64,000 nt of DNA from Picochlorum sp. SENEW3 (Eukaryota): NCBI GenBank assembly GCA_034226945.1, contig CP120462.1, positions 434,001 through 498,000 on the forward strand, read 5' to 3'. Of this stretch, positions 1 through 64,000 are shown piece by piece. The first letter of the stretch is position 1. Each line of letters begins with the position of its first letter. A model generated the notes under the pieces. The model was not told where the DNA came from. It was given only the letters and a program-made list of their open reading frames with translations, and did no database searches. The position numbers and the translations under genes were made by a program.

Positions 1-2492
1 AGGTCTTTCCACTGGCTAATCTCACGAGGGCCAGAATCATCAATAATTTGGATGCCTCTCTTCAGGCTTGCAGAGCTTGATGCTATCCATCGAATGATAA
101 AGTCTCTGAAGACGTCATATGCACTCAACTGGATGCCTGCATCAACATACCCATGCCTTTCAACAAAGTCCTGCAGACCACCTACTGCTTGCACAAGCAT
201 GATTGCTGATGCTGTTGGCTTCTGAGGTGGATTTCGCGTAATCACGCTCTTGAGATGAGCGGCCAAGCCTTTGCAGTACTCTAAGGATGTTATGAAAGGA
301 AGTCCAACATCTTTCGGGAAGGCTACAGAGTTTTGTATGGCTTCATCCGCCCGAACTTCTTCCATGATTGCTTGGCAGAGATCACACAATTTTTTGTATT
401 TCTTTGGTTCTCTCTCATCTTCGCCCAGTTGAGTCTCTACTGCAGCCAAAATCGAATAAAATCTCTTGTTTGCTGCCTTCTTGAATCGTACAGATGCCCA
501 CTGTATGGCACTATGCTCATCTCCAGCAAGCACAAGCTTGAGTAATTTGAATGCTGATCTCAACACAGTTGCTGCTTGAGGACCACGGATCGAGAGGTAC
601 TCTTCACCGACGTCATCATCATACTGTTGTTTCAACGAATAATAATTCTCAAAGGCCTTGTTCAACAGAGTTTTGATATCCTGCCGCACGTTGGTGAACA
701 TGGCAATCTCGTGAGATTCCAAGGCATGTTGACCGTTGTCAGCATGTTTAATGGCTCCATATTTTGCCGTGACCACCTCAAAGCACATCGAGTTGGGTCT
801 GACAATATGCTTTTGTAATATCCATTGCAGATACGATAATGTTTCATATTCCTCCCGGATGCCATGTCGTCCAGCAAATGTTTTCAAAAGCCAGGACCAT
901 TCTGGTTTGAGCTCCAAGGGCGATGCTGGTCTATCACATTCAGAAGCTCTCAGGGCGCAGTCCAAAAGGGCACTATACACATGTCGCACATTGATTTGAA
1001 GATATCCCGCCGAGGAATCTTTCCCCTTTGGCGCATCATCATGCAATGTCGCCGCAATGAGACCCTTCTCCTCACTCAAGGAATTCTCAAGTGAAGATGT
1101 GTGTCCATCATCAGCACTGTCAAGCTGCACCAATGGATTATTCTTCCATGCTGTCCCAATATCTTGTTTATAAGTTCCATCAATATCTGTTTCCGTCAAC
1201 ATAGGGGCATTGCCCGAGGTTCCTCCTCCACTGTGCCCCTGGGATGTTGGTCCCATAACCCCGGCTACTGTCAGGTCCCCAGGTATAGCCTTTGCAGACA
1301 ACAGGGTATGACCAGATGGGGACCCATTGTTTCCTGTCAACTTCACCCAGACCATGGATCCACCGGAATCCTTCCTTTTCCATCCACTCGGCTTGATTAA
1401 TTGCTTGAGCAAACTGGGTGGGGGTTCTTGCCCCAGTGCATCACATCGTGCTGCCAACCTCTGAAGTTCAGAAATCATAACAGAGCCACATGCAATCAAT
1501 TTTCTATCCATTGAAAACACATCAATCTTTACCGAAGAATGGGCCGATTTGTTCGACTGATTCGACACATAGAGAGTTTCCCCAGACAGCACCCCTCCTG
1601 TTGATCCAACCATGCTGGAAGATTTCCTGTCATGAGCAAGCGTCTGCACAACAAAATTTGCTGGAGATGTATCTGTGGATGAATCATGCTCAAAACTTTC
1701 CAAGAAAGGAGCTCCAACAATCCTCAGCACTTTGACTTGCACGCAAGGAACACGCCAGTCATAGTTTGCAAGATGCTCCTGTGCCATTGACACATCAGGC
1801 TCCCGAAAGGATTTGATAGTATCTTTGTTCCGCACAACTTTTTCTGTCTTCTCTACATCATGTTTTGGTACGCTTTTGCCAACCATGACAAATCGCTGCG
1901 CCTGCTGCTGCTCCACATCATCCCAGAAAATATTCACATTCTGACCTTGCTCCAGCAGCAGCTTCCTCACACCTAATCCATCCTTGAGTACTCGACAGCC
2001 CTCTTCCAAAAACCCTCGCGCAGTATTACCTTCCTCACCGCCACGAACTAAAGCATCAATACAAAGATCTTTGCACGCATCCAATGCCAAAAACCGAACC
2101 CACGCCTGCCTTCTCGTCATTGTCACAGCACCCTGCCCATCCTTTGCAGAGAGTGCAGGAAAGCCACTCTTTCTCAACTTTTCAGCATGCCAAGCATCAT
2201 TCCACACTCTCCTCCCATCACTGACATCCTCTAGAGCAGTCTGATAGGTATGCGTCGCTTCATCGGCCTCATGCCGGGCCTCCCTATAATACAAATCTCC
2301 TTCCTGCAGAGTAGTAGCCATTCCACCACCAATTCTATCCTTCCGACTCGAGCGGTGTCTCACTGGTGAACTCGCACTCGAACTATCACCATCATGATCA
2401 TGTCTGTGCTCAGGATGAGCAACAACGAGCCCTCGATGCAGAATGCTACCGCCAAAATCCACCTCGTCAACCACCTTTGTCCCACGAAACAT
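1..2492 (-). CDS. Conserved plant/algal uncharacterised large protein (At4g24610/At5g48310-like); 3' end runs off the window
   Basis: Absent from the ORF track because no stop lies in the window. Manual translation from ATG 2492 (MFRGTKVVDEVDFGG...) includes AWVRFLALDACKDLCIDALVRGG..ARGFLEEGCRVLKDGLGVRKLLL, resembling the family motif W..IAYDACxRLCL.AWARGC.EAP.FL.NEC..LR.AFGL. Frame was spot-checked, not read end to end. Confidence 0.7.
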   Translation of the reverse strand, partial: MFRGTKVVDEVDFGGSILHRGLVVAHPEHRHDHDGDSSSASSPVRHRSSRKDRIGGGMATTLQEGDLYYREARHEADEATHTYQTALEDVSDGRRVWNDAWHAEKLRKSGFPALSAKDGQGAVTMTRRQAWVRFLALDACKDLCIDALVRGGEEGNTARGFLEEGCRVLKDGLGVRKLLLEQGQNVNIFWDDVEQQQAQRFVMVGKSVPKHDVEKTEKVVRNKDTIKSFREPDVSMAQEHLANYDWRVPCVQVKVLRIVGAPFLESFEHDSSTDTSPANFVVQTLAHDRKSSSMVGSTGGVLSGETLYVSNQSNKSAHSSVKIDVFSMDRKLIACGSVMISELQRLAARCDALGQEPPPSLLKQLIKPSGWKRKDSGGSMVWVKLTGNNGSPSGHTLLSAKAIPGDLTVAGVMGPTSQGHSGGGTSGNAPMLTETDIDGTYKQDIGTAWKNNPLVQLDSADDGHTSSLENSLSEEKGLIAATLHDDAPKGKDSSAGYLQINVRHVYSALLDCALRASECDRPASPLELKPEWSWLLKTFAGRHGIREEYETLSYLQWILQKHIVRPNSMCFEVVTAKYGAIKHADNGQHALESHEIAMFTNVRQDIKTLLNKAFENYYSLKQQYDDDVGEEYLSIRGPQAATVLRSAFKLLKLVLAGDEHSAIQWASVRFKKAANKRFYSILAAVETQLGEDEREPKKYKKLCDLCQAIMEEVRADEAIQNSVAFPKDVGLPFITSLEYCKGLAAHLKSVITRNPPQKPTASAIMLVQAVGGLQDFVERHGYVDAGIQLSAYDVFRDFIIRWIASSSASLKRGIQIIDDSGPREISQWKD

Positions 2493-3124
2493 CCAGCTCT
2501 CGTTCCTTTAACGTATGTACCTAGAGATGTATTTATGAATATATCAAAATGGTGGATGTCCGTGATCCAGCCCGAATTCAAAAATCAAAATGAACTCTAG
2601 CGAACGAAAGGAATTGAGAAATGTTGGTCAAATGAATTGCGATACATGATCCTCACACGTAGATCCATGCCAAGGGCAAATATATTGGCCACTATATATA
2701 TAAATTGAAAAAAGTAAAGGTGCAGAGGGCCACTGAGAGTCCAACATGGCGAGGATCGTTGCCTGGTGCCTTGATCGTCAACGGTTAGTTTAGGCGCCAC
2801 CTTTGACAAGAGTCTCTTTTTATATATCTAAATACGGAATATTAAACATAACAATGTACGGTCAAATGAATCCATTCATGGTTCATATCGGTCTATCTGG
2901 ATATCCGGGGACGCGCCGAGCCAGATGAGCAGGGAAATGGTACTTCCTGCTGCTGATTTTTCGCCAATCGATCTGAGATTAATTCACGAATTGCTACTAC
3001 TTTCTTTTTTCTTGTATAAACTCAACCCAAGAACGAAACTGAAGGAGCCAAGATACCTTGGACATCTCATTTTGCGAAACTTTTTCTACTCCTCTATCGA
3101 TGAACACACCCTACATAGAGAGCC

Positions 3125-4825
3125 ATGTTTTATGCATATAAGAAGATTAGAAAACATGTAGAGAAGAAAAAGAGGGCTCAGGCTGTTCAGGAGGCATCTG
3201 CAACTCGGCCTTCAGGTGATGACGATATTGAAGGAGACCCCCCCTTGGGTCATGATTCAGTTCCGCAGGAGGGAAAGGGGGAGGAGAATCTGGACTGGCT
3301 GTCTGATTCTGCAAAGATTCCAGTGGATAATGATCCTCTCCTGACTGGCATACCAAACTCTGCAGAGAACCGGAAGAGCAAGAGGAACAGTTGGTATGCC
3401 TTGTTGATCAGTGGTTTTGCTTTGGCCATTGATTTCACGGCGGCAATGATGAGTATTCAGACATTTTATTATGTTTTGAACGGTCCCAAAAGACTCTACG
3501 GACTAACATTTGGGTCATACGATCTCACAGCGTTGCTGGCAGCACCCTGTCTTGGGTTTGTGAGTGACCGGTTTCGTGTCTACAAAGTACTGCTCATGAT
3601 ATGCTTTCTGTTCAATGGAGCCGGTAATCTGATTTATGCATTCTCGTATCTGGGAGATGCGTGGTATATGATGTTAATTGCAAGGCTTGTGGCTGGAATT
3701 GGAGCTGCAGCATTGTCTTTAGGGAGCTCCTACATTGCGTCAACAACCACCATGGAGCAGAGACAAACGGGGCTCGTGTCCTACAGGGTTTCTCAAACGC
3801 TTGCCCGAATGTTTGGACCGTGGATTGGTTATCTCTTCCTCGGTTTGCCGAGCGTGAATTCCTCGTCTTCCACAACACTCAAGGTGTTTAATTGGTACAC
3901 CATTCCTGGATGGGTGGCTGTATTCATCATTGTTCTGGTGATTGGTATTGTAGCATTCTTGTTTGTGGACCCGTCGAATGAGAATGAACATTATGTGCGA
4001 GAAAATCTGGCGAAAAAAGACGAGTCTATGGAGGAGGAGAAGAAGGGTGAATCAGAACGAAAAAGGACATTCCAGTACCTTGTAGCAATATGGTTGTTCA
4101 TTGCGTTTGCCTCCGTCTTTCTCCAGTTTGGGTATTACTCCAACCTGTTTGCTTTGTTTGCTGGACAATACCATGACATCACTGACCAAGTGGGTCAGTG
4201 GAAGGTCTTTATCGGCATAGGAGCTGGTGCTGTCTTTGGCTCGGTACTATATCGCACAGGAGTCAAAGCCATGCCAAAGATATTTGATGAGAGAATCATC
4301 GTCATTGTGTCGAGTTGGCTCATGATGGTGGTCTATTTGCTGGTGATTCCATATGGCGGAGCGACGTCAGTCCCACCCGATGGAACCTTTTATGCATCCA
4401 CAGCCATTTTTGGCATTGCCATTGTCCTATTCTTCCCATCCCTGGAAGCATTCTTCTCCAAAAAGATTTCGCAATACCAAGATATTGTTGGAGAGAATAT
4501 CGGAAAGCTCTTGGGAATATATTACATGGCTGTTTCTGGTGGACGATTTGCTGGCCCACTTGTGATTGGCGCAGTGACATTCATTGCCACGCCATCTGGC
4601 CAAGTCAACTACTGTGCCAATGGCGAAAGCATTGGCAGCGATGGAAGTCCCATCTGTGATGGTGATACAAGCACCTCCTGTGCCATATTCCCTGATGTGT
4701 ACTATGTCGAGGGGTGTATATTGAAACATGCTATTCCCGTGTACTCTGCGTTTGCTGGTGTCTCTGGACTCTTGGCTATTCTCATCATGATTATTGTGAA
4801 GCGACATTGGAGCTATGTATCCTAA
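3125..4825 (+). CDS. Major facilitator superfamily (MFS) transporter
   Basis: 566 aa intronless ORF with about 12 hydrophobic segments. Motif A-like G-FVSDRFR and ARLVAGIG; Cys-rich loop before the last TM. Confidence 0.85.
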   Translation: MFYAYKKIRKHVEKKKRAQAVQEASATRPSGDDDIEGDPPLGHDSVPQEGKGEENLDWLSDSAKIPVDNDPLLTGIPNSAENRKSKRNSWYALLISGFALAIDFTAAMMSIQTFYYVLNGPKRLYGLTFGSYDLTALLAAPCLGFVSDRFRVYKVLLMICFLFNGAGNLIYAFSYLGDAWYMMLIARLVAGIGAAALSLGSSYIASTTTMEQRQTGLVSYRVSQTLARMFGPWIGYLFLGLPSVNSSSSTTLKVFNWYTIPGWVAVFIIVLVIGIVAFLFVDPSNENEHYVRENLAKKDESMEEEKKGESERKRTFQYLVAIWLFIAFASVFLQFGYYSNLFALFAGQYHDITDQVGQWKVFIGIGAGAVFGSVLYRTGVKAMPKIFDERIIVIVSSWLMMVVYLLVIPYGGATSVPPDGTFYASTAIFGIAIVLFFPSLEAFFSKKISQYQDIVGENIGKLLGIYYMAVSGGRFAGPLVIGAVTFIATPSGQVNYCANGESIGSDGSPICDGDTSTSCAIFPDVYYVEGCILKHAIPVYSAFAGVSGLLAILIMIIVKRHWSYVS

Positions 4826-4916
4826 TACAGTACAATCAGGAACCATCGCCCCATACGGTATCTCAATCTTTTCAAATTAAACTGATGTAAAAGCAGTTAT
4901 TAAAAAAATTAGTGGC

Positions 4917-6521
4917 ATGCGTGTTCTAGAGTTTTCAATCCTTGTTCTACTGCTCGAGGCCTGTGTTGTGGGTGCGCAGCGCGGGTCACTGCAAAGCACG
5001 TACAACTCGGTTCAATTTATAGGGTTTGGGGTGTCTACAGATGAGGAAATATGGTTATTAAAACCTTATTTTAAAAGCACAGAGTGCAAAGAGGAGTTAC
5101 TTGACGCTGTATCGGAAATGTCCGAGTCGACCACTATTTCTTCACTCCTGTCGACAGTCCTCCGAACTGATTACGTGTCAGAATGTCTACTGGTGAATCC
5201 AAAGTGTGAAGGGAAGAACCCAGGGACGTATACTGAATTCTCTGACCTTGACCTGAAGCAGTTTTTCTCTGAGGATGAGAAATATGGGATGGGTGGCATT
5301 CGGTGCTACACTGGCCCTCTTAATCTGGAAACTGATGTTCTTGGGCGGCTAGACGTTATGGAAAAGGCTGTTGCTGAGGCATATACATATGGTGATACAT
5401 CGAGTGATGTGTTGAAAGTTTTCATCGCTCCAGAATTCTTCTTCAGAGGTCCATACGGAGCATACAACTTTTCCAGCATTTTTCCTGTTGGGTCCAGTGA
5501 GGAATTCAATGCAATAAATGAGATTGGGCGGGGGCTCAGGCGTATTTCTCAGAATTCATCATATGAAGACTGGTTATTTGTGTTTGGAACTATCGTAGGG
5601 ATGGAGTCGGACACGAGTGGATTGGTTTCCCAGGAGAGCATCAACAACACTGGGGGGTATCAGTTTGGATGGCTCAATTTCGCACCAGTATTCAAAGGTG
5701 GGGCGTCTCCCCCAGATACAGTATCTACTGGAATGGACTTTATAGTGCCAAAGACGTACGTCAGTGTTCTTGATTTCTTGACATCTGACAGGAATCCTTT
5801 CGATGTCAGCACAAACATAACACAGATTACATACAATAACTCGGGTTGGAGTGAGGTGGAAGGATGGCTGGAGTCGAAAGGATACACTCTTGTGTATGAC
5901 AGTATGGTGTTTGTAAATGACATTCTTGTGGCGGTTGAGATTTGTGCAGACTTTGCAAAAAAGGTTGCCACATCGCGTTTCAACGAATGGATGAAGGACC
6001 CAGCAAACGTCACGATTCCTGCAGGAGGAAACTTTCAGCTCTCGTATCCTTTCCAGAACATGCCTCCTCCAGGATTGCCACAATTACAGCTTGTCGCTAG
6101 CGATGGTATGAAGATTGAGAATAATTCCATCCTCCTTGGACCACAAGGTAGTATTTTCTTACAGGATGGGATGCATTCCATCACAGCAGGCCTCAACTCG
6201 ACAGGCTCCGGCCAACAGGTAGTGACAGACTGCTATGACATGGGAACTGGTCAGATAACCAATCTCACCGTCCTAAATATACCACACATGGTGGTCGACA
6301 TTACGATTCCTGGACTGAGCTCATATTTCTCTGTTCCAGAGCCAATGTCTGGCAATGAAACCAAACTCACCGTGTTTGAAGCCGTATCTATAGGATCTAT
6401 TGGCTTCCCAGACTGCTCACCTTCCATCTGTGCGTACGCAGATCCTGGGTGTCCATGTGCCATGCCAGTCTGGGATGGAAGACTGAAAACTTGTAGAAGA
6501 CGTCTAGGATCGTCCTCATAA
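4917..6521 (+). CDS. Secreted hypothetical protein, putative carbon-nitrogen hydrolase (nitrilase-like) fold
   Basis: 534 aa with an N-terminal signal-like peptide. Motifs FIAPEFFF, VPKTY and VEICAD match the order of the nitrilase E-K-C triad. Confidence 0.55.
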   Translation: MRVLEFSILVLLLEACVVGAQRGSLQSTYNSVQFIGFGVSTDEEIWLLKPYFKSTECKEELLDAVSEMSESTTISSLLSTVLRTDYVSECLLVNPKCEGKNPGTYTEFSDLDLKQFFSEDEKYGMGGIRCYTGPLNLETDVLGRLDVMEKAVAEAYTYGDTSSDVLKVFIAPEFFFRGPYGAYNFSSIFPVGSSEEFNAINEIGRGLRRISQNSSYEDWLFVFGTIVGMESDTSGLVSQESINNTGGYQFGWLNFAPVFKGGASPPDTVSTGMDFIVPKTYVSVLDFLTSDRNPFDVSTNITQITYNNSGWSEVEGWLESKGYTLVYDSMVFVNDILVAVEICADFAKKVATSRFNEWMKDPANVTIPAGGNFQLSYPFQNMPPPGLPQLQLVASDGMKIENNSILLGPQGSIFLQDGMHSITAGLNSTGSGQQVVTDCYDMGTGQITNLTVLNIPHMVVDITIPGLSSYFSVPEPMSGNETKLTVFEAVSIGSIGFPDCSPSICAYADPGCPCAMPVWDGRLKTCRRRLGSSS

Positions 6522-6569
6522 TTGATGATGGCGATTCTCTGAGTTATTTATTATTTTTATATACAAATA

Positions 6570-7409
6570 ATGACTGCCTCGAGAGAGGAAAATCAGCATG
6601 ATGCGTTATTGGACGCAGTCGGTCGTTCAGATGGCTCAACGAACAAACCGACACTCTATGAAGCATTAGGTCTCACCTCAGCTGCCACAGAGCATGAAAT
6701 ACGTAAATCATATTTTAAAATGGCGATTAAAGTCCACCCTGATCGGAATGCTGGCGACAGTCGTGCAACTGAACGTTTTCAAAGTCTTCAAAAAATTTAC
6801 AGTGTCTTGAGTGACCCAGAAAAGAGGCGGATATACGACCAGACTGGTCAATTTGAAGATGAGGATGGGGTGTTATCTGAGAAGAACTTTGAGAGCCTGT
6901 ATGAGTATTACAAGGCAAAGTTTAGAGAGGTGACTGTAGATGCTATTGAGGATTTTAGAGAAAAGTATCAAGAATCTGAGGAAGAAATGAACGATGTGCT
7001 GAGTTATTATGATGAATTTGAAGGAAATATGCAAAAGGTGTTTGATCATGTGATGCTGAGCGACCCAGAGGTTGATTCAGTCCGGTTTCAAGGGTACATT
7101 GACTCAGCATTAGAAGATGGGAGGGTGCAGACGTGTTTTGAGGCATATGAGCGATGGAAAAACGCACTTGCTCGTTCTACGAAGGGAACAAAGAAGAAGA
7201 AGCAGAATAAGAGAAAAGAAGCTGGGATGTCATCGTTGGAGGAAGCAATACGAGCGCGTCAATTGGCAACGACCAGACAGACGAGTGCATTGGATGCTCT
7301 GGCACAGAAATATGGGTGTGATGTGATGCCAGAGGATGATCCATTGGCATCCGAAGAAGCATTTTTACAAGCACGAGCGCGATTGGAGAAGAAGAAAAAG
7401 AAGACATGA
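6570..7409 (+). CDS. DnaJ/J-domain protein (DNAJC9/AtJ6-like)
   Basis: J-domain with HPD (KVHPDRN), followed by a DNAJC9-type region (I..F...Y..SEEE..D) and a Lys-rich C-terminus. Confidence 0.88.
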   Translation: MTASREENQHDALLDAVGRSDGSTNKPTLYEALGLTSAATEHEIRKSYFKMAIKVHPDRNAGDSRATERFQSLQKIYSVLSDPEKRRIYDQTGQFEDEDGVLSEKNFESLYEYYKAKFREVTVDAIEDFREKYQESEEEMNDVLSYYDEFEGNMQKVFDHVMLSDPEVDSVRFQGYIDSALEDGRVQTCFEAYERWKNALARSTKGTKKKKQNKRKEAGMSSLEEAIRARQLATTRQTSALDALAQKYGCDVMPEDDPLASEEAFLQARARLEKKKKKT

Positions 7410-7416
7410 TGTGCAA

Positions 7417-8437
7417 TTATGATTCCTTCTTCCATGCACGCGTCAGGTCTAGGATGCTTGCTGCCATCTCCTCTGCAGTATAGTTTTTGCCATAAAATGT
7501 AACAAACGTACCGTTTGGATCCAACAGGTAGGTGATGATGGAGTGATCAATCAAATAATCCGACTCATCCTGCTCTGTCGATGTTCCAGTCACTTCTCCA
7601 ACGCCCGCTTTGGTAAAGTACACCCTGTATGCCTTTGTCACCTTGGTCACATCCTCCATGGACCCAGTCAACCCAATCATGCGTGGATGAAACTCTTTCA
7701 CATAGTGTTTTATCTGTTCGACACCATCTCTCTCTGGATCTAGAGTAATAAATACAGGTTTAATTAACCCCATATCTTTCGGAGCCTTGGCATCGATGAT
7801 GTCAATGGCAGCTGCAATCTTTTCCAATTCATCTGGGCACACATCTGGGCAATGCGTAAACCCAAAATACAACAGACTAAACGCCCCCTTCAACGCATCG
7901 CTATGAAATGGTTTCCCCTTATCATCTGTCAGCTGAAAATCGCCTCCAATAGCCGCCTTTCCTGCAACAACAGATGTGCGGGCTCCTTGTTCTGCCACTT
8001 TGCTCATCTTGTCCCGCTGCATAGAATCATAATACCACCAGAGCCCAGCACCAGTCACCACAGTCAGTCCCAGGCTTTTATATGAAACTGGCTGCATAAT
8101 AGATTGATAAGAGTACAGGTTTTTAGCATGAGGTGCTATTATGTACCAAAAAACCCGCATCATCATGGTTGACACGTACAGTTGATGATGGACCTGACCC
8201 AGCTGCTCTTGGTGTTGTTGAGCTCCATCGAAAGCCAGCTGGCGCTGGTGAACCCTTCCCTCTATGCTGTGAGCGTGTGATCAATGAACTAATGCATTGT
8301 CGATCTGTCGTTGTGGACGATGATTGATGGTGTGCGACAATGGAAAAGCAACGTCGTTGCTCTTGGACCACAGCAGGTTGTTCTGAAACAAGTCGACGCA
8401 GCAGACTCAGCAGATTGGTATCCCTCCAGCGGCTCAT
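7417..8437 (-). CDS. SCO1: Cytochrome c oxidase copper chaperone SCO1/HCC1 (exons ~8437-8180 and 8091-7417)
   Basis: YFGFTHCPDVCPDEL CxxxC motif and DYLIDHS. Exon 1 encodes a mitochondrial presequence; GTACGT...TGCAG phase-0 intron. Confidence 0.93.
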
Positions 8438-8683
8438 GGTGAGCTAATAAATTTTACAAGAGTAACAATAGTAAAATGTGGACGAGGGCACGTGACAGCT
8501 TTGGAGAAGAATTCTTCTCGAATTCTGACTATTCAAATAAGGAAATATTTTGCATGCAATTTTCACTCAATAACTCACACATGCTCCGTCTGAAGCGAAA
8601 ACAAAACTCAATTAAATAGTATACACTGATAAAGGGTAGTGTTGGGGCCATACGCGGTCTCATATGGATGTATAGTTCAAGGC

Positions 8684-9592
8684 ATGGCAGTTTCGCAGGG
8701 TAAAGAAGAGGACGGAACGACGAGGACAAAGCCCCGGAAGCGGAATCTTCGGAAGAAGAGAAAACTATCTTCGTCGTCGTCGGAGAGTGAAGGGGAAGAG
8801 CATGCCTTGGCGACAGCAGTGGTTAGTAAAGGAAAGAAGCAGTTGGGTGACAAGAATGCCATGGCATTTTCAACACGGAGGAAGCAGGACGCAGAGCATC
8901 TATCAGGCATGGCGTTTGAGAGTTCAGGGATGGATGCGAGGCATGATTATTTGGTGAATGACGCGACGCGTGTGTTGGATATGCCGAATGAGGGGGAGCG
9001 AGGGGCAGGCAGGGACCAGGGAAGTGACAAGGATGCCACAGGAGATGGTACGACATATAAAGGGATGAAAGGATACAAGGATTATCGGGAAGGGTTTCGA
9101 CGGGAAGATGAGCGAGGGGGGTCGCATGGGCCTAAAAAGCCCTCTGCAAACTTTAGAATGTCAGTGTTGGTAGATTATCAGCCAGATGTATGTAAGGATT
9201 ATAAAGAAACTGGGTACTGCGGTTTTGGCGATTCTTGTAAATTTTTGCATGATAGAGGTGATTATAAAGCAGGATGGCAGTTAGATAGAGATTGGGAGGA
9301 GGAGCAGAAGGCTAGAAAAGAGAGGGAGCGACAGGGATGGGTTGACAATGATGAAGAGAGCAACGAGGAGAGCGATGATGATTTACCTTTTGCATGCTTC
9401 ATCTGCCGAGAGCCTTGGGAGAAATGTCAGGATCCTGTGGTGACCAAGTGTGGGCATTATTTCTGTGAGCAATGTGCTCTGAAGGAGAATGCCAAGACCG
9501 GAAAGTGCTTCGTGTGTGGAGAGCCTACAAAGGGGATTTTCAACGTCGCGCATGCAATCATCAAAAGGGAAAAAGCCAAATCCGGTGGGTAG
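8684..9592 (+). CDS. CWC24: Splicing factor Cwc24/RNF113A (CCCH zinc finger + RING)
   Basis: [32 protein letters not shown] finger and LPFACFICR...[14 protein letters not shown]. Confidence 0.93.
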
Positions 9593-9696
9593 AATTGTTG
9601 ATGAGACGGAATATGTGGCAATTGTCTGTGCTCAATCGTACCAGTGTGCATGTAATATGTGTCCTCAAAATCACTGTCTTATATATTTAGTATATT

Positions 9697-10713
9697 TCAA
9701 GCATTTTCAATCGCCTTGATACATTCATTCACAAGAGCTCCGGACTTCATTGCTTCTACAAGTGCGTCATACTCTGTTTTGTACTTTCTCAGAATGGCAG
9801 CAGCCTGATATGCAGCCCAACGAGTTTGGTTTTGCTGCTGCGAGTCGCTCATCTTGCTCGTTGATCTCCACATGATTCGTTGCAAATCAAGCATATCTGC
9901 ATTTTGACCCATCACATCGTCGTAATTCATGGCCTCTGCTGTCGCCCCAGCCATGGCAATGATGGACAGTCTGTCAACCTCTGATGCGTCCAACTGCTTC
10001 TCCACCAACCTCTTTTGCAATGCAGCTTCGGCGAGATCAGTGTGCTCTTTGCCAAGCATCAGTGAATATCCTGCTACTGGAACGCCAAGCACGTGGGCAG
10101 TGAGTATATGGGCAGCCTCGTGCTTCACGACTCTTTCCTTGTAGTCTGGGAAAATTTTGGAGAAGGAGTCAATGGCCCACTGCAACACACCAGGACTCGT
10201 CGATCCGATGGCCAAAACAGCAATACTGATTCCTCCAGTCAAATATGCTCCCCAAAATCCCCAATCTCCAGGAAGCTGGCCGAGGACAACCGCAAGAACA
10301 GAAGACGTTCCCACAACAGACAGGAGGAAGGCGGCATCATTTCTCACTGAGATCCTTGCTATTGACTCTGGATCTTTTACTCCCATCAATCGTAACTCTC
10401 CAATAGACACTGGCCGTCTCTCTGGTAAATCTGTCGTCTCTATACCCCATTTCACGAGTACATTGTTCTCTTTCAAACTCTCACAAGCAGCCTTGATATC
10501 CCCTGTGATCTCATACTTGACCGATGGAGGGGCGCTCTTGTAGTCATCAAGAGCATCTTCTAGTATTTTATAGTCTCCTTGGGTGGCCGATGGCTGAATG
10601 TTCAACCTTGCGCCGGTCTTTCGAACCGAACAGGCCTTGCGCTGGTGCAGCGGAGATATTCCGCGAGTGCTCGTTTTCATGCCCAGATCCATCGATAGGG
10701 ACATCATTGTCAA
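9697..10713 (-). CDS. Plastid M41-like zinc metalloprotease-domain membrane protein (VIR3/At5g27290-like)
   Basis: Transit-like N-terminus, two TM segments, RVVKHEAAH (HExxH) and AGATAEAMNY..G..AD typical of this family. Confidence 0.75.
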   Translation of the reverse strand: MTMMSLSMDLGMKTSTRGISPLHQRKACSVRKTGARLNIQPSATQGDYKILEDALDDYKSAPPSVKYEITGDIKAACESLKENNVLVKWGIETTDLPERRPVSIGELRLMGVKDPESIARISVRNDAAFLLSVVGTSSVLAVVLGQLPGDWGFWGAYLTGGISIAVLAIGSTSPGVLQWAIDSFSKIFPDYKERVVKHEAAHILTAHVLGVPVAGYSLMLGKEHTDLAEAALQKRLVEKQLDASEVDRLSIIAMAGATAEAMNYDDVMGQNADMLDLQRIMWRSTSKMSDSQQQNQTRWAAYQAAAILRKYKTEYDALVEAMKSGALVNECIKAIENA

Positions 10714-11008
10714 TCTATGAAGAAATAAAATATTTTTAATGGGAATGTGGGTGAATTCGGGGGGGCATCCTATGGTCGACGTCTATGTGTGGTTGATCAA
10801 CCATCGATGGTTGATGAGAGATGTCTCTCTCTCAACATGCGCAAGGCATTAATGGCACTCGACAGTGTCAAAAAGAACATGGCTGTTGCTGGATGGATGA
10901 TGGACATCATAAAGAAAAAAGGGTATCCCTGCATTCTGATTCTCACGTATTTCAATTACATCACGATTATCGATTCATGTGAGCATGTCAACGTGACATG
11001 CAACAGAA

Positions 11009-13246
11009 CTACTGGTTCTTGTTGGGTGACTGGGTCACATCAAGAGATCCCCCACGGGGACTTTGCTGCTGCTGCTGTGCAAGCATTTGAAATGTCTGCA
11101 AAGCAGCTGGAGAGCGAGCAAGGGCTTCTTGCCATGCTTTGGCTTGTTGAACAAGATGGGCGTTTATTTTCTGCTGGGCTGCTGCCTGCTGTATTGAATA
11201 CAGCTGCAATTGCTCTGCTGGTGAAGAGATTCCAAGACTGTGAGGAACATGGTCCGGTGTATCCTGATGAATAGAAGGACTACCGGACAAAAAATGATGG
11301 CCAAATGTGTTGGGAGAGTCTGACGCCATCAATGATGCTGGACTCATCATGGGGAAGCATGCAGGGGCCAGCGCAGGAGAAAATACCTGGTTCTTATCAG
11401 CAATGTACCCCTGATCCCCTGGCATTTTGACCCTCGACTGAGTATTATTATTTCTCATCAATGGCGGATCATGCGTATGCTTTCCTTCGTATGTGGTAAT
11501 GAGAACGCCAACATTGTCGCTGCATCGTTCCACTTGCTTGCGAACTCTGCAGCCTGTGCTTGTACACTTGTAGTAACTGCGAGGGTGAGGATTTCCCTTG
11601 ACAACCTTTTGACCATATTTTCTCCATTTGTATCCATCCTCAATTTGATCGCTATCAGTCTCAGTTCGAATAACCGTCTTTGAAGTCTCGTGTTTCTTTC
11701 TCTCAGTCTTCTTTTCACGGGGAGCCTTTGATGCAGACTTTTTAGGCATCGCCTTCTTTTCATCAGCCTCTGCGGCGATCATCATCGTATCTTCACGCTT
11801 CATCTTTGTATCATCAATAGATGGATTTTTGAGTTCTCTGCAAATATACGCAGCAGCTGCAGCAATCGCGGCGTTCACAGTCTCATTATCCTCTGTGCCA
11901 AAATCTTCCTCTGCCATTTCCCACTCGTCTTCAGAATTCACTTCACCATGATCCAGCAAATCACTTGGAGCCTGGTGATTTGGACTTGAATACACTGTAT
12001 ATAGAGTATGTGATTTGGTACCATTCTTTGTCTTTGCGATCAAAGGCGAGGAACGCAGAGTTGCAGGAAGTGGCAACAGGTTTGTGGGCGTCCCAGACAT
12101 GCCTGGCCCAAGAGATGGGATATCAGGAGAAAACCCAGTCCCAAGCAGCTGCAACGCCATCACCGCCGATTCCTTCATATCCTCTTTTGAATGCACTTTG
12201 TCAGTGATCGATGTCGTTGGGTCTGTGTGGTCCTGGGACTGTTCACCATGCCTCTTTGAATCCTCAGGTTCCATCACCCGAGTCGCATCAAGCCTCTCAG
12301 ACCCATCGCCACTGGACTGGATCGACACCCTCTTTCGCTTTTGCGTCGGTTTTGAGGGTGTATCATCGTGTGTATACCGGGGTGCCTGTGTCGCACTCTG
12401 AACAAAGGCAGAAACGTCGACACGAGCAGCATTTGGACGAGGATGATTATGCTCACCTCCCTTCAACAATGTATTCGAGATAATTCCTGAAACAGGATCC
12501 CTCTCGACTACTTTCTTCATCGTACATCCAGGCGTACTACACTTGTAATAACTTCGAGGATACTTGCTGCCCTTGACATTCTTCTCTCCATACTTTCTCC
12601 AGTTGTATCCATCATCATTTGCTGCCATACTCACCTGCAGCCCACCATCTCCTGGTGTTATTGCATCAGCAGTATCACTTTCTGCGACACTACTACTTCT
12701 TCTTCTGTCAGCTTCTGATATCACACCTGCCTGTGGTGGCATCATCTGACCCTGCGTAAAGTTCCAAGGATAACACAATCCCACATCAGCTGCTGCTCGG
12801 GCAGCTATTTGAGCAGCAATGATTGCCTGCGCTTCTGTGAAATACGTCTGAGCATACGCATCTCCTCCACCACTTTTACTCAACAAGCTTGTCCCTGTGG
12901 GTGAAAACTCGCTCAATGCATTCCTCATGATTGGAAGAAGAACAGGACTTTCTGCTGGAGGTTTGACACCACTTCTTATCTGCGCAAGCATTTCATCACC
13001 TTTAGAGACCGAATCATTCTTGATGCCGTCTCCTTCTTTCAAACCCTCTTTCATGGGGGCATCTGCCCCACCAGTACCCATTACAGCGTGACGTGTGCCC
13101 TCATCCACCAAGGCATGCCCAACATCCTGCACCTCCTCGCCTTCCTCCTTCTGTTTAATCTCCATCAATGTATTCTTGATAAGCGAATGTGTATGTAAAA
13201 ATGCAAAATCAGGCTCCAATGTGATGCACCCAATCTCAACCATCAA
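11009..13246 (-). CDS. Group I WRKY transcription factor (two WRKY domains)
   Basis: [21 protein letters not shown] and [22 protein letters not shown]-rich C-terminus. Confidence 0.95.
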
Positions 13247-13387
13247 TGCCGGTAGCAGTCACACAGTGTTTGCAGTATACTTCTTCTCCACAAGACTATC
13301 TCTTTCCTGGAGACAAATAAAAACATATTATTAAAATATATTCGTCTTCATGCATCGAACTCGTGGAAAGATACCCAGAAAGAGTGC

Positions 13388-13486
13388 GGTCAACATGCCA
13401 GTTGACCCTTCGTTGACTACACCACCGCCCGGTCATCTCCGTCGGTCAACCCTTGACTCCCGCGGATTGACTGGACCGTATTGACC
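13388..13486. promoter_or_regulatory. W-box (TTGACY) array upstream of the WRKY gene
   Basis: Seven TTGACY/RGTCAA sites at 13388, 13402, 13413, 13444, 13453, 13467 and 13481, plus a TGAC core at 13431, within 100 bp. Confidence 0.75.
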
Positions 13487-14770
13487 ACACCCCATCATCA
13501 ACATGTCCCGTACACACCACTGGGACGCATTCCATCGCCCCCGCGATACTCATTCACGTCGTTCTTTCCTCATATTATAGACATCATAGAACGCCACCCA
13601 CAGATGGACAGTCTGCGTCCTTATACCAACCCAGCAGCAGAGGCGTGGATGCCTCCATGATCCCCCTCCCCAAGATTCCCACACCCCGCCCCACCGAGGC
13701 CATGAACAATCTCTCGCAAACACGAAAGAAAACCCATCCCTATGAATCCTCATACCCTCACTCATGCATTCTGTACAGCCCGAGCTACCCAAGCTACCAC
13801 GTTGTATGGTCAGCACAAGACCCCCACCCCGTCCCTGACTGACAAGAACAATACACCCGTCCATCCCCACGCCGCCATCTCTGTCACTACTCTATTTCAA
13901 TAAATATCCTAGATGGTAACCCATCGTGTCCCAATACTACACCCAACGTGACAAGACAACTCCGGTGCCATTCAACCCCACGCGTCATCGAACCACTCTA
14001 CACCCCACCAAACACCCATTCCTACCCTATACCTAGTATATTATCCCCAAAGCAAACGTCTCATATCCCATAGACACCATTTCCTACCCACGAGAACAAG
14101 TTCAATCTTCGAGGTCCCCCCATCCCGTCAACAAGGCACTCTACAATCACATGGACAATAGAACACGCAACTCACCAAGTTTCTATCTTAAAACGATACA
14201 GTGAATCGTCACAGCACCGTTGTTTCGAGTACTGATGCAGAACCTGCCCGTCTGCAACCCTCCTCTCGTCGTCAACTCGTTGAAAATCGAATATCTACGA
14301 GAGATACAGCACTGATCGGTATGTAACGTTGTTGCTCTAGTGCAAGAACATAAACATTGATACAACGAGATGCAAGTGGTATGTTTGGAGGCAGGAGTGT
14401 GTGTGTATCCGAGTAGCAAGGTGATTCAAAACCGGGAACAATTGGGTGGGTCGCTGGACAACATATCCAATCGGTCAAAGAGTGTTCTTGAACGATGTAT
14501 TAATGCATTGCTCTTTGTGAGATTGTGCGAAATGTATCTAATTACAGACTTTTCTCAGGCATCAAGGAAACCAACATAGCGATATCATGGTCTGTATATG
14601 TATTATTGTCTTGAATTGGTCTTAGAAAATAAAACTCAGGGAGCCAGACAGAGCGTCGTCGACATTGAGTCTACACAAGTTGTAACGACCATTTCGTAGA
14701 ACAACCGCCTGTCCCAGCATAGGACACGGAAAATACGCAGAATTAAGAAAATATAGATTAAATAATTGAT

Positions 14771-15463
14771 ATGGGTGAGGATACCGAGTATCATGATACG
14801 ACGATAGAGAACCAGTTGATGACCCCTACGCAACAGCACCAAGGACTCGTGTCTGGTCCATTCGAAGAGCATATTGGTGTCATTGCCGCGCTTCAAGAGA
14901 ACTACATTCAAGATGCGGATGATAATGATGGGCGGGTGATTCAGGCTATACACGATATGTATGATCATATGAAGGATTTGTGTAAACAAAAGGAAATGGC
15001 TGTGAGGGATGTGATTCAGAGTCTCATGGATGAGGAGCAGGCATTGCAGAAGAATGCTGCATATCCGAGGGATGTGGAGGAGCATCCTCGTCGGATGGAT
15101 ACATTACAGGAGGAGAAGAAGAAAGCTGAGACGAGTGTGTCGTCTTTGGAGGCGCAGTTGAATGCGTTGGAGGAAGAGCGGCATGGGATTCAGACATCAC
15201 TGCAAGAGGTGGAGGCACGATGGAACAGGCTCAAGGAGGCAGAAGGGCAGATGAACAGGCAAAAGAACTTGGTGTCTCTGTATTTACATGTGACCAAGAT
15301 TTCTTGGAATTTAAAACGGCTTGGGTCGGGGGATGATATCGCTGGAACGATTGATAACCCAGATGCTGGGATTCTTCAGGATTTTGTCCTTCCTCGAGGA
15401 GACACACGAGACGACTTTGACACAGTAAATGAATTATGGAATATGATCTCTTCTTCATGTTGA
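14771..15463 (+). CDS. Kinetochore protein Spc24-like
   Basis: Long coiled coil followed by LYLHVTKISW...DDFDTVNELWNMI, resembling the Spc24 C-terminal globular domain. Confidence 0.7.
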   Translation: MGEDTEYHDTTIENQLMTPTQQHQGLVSGPFEEHIGVIAALQENYIQDADDNDGRVIQAIHDMYDHMKDLCKQKEMAVRDVIQSLMDEEQALQKNAAYPRDVEEHPRRMDTLQEEKKKAETSVSSLEAQLNALEEERHGIQTSLQEVEARWNRLKEAEGQMNRQKNLVSLYLHVTKISWNLKRLGSGDDIAGTIDNPDAGILQDFVLPRGDTRDDFDTVNELWNMISSSC

Positions 15464-15483
15464 ATATATATAGATTGTTATTA

Positions 15484-15999
15484 TTATTCCCCATCAATGG
15501 TTGCATTCTCACGCTCTTTTTCTCGAATGGCCTGTCGCAGGCCTAGGACAACAAACAAGTTGGTCAATGTCAGCATAAACTCTGCAGACCCGTGCAAGTA
15601 ATCCACATTGGCCAGGGTTGTACCATACACATTCTTGGCGTATATACCAGCAGGGATTGTTGCAAACACAAACACCAAGAGGAAGTAAAACCCAAACAAG
15701 GTGAGCTTTGGAGCCTGCTTGGATCGTGTCAAGTGAAACAGAAATCCAGCATATGGCACAATTGAAAATGCAAATAGATTCTGTGGAAGAGTCTCAGTCA
15801 ATGTCTTGGTATCGACACCCACGCCCCATGCCTGATCCAATGGCCACACGCGTGTTGTTTGGAAAGCCTCTTTCCTCCCCATACTCCTGTGAGGGATTGG
15901 ATACCTCGATGACAATCCCGTGGCCGCCCGTCTATTCTGTACAACTATATTATTTATTCTATGATGCTGAGTGCATCCACACAGCATAGTGGTCTTCAT
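15484..15999 (-). CDS. Plastid membrane protein, DUF3593 family
   Basis: LFAFSIVPYAGFL...GFYFLLVFVFATIPAGIYAK..YG..LANVDYLHGSAE..LTLTN, with a transit-like N-terminus. Confidence 0.8.
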   Translation of the reverse strand: MKTTMLCGCTQHHRINNIVVQNRRAATGLSSRYPIPHRSMGRKEAFQTTRVWPLDQAWGVGVDTKTLTETLPQNLFAFSIVPYAGFLFHLTRSKQAPKLTLFGFYFLLVFVFATIPAGIYAKNVYGTTLANVDYLHGSAEFMLTLTNLFVVLGLRQAIREKERENATIDGE

Positions 16000-16345
16000 T
16001 CTACACTACAACAGAGTAGAGAGTGCAAAAAGGACGTTTTTTTCTTCTCCAGTTCCCGTACTCTTTTGATCACCCACGTGCCATACCACGTCTCTTGCTC
16101 CGGTTTTTTCTTCTTCTTCTTTGGTGTTGTACTAGATATTCTTGTGCGGATCATAGGAGAATGCTCAAGACAATTCTTGGACAAGAAAACATGTTTTGTT
16201 TTGTTCTATTTACGAAACCCAACCTCCTCCAGCGTCGACAAGATGACGTCCCATGGTCTATCTGATTCCTCCGGGTGGGTCATCCATATTCGTATTTCTA
16301 CATATTGGTGTAGATTTGTAGTACTGCGGCGAGTCATACCATACC

Positions 16346-17242
16346 ATGAGGTCGTCCGTCCTGACCTTGCTTCGCGCTGTGCGGGGCTCATCCGTTGCTG
16401 GGGTCGAGTGCACTGTACGTTCCAGTATCCAGACTGTCTTTATTTGATTATTATTCAATAAATGGGCGCGGTCGTGTGTTGGTTGATTGCTGAGACAAAG
16501 AGGTTTTCTTTGTCTCATCTCTCCTGACAATTCGTTCATTCGCGCTTGTGTCATCAATGGCGACGTGGATACTGTACTATACACGTGTATATCTGACGAT
16601 TATATATTTATGCAGTCTATACAGCACCGTAGTGTTGCTCTGTTTGGGTCTTCATCTGTATCTGCAAAGGGCAGCCAAGAGGTGCCTCAGCTTCCTCCTC
16701 AGTTTGGGATCCCAGGGCGATATGCAGCTGCGTTATACATGGCGTCTTTCAAGTCAAACTCTGTGGATAAGGTTGGAAAAGAGATTGCTGAACTGAGTGG
16801 ATTGTTGGCGCAGAGTCCAGAACTCAAGGCATTTGTGAGAGAGCCTGGCATGCCTGCAGCTCGGCGATCTGCTGGGTTGAAGAGCGTTCTGGACAAGATG
16901 GGAGCATCTGATGTGACAAAGAGGTTTATGAATGTCGTAGTGGAGAATAAAAGGACTGCTGATTTGGAAGGAATGCTGAGCAAGTTTGCAGATATTGTGG
17001 CCCAGCAGAAGGGTCAGGTCAAGGCATCAGTCACAACGGCCAAGGCTATGAGCAAGACAGAGTTGGACACCGTGAAGAGTGGGTTGAAGAAGTTGCTCAA
17101 GCAAGGAGAGACGCTGGTGTTGGAGGAAAAGGTAGATCCAAGTATCATCTCTGGTATTGTGATTGATATGGGTGGTAAGCATGTAGACATGAGCGTGCAG
17201 ACGCGCGTGAAAAAGCTTCAGCAGATTATCCGCAATGCTTAG
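16346..17242 (+). CDS. ATP5: Mitochondrial ATP synthase OSCP (delta) subunit (exons 16346-16414 and 16616-17242)
   Basis: Exon 1 MRSSVLTLLRAVRGSSVAGVECT is a presequence, followed by a GTACGT..TGCAG intron. GIPGRYAAALY and VDPSIISG motifs. Confidence 0.92.
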
Positions 17243-17333
17243 ATGATGTTGATTTTGTTTTCCCTCTGTTTTGGATGATGTGTTACCAGATATGTAACCA
17301 ATGAAGCAAATATACCTGCGTGTGCATATGCAA

Positions 17334-18057
17334 TCAAGCCTTGTTGAAATTCTCTCCAGCCTGTTCCCAGTTGACTACATTCCACCAGGCTGAAATATAC
17401 TCTGGCCTCCTGTTCTGATACTTCAAATAGTACGCATGCTCCCAAACATCCAACCCAAGGATTGGCGTTCCTTGCACATCCACGATAGAGGACATGAGTG
17501 GATTATCCTGATTGGGTGTTGATGTAATCTGCAATCGCCTCTCACCAGTAGCCTCATCCTTCACAAGCACCAACCATGCCCACCCACTACCGAATCGAGC
17601 CGCAGCAGCGGCATTGAATTTCTCTTTCATCGCATCCACAGAACCAAAATCTCTGTCAATGGCCTCCTTCAATGCCCCAGCTGGTCCACCAGTACTGGAT
17701 GGATTGCACATGATTTTCCAGAAGAAGGAATGGTTCCAATGCCCACCCCCATTATTTCGCACCGCAGTTGCGATGGAGTCGGGCACAGAGGCAACCTTGG
17801 CATTAATATCCTCAATTCCAAGCCCCTTGAATTCTGGAAAATCTTCCAAGGCTTTATTGATGTTGTTCACATACGTTTGATGGTGCTTTGTGTGATGAAT
17901 GGTCATGGTCGTCGTATCGACAAACGGCTGCATTACATACACGATCGAATGAATAATTACAGTATTTATGCAAAACCCATTTGTATTATGCATTGGATTT
18001 TAACCATACCTCGAGTGAGTCGTATCCATATGGAAGTTCTGGGAGACTGAAGGACAT
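17334..18057 (-). CDS. Mn superoxide dismutase (exons 18057-18010 and 17927-17334)
   Basis: MSFSLPELPYGYDSLE|PFVD..HHTKHH, NNGGGHWNH (Mn-type GGG) and DVWEHAYY. Confidence 0.93.
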
Positions 18058-18494
18058 TTTTTTTTCTTTCTTGTTATTATCTCTACAAGTACTAGAGACG
18101 TTGCTTGTGTATAGATTATAGAATAATAATATATTCCAACGACAGATGGAGGAGGAGACGAGAGTGAAATATGATGCTGACGATGCATCCCCTCCAAGGC
18201 AAGCAAGCATGGCTCTCTGTGGTAGAATATTTTAAATCTAAATTTCGGAATCCTGGTCAGATCTCTACAGATCTCTCAGTGAGTCGTTCGAATTCTGCGT
18301 GCCATGCATTCATCATCTGGATCAAGAATGGCATTATTCAAATAATAATATCATTGTTTCACTTCAAAATCTTTGTTGATCAGACCGCGTCTACGAACGA
18401 TAGAGGCAGAAAAGAGTATCGAAGAAGATTGACGACTGGTACCACTCCATATTCATATTCTCGGACCTACAGCAGCCACTCTTCTTAGAATATC

Positions 18495-18999
18495 ATGTCC
18501 ACAACATCATCTGCAGAGAAAAGAGCCGATGGACTGCGTCAGGTATGGATAGATTGCCGGATATATTGCCGTGTGCGACACATGTGACTCTGGTAACACA
18601 ACTCATGTGCAGGCTATGGAGCGCATGATCTCTGTTTTGGATAAAAACCACCTCCGACACCTTCAGAAAGAATCATACATGTGTATGGCACGGTGTTGTG
18701 ATACATCAGCGACGGCAGCAGACTTGCAGCACTGTTGTCAGGAGTGTGAAAGAAAAGTGCAGATTGCCGAGAAGACTGTCCAAAACAGCATGAATGACTT
18801 TCAGGAGCGGTTGCAGCGGTGTGTGCAGCGATGTCAGGACGCAGCACAGGAGTCTCTTCCTGTGAGTCCATCCGATAAGGATATTACGAAAGCGCAGGAA
18901 GCTTTGGCGAATTGTGCAGCAAACTGTGCCGAAGAGTATGAGAAGCAGATTCCAAAGCTTCAGGCAACTCTAGTGGATAAACTCCGCCAGGTCAAATAA
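18495..18999 (+). CDS. FAM136A/DUF842 family protein (exons 18495-18542 and 18613-18999)
   Basis: Paired Cx3C motifs (CMARCC, CCQEC, CVQRC, CAANC) and FQERLQRC. Confidence 0.85.
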
Positions 19000-19079
19000 A
19001 AATAATATCATTCATAATTCAATGGTAATAAAGTTAATATTACTGCTATAGAATAATAATACGCTGTCGTCGTCCTGCG

Positions 19080-19379
19080 ATGGTGTGTGGCAAATGTGAG
19101 AAAAAGTTGAGCAAGCATCCCTGTCAGGACACGTGGAAGTCTGGTTCTCGGAATACCATAGAGTCAGGAGGTAGAAAATTAAATGAAAATAAAGTGCTGA
19201 GTACGTCGAAACGATGGAAGCCGTACGGTGCGGCGTGCAAATTGTGTAAATCTTCAGTGCAAGATGGATCATACAAATACTGCCAGAAGTGCGCTTACGC
19301 TAAAGCATTATGCGCCATGTGTGGCAAACAAATGATTGAAACGAAGGAATTGAAACGATATAAGCAGAGTACGGCCTAG
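19080..19379 (+). CDS. CRIPT: Cysteine-rich PDZ-binding protein CRIPT
   Basis: MVCGKCEKKL..GGRKLNENK..CKLCK..YCQKCAY..CAMCGK. Confidence 0.93.
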   Translation: MVCGKCEKKLSKHPCQDTWKSGSRNTIESGGRKLNENKVLSTSKRWKPYGAACKLCKSSVQDGSYKYCQKCAYAKALCAMCGKQMIETKELKRYKQSTA

Positions 19380-19443
19380 TGAGAGATGATGTGGAGCCTC
19401 TACAGCGTAACATTTACACATTACTACTAGAATACTAGGTAAT

Positions 19444-20110
19444 TTATCCATACAATCCTCCCTTTGTCTTCTTCTCTCCTCCAATCTCAAAGTGCTTGCA
19501 TCGCTTAATGGCGTGCATGTGTCTAGTCTTGCAAATCTGGCACTGCAAGTTCAACACAATCTTCTTAGTGGTCTTTGCCTTTTTATGGAACACTGGCTTT
19601 GTCTGACCTCCGAAACCAGCCTGCTTTTTATCGTAACGACGCTTTCCCTGGGCATACAATGAAGCTTTACCAGTCTTGTACTGGGTCACCTTGTGCATGG
19701 TGTGCTTCTTGCATTTTTTGTCCTTGCAATAGGCCTTTTTCGTCTTTGGGACGTTCACCTGCACACAATCGCACGATGGCATACTCATTAGCATCGAGAA
19801 CTCATAGAAAAACAACAAAACCAACATGTATCGAGAAGAAATGATAGAGCTGGGAAGAGAGCGCGAGAGAGGCAGTCTGCCACCTGGAGTGGGCACAAAC
19901 TTGTTGTTCTCGCTCTTGTTCTGTCTGGCGGCAACGCCCATGGCAATGATTTTGATCAAAAAATAGCCGCATGTAAACACCGCAGATACTGGTGATGAAT
20001 CGAGAACCACCACCAACGCCGCCTGCCCTCCATCCATGTGCTACAGAGAACGAGCCGCCTCCTCGACTCACATGCTCCTCACTCCATCATATTCCACCGA
20101 GACGCACCAT
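19444..20110 (-). CDS. RPL36A: 60S ribosomal protein eL42 (L36a/L44); ATG-only first exon (20110-20108), intron 20107-19759
   Basis: [49 protein letters not shown] donor and TGCAG|GTG acceptor. First-exon placement is inferred. Confidence 0.92.
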
Positions 20111-20584
20111 ATTGATGATTCTAAGTATATAAATATATAAATATATTAATGTACTAGTGGGAGACCAGGAAGCCACCAGCTGGCTATGATGCTGCCTGCA
20201 GACGTCGGTGTGCGAAGGCAGTGTCAAAATGGCAACCATGGAATTAAAAATGGTTCCCACCAGACACACATTCGGGAGTGGGTGCTCTCTTACACATCTG
20301 TATTGTCTTGCTTCCACTGACTAGAGACGTAAAATGCGATACATGTAGTCTTACCAAGATACAGCGTGCAGTCTGTTTGAAGAACCAGTCGTAGTCTCAA
20401 CAACAAACAAAAGACGGATCATTTGCAAATTTTGCCTTCTCGTTCACCCACACGTACTAGTAGTATCCCCCTCCACGGCATCCTTGGCATCACCCTTTCA
20501 TACAAATAGGTCATGGGGCTGTCAAATTTTGTAGTAACAGTAGGTACGTCCTCTGAGGAGAGTAAGAAACTCTTCAGCATTGCA

Positions 20585-20908
20585 ATGCTCAACAGACAAG
20601 ACAAGAAGAAACATGACATCATGCATATGAGTGCAGTTGGCGTTGGTGCCATAGCCATGCTTATGAAGACGGATGTAAGAACATCTGCCTCCATGCTGAG
20701 GCGGAATTTAAGACATATTAGATCTTGGATGGAAGAGACTGCAGCAACAGGGTATGCAGAATACAGACTCTTTTTTCACCATCATCATATAGTCTCACCG
20801 ATTGATTGCTTGTACATATACTGCAGTGAACAGACCGCCACCAAGCAGATAAAATCAGGGAAGAAGCCGCCATCATCGGAAGGTCCTGTCAATGATGATA
20901 AACTATAG
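20585..20908 (+). CDS. Small conserved plant-type membrane-anchored protein (likely intron ~20752-20826)
   Basis: Hydrophobic stretch then DVRTSASMLRRNLRHIRSWMEE, resembling a conserved uncharacterised plant family; GTATGC..TGCAG intron. Confidence 0.55.
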   Translation: MLNRQDKKKHDIMHMSAVGVGAIAMLMKTDVRTSASMLRRNLRHIRSWMEETAATGYAEYRLFFHHHHIVSPIDCLYIYCSEQTATKQIKSGKKPPSSEGPVNDDKL

Positions 20909-20945
20909 TGGATTTACAGAGCAAAAAGATGAAACAATGCAAAAA

Positions 20946-21406
20946 TTAGTCACCCTTGGCGGACTCTGCATGCGTACTTGCTTTATGACCCTGTGATTTG
21001 TTCTCATTCTTTTCCGCTTCTCTAAACTTTTGCAAGTAGAGGGTCAACGGTTGCAGATACTCTTTGAAGAACAAGACATCCATCGCCCAGAGCAGGTCGT
21101 CCCCATTAATGGTCTTTCTCTTCTCCCTCTGACACTTATCACTCGCCCTACACAATATTTATACGTATTATATGGTAATATAGACACACGCGTGGCATAA
21201 TATGCTCAAATAACCTACTCGCTGGTGATGAATGAGATGAATTCTGAAACACACTCTTGTACGACATCTTTCGCATCCTTGGCGATTTTTGCATTTTTCG
21301 GTAGCGAACGCTTCATGATTCGACCAATATTCGCTATGGGTAAGTATCTATCCTGTTCTCTACTGGCAACAACGACGGTGGTTCCGTCATCCTCTTCTTG
21401 AGCCAT
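20946..21406 (-). CDS. NF-YB: Nuclear factor Y subunit B (HAP3), 2 exons
   Basis: [39 protein letters not shown] | [22 protein letters not shown]. Confidence 0.95.
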
Positions 21407-21885
21407 ACGTTCTATATTCTTTCCGTTGTTTCTATATATAGACCGATGTATTGCTATTTTTTTCAAATTTAGTGCAATTGGATTGGATTTGCACCGCAAG
21501 GGTTGTTTTCAATACTATTGGGTATTCAGAGACTCGCCATCTCCGTAATGGGGCTCCTTATATCCCGAATAAGAACTGTGGCCTAATTCGCCGCCTGCCG
21601 GGCCTGTGCCTGCCTAATTAATCCCGCCGAGGGCCTAAATCGACTAAGAAGCCTGTTCTGCGTCGAATGGTCCAAAACTCGTCTGGCGGGGACGGGCGGA
21701 AGGTGGAAATGCGGTGATTCGGACGAATTTCGATGTAAACTTTCTAGGACGACAGCCTTTGTGGCGCACAGAGTGAAAAGTTTGTACAAAATAAAAAACC
21801 GGAAAACAAAACATGGACGCAAAGGGTCAAAGATGAGGAAGATATTGTGACTAATGTTCGCGATAGTCGGACGTGGACTGAAGGG

Positions 21886-21976
21886 TTGACTGAGCGTCAC
21901 CTGGTGACAGGAAGAGTCAACGTGCTACGATGCGGCCAGTTGACCAGGCATTTCATCCATAAAGACCATGTTGACT
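21886..21976. promoter_or_regulatory. W-box cluster upstream of the RepHel ORF
   Basis: TTGACY (each preceded by G) at 21886, 21915 (reverse), 21940 and 21971, about 60-150 bp before ATG 22038. Confidence 0.5.
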
Positions 21977-22037
21977 GCTATCAATATGTGATACTTGGAA
22001 TAATCATGTAAAAAGATTGAAACTTTTGATAATAACC

Positions 22038-25000
22038 ATGCGTCCATCAAACCAAGTGGTGGACGAGGACTTTACCATCAACAGAGTTACTGACACCCAA
22101 ATACGAAGGCGTGCAGCGTCTTCAAGAGCAAGAAGAAGCACTGAAACCCAAGGTACGCCTGTTCGTTCTGAAAGACCCAGAAGGCGTGCCACCAGGAAGA
22201 CACACCTGCAGAATGGAGACTTCTTGCTCTTCGACGATGACCCTTTTGACTCGAGCTTCCAAGAGCACGAGGCCATGCAAATGTCAGATGACAGTCATGG
22301 AAACGCCGATATACGTTCTTCTTCTTCTCGATCGAGGAGAAGACCACGCCGACGCCCAAGAGATGCGGACGATGCAGACTACCATCTTGAAGAGGAGGAG
22401 GTGGACACTTTGTCCGACAACGACGATGACTCTGGATCGCCTGCGGTGGACTATTGTAATCCAGAAATAGCACGATTGAGCAATCAAATATTTGAAATAG
22501 AAGCACGTGGGCGAGAAAGAGGCAGAGAGTACTATGATTTGCTGTTGGAGGCGACAAAAGAATGGGATGACCTGTGCTCTAAAACCTTTACGGAAATGGC
22601 ACGGTGCTGCCTGTGCGGGGCATGCGAGCTGGGTGGATCGATGAACCCAACATTTGTGAATGTCCAGGAACACCGGGCCGATGTCGAGGGTGGAAAGTGC
22701 CGTGCTCAACGGAACAACCCCACTCTGCCAGGAAAGTACACATTTCGAAATGGACGGGGCCAAATATGTTGGAAACAATGCAAGACATGCCATAATGTGA
22801 CAAAGAATCGGACTCATAACAAAAGGACGACGGACTGGGAGGTGAACTTTGACGTCATGGAGAATAAACAGTATGCAGGTGTCCTGCTTGGGTGCCACCC
22901 TCGAGAACGGCAGCTGTTGCAGTGCGTGGACGTTGGCTACGAGTTCACCGAGTACAGCTCCGGGAGTACTGGGATGGCCAAGGCGTTCAACATGTTTCTG
23001 GCACCACTTGTCAGAGAGGCTGGCACGCGGTACGAGGATGAAGATTTTGCTGATGTTGGTGTCGATTACCTGATTGTTGGGGAACATGGCAGACTTCTTA
23101 TACATCCTGGGGCTCAATCAGTCCTGTTTACAAATCTGGTGACCAATCCTGTCTATCGCAAGCTGAGACCTATGGCGGAAGTGCCTGATCTGTTGCTGAA
23201 TAGATATCTGGCACCTGGAATAGTCGAGTCGATCCTCGAAGTTGCCCGCAATCGTAACCCTGCGATATACCAAAGACCTGTAGAAGGCACGGAACGTAGT
23301 GATCAAGTGGTACGTACAGTTTTGTGCATGTGTGTCTTACAATGGTGAACTGACACAGTATTTCTTCCTGCAGGATGGTGACTCTCCGTCACATGACGAT
23401 CCAGGTCCTTCTGACTCTCAAACCACGGCTGGTGGACACGCGGATGGTGCCGGTACAGATCCTTCCAATAGTACAGACCAGGTATGTTTTACTGTTGCAT
23501 GCCGCCAGCCGTACTCGCAAGTCACCAAACCATATTTGTTGTGATATGCAGGCCCACGAACAGGATATGATCATCATAGCGAACGATCCTGTGTACAGGA
23601 ATGCATTGTATGGGTCAACGGCGATGAATGTCGGAAAAGTCTACCCAAGACATGTAGATAGGAATTCCAGTCTGTGCGAACCCGAGCAGCTTGTCTGCTA
23701 TCCCAGTGGCGTTGCCAGTATCCGAAGGCAGCACACTACGAGCGACAGTGGGGAGGATCCTACAGCCCATACTCTTGACGAGCCTGGTCCATCCTCGGAT
23801 GATTCCACAGATACTGCCGAGGACGTCCCAGAAGAGTTGGAGCTCCTCCATCTGCCGAACAGCGATGTTCCCATGACGGCCGAGAACACAATTTTTCCAT
23901 ATCTGTTTCCCCAAGGCACAGGCCATTTCATTCCTCCACCAGGCAAGCAGTCGTTTGTGGGAGAATTCGGTCAGTATCTAAAGAATAGGCTGTCGTGCTT
24001 ATTCTCTCCATTTACCCTGGTACAGGAGTACATTCTGATGATGTACCAAATATTGATTGTGATGCAGTACACAACCTCACAAAGAAAATTCACCTTGACA
24101 GACGCATATAAAAGGAGGAGGATTACGCATCCCAACGAGAGTGAAGAAAAGTGTATCCGCCACTTGATTAAATACAAAGTGCCAGGAACTATTGATTTCT
24201 CTCCTCAGTGGTGGCGCATCAAGGTCAATCAGATCAATGCTCTGACCAAGGAATCTGGCATGCCAGATTATTTCCTGACTCTGACGGTGGACAACATTAC
24301 CGAACTGAAATGGGACGAATACAAACAGATGGATGATATACTGGCGGAGCTCAATAACTTGCGCGAAGACCGTGGGGCATACAAACTAAAAATGAACAAC
24401 TGCCAAGCAGAGGCTGCTGTCCTCTTCCATCACCGAGTCACCAATTTCATGAATTATTTCATTCTAGGGGGAATGAAACGACTGGGGGAGATCACCAAGT
24501 ATACGTGCCGATACGAAATGCAAGGGAGACAGGCGGTGCACGCGCACATCCTTCTGTGGTCCACACCAGAATCTGTGGCCAGGTACAGCAACCAGATTCA
24601 GAGAGACATTCTGCTGGACGTGGGGCCTGATGGAACCCTGCAGCGTCCTGATGCCGCCACCAATCCTGGAAAGTATAGACTGCATCATATTATCAGTCGA
24701 AAACAAATACACAACTGCAACGGTAAATGCCTCCGTCGGGGAGGGTGTAAACTCCACTTTCCCCATGGCATCCATCTGGGCGACATTGAACTGGACGAGC
24801 TCAACAATTCGTACGACTACTATTGCCCCAACTACGAAAGCAGAAATGTCGTCGAATACGACCCACTCGTACGTTTCAATTCCAGATCTTTTCTATGTGA
24901 TGTGACTACTGCTCCCTGACTGTTTTTCATTACTCCAATGCTTGCAGCTACTGATGGCCTGGAATGGCCACATGAACCTCAAGAGAGTCACCCATTCGGA

Positions 25001-27320
25001 ACTGTCCTTCTACGTCTGCAAATATACGATGAAATCGGAACCCACCGGGAAGCTGGAGGTCAATGGCGAAGTTGAGAGGCAACTGAACATGGCGCGCATC
25101 GACCCTGCAGTCGTCAAAGTGGTCAATGCTGCCACACAGAGCCAGCCTGTCAGCCACGTGGAGGCCTCCCTCCAATGTCTGGGAATCCCTGTAGCCGACA
25201 TGCGGATGAAACACGATGGGCGCTGGATCAAATGCCCTTTCCTGTACATCCGAACAGAACCACAGGAGATTCGCCGGACGATGCTCAGTTGCAGCAATGG
25301 TGTCATCACGCCACACATGGACTACTACGAAAATAGGCCCGACCTACCAGAGATGGAGCACATCACCTACCCCGAGTATTTCAGGACATACAGGGTGCTC
25401 AAAAAGCGATTGCAAGGTGAAGACCTGTACGTTGGCCAGGACAAAAAGAATAGGTTTGTGTACAGACACAAATGCCCGCAGATTGTGCATTTCACCAACC
25501 ATCCGCCCACATCATTGCCAGAAGGGTTTTTCTACAATCTGCTGTTATCGACCGTACCCTTTAGGATGGAGGGCACGCTGCTGACGGAAGGCTCGTATTT
25601 CAAAAAGTGCCAAGCCTTGGGCATGGTAGATTCGGATGAAGATCTGGAGCGTGATGTGTCGCTCAAGTTGACTCAACATTTGCAACAGTACTACAGGGAC
25701 TACAACATTACCAAGTACTGTATCCTCACGGATGTGGCTAAATTGAGAGAGTATTACAAGACTGGTGCGAACGTCAGAGACAGGGACGACCGGACCACTG
25801 CCTTTCAGACCGATGAATTCCCTGAGAGCCATCTCGCCCTGCAGTGCCCGGTCCCACTGAACGAGGATCAGCAAAACGTCTTCGATGCTCTGTGTCGATC
25901 GAACTTTACGGGATTGCACGTCATCAATGGTGGCCCTGGGACAGGAAAGACCTTTCTGATCAACAAGATCATTCAACACTGCACCCAGGTATTGAAACAA
26001 CGTGTCCTTGTCACTGCATCTACTGGCGCGGCAGCGCGCAACCTGCCAGATGGATCCACCCTGCACAGCGCCTTGTCGATTGGACCTGGGTACAAAAGGA
26101 GTATTTTGCACAGCACTATCAGGACGGAGAGCAAGCAGTATGCCATTTGTCAAAGCTCTAAAGTCCTCATTATTGATGAGGCTTTTATGCTCACAGGCAA
26201 CTTTTTGCAAACTGCGCTGGCCAAATATGCCTCTGTGGATCCCCATGCGAGTCGTGTTGAAGATGTCTTTTCAACCAAGGCAATCATTTTGGTGGGAGAC
26301 CCCAATCAGCTGCCCCCCATCTGTCATTGCAAGTCTGTTCGATCGTCCAGTGCAGAGGATGACGACCACGAGTCAGACGACCAGTCCAGTAGCATCCAGG
26401 ATCTGGCAGCAAGTGTTTGCACGAGTTGCTTGACGGAAAGGTGTCATTACTTTCAGTTCTCTACACAGCATACGCTGCACATATCGGAGCGGCAGCGACA
26501 GGATCCGGAGTTTGCTGAATTCCTGCAGAACATGCTCCATGCGCCGCCCACACAGGCAGACATAGAACGCGTCCTGGGACACTGCGTCTTACGCCCCGAT
26601 CGAGACGGCACCCTCGGTCAGGACGAGTATGACACGGCATGCAACGAAACGTGGATCGAGTTCATGTCCCAGCCTGGGGCCATCTCGCTGCATGCTCATC
26701 TGAAAAAGGTTGCGCATTTCAACACCGCTGCGCTTCACGCACAGTTCCCACGCTACGACATTATTCCGGTGGACATGGTATCCAACTATGAAGACATTGC
26801 CCGAGTGAATGGCAAAGCGGCGAGACAGAAGAAGGAATGGTGCTTTTCGGAAAAGTTTCATTCCCTCCAGAAAATTGCAATAGGCTGCTCGGTGGTGTGC
26901 ACCCAGAATTTTGGTAGTCTTGCCACTCCCGTCTTCAATGGCGATCGTGGCATCGTCACGTCCATCACCAGAAAGCGCGATTCTTCGTCCATTCAAACCA
27001 TACATGTGCTATTTCACGGCCATGATGTTCCGGTGGGGATCACCAGGAAGCAGGAGGAGATCAAATTCGATGGGCACCAATTTGTCCGAAAGACCTTTCC
27101 ATTGATGCTTGCCAAGGCAATGACAATTCACAGGTGCCAAGGTGCCTCCATTACGGGGCCCACCTTGATGGATTTCAGAGACCTGTTCGCTCCGGGCATG
27201 GGGTACGTAATGCTGTCCAGGAAAACATCCCGGGAAGGCCTCAAGCTCACTGCTCTCCCGACCCCACGGCAGCTCACCATTGTGAAACACCTGCTCTCTG
27301 ACAGACACAACCAAGCATGA
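22038..27320 (+). CDS. Helitron RepHel transposase, ~1689 aa (exons 22038-23309, 23374-23481, 23552-24868, 24948-27320)
   Basis: Three phase-0 GT-AG introns join four ORFs in frame. Rep motifs PDYFLTLT, YEMQGRQAVHAHILLW and FYVCKYTMK; PIF1 motifs GGPGTGKT, LIIDEAFM, LVGDPNQLPP, MTIHRCQG and YVMLSR. Confidence 0.9.
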
Positions 27321-27886
27321 CTCCCTCCGTCACGAAATGCCTGACGGAAGGTAAACTGTGTCGATTATAAATGTAACCATCTTACACCACTCCAAGTCTG
27401 TCAACATCAATACCAGTGATCAATCAATCAATCCTGTATCAAACACTCCGGTCGAGCGCCCGCCTCGAAAGGGAAATATAAGGAGACCTCGGGACTAGTT
27501 GAAGACATTTAAATCCGGATTGAGGATCCTTACCAAGGAGAAGACAAGAATTCAGCACACCATGCAGTCCTCTCGACTGTCGATACTCCTATACTATGCA
27601 TGGATATCAGAGTACAGACAAGAAGAGGAAAGGAGAAGATCTAGAAAAGCTCTTTTTCCTTCCTACAGAGATTACCCCCGAAGTTAGGCTTCTAGTCTCT
27701 GCATGCAGAGAAGAAGACTGTCGTCCTGTTTTTTGTTTTGGAATACAGTGTAAGAGACCGGGCTTCTCTGCCAAAATAAATACCACTATATTCATTCATA
27801 TCAGTATTTTTCTATGAACTAAATCACAGTGGTATCATTTATACGACTGAAGAGCAAGAGATAGCCCCAGAAAACAAGGGGTGAGC

Positions 27887-30800
27887 ATGGGAGTTCCAGC
27901 ATTTTATCGTTGGCTCAGCACAAGGTATGTGGCCCTCGGGGTAATTAAATGAACGCTCCATCGCTTACTAATTTTCCACTCATATACAGATATCCGAAAA
28001 CGATAAAGGATTGCGTCGAAGATGTGGCTGATGTCGTGAATGGGGTGCTTGTCCCAGTGGACACGTCTCGACCAAATCCTAATGGGATTGAATTTGATAA
28101 TTTATACCTTGATATGAATGGTATTATTCATCCCTGTTTTCACCCGGAGGATAGGCCTGCTCCAACGACAGAGAATGAAGTCTTTTTGGCTATTTTTGAC
28201 TACATTGACCGATTGTTTGGCATTGTTCGTCCACGAAAGGTATTGTACATGGCGATTGATGGGGTTGCGCCACGTGCAAAGATGAATCAACAGAGATCAA
28301 GGAGGTTTAGGGCGGCAAAGGATGCTGAGGAACAGGCGAGGGAGGAAAAAAAGTTGAGGGAAGAGTTGGCAGAGCAGGGGATTCAGGTGCCTGTCAAGGA
28401 AAAGAGTGCCGTGTTTGATAGTAATACGATTACTCCGGGGACGCCGTTTATGCATAGGCTTTCATTAGCGCTGCAGTATTATATTCATTTGAGATTAAAT
28501 GGAGATCCTGGGTGGGCGAATGTCAAGGTTATTTTGTCAGATGCAAATAGTCCTGGGGAGGGAGAACACAAGGTTATGGCGTATATTAGGGAGCAGAGGA
28601 ACTGTTCTTCGTACGATCCAAATACGCGACATTGTGTGTATGGTCTTGATGCTGATTTGATCATGTTGGCGCTGTCGACACATGAGCCTCGTTTTGTCAT
28701 TCTGAGGGAATTGGTGTTCCAGCAGCCGACTGGGCGAGATGATAAAAAGTCCATGGCTCAGGAGTTGATTCAGAAACAATTGGAGGGAGAAAAAGAGGAG
28801 AAGAAGCCAGAAATTGCTCGGAAACCATATCAGTTTTTGATGATTAGTGTGTTGAGGGATTATTTGGAGAGAGAGATGGGTGTTCCAACGCCATTTGAGT
28901 TGGACAAGGAGCGCTTGTTTGATGATTTTGTGTTCATCTGCTTTTTCGTCGGAAATGACTTTTTACCTCATATGCCTACGTTAGAAATTCGAGAGGGAGC
29001 GATTGACTTGCTGATGACGACATATAAACGGATGCTGCCAACGCTGGGGTACCTGGTTGATGGACCCAATGTATTATTGGATCGGGTGGAGAAGTTCATC
29101 ACTGAGATTGGACGGCATGAGGATGCTATTTTTCAGAAACGAATGAGGTTACTCAAGAGGCAGAAAAATAGGAGGATGCATCAGAAGAACAATAACGGCA
29201 ATACCTCAGGTCAGGGTGCAAATGGGGCTAGGAAGACACAAAAGTTTGATAGCAGTAAATGGGGCACGAGGACTCCTGCAAGGGAGGTTGCTGAACGTGC
29301 AGTGTCTGTCGCCGCAAAGATGTCCAAAAGCGCTCGAATGGAAGCTGCTGTCAAGGGACCTTCGTCCAACTCGGCAGCTGCACAGCAGCTGAGGGATAAG
29401 ATGAAGTCCCTCACTGGACAGAAGCGAGACACAGAAGCATTGCAGGATGCATCAGACGCATCGAATCCAGAGGCGAAAAAGCTGAAGAGTGACGACGTGT
29501 GGGCTTCTTTGGGTGGAAAGAAGGACGTGGATGATGACGTAAAAAGTTTAGCTCCATCTGTGGTTGAAGCAGAGGACCAAGAAGAGGCGGAAGAGCATGT
29601 CAAGGAAGTGATTGAACCTGTCTTTCAAACAACATTGTCAGAGGCAGAGCAGGACGAGGCTATAGCCAAGTACAAGGAAACATTGAAAGAGCAGGCAAAA
29701 GCCAAGGCAGATCTGTTTGATGAGATGGTCTCTCATGAGGAGAAAATCGGGCTTGGGCAGCCAGGTTACAAATTAAGATATTATTCTGAAAAGCTTGGGG
29801 TTCCGGCGGGCCAGGAACTTGACCAGAAGGTGGCCAGCATGGTCAAATCATATGTTGCGGGACTCTGTTGGGTCATGAGATATTATTACGATGGTGTGGC
29901 TTCATGGACATGGTACTACCCACATCACTATGCTCCATTTGCATCTGATTTGTCGGCGATTGCATCGCTGGACATTCAGTTTGATTTGGGAGAGCCATTC
30001 AAGCCTTTCGACCAGCTCATGGGTGTTTTGCCAGCAGCATCAGCCCATGCTCTTCCCAAACCATACCAACCTTTATTCAGCAATAAAAACTCGCCAATTT
30101 TAGATTTTTATCCTAAAGATTTTGGTGTTGATATGAATGGGAAAAGGTTCGCGTGGCAGGGAGTTGCACTGCTACCTTTCATTGATGAAACCAGACTTTT
30201 GAAAGCAACACGTGAGAAAGAGCCCCAACTCTCAGAAGAAGAGACGTTTCGTAACAGTAGACGTCTTGAAAATATTTATGTTTCAGGATCCCACTCGTTA
30301 GCTGCGGATGTATACGAGTTGGCCGCAGAATTGGATTCAGATGCATCTTCTCAAGAGAGGTTTGCAGCCATCCGTGAGATGGACCCCTCATCCTCCGAGG
30401 GCATGAGTGGCTACATTCTTCCTCCCAATGGGGAGGTGTGCCCAATGATCATTCCATCACCATTGTCTGGTCTAGGAGACGATATCACATCGAACTCTGT
30501 TGTTTGCTGTGCATACAAGCTTCCAGAGCACAAAGCTCACAAAACACACTTGCTCCCTGGGGCAGAAGAGGAGCCTTGTATCATCACTGATCTAGATATT
30601 CAGCCAGATCCGCAGTTGTGGCACGAAGACAATTTTCAAAATCGACGGGGAGGATATTCTAATTATAACAACAACAGCAACAGAATGCCTCAATATCCAG
30701 GACACAGACCACCGCCACCAATGCAACCATATGGCATGGTACAGCAGCAACAAGCACATGGAAATCCGTATTCCATGCAGCAGCCGCCGCCTCCGTATGG

Positions 30801-30933
30801 GTATCGCCCTAGGCCTCCACCGCCAATGTATTCAGCACCTGGATTGAACGGACAAAATGCGGATAGAAATTCTCAACAGTACAGCAATAATCCATATGCC
30901 GCATTGCAGAGACCTCGTCAGAATAGATACTAG
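27887..30933 (+). CDS. 5'-3' exoribonuclease XRN2/Rat1 family (XRN3-like); exons 27887-27924 and 27990-30933
   Basis: MGVPAFYRWL|..FDNLYLDMNGIIHPC, DGVAPRAKMNQQRSRRF, PGEGEHK and GLDADLIML. Confidence 0.95.
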
Positions 30934-31019
30934 ACACCATGTATTACATACAAGGATATGACCACATCGATTATCATAACAATATTATTATCAAAAGAAT
31001 GAAACTTTTTGGATTTTTC

Positions 31020-31795
31020 TTACAGGCCATGCTTGTCCAACTTGCCCACAATCTTTTCCACCTGCTTTGCCTGCTTTGAAGCAGACTCTACAACAACAGC
31101 AGCATCACTCCGCAGTTGCAACGCATGCTTTGAACGAATATTCCTAATTTCATACAATACATTCTTCGCATTCCTTTCCGATCGATGCACCCGCGACTCT
31201 AACGCCCGCATCTCCGAGGCAGCCGACTGCAATTTACTCAGGCCTCGCGCATATTCCTCTTGAGCCATCGTTAAACGTTCTGATAACTTGGTAATCTCCC
31301 CTTTCTGCACCTCCAAACTTCCAACCATTGATTTTATTTGATTTTCAAAAGCCTCAACCATATGCTCAGGACTCGTAAACCTTCCAAACGTTGCCCTCCA
31401 GATGGCCCTCCTTGCTCCAGGAACCATGACAACAACCAACCCTGCAAGCCCAGCAGACGATGCCATGCGGTGCTCCAACCCATACAGCACCCCTTCCTTC
31501 AATGTTGTTATGACCATGCGATCAGCCGTATCAAGTGCATAGAAAAAGTGAGAATATGCAATCTACACCGCCACCAGACAAGGTCACTCACAGCTCAATA
31601 GGAACCCAACCACGTCAAGCAACCCACCTCGAGCACCCCCATGGCTTTCGATGCCTCATTTTTTGCCGTTGCAGTAGAACTCTTCAACGCGTCTGATGCA
31701 GAAGCCAAACCACCCTCAAAAACGTTTGTCAACGCTTTCAGTTGCTCTTCGACAACGTCCACCATACCCTTGCTCGATTCCTCTGTCTTCACCAT
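31020..31795 (-). CDS. RGS1-HXK1-interacting protein 1 (RHIP1)-like coiled-coil protein (exons 31795-31628 and 31562-31020)
   Basis: PGARRAIWRATFGRF..LSERLTMAQEEYARGLSKL..ALQLRS matches the plant family pattern. Confidence 0.65.
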
Positions 31796-31983
31796 GACGA
31801 TGAATCAGTATCTATGTATTATTATTGGTTTTGCTCATGGATGTGGAGATGTCAATACACGTGAATTCATTCATCTCACGTTGCCACACTGTGGCAGAGG
31901 GAGGGAGATCTAAATCTCTGGAGATCTCTTAAAAAGAAAAAGAAAAAGAAAAAAGAGTATGGAATTCACCGGCATCTAGCCCC

Positions 31984-32919
31984 ATGCTCATGCGTGAAAA
32001 AAACCTTTTGAATTCGTTTGTAATGCTTCCAACATCGTCTGGTGTCATCCATCAGGATTGGATTCCACGCAACTCCCCCTGGTCGACTGTCTGGAAAGCA
32101 AAAAGAACAAGCAGCTCTTCTTCTACAACCATTCGGAGACACATATGCACTGCCATGACGACAGAAGGAGTTCTTGTGAGTTTCGATGTCGATGGAACTC
32201 TTGTTCGGTCGGTGGGTGAGAATGCGAACAAGCTTCACAAGGAAGCTTTTGCCACAGCCTTTTCCCGTGTCTTTTCCATTGATACAACCATTGATGTGAT
32301 TCCACATCACGGGTCTACTGACCCGCTCATTCTTCTGAAAGTATTAGAGTATCATGGTATAGATGCGACGCATGCCACGGAGAAACTACCAGACATGCAG
32401 GCAGCAATGATTGACTACTTCATAGAGCATAAATGCCGTGCAGCCATAGGGCTTGAGGTGCTCCCAGGGGTAGAAAAGCTCCTTGAAGAGCTTCAGAGCA
32501 TGGACCATGTACATGTAGGGTTATGCACAGGAAATCTGGAGCCAATCGCATGGGCAAAAATGGACGCACTAGGTCTCAAGGACATGTTTACGACACCCCA
32601 CTTTGGTGGGTTTGGTTCAGACTATTGCTCAGGATCTCTCGTCTCCACAGACTCGTGGAAGGATCGAGCCGAACTCGTCCGTATAGCATATTCGAGAGGT
32701 TTGAACCAATCTAATGGTATTCAACGTCGATTCCACGTCGGCGATGCCCCCATGGATGTCATGGCAGCAAAGCATGCTGGATCCCACGCACTTGGTCTGC
32801 TGACTGGCATCTTTAGCAGAGACGACCTCAGCACTGCAAACCCCGAGGCCATCATTCTAGAGGATCTTTGTGATACAGAAAAGGTATTGGATATACTCCT
32901 GGGCCGTGAATCATCATGA
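31984..32919 (+). CDS. HAD-superfamily hydrolase (plastid-targeted?)
   Basis: FDVDGTL motif I, CTGN motif II and VGDAPMD motif IV. Confidence 0.9.
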
Positions 32920-33108
32920 TGTAGGAACACACCATTGTTCCAGTCAGCATATATCTGGTGGCATCTTGATGCCCATTGACGGTAGGCCTGGACGGAGCCG
33001 CCTTTGTCCAAGCACCACTGACCCAATAATCCCACCGAAATCACCCCGCATTTCAAGCATACCAATATTTATATGTAAAATATACGGAATATTAGATCAT
33101 CAATCACA

Positions 33109-34281
33109 ATGGCACAGGAATCCAGGTATGTTGAGGCAATGTTTCATGATTTCATTCTTTTTCTCATCCACTTGGCGATACCATGGCGATGTTCATGCAC
33201 TAATTGCATTAATTCACACATATAGGTTCTATGAGGAGCGTTTCCCGGAGGTGGACGACGTTGTCATGGTCCAAGTTCGTTCTATAGCTGAAATGGGAGC
33301 ATACGTCTCCCTGTTAGAATACGGAAACATCGAGGGAATGATTCTGTTCTCCGAGTTATCTAGAAGACGTATCAGATCTGTTCAGAAACTGATCAAAGTG
33401 GGGCGTCAGGAGCCAGTGATGGTTCTTCGTGTGGACAAGGAGAAGGGGTATATTGACCTGTCAAAACGCCGTGTGTCTCCAGAGGATGTGGCGGTACGTC
33501 ATTCTTCTACCACAATGAATGATGATGATGCATGTGTGTCTATACCCTAATAATACATATATTTGTGCAGAAATGTGAGGATAAGTTTGCGAAATCGAAA
33601 TTAGTGCATACAATTATGAGGCATGTAGCAGAGACAACGGGGACAGAGTTGGAAGATTTGTACACACAGATTGGTTGGCCATTGTACAAAATGTTTGGTC
33701 ATGCTCATGATGCGTTCCGTCAAATGATTACAGATGAGGAATCTGATGCCGTTTTTGAAAGGTTGAAGAATGAATACCATGGTGGCAAGGATATTCCAAT
33801 TCTCACGCCAGATGTGAAGGAAGGTCTGCTGAAGAATATCAGGAGGCGCTTGACTCCTCAGCCAATCAAAATTAGAGCCGATGTGGAGATGACATGCTTC
33901 AATTATGATGGAATAGAGCATATTAAAGCTGCCATGAAGGCAGCCCAGGCATGCAGTACAGATACGAATGAGATTAAAATGAGACTGGTGGCTCCACCTT
34001 TGTATGTTCTCACAACCATGACGTTGAACAAGACACGAGGTATTGAGCTGTTGAATGAAGCTGTTGTGGCGTGCCAAAAGTCTATTGAAAGCAACAAGGG
34101 TCAAATGAGGGTGAAGGAGGCTGCCCGTGCAGTCAGTGAGAAGGAAGAGAGGGCGCTCCAGGAGGAATTAGAAGCAGCCGAGGCTGCGAATAGGGAAGTC
34201 GCAGGCGATTCGGATTCTGAGGGTGATTATGAGGAAGGCATGTCGATGGATGTGAATGCGGGGCCAGCCTTGTCGATGTGA
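33109..34281 (+). CDS. EIF2S1: Eukaryotic translation initiation factor 2 alpha (3 exons)
   Basis: [26 protein letters not shown] (Ser51 site)..[11 protein letters not shown]. Introns ~33126-33225 and ~33494-33570. Confidence 0.95.
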
Positions 34282-34369
34282 TTGTATGAATAAGAATTGA
34301 TGGATGTAAAGATGATGATGCCATACTAATTCGGGAGATGCGTGTCTCCAGGGACGAACATTCGAATTC

Positions 34370-34556
34370 CGCCATGTCTCTATCAACGCCCTATTAAACA
34401 TCCAGTTTGATAGGACATGGCGAGTCTCTTCAGCAATCCTCCTTTGAAGATCGTTCCTATCAAATGTATTGTTTCATAGGACAAGAATATCATTCTTCAG
34501 GACACTATCCGAAAGGATCAAATGGATAGCCCTGGGCGGATGACCATCTTTGATAG
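34370..34556. promoter_or_regulatory. Inverted and repeated CTATC/GATAG motif cluster upstream of PsbW
   Basis: 16-bp stem with one bulge at 34370-34422; further CCTATCAAA, TTTCATAGG, CTATCC, GGATAG and TTTGATAG copies up to 34556. Confidence 0.4.
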
Positions 34557-34644
34557 ATCATGGACGCCGCGATACCTCCTCGATTATCAGATATTTACAA
34601 TAATTCATTAGTAGTTACGTATATCAACCAAACACGTGTTCAAG

Positions 34645-35292
34645 ATGCAGACCGCCGTTGCTTTCTCCGCCCCAGTTGCTCGTCCAGCCACAGGTACGTC
34701 GTTCTCTGCGTGGGTAGTTCGCTGTGTGCATTTGCACGCATCAGAGTAATACTATGGTGTTTTTATCCATTCACCGATACTCTTAATGCCTGTTTTGATC
34801 CGGTTTGATTGTGCGTCGCATCCTTGGACTGATATCCTGGATGGAGTCCGAGGATTCGACTCTTGGATGAAATGGGGAGTATCGGCGTTGGATTTACTCA
34901 TATATTTCAAGTATTTGGTGTACTGACCCAGTGCTTACTGCACTGGGAGTGTTTGGATGACGACTGTTGAATTGATCGCATCTGCCGTAATTATTGCAGT
35001 GACCCGTGCTTCTCGCTCTCGTGCTGTTGTGTGCTGCGCTCAGAAGCAGAACAACATCTACGCCAAGGCTGCCGCTGCCGGTGTGTCTTTGCCAGCTCTT
35101 TTGGCTGCCCACCCAGCTTTGGCTCTTGTTGACGAGCGTTTGGCCACTGAGGGAACCGGAAAGATTTTCGGAATCAACGATGGAGCTATCTTCTGGAACA
35201 TGCTTGCCATCTTCTCTTCTGTCTGGGCTGTCTACTACTTGAGCCAGAAGGACCTCGGAGGAGACGAAGAGGATGGAGGTATGACATTGTAA
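34645..35292 (+). CDS. psbW: Photosystem II reaction centre W protein (exons 34645-34693 and 35000-35292)
   Basis: Bipartite transit peptide ending ALA|LVDERLATEGTG, a single TM, and an acidic tail GGDEEDGGMTL. Confidence 0.9.
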
Positions 35293-35591
35293 ATGTGGCA
35301 GCGTAGAGACAATGCCATGTGACAGAAGGAATCATGTGTGGTGGCATATACAATTATATACTTAGTAGCTGCACAGTAAATGTAAAACTATAATCTATAC
35401 ACAATTGAATGCATGTCGTATGAGCGTGCAAAGATTACAGTTGATGACGCTGTGTGGAGAAAAAATTCAAATCAGCATCTAGTACATAAAAAGGGTTGTA
35501 TGTTTCTGTACATGTATGCATACAGCATACACTATTCTGTATAGTACAAGGCATACTTTTTTTCTCATCCATTCATAGTGCAAATATACAT

Positions 35592-38500
35592 TCATCGCTG
35601 GGCGCGTGCAACATCGGCCGTTTTCCCAATCATCGGTGTGACATTTCCTTTTGAACACAAGGGTGTAATTTCAATCTCCTCTGGTCTTTCCGCAGAAATT
35701 TGCGCAACGATATGCGTGACATCTGATTTTTCTGAACGAAGTTGCAATAATACATCTGAGATGGGGTCGTCCAAGAGAGAGGTGACGGCTCTCCGGATCT
35801 CTCTGGCACCATTCTCATCAGAGAATCCATCCTGTGCAATCTTGTCATAGACAGGATCGGTAATTGTGAGTTCCATACCAGACGCGTGCATCATGGTAAT
35901 TGTTTTTTCTACTTCTTTTCTGGTGATTTTGGAGATGACATCCTTATCCAGCTTCTTGAACACGACAATATCATCCAGCCTGTTCAAGAGTTCTGGCCTA
36001 AAGTATGTTTTTAACTCCTCCATGACCATGGATCGCAGTTGATTATGCTTTGCTTCTGGATCATCACCACCAATATTGAATCCGATACCACCCTCAGTAC
36101 CTTTGGCAATCACTGACGAGCCAATGTTACTCGTCAGGATGATCAATGAGTTGCTGAAACTCACAGTGCGTCCAGAAGAATCTGTCAACCTGCCCTCCTC
36201 AATCATCTGTAGGAGAAGATTGAAGACATCTGGGTGGGCTTTTTCAATTTCATCGAGTAAGACGACACTATGAGGGTTTCTTCTGATAGCTTCGGTGAGT
36301 TTTCCTCCTTCGTTGTATCCAACAAAGCCAGGTGGGGCGCCAATCAATTTGGAGACTGTGTGTCGCTCCATATACTCTGACATGTCCAATCGAATCAAAC
36401 TCGCATCAGTCTCCATCCCTCCAGCAAAATACTGAGATGCTAACGCTTTTGCCAATTCTGTTTTACCGACACCTGTGGGACCCGAAAATAACAGAGTGGC
36501 AATGGGTCTTTTGGCATGTCCAATACCAGCAGCTGCCCTGCATACAGCACGAGACGCCACCTGTATAGCATCATCTTGTCCAATAACTCTTTCTTTGAGG
36601 CGGTCTTCAAGCTCAAATAAGGACTTGGATTTTTCTTCTGTGATTCCTTCTACTGGAATTCCGGTCCACGACGAAATAACAGATGCAATGTCCTCCTGAG
36701 TGACAACTGGCAGAAGAGCCCCATCGTGATGCCTGCCACCTAGCCTTGTCCTCAAATCCATCTCCCTTGCACGGAGCAGGGAGGCTTCTTCATAAAGCAT
36801 ATCTTTGCAAGCTTCATCTTTTGCATCAATCACCTGATCAAGTTCCTCGTATATCGGAGTGTAATAGTTTGCATCAGTCTCATCCTGACTCCTGTTCTTG
36901 TATGCCATGATTCTGACTCGTGATCCTGCCTCATCAAGAACATCGATCGCCTTATCTGGCATTCGTCGATCCGCAATATACCGAGAAGATAAATACACAG
37001 CGTCATGAATGGCTTCTTCGGAGAAAATACAACGATGATGCCTTTCGAACAAATGAGTAACTCCCTTGAGAATGTTCAGGGTGTCCTCATCGCTTGGCTC
37101 CTCCACAATAATGGGCTGAAATCTCCTCTCCAAGGCAGCATCCGATTCAATATACTTTCGGTGCTCATCCAATGTCGTTGCCCCGATGCACACAATTTCA
37201 CCACGTGAGAGCGCTGGTTTAAACAAATTTCCAATGTCGGAGCTTCCAGCGACACCACTGCCTCTGGAACTGGATCCGCCCCCAACCATGGTATGAATCT
37301 CGTCAACAACGAGAATGATGTCCCCACTCTCCTTGCATGCCTTGATAATGTTTGTTACTCGAAGTTCAAGCTCTCCTCGTTCTTTCGATCCCGCAATCAG
37401 CAATGGAACATCAATCTCCAAGAGCCGCTTGTTCCGTAAAAAGCAAGGCAATGGGCTTCCATCTGGAAGGGCTCCATCAACAATAGCACATGCGAGACCC
37501 TCTGCAATGGCCGTCTTCCCTACGCCAGGATCTCCTAGCAATATAGGATTGTTTTTCGTCCTTCGAGCAAGGATCTGCGCCACCCTATTCACCTCCTTCA
37601 ATCTTCCAATCACAGGGTCAATCTTCTTCTCCTGTGCATTTTGGCACAAATCCCTGCAAAACTCCTTCAACGTATCCTCTCCACTCGTATCCTTGGTTTC
37701 ATTTCCTGCTCCTACACCAGCTATCTGTCTAGCCCGGCCAAACTCACCCTGAATATCGTGGTAAATCCGCTTCAACGCTTCTGTACGCAATGTCTCATTC
37801 GATGCCTTGAACATGTTGAATATCATTCTCACATACGGATTCGGAGAATCGATAAGAGCCAAGAGAATATGCTCTGGAGTCACAAAAGACATTCCTGCCT
37901 GTCTCGATTGAACCTGGGCAGCCTGAAACACCTCCCTGGTTCCAGATGAAAAAGGCAAATCTTGGGGAAGCACCTTGCCACCATCAGAAGAAACAACCCG
38001 TCGGTCTCCAAGCTTATTCTTCAACAACGCCAGCGCTAATTCACTCTGCACCACCAATATACGCACACAAAGACGTCAGATTGGCATTGAATGCCTCAAT
38101 ACAGACAAAACGAGACACATACATCTACTCCCAAACCGAGATATCCGTCTTGCTCCTCCTGCTCTTGCTCTGCCATTAAACCCAAAAGAATATGCTCTGG
38201 AGACGTCTGCAGATACATATAGACCAATCAAATCCAATTCAAATCGAATTATGATCTATACCGCGCACATGATTGACCAGATTCAACACGTACCTCTTGC
38301 GACCCCAGGTCTCGGCAAAACCCTTGGGCAAATATGATGGCCTTGATTGATCGCTCTGTAAATTCTTCAAATAAGGCGTTTACGCGCACTCCAGACCTCC
38401 TAGGACGTCGCTGTTGTGCGACTGATTTTGTACATCTCTTCGAGTGAAAAGAGAAGAGCAACGGAGCCCCTTGTAAAGTATGTCGCCTCTGTTCAAGGAT

Positions 38501-38635
38501 ACTCTGGTGTCCATTATGTGACTTAATGGGTAATACTCTTCCATGCACTGGTATACGTCGCATCTGTGATGTGCATGACAACGTTTGTCCTTGTTGCTCT
38601 CGGAAGAGCGATAAAGACTTTCGCATCGTGGTCAT
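35592..38635 (-). CDS. clpD: Chloroplast Clp AAA+ chaperone, ClpD/ERD1-like (several exons)
   Basis: ALFEEFTERSIKAIIFAQ Clp-N domain; two Walker A motifs (GDPGVGKT, GPTGVGKT); RLDMSEYMERHTVSKLIG. Confidence 0.85.
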
Positions 38636-38722
38636 AGCCCTTTAATAATAGTTCATAGATAATATTTTGATGCATGCAAGTGGGCAAGAGCATAGGCATA
38701 TGGGGCAGATTGACAATCTGGT

Positions 38723-41700
38723 CTACTCTGCAGGAATGACAGATTCAAGAGCTCTCGCTGTTCGAACCTCGAAATACACTTTGCGCCGTTCAAAATATAT
38801 TCCACAGTCCAGTGAGGTACATGAAATGTCTCCATGGGCTCCACCAGAAGATCCACCGCATGCTGTGCAGATTCGAGAAAGATGGACATACTGTCTTTCT
38901 GTTCTGTTCAGGCGTGATGGCAAGACTGTGGCGACAAGCTGAGGATCTCCCTCACACGTGGTACACAATGGTTTGTTGATCATCGTCAGCCCATCGCAGC
39001 AAACACAATGCCTTGAAAGATAGAATCGATCTATGGTGTGACCTCGGGGCACCGGTGTATCCTTGGTGCTGAGCACTGGGAGGGTTGACAGAGGTCTCTT
39101 GTGAGGCAAATGGCGAAATACTTTGGGCATCTGAGCGTACCATGCTCGTACATCTGCGCCAATGAGAGATAAAAATCGCTCAAGAGCAGGTATGATTTGC
39201 TTTGTAATGTAATAGACTGCGTGTAATCTCAACTGCCCTCCACTCTCAACAAGGTTTTCTGGAGGCACCACCATGTCAATCAGTCTGGCGCCCGGTTCTC
39301 CGTGCACAACGACGTAAGGAATGCGTTCTCCAAATCTCGGTTCTGCTCTTGGGTCGGCTGCCATTGCTTTGGTCGCGATCAACGCGGCAGGAGGGATGGA
39401 GGATGCTGATCCTCGATATGTTCCTAGGCGGACTTCTTTGGCAAAAATAAAGTCAAGGATTGATACTCGGCCCGAGATGATCCGTTTGAACTGTCTCTCC
39501 ACATATCGTCTCACAGAAGAAATGTCTGCGGATGTGAATAGAATTCGAAGTGCCCGTTCCATGATTTTCACCACTGCTGGGCAACTGTCTCTCCTGACTG
39601 TTTCTATTCCTTTGGCATCAAAGTCAAAGGTTTTCTGGTCTCGAGACTCGTACATAGCGCCTACATACCTTTTCTTTGACAGAAGAAAGCAAGGATGATA
39701 GACTTTTTCCAGTTTTAGAAGAACTGGGTCAGGGTTCATGGATGTGATGGTTCTTGCAATCTCCTGACCAATGTCGTGTGCCTGGGGAACGCTTCGTCCT
39801 GGGAGGCGAACAAATATGCTATCTGTGTCACCATATATAACATCAGCATTCCATGTTGGATGGTTCTTTATGAACCTGATTGTTGCCTCTAAAGTCTCCC
39901 TGCCACTCTGAACGATCGCATCAGCAAGCTCTGCCATGGGCATGCGGCCAGAGAAGCCAGCAGCAGTGTATCCATATGTCACATTGGCGATCAATTTGAG
40001 GGCAAATTGTTTTGCATTCAGGGATCTCAATAATGCTTTTGATCCTCCTTTTGCATTTTTCATCGCCCGTTTTATCATGATGCGGGTCTCTAGAATCTCC
40101 CGTAGCAATCTAGGAAGTACTCCTTTTCTGTGAGATGGAGGGACAAAAGCAACTCCATTGGGAGCAATGATCAGATCATCTACGTTGAGTCCTAGATCCA
40201 TTAGAGATGATTCCAGTTTGAATTTTTCATGGCACCCTAATCGCTGCTGCTCTGTATCCTCTGAGAAGATATGACTTGGCCTCCCAAGGCATGTTGAAAA
40301 ACACAGGTTGTATGCAATTATCATGGAGGGATAGAGTGACTGAAAATCTAATACGCAGACAGGGTCCTCGTACATGCCACTCTCAGGCTCCATGACAAGA
40401 GGTAGTGCTTCCATGGCGGGTTGTCGAGCGACCTGTTCATTGTTGGGTGAAAGGACGATGAAGTTTTGAGAATGCGCAAGTCTGACCATCATGCTTTCCA
40501 CTCTATACTGACTACCCCTTGATATCACTGAAAAAAAATCAATACCAAATGTTCTAGCAAGTTCAGAAGTTCTTCCGATAAAATCTAATTGTTCAATCAT
40601 TTGTAGTGAGAGCCTTCCACAAAGGACAAGGTGTGACAAGCACCTCCATCTTGTAGTATGATTCTCAAACCAATCATGCATGATGCTCTTTTTCACCCTT
40701 GGCACCCTAATTCTCAATATGGATGCGACACAATTCTGAAATGAATAGGAAGATAATTTAACTTCCGTTCGAATGATTCTCCACAAGTTTAAAACAATAC
40801 GACCAGGCACGTGCAAGCCAGAGTCATGCTGCCATCCATACTGATCCTCCTCCTTCATTTCCTTCAAATCATCTTTGACACCATAGATCCTCGAAATATC
40901 ACCAAGTAAAGAAGAATTTTCGAATGCTACACATGCTCTATCTGCCAAATATCCCAGAGACTCCTTTTGGATCTCGAAACCCATCAGAATATCTGGATCC
41001 ACATAATGTATGAAAGCAACAAATGCATCAAACAATTCTTTTTCAGAAGACACGTGGTCGAATTCAACCCCTGACATTCCATCAACGTTGTTCAATACAG
41101 TACTTTTTTCCATGTCGCTTCCCGCACAACTTAAAATTCTGGTGTAATACTGGCCAGAATGCACAATGTCTTCATCATGCATTACTGAGATGATTACTGC
41201 TTTTACTGCGTCATGCATTGGATCAGGAAGCAGCCCTGGACGTGTTTCTGCATGTACTTCAATGCAGGCAATGGTCAAACCCTCACCTTTGCCATCTGAA
41301 GTGTCATACTGGAACCCCATTTGTGACTCTGCAGTGCGACCTTGGTAGAATCCAGATGGTGGAGATATTTGGCTGATTGACTGCTTACGCTTCTGCCTCT
41401 TTGCGCACATTGGCGATGTTGTCTTCTTTGCACCTCTCATTACAGTGGGCGATTCTTGGACTCTTGGATTGTTATAGAAGGCGTCAACTTCGTCATACTT
41501 GGGGGAAGCTGGCCGTATCAAATCATCAGTCTCGTTGGGCAAGTGTCCATCAGATTGAGGCTGGTACAATTCTTCTGGTGTCGTGTCAAAATTATTCATA
41601 TTCTGCTTATAGCTTGATATCATTGGAGTTCCCATCAGAGAGCTCTGGGAGGTATGGGACGCTGCTGTTGTGGGGAGAAGCCTCCCTGTGTTGGGGTCCA

Positions 41701-44028
41701 TTCTTGGAGCAGAGGAGCCAGACGGCAAGGAAACACCTTCTCTATGTTGCGCAAGCTCTTTCGCCCATATTTCTACTGTCAAATACGTTGGTGGGTCCCA
41801 AGATAACGCAAAATTCATATTATGCTGTGGAACGGCACCCAAAGACTGTAGTTTGCCTTCCATGGCTACTGTTGGGCCAAATGTTGGCAAGGCATCGACA
41901 GCAGTGCTTTTGGCATGAAACGCTTTGCCCGCAAAAACTTCAACTTTTTTCACAATATCACTTGAATTGCTATAATGCGGCCCTTGGTGTACAATAGGTA
42001 GCAACCCAAAGCGATCCCAACTGTCTTCAATGTCAGAAATGGATGGAGGTGGCCTACAGAGGGTGAGCACCTTGTCAGCAGTAGCATTATCCGATTCAAC
42101 CCGCGTTTCGCCAAATCTATCCTCATCATTCAATTCAATCTCGTCTTCAAAATTCATCTGAGAAGCAGGCTCCCTCCAGAAGTTCAACTTTTCCTGAGAA
42201 GCTGAGGCAACCTGTGGCTGCGGTGTATGACCTGCCTCAACAGGTTCATCATCGACGATATCAAAGTACTCGCTCCTCCCGAAAAACATCTCACGAATCT
42301 GAGATATTCTGAGTATTGAATTTTTCACCTCGTCCCGCGATGCGTATGCCTCTACACGTTCAGAACTCACCCCAGGCCTGTCGGGTTCTCGACCTCCTGA
42401 GGTACCCTCTTCATCCGAACAATCATTACCGCCATCTACCTGAGGGATCTTATAGCCATTATGCTCATTCATCTGCCTTTCATACATTTGAGAAGCTTCT
42501 ATGATGTCGCGACATTCGGTCTCGGCGCTTAAAATGTCCTGAACCAAAGCTTGTCGAATATGCTGCCCCATCTGCTTCTGGCTTGGCGCATCATCTTGAC
42601 TCCACATCCTGTTCAATCCGTCAACACTTCCTTTCATATCCTCATCAAGTGTGAGACTGTGAGATTCAGGGATGTATTGAACCAGCATAGCGAGCGCATC
42701 CTCTTCATCACCACCTGGCACACCCCTCATGGCCCCATACTCCCGCTGCCTCTCACCCCACCCAGTCGCCTCATCAACATTGTCCATTTCTCTCTGGGTA
42801 TGTTCAATAATACCTACGTCAACCAATGACGAAATATCATCTTTCTGGGGCGACTGATTCGCATCTTGAACAGATCCCCTCTGCATCCTCATCCCCTCCT
42901 CCTCCTGTCTCCGATCATCAGCTTCCTTAAATTTCCCTCTCCACACCTCGATAACATCAGTATCAAATTCTCTAACGTCTCTCTCTACAGTAACAGGAGT
43001 TGCATCAATGCTACAGGTTCCCTGTCTCCTCCGTTCATCCGCCCATATTGGTGCCAACGAATCAACCAACCGAACATCTTCTGGAGCATCATTGATATTC
43101 ACCATTGTCTTCCCCTGAATATTCAATATATCAACCACCAAAGCATCAGCCTCCATGTCACATCGAGTCTGTTCTTTCCTCGAAGAATTCAATCGCCATA
43201 ATTTTTGCCCATACGCTGCATCTGAAATTTTCCGAAACGCAGCTCGTCGGAACCACACCCACCCCATCCCATGCAAGTTATAATCAATCTTCAGCTGCAA
43301 CATGAATGGAATATGAGATTCGTGCGGCTGAAATTTCTTCCCCAAAATGGCACCAGAACTCAACAGCGTTGACGCCCGCTTCACATCCGAAGGATCAATC
43401 ATGATGACCTTCATCCACAAACAATCCTCATGGTGGTATCCATAAAAAGGCTTCCCTCGAACCAAGACAATATCAAAGACCCTACTCTTCACCACTTTCG
43501 CCGTATCATCCACAGCATCACCCGTCCTGACGGCATGTTGTACGTGCAACGCGGTATTTAATGCCCTGGCAAATCTATGCATGTGCGATTTCACTGCACA
43601 CACATCCCTCTGGTACATTTTATTTGGTGAACACAACCACATACGAATACCAATCACATGGTAAACCCACCTCCTTGGCCATCACATACGTCCTCCTCCT
43701 TTACAGCCACATAAAAGTACGGAAATGCCCCATGCACATGCACACACATTGAACAACCCTGCGGTGTCACTCCAAACATTCGAACAACAGGAACCTTGAC
43801 ATCATCCATCACACGCCCTTCCAACGAGGACCACATCAACCGATAATCATCCAGCGATGTTCCAGCGTCTCTTTGTTGGTGGTGATACATTCCTCCAGCG
43901 GCAGTCACATGATGGTATTCCCTGTAATAGTCAAGCTGAACCAACTTGAGCACAACAAATTCTTCCTCCTGCTCTGATTCCTGCTGTTCTTCAACATGCA
44001 TAGAATTTGGATTCTCAATATCTACCAT
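38723..44028 (-). CDS. REV3: DNA polymerase zeta catalytic subunit (short intron near 43690-43610)
   Basis: CVHVHGAFPYFY N-terminus, SRGSQYRVES, LDFQSLYPS, KLIANVTYGY, YGDTDS, and C-terminal CysA/CysB clusters. Confidence 0.95.
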
Positions 44029-44910
44029 ATTGGATACAATAGAGAGTGAGATCTATTGTCCGCACAATTGGGGCAATCGTGAGAAACAGGTCAACACAAG
44101 ACTAGTGAGTTGCTGAGACTCTTGCAGAGTTCTCGACCATATGGTCAGGAGAGCAACAGTATCCCCATACTACCACTACATATATACGCTCTGATAGAGT
44201 ATTTGGAAAATTAATCTACGAATAAAACGGAATACGTCTTGGTTGAGTACAAAGAGAGCATAAGAAAATCAAAACCTGATGGTACATTTTATTATTAAGA
44301 AACTCTGTAAATCAACACATAAAAAAAGAGCGCCCCCGACGAGACGAGTCTTCGTGTCAGAGGACGACACATGCCACATGTGACATTCATGCAGGTATAC
44401 CATTAATCACAATTAATAATTCAGAATAATAATAGGTACGCAATTGGTATGGGTTAGAATGCGAATAGTTTGATAAACGCCTGGATGCGGATGAGCACGG
44501 AGGATGGTTCCATTTCTGTCCGACCGGGTGTGGTTTGTTTTGGTTTTCGGATGCATTTATATGCGAATTATTGCTTCTATTTTTATTATGGAATTGTTAG
44601 AGTGTTTGGTTGTCCTGTCTGAATGCTGTTGGTGTTCATGGTTGGAGAATGTCAGCCATTTCCCAACCGTGGTTGGGAATTATGGTTAGCATTGGGAATT
44701 CGGTGGCTGTGTTGGATTACCTTTGTGTAATCATGTTGTTTATCATGATTTTGCAGTCATTGGGGCTAGAGAGTTCTAGTGAGTACAGGAAGACATTCTG
44801 TTTCTGACTTTTTTTTTCCTTCTTCCTCTTCTTTTTCATGCTTGGAGATATGACAGCGAGGACATGATGCGTGGACACTCGATTGACGTGTAAAAGGACT
44901 GGGTAAAAGT

Positions 44911-47900
44911 ATGGGCCGCGCTGGAGATGAGTATGAAGCCAAGGTTGTGGCGTTCCTGAGTCGTGCGGATGTTGTTGACCGTGCATACAGGTGTCAGGTG
45001 GTATGGGCAAAGATTGGAAGTTATCCCCACTGGCCTGCTCAGATTGTGCGTGACGATGCATTGGACTCGGATCATGTTCTGAATAGGTGTGCGCGGGCAA
45101 AGGATGCGACGGTTCCCGTCATGTTTTTTGGGGAGCTTACATATTCATGGATAAAGCCAAAGGGGATTTTGACCTGGTCAGAGGGGGTTGAAAAAGGTTT
45201 CATGCGGCGTAAAAGTGCGACTATACGGCAAGGAATAGAGCAGGTGAAGATGTTTTTGGAGGTGGGACAGGGAAAGAAGGGAAGGGTGGCAGGGTTTATG
45301 GAGCACTGGTGGTGTCATAGTCCTGTGCCTGTCCTGTGCCCTTGGCCATGTGTGGAGCAACCTGTACAGCAACAGGAAGCCAACGATGTGTGTTGTATCC
45401 CAATTGTGGATGGTAAGATAAAGATGACTGATAGATTCAAACAGAAGATGATGTCACAGCTTGGTGATGACGTGTTTCGAGGCAAAAATGCATTTCCAGA
45501 GTATACGCACCTGAGGCAAAACTTTTGGAATGTTCCAAGACCCAAGAGGTTATCGAAAGAGGACTCTTCGGTTTGTTGCTGCTCTCCTGGTATTGAAAAT
45601 TGCTCGGGGAATGTTGCAGTCGGATCTGTGTTGTCTGGATGTGGGCATGAGTGTTTGAACAGACTATCATATATCCACTGCGATCAAAAGACTTGTCCGT
45701 GTGGAATTTTGTGCGCGAACAAGCCCTTCCATCAGCTTGAAATGCCAAAGATGGAAGTTTTTCTAACATCATCGAAAGGGTGGGGTGTGAAAGCTGCCGA
45801 GACAATACCTTGTGGTACCTTTATTGTGGAGTATACAGGGGAAGTTATTGATACCACGGAAATGACTCGGCGTATGGAGGAATCACGGGTGGAAAATTTC
45901 CCTCACTTTTACATGATGGAAATGGCTCCTGGAATGGTCATAGATGCTCGAAAGAAAGGAAATATTGCTCGGTTGCTTAATTCTTCTTGTGATCCAAATT
46001 GCATCACGCAAAAATGGCGAGATGCATCCACAGGGGAGATACGGGTGGGCATATTTGCGAAAAGAGATGTTCAAAAGGGCGAGGAGCTAGTATACGATTA
46101 TAACTTTGAGCATATTTTAGAAGGGGGCTCAAAGAAGTACACATGTCAATGTGGAGCTGCAAATTGTCGGGGTTCTATAGATACCAACCAACGTCAAAGC
46201 TCAACCGATGTGGGGCGTCGGGTTGAGATATGGTGGGATGGTGACGCATGCTACTATGCTGGAAAGGTGTCAAAGTATGAATCTGCTTCAGGGCTCAGTA
46301 CAATTGCATACGATGATGGGTTTGTTGAGAGCATACATTTGAGAGACCACGAGTATCGCTGGGTGGAGGAGAGGGCAACAAAGAGGAGAAAGAGAACTTT
46401 GCAGCAACCAGATGATTGTGTCGATTGTGCAAAGCCACAACAAGTAACAGAATCGTTTGATCGTTTCCTGAGATCTGGAAATAGGGAGGCGATCGAGCAT
46501 CTGCATCTCTTGATTGACCTGGGCACTACCAGTGCATTGTCAGACTCACTTTTGGAATCTCCTCAGGTGTCGTTGGCAATAGAGATGTATGATGCGTTAT
46601 CAGCGTGGTGGCAAAATATATCTGCGAGCCTTCGCGACTCGGAAATACTCGCCACCAAGAGGCAACTGTCAGAAGCATTGGATAGCCTCACGGTCATGCC
46701 CCCTGCCCAGATTACCGAACCTGTAGAGAATCCAGGGGCTGAACAAACTGCGGGGAGCCTCCATGGCAATGGTATTGGAGAGCAAGAGGCTGTTTCTGTC
46801 AGCTCAAGAGGTCGTAAACGTCAGAAGAAAATTTTCGGTACCGACTTTGAGCAGGACATGGAGGCCATGCAGCAGCCCAAATCTCGAGGGGATGCATCTT
46901 CGCCAGCACAAGAGAGACCTCGTGCTGGACCCAAGCAAAGTCCAATGAGTCCTGGAATGGAAGCAGCAACAATAATTGCACAAATGTCTAGAACAAAACC
47001 GGATGAAAAGAGGTCTTCGAAGTCCAAATCGGCATCAAAGGGATCTGGACCAACTCCTCCATCATCTGGGCTGCCAGCCAGAACCATTCTTGTTGCAAAA
47101 AGATTGACAAACAGTGATGTTACGAAGGGGCGAATCCTCTTGCCTCGTGCGGCAGTGGAGGCTAATCTTTCATTTGCTGTAGGCAGAGCGCATTCTCTCG
47201 TTGCCAAAGACCACGAAGGCAACTCTTGGGAATTTACATTACAGTCGTGGGCCAATGGCATAGAGACACGCAGGGTTTTCGTATTAGAGCACGCAGGTGA
47301 TTATATTCGATACCACCAATTGAAAATAGAGGATGTGATTGGAATCTCAACGACAGAGGAAGGAGAGTTTATGATTGAATTCAATACTATAGAAGTATGC
47401 TCTGCAGCAGAGTCCCAGCAGGCTGCAAGAGCAGGTGGCCAAACACCAGCTGTCAACACAGCACTTCCAGCAATATTGCCTGGATCGATCAACCCGTTAA
47501 TCCAGCAGAACTCGGGAAGATGCACAAGAAGTATTCACTGCAACAAACCAGCCGGACATCCAGGATTTTGTATGAGGACTCCTGCCTCAGCTCGTGGAAA
47601 GAAACAAACCTTGCCCCGAGGAAGGGGAAGAGGTCGAGGCAGGGGTAAAAAGTTACCGCTGTCGCGCAATCCGTATCATCATGCCCCGGAAGAGTCAGAC
47701 GATGATGATGAGCGGAAGTCTGGCGACAGTGCACCCGACTCTGAGCAGCCAGGATCTGCAAGGATGGGTAGACATGATTCTGGAGAGGATGACATTTTCC
47801 GCAGAGGTGGCGTGCTCACGCCACGGTTTCCCAATTCAGCATACGAATATTTTGCTCAAGCAAAACCCGAGAATGAGTATGATGAGGGCTATATGGAAGG

Positions 47901-48525
47901 ATTGCACGACAAACCTCATCAAAAGGAGCAGAGCTCATCGCGGGGGCCACAACTTCCAAAATATCCGCTGCCACCACCGCCAGAGCTAGGGCCTGGCATT
48001 CCACCAATTTTTGTGATGGCACAGGATTCTACACCTCAATACCCGCCTCAGCTCCGGTCTCCACTGCGGCCATCCATCCAAGGTAGACAGAGACAGGGGG
48101 ACCAAGGTGGTCAGGGCAATCCTCCCATCCCATGCTCTCCATCAGCTGCCATTGCCAATGTGCCAAACATGGGCTTGAAAGATGACCTGGACGGATCATC
48201 CCCGCATGCATTTCATTCCAATCCAGCAGGAGATATGATGAAATTAGGAGCTGCAGCAAATAATCCAAATTCATCAGACTACTTGTCAATCCTTGAAGGT
48301 GCCTCGCCAACTGCCGCAAAGTTTGAACTAATGGTCGGAGCCGCAGCAAAGGGCCAAGCATCTTCCTCTGCGATGCCAGCTGCACCACTCCCACTATTTG
48401 GTGCTCCACCGCCCCCTCTTGGTACAGAGAAAGTACGGGGGACATCAAGCGCACAAGAAACTGGATCGTCTGGAAGAGGAGAGAAGCATTTGAAAGATAC
48501 TAAATCAGATGCTGATGATACATAA
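44911..48525 (+). CDS. PWWP-AWS-SET-postSET-Tudor-B3 protein (NSD/ASHH-type histone methyltransferase with a B3 domain)
   Basis: VWAKIGSYPHWPA (PWWP); Cys-rich AWS; KGWG..NIARLLNSSCDPNC..GEELVYDY; CQCGAANCRG; GRRVEIWW..YY.G..YDDG (Tudor); KRLTNSDV..GRILLPR (B3). Confidence 0.88.
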   Translation: MGRAGDEYEAKVVAFLSRADVVDRAYRCQVVWAKIGSYPHWPAQIVRDDALDSDHVLNRCARAKDATVPVMFFGELTYSWIKPKGILTWSEGVEKGFMRRKSATIRQGIEQVKMFLEVGQGKKGRVAGFMEHWWCHSPVPVLCPWPCVEQPVQQQEANDVCCIPIVDGKIKMTDRFKQKMMSQLGDDVFRGKNAFPEYTHLRQNFWNVPRPKRLSKEDSSVCCCSPGIENCSGNVAVGSVLSGCGHECLNRLSYIHCDQKTCPCGILCANKPFHQLEMPKMEVFLTSSKGWGVKAAETIPCGTFIVEYTGEVIDTTEMTRRMEESRVENFPHFYMMEMAPGMVIDARKKGNIARLLNSSCDPNCITQKWRDASTGEIRVGIFAKRDVQKGEELVYDYNFEHILEGGSKKYTCQCGAANCRGSIDTNQRQSSTDVGRRVEIWWDGDACYYAGKVSKYESASGLSTIAYDDGFVESIHLRDHEYRWVEERATKRRKRTLQQPDDCVDCAKPQQVTESFDRFLRSGNREAIEHLHLLIDLGTTSALSDSLLESPQVSLAIEMYDALSAWWQNISASLRDSEILATKRQLSEALDSLTVMPPAQITEPVENPGAEQTAGSLHGNGIGEQEAVSVSSRGRKRQKKIFGTDFEQDMEAMQQPKSRGDASSPAQERPRAGPKQSPMSPGMEAATIIAQMSRTKPDEKRSSKSKSASKGSGPTPPSSGLPARTILVAKRLTNSDVTKGRILLPRAAVEANLSFAVGRAHSLVAKDHEGNSWEFTLQSWANGIETRRVFVLEHAGDYIRYHQLKIEDVIGISTTEEGEFMIEFNTIEVCSAAESQQAARAGGQTPAVNTALPAILPGSINPLIQQNSGRCTRSIHCNKPAGHPGFCMRTPASARGKKQTLPRGRGRGRGRGKKLPLSRNPYHHAPEESDDDDERKSGDSAPDSEQPGSARMGRHDSGEDDIFRRGGVLTPRFPNSAYEYFAQAKPENEYDEGYMEGLHDKPHQKEQSSSRGPQLPKYPLPPPPELGPGIPPIFVMAQDSTPQYPPQLRSPLRPSIQGRQRQGDQGGQGNPPIPCSPSAAIANVPNMGLKDDLDGSSPHAFHSNPAGDMMKLGAAANNPNSSDYLSILEGASPTAAKFELMVGAAAKGQASSSAMPAAPLPLFGAPPPPLGTEKVRGTSSAQETGSSGRGEKHLKDTKSDADDT

Positions 48526-48562
48526 CAATTCCATGTAAGAGCTTTACAATATAAACATACAA

Positions 48563-49266
48563 TTACCCTTGCTCCTCCATGACCCGCCTCAGAAGATCAT
48601 TCAACTCGGCATCATCAACCTCCCTCTCTTTGCCACGCACACGTGCCATTGGCACCGACGCCGCCTGCGCCATCGTCTCCCCTGTAATCTCTAACAACAC
48701 TCTATCTACTGCCTCATCCGCAAGCTCCTCCGTATCATCCACATCAACAGCCCCACTAACCCCCTCATTCAATGTCTCTGACAAAAACCCAGCATACGCC
48801 ATCTCCCTTGACATATCCTTCATCGTCTTCTCCAACTGAGGAAGTTTCACGAGCTTATTCATAGACGCCATCATCTTGGTAGACGCCTTGACCGTCTTTG
48901 CAAGTCTATAATTCTGCAAGGCCTCTCCCATTTGAATATTCAAGGCATCCAGGGTAGCTTTATTCTCTGCCAACCGAGCCACAGCCTTTCTCGACCGAAC
49001 CAACTCTTTTGCCAAGATCTACACACCAGTATGTCATGTACATAGATATAACAAACCCCAAACCGCATCAAGATACCCACCTTGGCAGAAGCCATGTCGT
49101 TACGTCCCACAGCTTCTTTAATCGAACGCTCTACCTTTTTCTGCTCCACCGTCAGGCTTCGAATATCCCTATCAATCTCTAATTTCTGACGTCGAATCTC
49201 TCCCCTCCATTTCCTTACAATTTCCTTCGGGTCTTTTTGAAGAAATGGAAACCAACTCTTCAACAT
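48563..49266 (-). CDS. VPS24: ESCRT-III subunit VPS24/CHMP3 (exons 49266-49081 and 49018-48563)
   Basis: DPKEIVRKWR..IKEAVGRND..AK|ILAKELVRSRKAV..MSREM..AG, Snf7-family pattern. Confidence 0.88.
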
Positions 49267-49539
49267 GGCCCTGAATTGCTCTTGTTTTCTTATTGTATCG
49301 GTGGACTATCTATCTATCCTCCATATATGGCACGACCAAAGTACTTACTTTCAGAGGAGAATATCAAATTAAAAACACACTCTCTGCGTGCTCTGTGAGC
49401 ATGTCCTAAAGAGTCCGTGTTCTCGTCCTTGAATAAAACAATAAAACAACAACAATGCAATGTGGACACTTACATACATTACACATGTCATGACGGTACA
49501 AGAAACAAAAGGATACTCATTGATATCTACATGAATCAA

Positions 49540-51462
49540 TTAGTAGACGCGAGGTTTTGGAGGAACATATGGCATCTCATCATCCATGGGTTGCATGTGG
49601 ACGGGCCTATAGTCAATTGTAACATGACTGTCCTTGGCCTTGTTCCACTCAAACCATCCCAGGGAATGCCTGATCCAATTCTCATCATCTCTATCTGGGA
49701 AGTCTTCCCTTGCATGGGCTCCTCGGGATTCCTTTCGTGCCTCCGCAGAGTGCATGGTTACTGCAGCGTTAATCAACAGATTTTCCAACTCCATGGCTTC
49801 AATCAAATCCGTGTTCCACACCAAGCCCTTATCTTTGAGCGATACGTCCTTGTAGGAATCGACGCATTCATCAATATTCTTCTTTCCTGCCGCCAATGTT
49901 TCCTGTGTGCGGAACACAGCTGCATCAGTCTGCATAATCTTTTGCATGGATCCCCGCACAGTTGATGTCTTTGAAGATCCTTGTGCATGAAGAAGCCCAT
50001 CAATGCGAGCAATAGCTTCCTCCCCTGCAGATTCTGGAAGCGGTTTATGTGGCTGGCCTGGTTTAGCAATCTCGCCGATTCTATTGGCACATGCTCTACC
50101 AAATACAACAATATCAAGCAATGAATTTGCACCAAGGCGGTTGGCACCATGCACTGACGCACTTGCGGCTTCTCCTGCAGCCAAAAGACCCGGAACAATA
50201 GCATCTGGATCGCTTGCTGTAGGATTAACGACCTCCCCATGGTAGTTTGTTGGAATGCCGCCCATATTATAATGGACTGTTGGAATCACTGGAATGGGCT
50301 CCTTGGTCACATCCACGCCAGCAAAAATAGCAGCCGTCTCAGAAATACCTGGCAGCCTCTCTGCCAACAGTTCTGGTGGGAGATGGTTCAAATGCAAATA
50401 AATATGATCTTTTTCTGGTCCAACCCCACGCCCCTCTCGAATCTCCATGGTCATGGAACGAGACACCACATCCCTTGATGCCAAATCCTTGGCAGTTGGA
50501 GCATATCGCTCCATAAACCTCTCCCCTTCTGAATTCCTCAACACACCTCCCTCACCACGAGATCCTTCTGTAATAAGACACCCGGCTCCATAAATCCCCG
50601 TGGGATGGAACTGCACAAATTCCAAGTCCTGAAGGGGCAACCCAGCCCTGGCAACCATGGCCCCACCATCCCCCGTACACGTATGCGCCGACGTCGCAGA
50701 GAAATACGCCCTTCCATACCCACCAGTCGCCAACACAGTATTATGCGCCTTGAACCTATGCAACGTCCCATCCTCCATGCACATGGCAATCACCCCTCGG
50801 CACACATTCTGCTCATCCATGAGCAAATCTAATGCAAAATATTCCACAAAAAACTGCACATCATGCTTCATAGCAGCCCCATACAGTGTATGAAGCATCG
50901 CATGCCCAGTCCTATCCGCGGCTGCAGCACACCTATATGCCTGCCCACCCTTGCCAAAATCCAAACTCTGTCCTCCAAATGCACGCTGATAAATCTTCCC
51001 CTCCTCCGTCCTCGAGAATGGTAGTCCATAATTCTCCAACTCTATCACCGCCTTGGGTGCCTCTCGACACATATATTCAATCGCATCCTGATCCCCCAAC
51101 CAATCACTTCCCTTGACGGTATCATAGGCGTGCCACCTCCAGTCGTCCTCGGTCATATTCCCCAACGCCGCATTAATCCCTCCTTGCGCAGCAACCGTAT
51201 GAGATCGAGTAGGAAATAATTTTGTTATACATGCTGTCTTAAACCCTAGCTCTGATAACCCTACAGAAGCCCTCAACCCTGCTCCACCGGCCCCCACCAC
51301 AAGTGCATCGAATTCGTGATCCACCACAGTGTAGGACCCTTTGGTATTGGTCGACAAGAAGCGCTGCGTATCATTCAGATACCACGACTGTCGACTTCTC
51401 AGCTGCTTCACAGCATCTCCAAGCACACGCCTACGCGCAAGGATTCCTGCCAATGTTGCCAT
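49540..51462 (-). CDS. SDH1: Succinate dehydrogenase flavoprotein subunit
   Basis: [28 protein letters not shown] and PPKPRVY C-terminus. Confidence 0.97.
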
Positions 51463-51780
51463 ACTCGTGGACGAATCTTTAGTATTTACTTAACGGTATA
51501 CCACTCCCACCGAGGCTATAACAGACATTGATTGAAGAATTCCTTGTTTTTATTATTATGGCAATACTGCCTTGATCCCATGCAATTGTTGATCTCTGGC
51601 AGAGAGAGAAACAGAGAATATTCTAATTCCGTACGTGGCTAATTAAATTCCGAGATGGTAGTCGGAACAGGAAGGGACTTCTTCTTCTTTTCATGGATGG
51701 TCGTCGGTACTCTCGGCGGCATAATAATAGCGCTTGCTACCCCATTAATTAAGAATTAATATATACGATATATAGATACC

Positions 51781-52908
51781 ATGGGGTGTGGATCATCGTC
51801 GTTGAAATCGACTCCCGGAGAGGGCGGGGGTGTCAGTAAGGTTTCCGACCCTTCTTCTGACAACCTAAAACATGGAGGGGTTCTGGGTGGTATGCCGATT
51901 CGGTTGGGTCGATTGTCCATCCAGGGTTCATTTAATCAGTATGAGAGTATGTCAGAGGCGAAGAAGGATGATACGCAGGGGCACGGAACTGTCACGGCTG
52001 GGAATATTACAGTAACGTATGCCTATTTGACTCAACGAGGGCATTATCCTGATCAGCCGAATAAAGCGAATCAAGATGCTGTTATGGTGCGGACGGAATT
52101 TGGGAAGAAGCCTGACAGGCATTTGTTTGCTGTATTTGATGGTCATGGAGAGACTGGAGCAGAGTGTGCTTTTTTCTGCAAGTCAAAGCTGCCTGGGATG
52201 ATCCTGTCACAGGGGGAGCGGGCGTTGGAGAGCGATCCAGAGAAGAGTGTTCATCAGGCGTTGTTACAGGTGAATGAAGAGCTGCATAAAAGTTTGTTTG
52301 ATGATAGTTTGAGTGGGACAACAGCATGTGTGTTGCTGTTGGATGGGAAGAGGTTGGTCGTGTCGAATGTGGGGGATTCAAGGGCTGTGCTTGCGACCAA
52401 GGATGAAAATGGAAAATTGATTGCGGTGGATTTGTCGTCTGATCAGACGCCGTTTCGAGATGATGAGGTGGAGAGGGTCAAAGCATGTGGGGCGAGGGTG
52501 TTGACTCTGGATCAGATGGATGGGTTGAAGGATCCCACGAAAAAGTGCTGGACGGAGGAGAGTGAGTGTGATGGGGATCCACCGAGGTTGTGGGTGAAGA
52601 ATGGGTTTTACCCAGGGACAGCGTTTACCAGGAGTCTTGGTGATAGTTTAGCAGAGAAGATTGGTGTGTCGGCAGAAGCGGAGCACACGACACATGAGAT
52701 ACAGGGTCAGAAGGATGCATTTGTTATTCTCGCGACGGATGGTGTGTGGGAGTTTATAACATCACAGAGGGCTGTTGATATTGTGGCGAAGCATACATCC
52801 ATGCACGAAGCTGCGCAGGAGCTTGCGTCTGAATCATATAGATTGTGGTTGCAGAATGAGAGGAGAACTGATGATATCACTGCTACAATCTTACAATTTA
52901 GCTGTTAA
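51781..52908 (+). CDS. Protein phosphatase 2C, N-myristoylation/palmitoylation-type N-terminus
   Basis: MGCGSS, NQD, VFDGHG, NVGDSRA, FTRSLGD, ATDGVWE and DDIT. Confidence 0.93.
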   Translation: MGCGSSSLKSTPGEGGGVSKVSDPSSDNLKHGGVLGGMPIRLGRLSIQGSFNQYESMSEAKKDDTQGHGTVTAGNITVTYAYLTQRGHYPDQPNKANQDAVMVRTEFGKKPDRHLFAVFDGHGETGAECAFFCKSKLPGMILSQGERALESDPEKSVHQALLQVNEELHKSLFDDSLSGTTACVLLLDGKRLVVSNVGDSRAVLATKDENGKLIAVDLSSDQTPFRDDEVERVKACGARVLTLDQMDGLKDPTKKCWTEESECDGDPPRLWVKNGFYPGTAFTRSLGDSLAEKIGVSAEAEHTTHEIQGQKDAFVILATDGVWEFITSQRAVDIVAKHTSMHEAAQELASESYRLWLQNERRTDDITATILQFSC

Positions 52909-52940
52909 TAATACACTCTTTGTATAAATATATGTATTGG

Positions 52941-54047
52941 TTAGGTTTTTGTGACGTCATCAGTCCCCAGTGCCTTGCTGATGTCTTCCGAGGTGGCAAA
53001 GCCACCAGCTTCTTGTATCATTGAGGGCAAAAATGGCTTGATTTCTTTCAATAAATTAAGTACGGTTTGTTCTGCGACACCGCATACCGCACAAATGTCT
53101 TGCAGGGTTGGACTCTTTTTGTCTGCAGATGCCTTGTTCAACATGGACATGACCCACATGATTGTGCCGGCAATAGTGATGGGACTCTTCCCATGCCACT
53201 TCTGATCCACCTGGCCTTCTCCTTGAGGCTTGATGACATTAGCGAGCGCAATGGCTGCCATCATATCAGCGTTACTAAATCCGACAGTGGACATGAAACG
53301 TCGAAGGAAGTTCTCTGGATGAATAGACACCACTTCAGATCGAAATTCACCTTGCTCCTTGAGCTTCAAGTCTGCAACAATCGCCTTGTAAATCCTCCCA
53401 ATATCTTTCACTCGTGCTTGTGGAACATACGCTCGAATCTCTTTAAACGTCCGCGGATATCCCATCTGGCGGCAGGCCAAAAACACAACAGCAGCAACCA
53501 CGGCACTCTGTGCCCTGGTTTTCACAGCCTTTGATTTCTCCAACCCATCACGATAATACTCATTCGCCTGATGTCGAACCACATCTGGAAGCTTCATTGA
53601 ACTACATACTCTAGATATATCTCTAAATGCCATGACAAGAGTCTTGTCATCCCCACTCGTGTCGGTCCTAGCTTGCATCCGTTGCAAATTATTTGCAAGA
53701 CCTTTGTCGACACCCTTCCCCCCAGAAATCATCGTACTTAATCCTCCGTCTTTCAATAATGCATTCATAGGACCACCGACTCGATTGGGGTCCGCTCCTT
53801 CCTTATCTTTGTCAGAAAATGTCCTCCATTCAGAACGTTCATCGATCACGTGTGACTCGGCCACTCTCCCACAGCTACGGCATATTAAATCACCACATGC
53901 ATGGTCTTCTACAAAATCAGATTCTCCACAGTCTTCACAGCGCTGCTCATATTTTAAACGAAGTGCTACGTTAAATGCTGAACCATGCTGCTGCTGTTTG
54001 TCTCCACCCTGTGGTCCCTTACTACTATCATTTGGGTAGGACGACAT
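52941..54047 (-). CDS. TFIIB: Transcription initiation factor IIB
   Basis: Zn ribbon CEDC..CRSCG, IDERSEWRTF B-reader, DPNRVGG and cyclin-fold repeats. Confidence 0.93.
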   Translation of the reverse strand: MSSYPNDSSKGPQGGDKQQQHGSAFNVALRLKYEQRCEDCGESDFVEDHACGDLICRSCGRVAESHVIDERSEWRTFSDKDKEGADPNRVGGPMNALLKDGGLSTMISGGKGVDKGLANNLQRMQARTDTSGDDKTLVMAFRDISRVCSSMKLPDVVRHQANEYYRDGLEKSKAVKTRAQSAVVAAVVFLACRQMGYPRTFKEIRAYVPQARVKDIGRIYKAIVADLKLKEQGEFRSEVVSIHPENFLRRFMSTVGFSNADMMAAIALANVIKPQGEGQVDQKWHGKSPITIAGTIMWVMSMLNKASADKKSPTLQDICAVCGVAEQTVLNLLKEIKPFLPSMIQEAGGFATSEDISKALGTDDVTKT

Positions 54048-54263
54048 GGTCTACTTATTATTTTTTATTACTTAATTACTACTATTCATGCATTCGGGCT
54101 TGCTTTTGTAGTATTATTGTATCGTTGCAAAATGTGTCATATTAAGGAGAATCAGTTTTTGAACAGGATTGGTGACGATAACGCTGATATAGGCAGCTTC
54201 AGTAGCATAATGTACTACATATATATGACATATTAATGATATAGATAGGGACAAAAGGAAAAA

Positions 54264-55137
54264 ATGGAGCAACAGTATGAGGATGAACAAAGCATGGAGA
54301 TTGAGGCTCTCCAGTCCATTTTTATGGATGATTTGAGGGGTACGCGTATCTGCTCATATGAATATCTGTGAATATGAAATGATTGATTACTCAATGCATG
54401 CAGTTGTCTCCGAGGGATCTCGACCAGTGACTTGGAACTGCTGCTCTGCGTCGAGTGCTTCACAGGCCAGCAGTGACGTATATGCTGTGGAGGTATGGCC
54501 TCAGTCTGATGATGGGATGAAGGATGAGAATGCAGAGTTTGGGGTGGAGTTTATCTTTGCTCATACGCCGTCGTATCCGGACGAAGCACCCTTGGTTCAT
54601 GTTAGTAGTATTCGTGGGTTGAGTAAGCAACATATGGAGGAGTGTGCGAGGCAGGTGTGTGATGCTATAGAGGAGAATATGGGCATGTCGATGATGTATA
54701 CATTGGTATCTGTGATCCAAGAGTGGTTGAATGGGCTTGATATGGAGAAGCAGGAAGCGTCATTGGCTGATGATCCAGCGGTGCTGGAAAAGAGGAGAAG
54801 GGAGGAGGAAGAGGCTAGGATTGCTGCTCTCCGGGCGCATGGGCATCAGGTTACTCCAGAAGCCTTCGCGTCGTGGAAAAAAGCATTTGAAGATGAGATG
54901 CGGGAGAAGGCTGATGGATTCAAAAGGGAGAAGAAGGGTACGTATGGTGAGGTGACGGGGAAGCAGTGGTTCTTGCAACAGCAGGCAAAGGGTGAGGATG
55001 TGGATGAGGCGCCAAGGTCTGAGGATGATGAAGACTTTTCAATAATCGACGAAGAGGAGGATATCTTTGACGACGATGATGACGATGATTTGTTGGATCA
55101 ATTGGAGGATCAGCTGCAGGTGGATGATAATGAATGA
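54264..55137 (+). CDS. RWD-domain protein RWDD1/Gir2 (intron ~54340-54403)
   Basis: EQSMEIEALQSIF, YPDEAP, G..VTPEAFASWK..F and TGKQWF, followed by an acidic tail. Confidence 0.88.
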
Positions 55138-55624
55138 TGACTATTTAAGATGTGTAAGATGTTGAATGTCTTTTGGATGAATGGCATGCATCATGATGAA
55201 TGAGTGGCATGCATCATCATGCATGATGTCATGATACGATGATTGACTGACGCGTCTGCAGATTCGCCAACTGAAAAATAAAGTCACGTGACCGTGGGAA
55301 AGATGGTACGTCCTCTCCCACGTACAGGTGTGGGTGGTTGCTATGTGGCTCGGTATCGAGGTGATCGGCCCCTTATAATTCCTAAAATACATATTCAGAG
55401 TATTATAAACGATAATCAAATGCTATGTGTGAGCAATGGATGAATAATAGTCAAATCCTGTTCCGTCCCGGGCCGCTGGCAGTTGTTTGTCTAGGATCGT
55501 TCAACTGCAGTGAGGGGTCACGTCTCCTCTTGTTTGATCGACATGCGCGATGCATATATGCGTAGGTTGACACCCTCAGATCCTCATTAATGAATGTTTC
55601 TATTATCTGAAACACGACGCGATC

Positions 55625-57433
55625 ATGCAATACTCACCATTGTGCTCTCATGTGCTGTTGCTAGCACTTGGGTGTGTGGTACTCTCAGGTGCTGCTGCTG
55701 CCGACGAGGCTTCACACTGCCGCGTGTCGCCATCAGCGCAGCACGGTAACTGTGGAATGCCATATCGTTTGAGCAACTTTCAGGGTAACTTTGAATGCCC
55801 TATGGATGTCCGTGTTGGGAAGCCACACAATCTGCAGCAGTTGGGTGAGATTCTCAACGAGTTTGACAAGGTCAAAGCAGTGGGAAACGGACACTCTTTC
55901 AACAAGGAATTCCTTTGCGCTGGGAATGGAACGGATTCTATCAATATTGTCATGACGGAGCTTGATGATACACGAAAATATATCTTGGCACCACCGTCGC
56001 CAGATCTTTGGCTTGACATGGAGATTCCTGATGACTTTCCAATTCAGGTTGATGAGCAAGCAATGACTGTTAATATCAGTGCTGGTATTACGCAACGTAT
56101 TCTGATCGATTATTTATCTGATTATGTGCATTGGGATGAGCCAAAAGGATGGACCTTGCCAGCCTTCAGTTGGTTCATTGACCAAACCATGGCAGGGGCT
56201 GTGGCAACAGGTACCCATGGGAGCTCTATGAGATATGGATCTCTCTCCTCTCAAATCCTTGCCATGGATATGATGCTTGCAAACGGAACAATCATCACCA
56301 TTACTCCAGAAAACAAGCACCTCTGGAATGCTGCTGGAGTTCACGTCGGTCAGCTTGGAATCATCACTAGTTTGCTCATGAGAATTGTTCCACAACAAGC
56401 TGTGGAAAAGACTGTGTACGAGGGTGACTTCCAGGGTGAATTCTCCGACTACGTACAAAAGGTGTCCAGTGACTACAAGCAAGCGCTTGAGATTGGTGAT
56501 GTCGATTTGATCAAGGAAATCCTGTTTGAACTCGATGAAACAGAAGCATTTTGGTTTGTTCCAGAAAACATTGCTTGGGTGGTCCGGTTCAGCCATTTGA
56601 AACGACAGCCTTGGTTTGTGAAAGAAAACATTGCACCAGAGGAGATTCCTCAGGTCGAGGCATTTGACGCCAACCCAGATATGTTTGTCTTCCCTCAAAA
56701 TGAACGGTATCAGCCATTAGAAGGAGTTCCAGCCATGGCAGCCGGAGACAGCAAAATGTGGTCCAGATTTTTCCGAAATGCCCTCGAGACCTATGCAACT
56801 GAAGGAACATTCGAATCCAGAAAAGCATATCTATCCATGATTGACCAGGGAATGTCCATGCATGCTGGCTTCTCCCCATACAATCAGTTTGAAGTGGCCA
56901 TACCATTGACAAATGTTGCCGAATGTCTCCCTCGCGTGCTCGATGTCGTGTACGGTGACGAAAAACTATATGAAGGATTCCGAACTCCAGGTCTGGTGAG
57001 ATTCACACCAGGAGAATCCTTCTACTTGTCAAATGCACAGGGCGACAAGGGACCACACATGTGGATCAATCTTGAAGATTATGTCACTTTCTCTGACCCG
57101 AATCACACGCCAAATGAGAAATTCTTCAAGGTGATCCGATTATTTGTTGAAGAATGCGATGCTCGTTTACACTGGGGCAAGGCCGGATTCCAAGAAGCCG
57201 TGGATTCCACGGATTACGATGTCGTAGAAAAGTATGGAAACAATTGGTGCTCCTTTGGCTGCGCTGTCCATCAGCTCGATCCCACCAGAAAATTCTCCAG
57301 CATGAACGACACCTTTTGGGAATTCTACGCCAAAACATCTCCAAATGGTCCAACTGCAGAGCTCAGTTCCATCATGGACACATGCTGCTTGAGCAATGGA
57401 CCATTCAATGCAGATGCATGCATCTGTGCATAG
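55625..57433 (+). CDS. FAD-linked sugar-lactone oxidase (L-gulonolactone/D-arabinono-1,4-lactone oxidase family), signal peptide
   Basis: VGNGHSF FAD-His motif, GAVATGTHGS, GQLGII and ARLHWGK. Confidence 0.85.
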   Translation: MQYSPLCSHVLLLALGCVVLSGAAAADEASHCRVSPSAQHGNCGMPYRLSNFQGNFECPMDVRVGKPHNLQQLGEILNEFDKVKAVGNGHSFNKEFLCAGNGTDSINIVMTELDDTRKYILAPPSPDLWLDMEIPDDFPIQVDEQAMTVNISAGITQRILIDYLSDYVHWDEPKGWTLPAFSWFIDQTMAGAVATGTHGSSMRYGSLSSQILAMDMMLANGTIITITPENKHLWNAAGVHVGQLGIITSLLMRIVPQQAVEKTVYEGDFQGEFSDYVQKVSSDYKQALEIGDVDLIKEILFELDETEAFWFVPENIAWVVRFSHLKRQPWFVKENIAPEEIPQVEAFDANPDMFVFPQNERYQPLEGVPAMAAGDSKMWSRFFRNALETYATEGTFESRKAYLSMIDQGMSMHAGFSPYNQFEVAIPLTNVAECLPRVLDVVYGDEKLYEGFRTPGLVRFTPGESFYLSNAQGDKGPHMWINLEDYVTFSDPNHTPNEKFFKVIRLFVEECDARLHWGKAGFQEAVDSTDYDVVEKYGNNWCSFGCAVHQLDPTRKFSSMNDTFWEFYAKTSPNGPTAELSSIMDTCCLSNGPFNADACICA

Positions 57434-57529
57434 AAAGCCACCTGCTTCTATTCTACAACGCCTCGCGAACTCACTGTACTACTCTATTACACTATGGTCT
57501 ATATATTTTCTTTACAATACATGTAACAT

Positions 57530-57865
57530 TTACCGAGAACCACCCAAATTACTCTTCTGTTTCACAGGCACCCCCTTCTTTTGAGGACTCGGCATCCCTG
57601 GTGGCCTCTCCATCATATACACGGGTTTCAATCTCCCCGCATCTTTCCCATCCTGACTTTCCTTCCCTACTCTATTCAACTTTGCAACATTCATTTGCCA
57701 GTCCGCAGAATCAAAATACTGCCCCCCATCCTTTTGCTGTGTTGCAAGCACCATCTTCTTCTTGGGCATCAACCCACCATATTTCCCTTGCCCTCCCGTC
57801 TCCTGCGCTTGTTCCTCATTCTCCTCATCTACTACTTCCTTTCCAATCATTTCATCCCCATGCAT
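57530..57865 (-). CDS. ENSA: Endosulfine/ARPP19 family PP2A-B55 inhibitor
   Basis: KYGGLMPKKK..QYFDSADW, the plant-type endosulfine signature. Confidence 0.88.
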   Translation of the reverse strand: MHGDEMIGKEVVDEENEEQAQETGGQGKYGGLMPKKKMVLATQQKDGGQYFDSADWQMNVAKLNRVGKESQDGKDAGRLKPVYMMERPPGMPSPQKKGVPVKQKSNLGGSR

Positions 57866-58596
57866 CCTCACCCAATATAACAACACGGGCGCCTAAAAAC
57901 AACAATGTCCCTCTCGTTTTCGTGCCCCACACTTCGTCAAGCAACAACACCCTCAACGTCGACTTCACTCTCGCGTTCCGAGTGCACTCTCGGATACTTC
58001 CAACAAATTAAAACTACAACTGCAACCCTATTCAGTAGTATAATCAGCCCCTGATACGTATCTGTGTTCGTATGCGATCACCTCGACACAACAACCCAAT
58101 CGATCTGAGTATATCTTTCATATAGGCTCATACGCACCTTGGCACAACTATTTATCTGAGAACCATTCATAAAACTTGTACAATATTGGCATTCTAGGAC
58201 TCTGTTCGGGTCAATTCTGCATGATCAAAATCATATTTAATGTTCTTATTAACACGACAGGTACCCACCTTCTGGCGTGTCCCATGGATTGCTTCGTAAA
58301 CCCTCGTCCCAATTGGCAGCCAATTAGTTACTTCATATGCTAAATTGATACCTAGATGTCTCAAATTGGAAGATATTGACGCATTTTTGGAGGTCAACTT
58401 GGACAAAGGAACTCCGAATTGGAATCATTCCACGCCTGCATCCAAACGCGTATCTCTGTATTGATGATGAATCTACTATGATAAAGATTCAACCTAGCAG
58501 AGTTGAAGAGCGAGACCGTGCGTGGATGCAGTTGAGAGCGGTTCACAAGAGTTGACACAAGTATCTATATAGTTGGGCAGGCTGTGAGCGACAAGC

Positions 58597-61500
58597 ATGG
58601 ATGGGGAGACGAGGCAGTCGCCAAGAGCAAGTACGAAACATGATGGAGTTGGGTTGGATAGTGGGAAAGAGGTGCTGCTGTCACCGTTTGCGTCTCCAAC
58701 GAAAAAGCACGGGTCACCGAGGATGTCACCCTTGGTGATACCTCCAGTGATTGATGAGGACGTTCAGAGTGGTTCTTCGTCGGCATCGTCTCTCAGTGGA
58801 CGTTATAGACCAAAGCATTATGCTGCGAATATACTGCCACCTATTGCGACTAGTGCGCTGAATGCGCAGCATCAGATGGGGGCTGTGTCTGTGCCAGGGA
58901 ATATGCTCATGTCCCCTGCATCGGCAAGGAAGTCAAAGTTGGATAAGAATTTCTGGCAGGCGAAAAACCATGTGAATAGAGAGTTGGTTTCGTTTCTGAC
59001 AGAGACGACTGCAATCTTGAAGCATGCAGATAAGGAGGATGCTGTGCATTTGGAGAGGGCGCTTGGTGTTGCACAGCGGTGTATTCAAGAGCCTGTGGAG
59101 AGGTTTAAAGAGTCTGTCAAGGATGACGTGGATCAAATTGAAGAGTGGAGGAAAGTGTGTGATTCGACTGTCGGGAAGACATGTTATACCAAGTTGTTGT
59201 TCATGTTGGCACATTGTAGCAGGCTTGTGCTGGGTGTGGAGAATAGTCCAGGTGCAGCAGGTACCCCAGCGTGCTTTCGAGCTGCGCGGAATAAGCGGCA
59301 CAGTAGTGGGGGGAATAGAAGTTCACATGGGAAGAAGAAAGGTATATCAAAGGCTGATGTGAAGCATCAAGGAGGAATGAAGCCATCACTGCGGTCGCCT
59401 GGGAGGAGTAAGAGTTTTCAAGAGTTTAAAAAGGCATGCTCGTCGCCTAGGTCGCGTCTAGGGTCTCAAACAAGTAAATGTCTATCTTCAACGTCGTCTG
59501 TGAAAGAATCGGTGAGGATGCTACAGGGTCTACATTTAGATGAAGGTAGCTCAGGGGGGTCTCCTCGGCAGAGTGTTCATCAATCCATGCCCTCCACTCC
59601 TCCAAGCAGTGCGGCGGCAACATGCTCACCGTCTCCTTTGGGTAGGGATTCTATTGTTGCCACGTTGGAGCAGCAATTTGACGGGCAGGATGAATTGTCC
59701 GGTGGGAGTGGGACTGTGACGCCTCGACCAGCTCGAGAAGTTGATCAGTTTGTGCATTTAACACCCCGGCAAATGCTTCAGAGTAAGGTCAAAAGGAGTG
59801 CCTCTCAAGTTTCTTTAAATGATAGTGATAGTACGAATACACCATCAGGGAATACGGTATCGACACCTTGCACATCCAGTCCCGCAGGAAGACCATCTGT
59901 TGAGTTGGACTTGAAAGGATGCTTGACATGTCATTTGGGATTACTCGAGAGCGAGTTTGAACAGCATTCTGCGATTTGTTCATCTTTGGATGAAGAATAT
60001 TTTCAAAAGGCAGATGCAAAGAATATAGATATGATGATAAATAAATTGGGAGCAGTGGCAGAGGAGAAATTGAACAGCATGAAATGTAGCCTTGCCATGG
60101 AGAGTGTCATGGTTGATATTGTCTCTGCCTCCAGGCAAGCTGTTGCACTGCAGCCAGATCATTCAATTGTACCAGTGAAGCGATGCCGAGAAGTTGCACG
60201 CATGCTGAATGCAGTTGTATCCAATGCTGTTGTGATGGCTATTGAAAGTGACAATGCCATTCAAGCACGCGCACTTGGGTCAAATTTGGCAAAGTTGATT
60301 GTTCTTAAAGCTGAAAATTTGGCATTGAATAGTACTGAAGAAGATGATGACCCCCTTCTCGATTCAATATCGGCGTGGGGATCTGTATGCATGGACGATT
60401 TTGAGATTTTGAAGCCAATCAGCAAGGGAGCATTTGGACGGGTATACTTGGCTCGGAAAAAGGAGTCACAAGACTTGTATGCGGTCAAGGTGATGAGAAA
60501 AGCTGATTTGGTGAGAAAAAATATGGTTGAATCAGCAAGAAATGAACGCAATATTCTCGCGATGGCAAACAACCCTTTTGTCATTAGATTTTACTTTTCA
60601 TTCACATCGAGGGAAAACTTGTATATTGTTATGGAATACGCACCGGGGGGAGATCTGGCATCTTTACTTCGATCTCTTGGTGGCCTCGAAGAAGACATTG
60701 CTCGAAAGTACATGTGCGAGGTTATTTTAGCTCTGGAATATTGTCATGCTCAGGGCATTATTCATAGGGACTTGAAACCAGACAACATTTTAATTTCATC
60801 AGATGGGCATATCAAACTTACAGATTTCGGTCTTTCCTGCTTTGGAGTTATTGATAGAACGGATCCCATGATAGAGCAAGAGTATGAAGCTCACAACAGT
60901 GGCTCTTTGCCATCCTCCCCTGTGAAACGCCATGGTGGCCATGTGCGTAGTGTCTCTGTAGTGGGCCCTTTTGATGGAGCAGCTCCAAGCCCTGTCGGCA
61001 AAGCTGAAATACAAGAACCACGTGCACCATTAAGTGCTAGATTTAGTATTGCTGATCAGAATAAAAAAGCCGTCGGAACCCCTGATTATTTAGCTCCAGA
61101 GCTCTTGTTGGGTATTGGCCACGGTCCAGAGGCTGACTGGTGGAGTCTGGGTGTCATCCTCTTTGAAATGACAGTCGGCGTGCCTCCATTTTCCGCAGCA
61201 TCGCCCGAAGAAATATTTGAAAATATTTTGGAGAGGAACATACATTGGCCGGCAGATGGAATGCTTTCTCCTGAATTGAAAGACCTATTGGAAAGCCTTC
61301 TCTGTTTGGACCAATATTGCCGGCTTGGAAGCAAAGGTGCCATGGATGTCAAAGTACACGCATGGTTTGATGGGATCGACTGGTCCGACCTAGCAAGGGA
61401 AAAGGCTGCCTTTGTTCCTCAGACCTCATGCGACGCAGATACGTCATATTTTGTGGGCAACAAGGATGTGTCAAAAATGTCTCTCACGTTGGATTTGGAA

Positions 61501-62085
61501 AGCGTCAAGTCTTCTGTGAGCAATTCACAGCGACCCTCAGCAGCGCCAAGTCCACTAGCGTCATCCCGAAGCATACGATCACTCATAGAAACTCGATTGG
61601 GAAGCCATCGACGACAAGGGTCGTCATGCAGCCAGCCATTGAGCAATAGAGACATGAGTTTTGATGGATCTGCAGGCCAACCACTCAGTGCAGCAGATGC
61701 AATCATCAAGGGCGCAGCTCAAGCTCTAGAAAGCTACGAAGATGGTTCCGTAAAATATTCGGACATCTATGCAGAGAGCGAGCAAGGATCCATGGATAAC
61801 CAGGTCTATGAAGCACAATATTGGGAGGATTTGGCAATAACAGCATCAGGAAATGCGATGCTCACCGAGCAGAATTTGGAAGCCCTGGAAAAATTGAAAA
61901 AGATACATACAGAATATTTGAGTGATAGGGACACGTCGACTGATAAGGCCACAGAGGCTGAGGCAGTCTGGGCAGAGTTTGATAACCCGCCAGATGTGAA
62001 CAGCATTCGGTCCAGATCAGCAGCTTCGAGTCCTGTCAAACATATTAGAAGTGCATCAACATTCAGCACTCCAAGAAAAAACTAA
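58597..62085 (+). CDS. AGC Ser/Thr kinase of the IRE/MAST/Greatwall-Rim15 group
   Basis: DDFEILKPISKGAFGRV, HRDLKPDN, DFGLS followed by a long insert and GTPDYLAPE; IRE-type N-terminal region and a C2HC-like CLTC..H..C. Confidence 0.92.
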   Translation: MDGETRQSPRASTKHDGVGLDSGKEVLLSPFASPTKKHGSPRMSPLVIPPVIDEDVQSGSSSASSLSGRYRPKHYAANILPPIATSALNAQHQMGAVSVPGNMLMSPASARKSKLDKNFWQAKNHVNRELVSFLTETTAILKHADKEDAVHLERALGVAQRCIQEPVERFKESVKDDVDQIEEWRKVCDSTVGKTCYTKLLFMLAHCSRLVLGVENSPGAAGTPACFRAARNKRHSSGGNRSSHGKKKGISKADVKHQGGMKPSLRSPGRSKSFQEFKKACSSPRSRLGSQTSKCLSSTSSVKESVRMLQGLHLDEGSSGGSPRQSVHQSMPSTPPSSAAATCSPSPLGRDSIVATLEQQFDGQDELSGGSGTVTPRPAREVDQFVHLTPRQMLQSKVKRSASQVSLNDSDSTNTPSGNTVSTPCTSSPAGRPSVELDLKGCLTCHLGLLESEFEQHSAICSSLDEEYFQKADAKNIDMMINKLGAVAEEKLNSMKCSLAMESVMVDIVSASRQAVALQPDHSIVPVKRCREVARMLNAVVSNAVVMAIESDNAIQARALGSNLAKLIVLKAENLALNSTEEDDDPLLDSISAWGSVCMDDFEILKPISKGAFGRVYLARKKESQDLYAVKVMRKADLVRKNMVESARNERNILAMANNPFVIRFYFSFTSRENLYIVMEYAPGGDLASLLRSLGGLEEDIARKYMCEVILALEYCHAQGIIHRDLKPDNILISSDGHIKLTDFGLSCFGVIDRTDPMIEQEYEAHNSGSLPSSPVKRHGGHVRSVSVVGPFDGAAPSPVGKAEIQEPRAPLSARFSIADQNKKAVGTPDYLAPELLLGIGHGPEADWWSLGVILFEMTVGVPPFSAASPEEIFENILERNIHWPADGMLSPELKDLLESLLCLDQYCRLGSKGAMDVKVHAWFDGIDWSDLAREKAAFVPQTSCDADTSYFVGNKDVSKMSLTLDLESVKSSVSNSQRPSAAPSPLASSRSIRSLIETRLGSHRRQGSSCSQPLSNRDMSFDGSAGQPLSAADAIIKGAAQALESYEDGSVKYSDIYAESEQGSMDNQVYEAQYWEDLAITASGNAMLTEQNLEALEKLKKIHTEYLSDRDTSTDKATEAEAVWAEFDNPPDVNSIRSRSAASSPVKHIRSASTFSTPRKN

Positions 62086-62124
62086 AGATGGTGTAACACG
62101 TCAAGATATAGAATATAAACAGTA

Positions 62125-62991
62125 TCAATCATTGGCATCAAAACTCATCACATGACTGTGCTGTTCACTCTTTGCCCCATTCGTTTCTTTACAACCCTTC
62201 TTCTTCGAATCCCTAGCTGGATTATACAAAGGTTTTTCTCTCATCTCATCCTTCTCAGGACAACTATCGTCATCATTATTATTCTCGTCAGTTTTTGTCA
62301 CGTGACCATCCTCATCCCCCTTCCCAGTGGTCGTCGCTCTCGATGTCATATCAAACTGCTGCACACCACCTCCCACAATCACAGGCTCATCAAACTCGTA
62401 CGTTGTATACCTGTCCGGATTCTTCACATAATCCGGCACCGTACTCCTCGCATCTTCAGACTCCTGAGCTCCTGCCCGCTTATGAGGGGGAACATAGGGC
62501 TTCTTCGGCTCTGGAATCCCCGTAAACGACACCTTCTTCTTCCCCATCCTTGACACATCCTCTCCATAAGAATCCTTCTTCTTCAACGCAGAACGAACAG
62601 GCCGCTTCTCCCCAGACGACTGGCGCCACTCCTCCTGCCCCCCCGCTCTTGGTACGACAGGCGACACCCCCTCCGCATCATCAAACTGAAGCGACTGTAC
62701 ATCCATTATATCACTCTCCTCTTCTCTGTCAATTTGAGAACTAAATGCTATACTCGGACGAACCCCTAACGCTGTGTCGAATTCGTCATCCCCCAAATCC
62801 ATGTGAATCCCACCCACAGACGTCCTCCGGCGCCTCTCCTCCTCTTCATCATCACTCGACACATCCCTATGACCATTTCTATATATTGGAGATGACGTAG
62901 GCATCCATTGCTTCTCTGTACCTTCAGGGTCTGATCCAGTCACACCCAAGGAATCAAAAGAGGCACGAGTTCGCCTCTCAAAATCTTCCAT
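62125..62991 (-). CDS. TSSC4-like U5 snRNP chaperone
   Basis: VPDYVKNPDRYTTYEF resembles the TSSC4 signature PDY..NP.KWT.YSL. Confidence 0.7.
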   Translation of the reverse strand: MEDFERRTRASFDSLGVTGSDPEGTEKQWMPTSSPIYRNGHRDVSSDDEEEERRRRTSVGGIHMDLGDDEFDTALGVRPSIAFSSQIDREEESDIMDVQSLQFDDAEGVSPVVPRAGGQEEWRQSSGEKRPVRSALKKKDSYGEDVSRMGKKKVSFTGIPEPKKPYVPPHKRAGAQESEDARSTVPDYVKNPDRYTTYEFDEPVIVGGGVQQFDMTSRATTTGKGDEDGHVTKTDENNNDDDSCPEKDEMREKPLYNPARDSKKKGCKETNGAKSEQHSHVMSFDAND

Positions 62992-63260
62992 ATCAACTCA
63001 ATGGGTACTAGTACTGCTTATATAGCTCATTTGTATGTATTTAATGCCTCAAAAGAAAGAATACTTCAATGTATAGAGCTCTGCCGTCAAGCACGCCGTG
63101 CTCAAAACTGGACACCCAGATATTAGCAGATCTGACGAAACTCCTTATATAAAATATTAGAAAAAAGCAAGGAAGATGGAGTTGGCCATGAAAGGACATA
63201 CCCTGTGTGCATAGATTTATCCTCATAAAATATATTGAACTATAGTATATATTTAAGGGC

Positions 63261-64000
63261 ATGGAGACGTACGTGGCTTTGTTGCAATCCGTAAAGATGT
63301 GCTGTGGTATTTTTCAAAAATGTTCTGAATCAAATCCTTCAAGTTTTGACTTCTCTTGTGCCCCTCGGGTATCACAGTACACCTTGATATTTTCCAAAGA
63401 ATATAAAGTCTTGATGTGGTCGTGTTTTGCCATGCAGATCGGTCAATTTTGACGAATTCGTCAGAACTGACACGGGTGAGATTTCAAATCTTCAACTCGA
63501 TAAAGACAATGGAACAACGATACAGCGTAAAGAATCATCGTATGTGAACCACGATAGTCGATTTAAGATACAAAAGAGGGATTATGAGCGTCAGTTTGCT
63601 CAATTGTACTTTTCCAGACTGGTCAAGCTGAGGCCTCATGTTGTCAAGGCTGCCACTGCGGCTTGGCCCAATGTGCCATGTGTTCGCGTGCTGGATGTTC
63701 CAGAGGAGAAGGAAGTGTGTATCGTCGGTACCCTGTATAAAGAAATGTCTTTGAAGCCGAGTATTTTGGATGAATATACAAAGGATGTGGGTGCTCAGTT
63801 GGGTGGGAATAGGTTTACGCAGGCTGGAGATGTCTTGGTGCTGGAGGATGAAGGTGGGCGAGTGTCTCTGGTGGGGGATGCGCTTGATGTTGGTACGATG
63901 GTGACTGGAGTTATTGTAGCTGTTAAAGGGACTGTTTCTGAGGAAGGGGATTTCCGGGTGGTGGATGTGTGCTATGCGGGGCATGCCCCACAGTCACGTG
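63261..64000 (+). CDS. POLD2: DNA polymerase delta subunit 2 (5' part; exon 63261-63268, intron, exon 63438 to window end)
   Basis: Manual translation: RDYERQFAQLYFSRL..CIVGTLYKEMSLKPSILDEY..LVLEDEGGRV..VTGVIVAVKG. Confidence 0.9.

What the first reader, a model, noticed from the sequence alone, without database searches (positions are those of the whole stretch)
57530..62085. Endosulfine gene head-to-head with an IRE/Greatwall-like kinase: possible linked kinase-substrate module
Seen: an endosulfine (YFDSADW) on the minus strand and an AGC kinase with a long DFG-to-APE insert and C2HC-like motif on the plus strand, divergent across ~730 bp. Known: in animals and yeast, Greatwall/MASTL/Rim15 phosphorylates the FDS(G/A)D serine of ENSA/Igo to inhibit PP2A-B55, and IRE kinases are close green-lineage relatives whose endosulfine-kinase role is, to my knowledge, not established. 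Inference: a shared bidirectional promoter could couple kinase and substrate, pointing to the green-algal Greatwall equivalent for mitosis or quiescence control.
Basis: partly seen in the sequence, partly recalled or inferred. Interest (0 to 1): 0.75.

Follow-up and report, generated by a model that had tools for sequence, protein, structure and literature searches.

The report
Kinase kept beside its likely substrate
In this green alga the gene for a small phosphatase-blocking protein sits back-to-back with the one kinase likely to switch it on, and distantly related algae of the same class keep the two genes side by side, which points to a green-lineage version of a cell-division switch known from animals and yeast.

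Summary
Confirmed. A single-copy endosulfine (57530-57865, minus) and the genome's only IRE/MAST-type kinase (58597-62085, plus) diverge across 731 bp in a Picochlorum-type alga. That geometry is ordinary here (8 of 27 neighbour pairs diverge). The conservation is not: accession numbers are consecutive in 11 of 11 assemblies with positional numbering (Picochlorum 2, Nannochloris 'desiccata' 6, Trebouxia 3), spanning two orders, against a published background of about 5% for such splits. These are three lineages, one deep test. The pair is not adjacent in Chlamydomonas reinhardtii, in a prasinophyte-like contig or in 8 of 8 angiosperm comparisons; in Spirogloea the two genes lie 44 kb apart. 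Animal MAST kinases phosphorylate endosulfines, the same serine is phosphorylated in Chlamydomonas, and PP2A-B55 is present. So the kinase is very likely the endosulfine kinase (about 0.8); selection on a shared promoter is about even. Phosphorylation, co-expression and strand in other genomes were not shown. I found the linkage in no paper searched; this scan noted algal endosulfines on other DNA, but not this pairing.

The parts
57530..57865 (-). Endosulfine (ENSA/ARPP19/Igo family) coding sequence, 111 aa, one exon
   Evidence: Pfam match 57674-57814; only PDB hit of its profile is human ARPP19, 8TTB chain D, weak E 0.19
57707..57709 (-). Ser53 of the FDSAD core, the predicted Greatwall-type phospho-site
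   Evidence: aligns with the modified residue of ARPP19 in 8TTB; the equivalent serine is phosphorylated in both Chlamydomonas endosulfines
57578..57589 (-). S-P-x-K CDK-type site (Ser93) in the endosulfine tail
   Evidence: S93, P94 and K96 invariant in 6 of 6 rows of A2; absent from the Nannochloris, Trebouxia and P. soloecismus-cluster endosulfines
57866..58596 (.). 731-bp divergent intergenic region (43.6% G+C), candidate shared promoter with both 5' leaders
   Evidence: in run X4 (RNA only by guess) kinase-side cover starts at 58337 and endosulfine-side cover ends at 58022, a weak hint
58597..62085 (+). IRE/IREH1-type AGC kinase of the MAST/Greatwall/Rim15 group, 1162 aa, one open frame
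58918..59241 (+). N-terminal four-helix bundle (residues 108-215), the place of the DUF1908-like region reported for plant IRE kinases
   Evidence: model with pLDDT above 90 there; fold search gave generic helical bundles only; literature passage
59920..60336 (+). C2HC zinc-finger motif (59920-59979) and following helical domain (IREH1 domain, PF26031)
   Evidence: PF26031 precomputed on the 99%-identical P0004 and named IREH1; same spacing in a Rim15-type kinase, L025
60388..61467 (+). Kinase domain and AGC tail, catalytic motifs intact
   Evidence: best solved relative is human Greatwall by sequence (297 bits against 243 for Cbk1) and first by fold (Z 23.7, rmsd 5.0, 247 aligned, 52% identity; next row Z 22.7)
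60823..61101 (+). 93-residue activation segment: Lys at APE-9 (no canonical phospho-site) and an S-P-V-K CDK-type site at 60916

Best explanation
This is a linked kinase-substrate module of the Greatwall/MAST-endosulfine-PP2A-B55 pathway. Shown: both genes are single-copy, they are neighbours in at least three trebouxiophyte lineages, and a B55 subunit is in the genome. Inferred: the IRE-type kinase phosphorylates Ser53 of the endosulfine; the phospho-endosulfine binds and blocks PP2A-B55, so that CDK phosphorylations persist. CDK-type sites in the kinase's activation segment and in the endosulfine tail make mitotic entry the likelier use in this alga (about 60:40 over nutrient quiescence). 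Inferred, least firm: the pair has stayed together since the trebouxiophyte ancestor because a shared divergent promoter ties enzyme and stoichiometric inhibitor together. My odds by step: kinase acts on the endosulfine 0.8; adjacency inherited from the class ancestor 0.9; adjacency kept by selection 0.55-0.6.
For: Consecutive accessions in 11 of 11 assemblies with positional numbering: Picochlorum sp. BPE23 2 of 2, Nannochloris 'desiccata' 6 of 6, Trebouxia C0009, C0010 and re-annotated C0005 3 of 3. Both genes share exact contig lengths in 18 of 69 endosulfine rows (18 of 30 on contigs of 10 kb or more), including unnamed contigs of 12,207, 13,534 and 15,237 bp; 0.05 matches expected after shifting lengths. 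The carriers sit on separate branches of the kinase tree. Background: 252 conserved adjacent pairs among 5,232 orthologues between Coccomyxa and Chlorella, 4.8%. The 5' part of the kinase adjoins the endosulfine in Trebouxia C0009 and P. renovo, where the kinase is split into several models. The kinase is the best hit of a Rim15-type kinase among 102 of 102 scored candidates in G000 (189 bits against 143). Worm KIN-4, mouse MAST3 and Mast2 phosphorylate endosulfines at this serine. Both Chlamydomonas endosulfines are phosphorylated there in vivo, localisation probability 1. B55 orthologue on contig C2 (397 bits).
Against: No direct test of phosphorylation, promoter or co-expression. Neither endosulfine of C. 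reinhardtii has the kinase as neighbour by gene number and published labels. No endosulfine in 14.6 kb around a prasinophyte-like IRE kinase, L017. 0 of 8 angiosperm genomes seen in both lists share a contig (only one or two paralogues of each seen). The 11 assemblies are three lineages and give one deep comparison; about 1 in 20 pairs survives such a split anyway, and divergent pairs may survive more often (recalled). Only 11 of 145 conserved neighbourhoods are co-expressed in Chlamydomonas. The full CDK site in the activation segment is in only 32 of 70 algal-range kinases. Rapamycin did not significantly change the Chlamydomonas site (treatment -log p 0.83). 12 of 30 endosulfine rows on contigs of 10 kb or more had no kinase match, though their kinases were not all retrieved.
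Confidence: 0.5

Rival explanations
1. Same pathway, neutral neighbourhood: the kinase does phosphorylate the endosulfine, but the adjacency arose once by chance in an ancestor and simply has not been broken in these lineages.
For: Lost or absent in Chlamydomonas, a prasinophyte-like contig and angiosperms without known harm; about 5% of adjacent pairs survive between trebouxiophyte orders; the 731-bp divergent spacing is ordinary for this genome; most conserved neighbourhoods are not co-expressed.
Against: Two pathway partners being neighbours at all is a roughly 2-in-several-thousand event per named pair (inference), the pair then passed a test named in advance at the 5% level, and Spirogloea has both genes 44 kb apart on one scaffold.
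Confidence: 0.32
2. Different pathways: the IRE kinase serves polarity, cytoskeleton or stress signalling, as reported for land-plant IRE kinases, and another kinase (the NDR-type kinase or a CDK) phosphorylates the endosulfine; the linkage is coincidence or reflects a general need for growth-phase expression.
For: Known plant IRE phenotypes are root-hair growth and nodulation; a 2025 review says plants lack Greatwall and that functional homology is undetermined; the green core reads DSA, not DSG.
Against: Every MAST-group kinase tested in the passages read (Greatwall, MAST2, MAST3, KIN-4) hits this serine; this is the only such kinase in G000; the site is phosphorylated in a green alga.
Confidence: 0.15
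3. Artefact of inference: consecutive accession numbers and equal contig lengths do not reflect true adjacency.
For: I saw no DNA of the other genomes; some submissions number genes out of order (Trebouxia C0005 original tags 000073 and 007827).
Against: The same genome gives consecutive numbers once re-annotated in order (DBA76740 and DBA76741-2); six Nannochloris assemblies agree, in both directions; contigs of 12-15 kb hold both genes.
Confidence: 0.03

Closest known systems
Greatwall/MASTL - ENSA/ARPP19 - PP2A-B55 (animals; PDB 5LOH, 8V5H, 8TTB)
   Same: Nearest solved kinase by sequence and fold; insertion between DFG and APE; basic residue instead of a phospho-site at APE-9; endosulfine core; B55 present.
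   Different: Insert of 93 residues DFG-to-APE against about 460-550; a 600-residue N-terminal region with helical bundle and zinc finger that Greatwall lacks; core DSA rather than DSG; the animal genes are unlinked (recalled, no call).
Rim15/Ppk18/Cek1 - Igo1/2 - PP2A-Cdc55 (fungi)
   Same: C-x2-C-x11-H-x3-C finger with identical spacing in a kinase-plus-receiver protein taken as Rim15-type (L025); best hit of that kinase in G000.
   Different: No receiver domain found; no endosulfine in the 12.9 kb of L025; yeast genes unlinked (recalled).
MAST1-4 and worm KIN-4
   Same: Shorter insert, no canonical activation-loop site, DUF1908-like helical region reported in plant IRE kinases; these kinases phosphorylate endosulfines.
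   Different: No PDZ domain; zinc finger present; DUF1908 likeness not confirmed by my fold search.
Land-plant IRE/IREH1/IRE3/IRE4 kinases
   Same: Same family: PF26031 IREH1 domain, zinc finger, 43-55% identity over the searched region.
   Different: 46 of 46 plant-range rows have Ser at APE-9 and a median segment of 59; 66 of 70 algal-range rows lack Ser/Thr there, median 112. No endosulfine role found in the papers searched; no linkage seen in 8 angiosperm genomes.
Conserved gene neighbourhoods of green algae (Foflonker and Blaby-Haas, PMC7826186)
   Same: Function inferred from conserved proximity in algal genomes.
   Different: This pair was not found in the passages or in the stored supplement (file cut when stored); their main rule needs two algal classes, and their examples are metabolic, not signalling.

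Membership tests
Endosulfine/ARPP19/Igo (PF04667) | Pfam model above the curated cut-off | tested here: met
   36.8 bits against 29.8
Endosulfine/ARPP19/Igo (PF04667) | FDS(G/A)D core with a phosphorylatable serine in a small protein | tested here: met
   YFDSADW, Ser53, 111 aa; aligned with ARPP19
Endosulfine/ARPP19/Igo (PF04667) | Phospho-dependent inhibition of PP2A-B55 | not testable with these tools
   B55 gene present; no assay
IRE/IREH1 AGC kinases | Groups with green-lineage IRE kinases, apart from NDR | tested here: met
   (nested in the chlorophyte clade; 100/100 split from NDR); best named non-algal hits are IREH1
IRE/IREH1 AGC kinases | IREH1 domain (PF26031) with C2HC finger before the kinase domain | tested here: met
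   finger at residues 442-461; PF26031 precomputed on the 99%-identical P0004; my own Pfam scan did not list this family for this or for a plant IREH1
MAST/Greatwall/Rim15 group | AGC kinase with activation-segment insertion and no phospho-site at APE-9 | tested here: met
   93 residues, Lys at APE-9; feature as stated
Greatwall/MASTL proper | Insertion of several hundred residues and no large N-terminal domains | tested here: not met
   93-residue segment, 600-residue N-terminal region
MAST1-4 | C-terminal PDZ domain | tested here: not met
   no PDZ match at E 0.1; tail mostly disordered in the model
MAST1-4 | DUF1908 helical domain | tested here: inconclusive
   four-helix bundle at 108-215; fold search lists generic bundles only
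Rim15/Ppk18/Cek1 | C-terminal receiver domain | tested here: not met
   found in L025, not in the window's kinase
Greatwall-type activity | Phosphorylates the endosulfine core serine | not testable with these tools
   indirect only
Bidirectional-promoter gene pair | Divergent starts less than 1 kb apart | tested here: met
   731 bp between start codons; transcript starts not mapped (one search gives contigs only)
Bidirectional-promoter gene pair | Shared promoter elements and co-expression | not testable with these tools
   no raw RNA reads on offer
Bidirectional-promoter gene pair | Head-to-head orientation conserved in other genomes | tested here: inconclusive
   kinase 5' part adjoins the endosulfine in Trebouxia C0009 and P. 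renovo; strand of the endosulfine not visible

The most novel reading that the evidence does not exclude
The green-plant ancestor carried its MAST-type kinase and endosulfine as a linked, co-regulated cassette. It survives head-to-head in Trebouxiophyceae and as a 44-kb relic linkage in the streptophyte Spirogloea, and was broken in Chlamydomonas, prasinophytes and flowering plants. It marks the IRE kinases as the missing Greatwall of plants and algae, and is an operon-like signalling pair of kinase and substrate in a eukaryote.
Probability: 0.3. Interest if true: 0.85.

Novelty: new variant of a known kind. Interest (0 to 1): 0.63.

Why it matters
Plants and green algae keep endosulfines, and the key serine is phosphorylated in Chlamydomonas, yet a 2025 review still says that plants lack Greatwall and that the role of their MAST-like kinases is undetermined. 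Homology already made IRE kinases the obvious candidates; conserved adjacency is a second, independent line of evidence. It also gives a clean test system: one kinase, one endosulfine and a B55 gene in a 13.9-Mb genome, without the paralogue redundancy of Arabidopsis. If the promoter is shared, this would be an uncommon case of a eukaryotic kinase and its substrate kept as a unit across algal orders.

Tried and rejected
L015 has under 1 kb upstream and L053 is 2 kb long, so they say nothing. Viral and prokaryote collections gave nothing usable. Single-sequence endosulfine searches were too insensitive. No RNA holder listed as RNA; only contigs could be laid, so starts, strand and levels are unknown, and the cover gap at 58023-58336 in X4 is at most a weak hint. 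The sigma-70 scan does not apply to a eukaryote and was disregarded. Fold search of the N-terminal bundle gave no specific match; the Atlas hit for residues 430-590 scored under 0.9, a lead only. The O. tauri endosulfine identifier was not found, so only the kinase identifier is known; the C. reinhardtii kinase identifier was not found, so its distance from the endosulfines is unknown. Myrmecia and Trebouxia C0006 share only a large contig, which I did not count as adjacency, as chromosome-level synteny is common in this class; Trebouxia C0004 and A1-2 could not be judged. Endosulfines of Chlorella vulgaris, Micractinium, Parachlorella, Coccomyxa, Prototheca, Symbiochloris, Apatococcus and the volvocines were not retrieved, so these are untested. 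No control on flanking genes could be run with the searches left. No complex prediction was run, as enzyme-substrate pairs are seldom informative there. The tree left out P0066, P0071 and L004, holds no animal kinase, and warns of long-branch joins for L015, L017 and L025.
Full report
The two genes. The window is G000:C11:434001-498000 of a 13.85-Mb genome in 14 contigs. The kinase is 99% identical to a Picochlorum sp. BPE23 protein, so the organism is a Picochlorum-type trebouxiophyte. The endosulfine (111 aa, 57530-57865, minus) passes the Pfam cut-off. The kinase (1162 aa, 58597-62085, plus) is one open frame with intact catalytic motifs. Their start codons are 731 bp apart and diverge. A protein search, a family search and a pattern search each find one endosulfine in G000 (the two other pattern rows do not encode the motif). 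The next-best kinases are NDR-, S6K- and phototropin-type by my reading of their translations. A PP2A-B55 subunit lies on contig C2, so the three parts of the pathway are present.

What the kinase is. Its best named non-algal relatives are land-plant IREH1 kinases, its best solved relative is human Greatwall by sequence (297 bits; Cbk1 243, NDR1 236, PKA 233) and first by fold, and it is the best hit in G000 of a kinase-plus-receiver protein that I take as fungal Rim15-type (102 of 102 candidates scored). The model shows a four-helix bundle (108-215), a zinc finger with helical domain (442-580) and the kinase domain, joined by disordered stretches. The C2HC finger is in 111 of 121 homologues and has the same spacing in the Rim15-type protein. 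The activation segment has 93 residues and Lys at APE-9; 66 of 70 algal-range rows lack Ser/Thr there, as stated for MAST kinases, whereas 46 of 46 plant-range rows have Ser (the algal-range set includes one plant-like row, and P0066 gave no match). It fails the tests for Greatwall proper, MAST1-4 and Rim15, and passes for IRE.

Is the adjacency special? The geometry is not: 8 of 27 neighbour pairs in the window diverge, with gaps of 310-4044 bp. The conservation is. I could not read the DNA of other algae, so I compared accession numbers, locus tags and contig lengths. Consecutive numbers: BPE23 M9435_005996/005997 and M9434_006930/006931; six of six Nannochloris 'desiccata' assemblies (for example Ndes2437B_g01558/g01559, KSW81_006622/006623); Trebouxia C0010 ABBQ32_001154/001155, C0009 ABBQ38_003080/003079, and re-annotated C0005 DBA76741-2/DBA76740. 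That is 11 of 11 assemblies with positional numbering. P. renovo has one model between the endosulfine and a kinase split into pieces. Four submissions with non-positional tags could not be judged for order; three of them (Trebouxia C0005 and C0006, Myrmecia) share a contig. The carriers lie on separate branches of the kinase tree, in Chlorellales and in Trebouxia. Between Coccomyxa and Chlorella only 252 adjacent pairs are kept among 5,232 orthologues. The rows are not independent: three named lineages, one deep split. In Trebouxia C0009 the model next to the endosulfine is the part of the kinase before its zinc finger, so the kinase's 5' end faces it; the strand of the endosulfine is not visible.

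Limits of the linkage. C. reinhardtii has two endosulfines. Cre06.g307200 lies between genes labelled beta-amylase and SMC protein, and Cre10.g435350 between AAP1 and a Vps4 regulator. Locus L017, a prasinophyte-like IRE kinase (my recognition, not tested), has no endosulfine in 2.5 kb upstream and 9.7 kb downstream, while the controls scored 1e-29. In 8 angiosperm genomes seen in both lists no pair shares a contig (partial paralogue sets). Against this, eukprot models from one streptophyte data set (SM000078, Spirogloea by my recall) place an endosulfine at s78:39459-40718 (+) and the kinase at s78:84700-92524 (-), 44 kb and 21 models apart: one observation, but unlikely by chance in a genome of well over 100 Mb (size recalled).

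Mechanism. Established: Greatwall phosphorylates the endosulfine core serine, and the product inhibits PP2A-B55. The activity is not confined to Greatwall: worm KIN-4 replaces it, and MAST3 and Mast2 hit the same site. In Chlamydomonas both endosulfines carry this phosphate in vivo; rapamycin did not change it significantly. As the only kinase of this group in G000, the neighbour is the likely writer (inference, 0.8). A full CDK site sits in its activation segment (32 of 70 algal-range rows, 1 of 46 plant-range rows) and in the endosulfine tail, which favours a mitotic loop here, while the Rim15-like finger keeps a nutrient role open. A shared promoter is plausible but unshown: only contigs could be laid; in run X4 (RNA by guess) one contig spans 58337-62212 and endosulfine-side cover ends at 58022. 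Only 11 of 145 conserved algal neighbourhoods are co-expressed in Chlamydomonas.

Novelty. The pathway is known; an IRE-endosulfine link and the gene linkage were not found in searches, nor in the supplement of the algal neighbourhood survey (file cut when stored). One search (IREH1 with endosul-) gave 2 papers, neither of which tests it in the passages read. The library lacks most subscription papers, including a 2015 study of plant endosulfines and a 2017 study of IREH1 that I know only from recall or from citations; bioRxiv supplements were closed. Papers seen: passages of PMC12024977, PMC11829769, PMC4409525, PMC12732324, PMC3446292, PMC3499706, PMC9019728, PMC3760859; passages and abstract of PMC11961639; passages and supplement searches of PMC4143559 and PMC7826186; supplement rows or searches only of PMC6280106, PMC8484446, PMC10540734, PMC9106746. 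None was read whole. This scan's notes hold endosulfines from other genomes but nothing on this pairing.

Verdict. A new variant of a known system: interest 0.63.

Noticed in passing
P0001-P0123: Land-plant IRE kinases have Ser at the canonical activation-loop position (46 of 46 plant-range rows); chlorophyte IRE kinases mostly have a basic residue there and a longer insert, so the two may be switched on differently.
   Followed up: partly
P0075 and P0217, scaffold s78:39459-92524: Endosulfine and IRE kinase 44 kb apart on one scaffold of a streptophyte alga; possible relic of an older linkage.
   Followed up: partly
PMC6280106 Table S2: C. reinhardtii has two endosulfine types, both phosphorylated at the core serine; Cre06.g307200 is also phosphorylated at a C-terminal R-R-x-S site, a motif kept in Trebouxia and Nannochloris but not in the window's protein, which has an S-P-x-K site.
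   Followed up: partly
P0127, P0130, P0164, P0170: Endosulfine-like proteins with two or three repeats of the core motif, one named as from Soliformovum.
   Followed up: no
window 55625-57433 (+): FAD-binding, arabinonolactone-oxidase-like gene ending 96 bp from the endosulfine's stop.
   Followed up: no
window 62125-62991 (-): Frame ending 39 bp from the kinase's stop, with a weak TSSC4 match below the cut-off (19.2 against 27 bits).
   Followed up: no
window 51781-55137 and 63415-64000: PP2C phosphatase, TFIIB, RWD-domain protein and DNA polymerase delta small subunit; ordinary neighbours.
   Followed up: no
L095:53-166: An endosulfine sequence on a 340-bp, low-coverage contig filed in a bacterial genome; most likely eukaryotic contamination.
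   Followed up: partly
G000:C1:1852-11403 and C6:38405-38764: Near-identical 20-base matches spaced 170 or 340 bp apart near contig starts; probably a subtelomeric tandem repeat.
   Followed up: no
P0154, P0155: The P. renovo annotation splits this kinase into several models, with altered ends, which suggests frameshift errors in that assembly.
   Followed up: no
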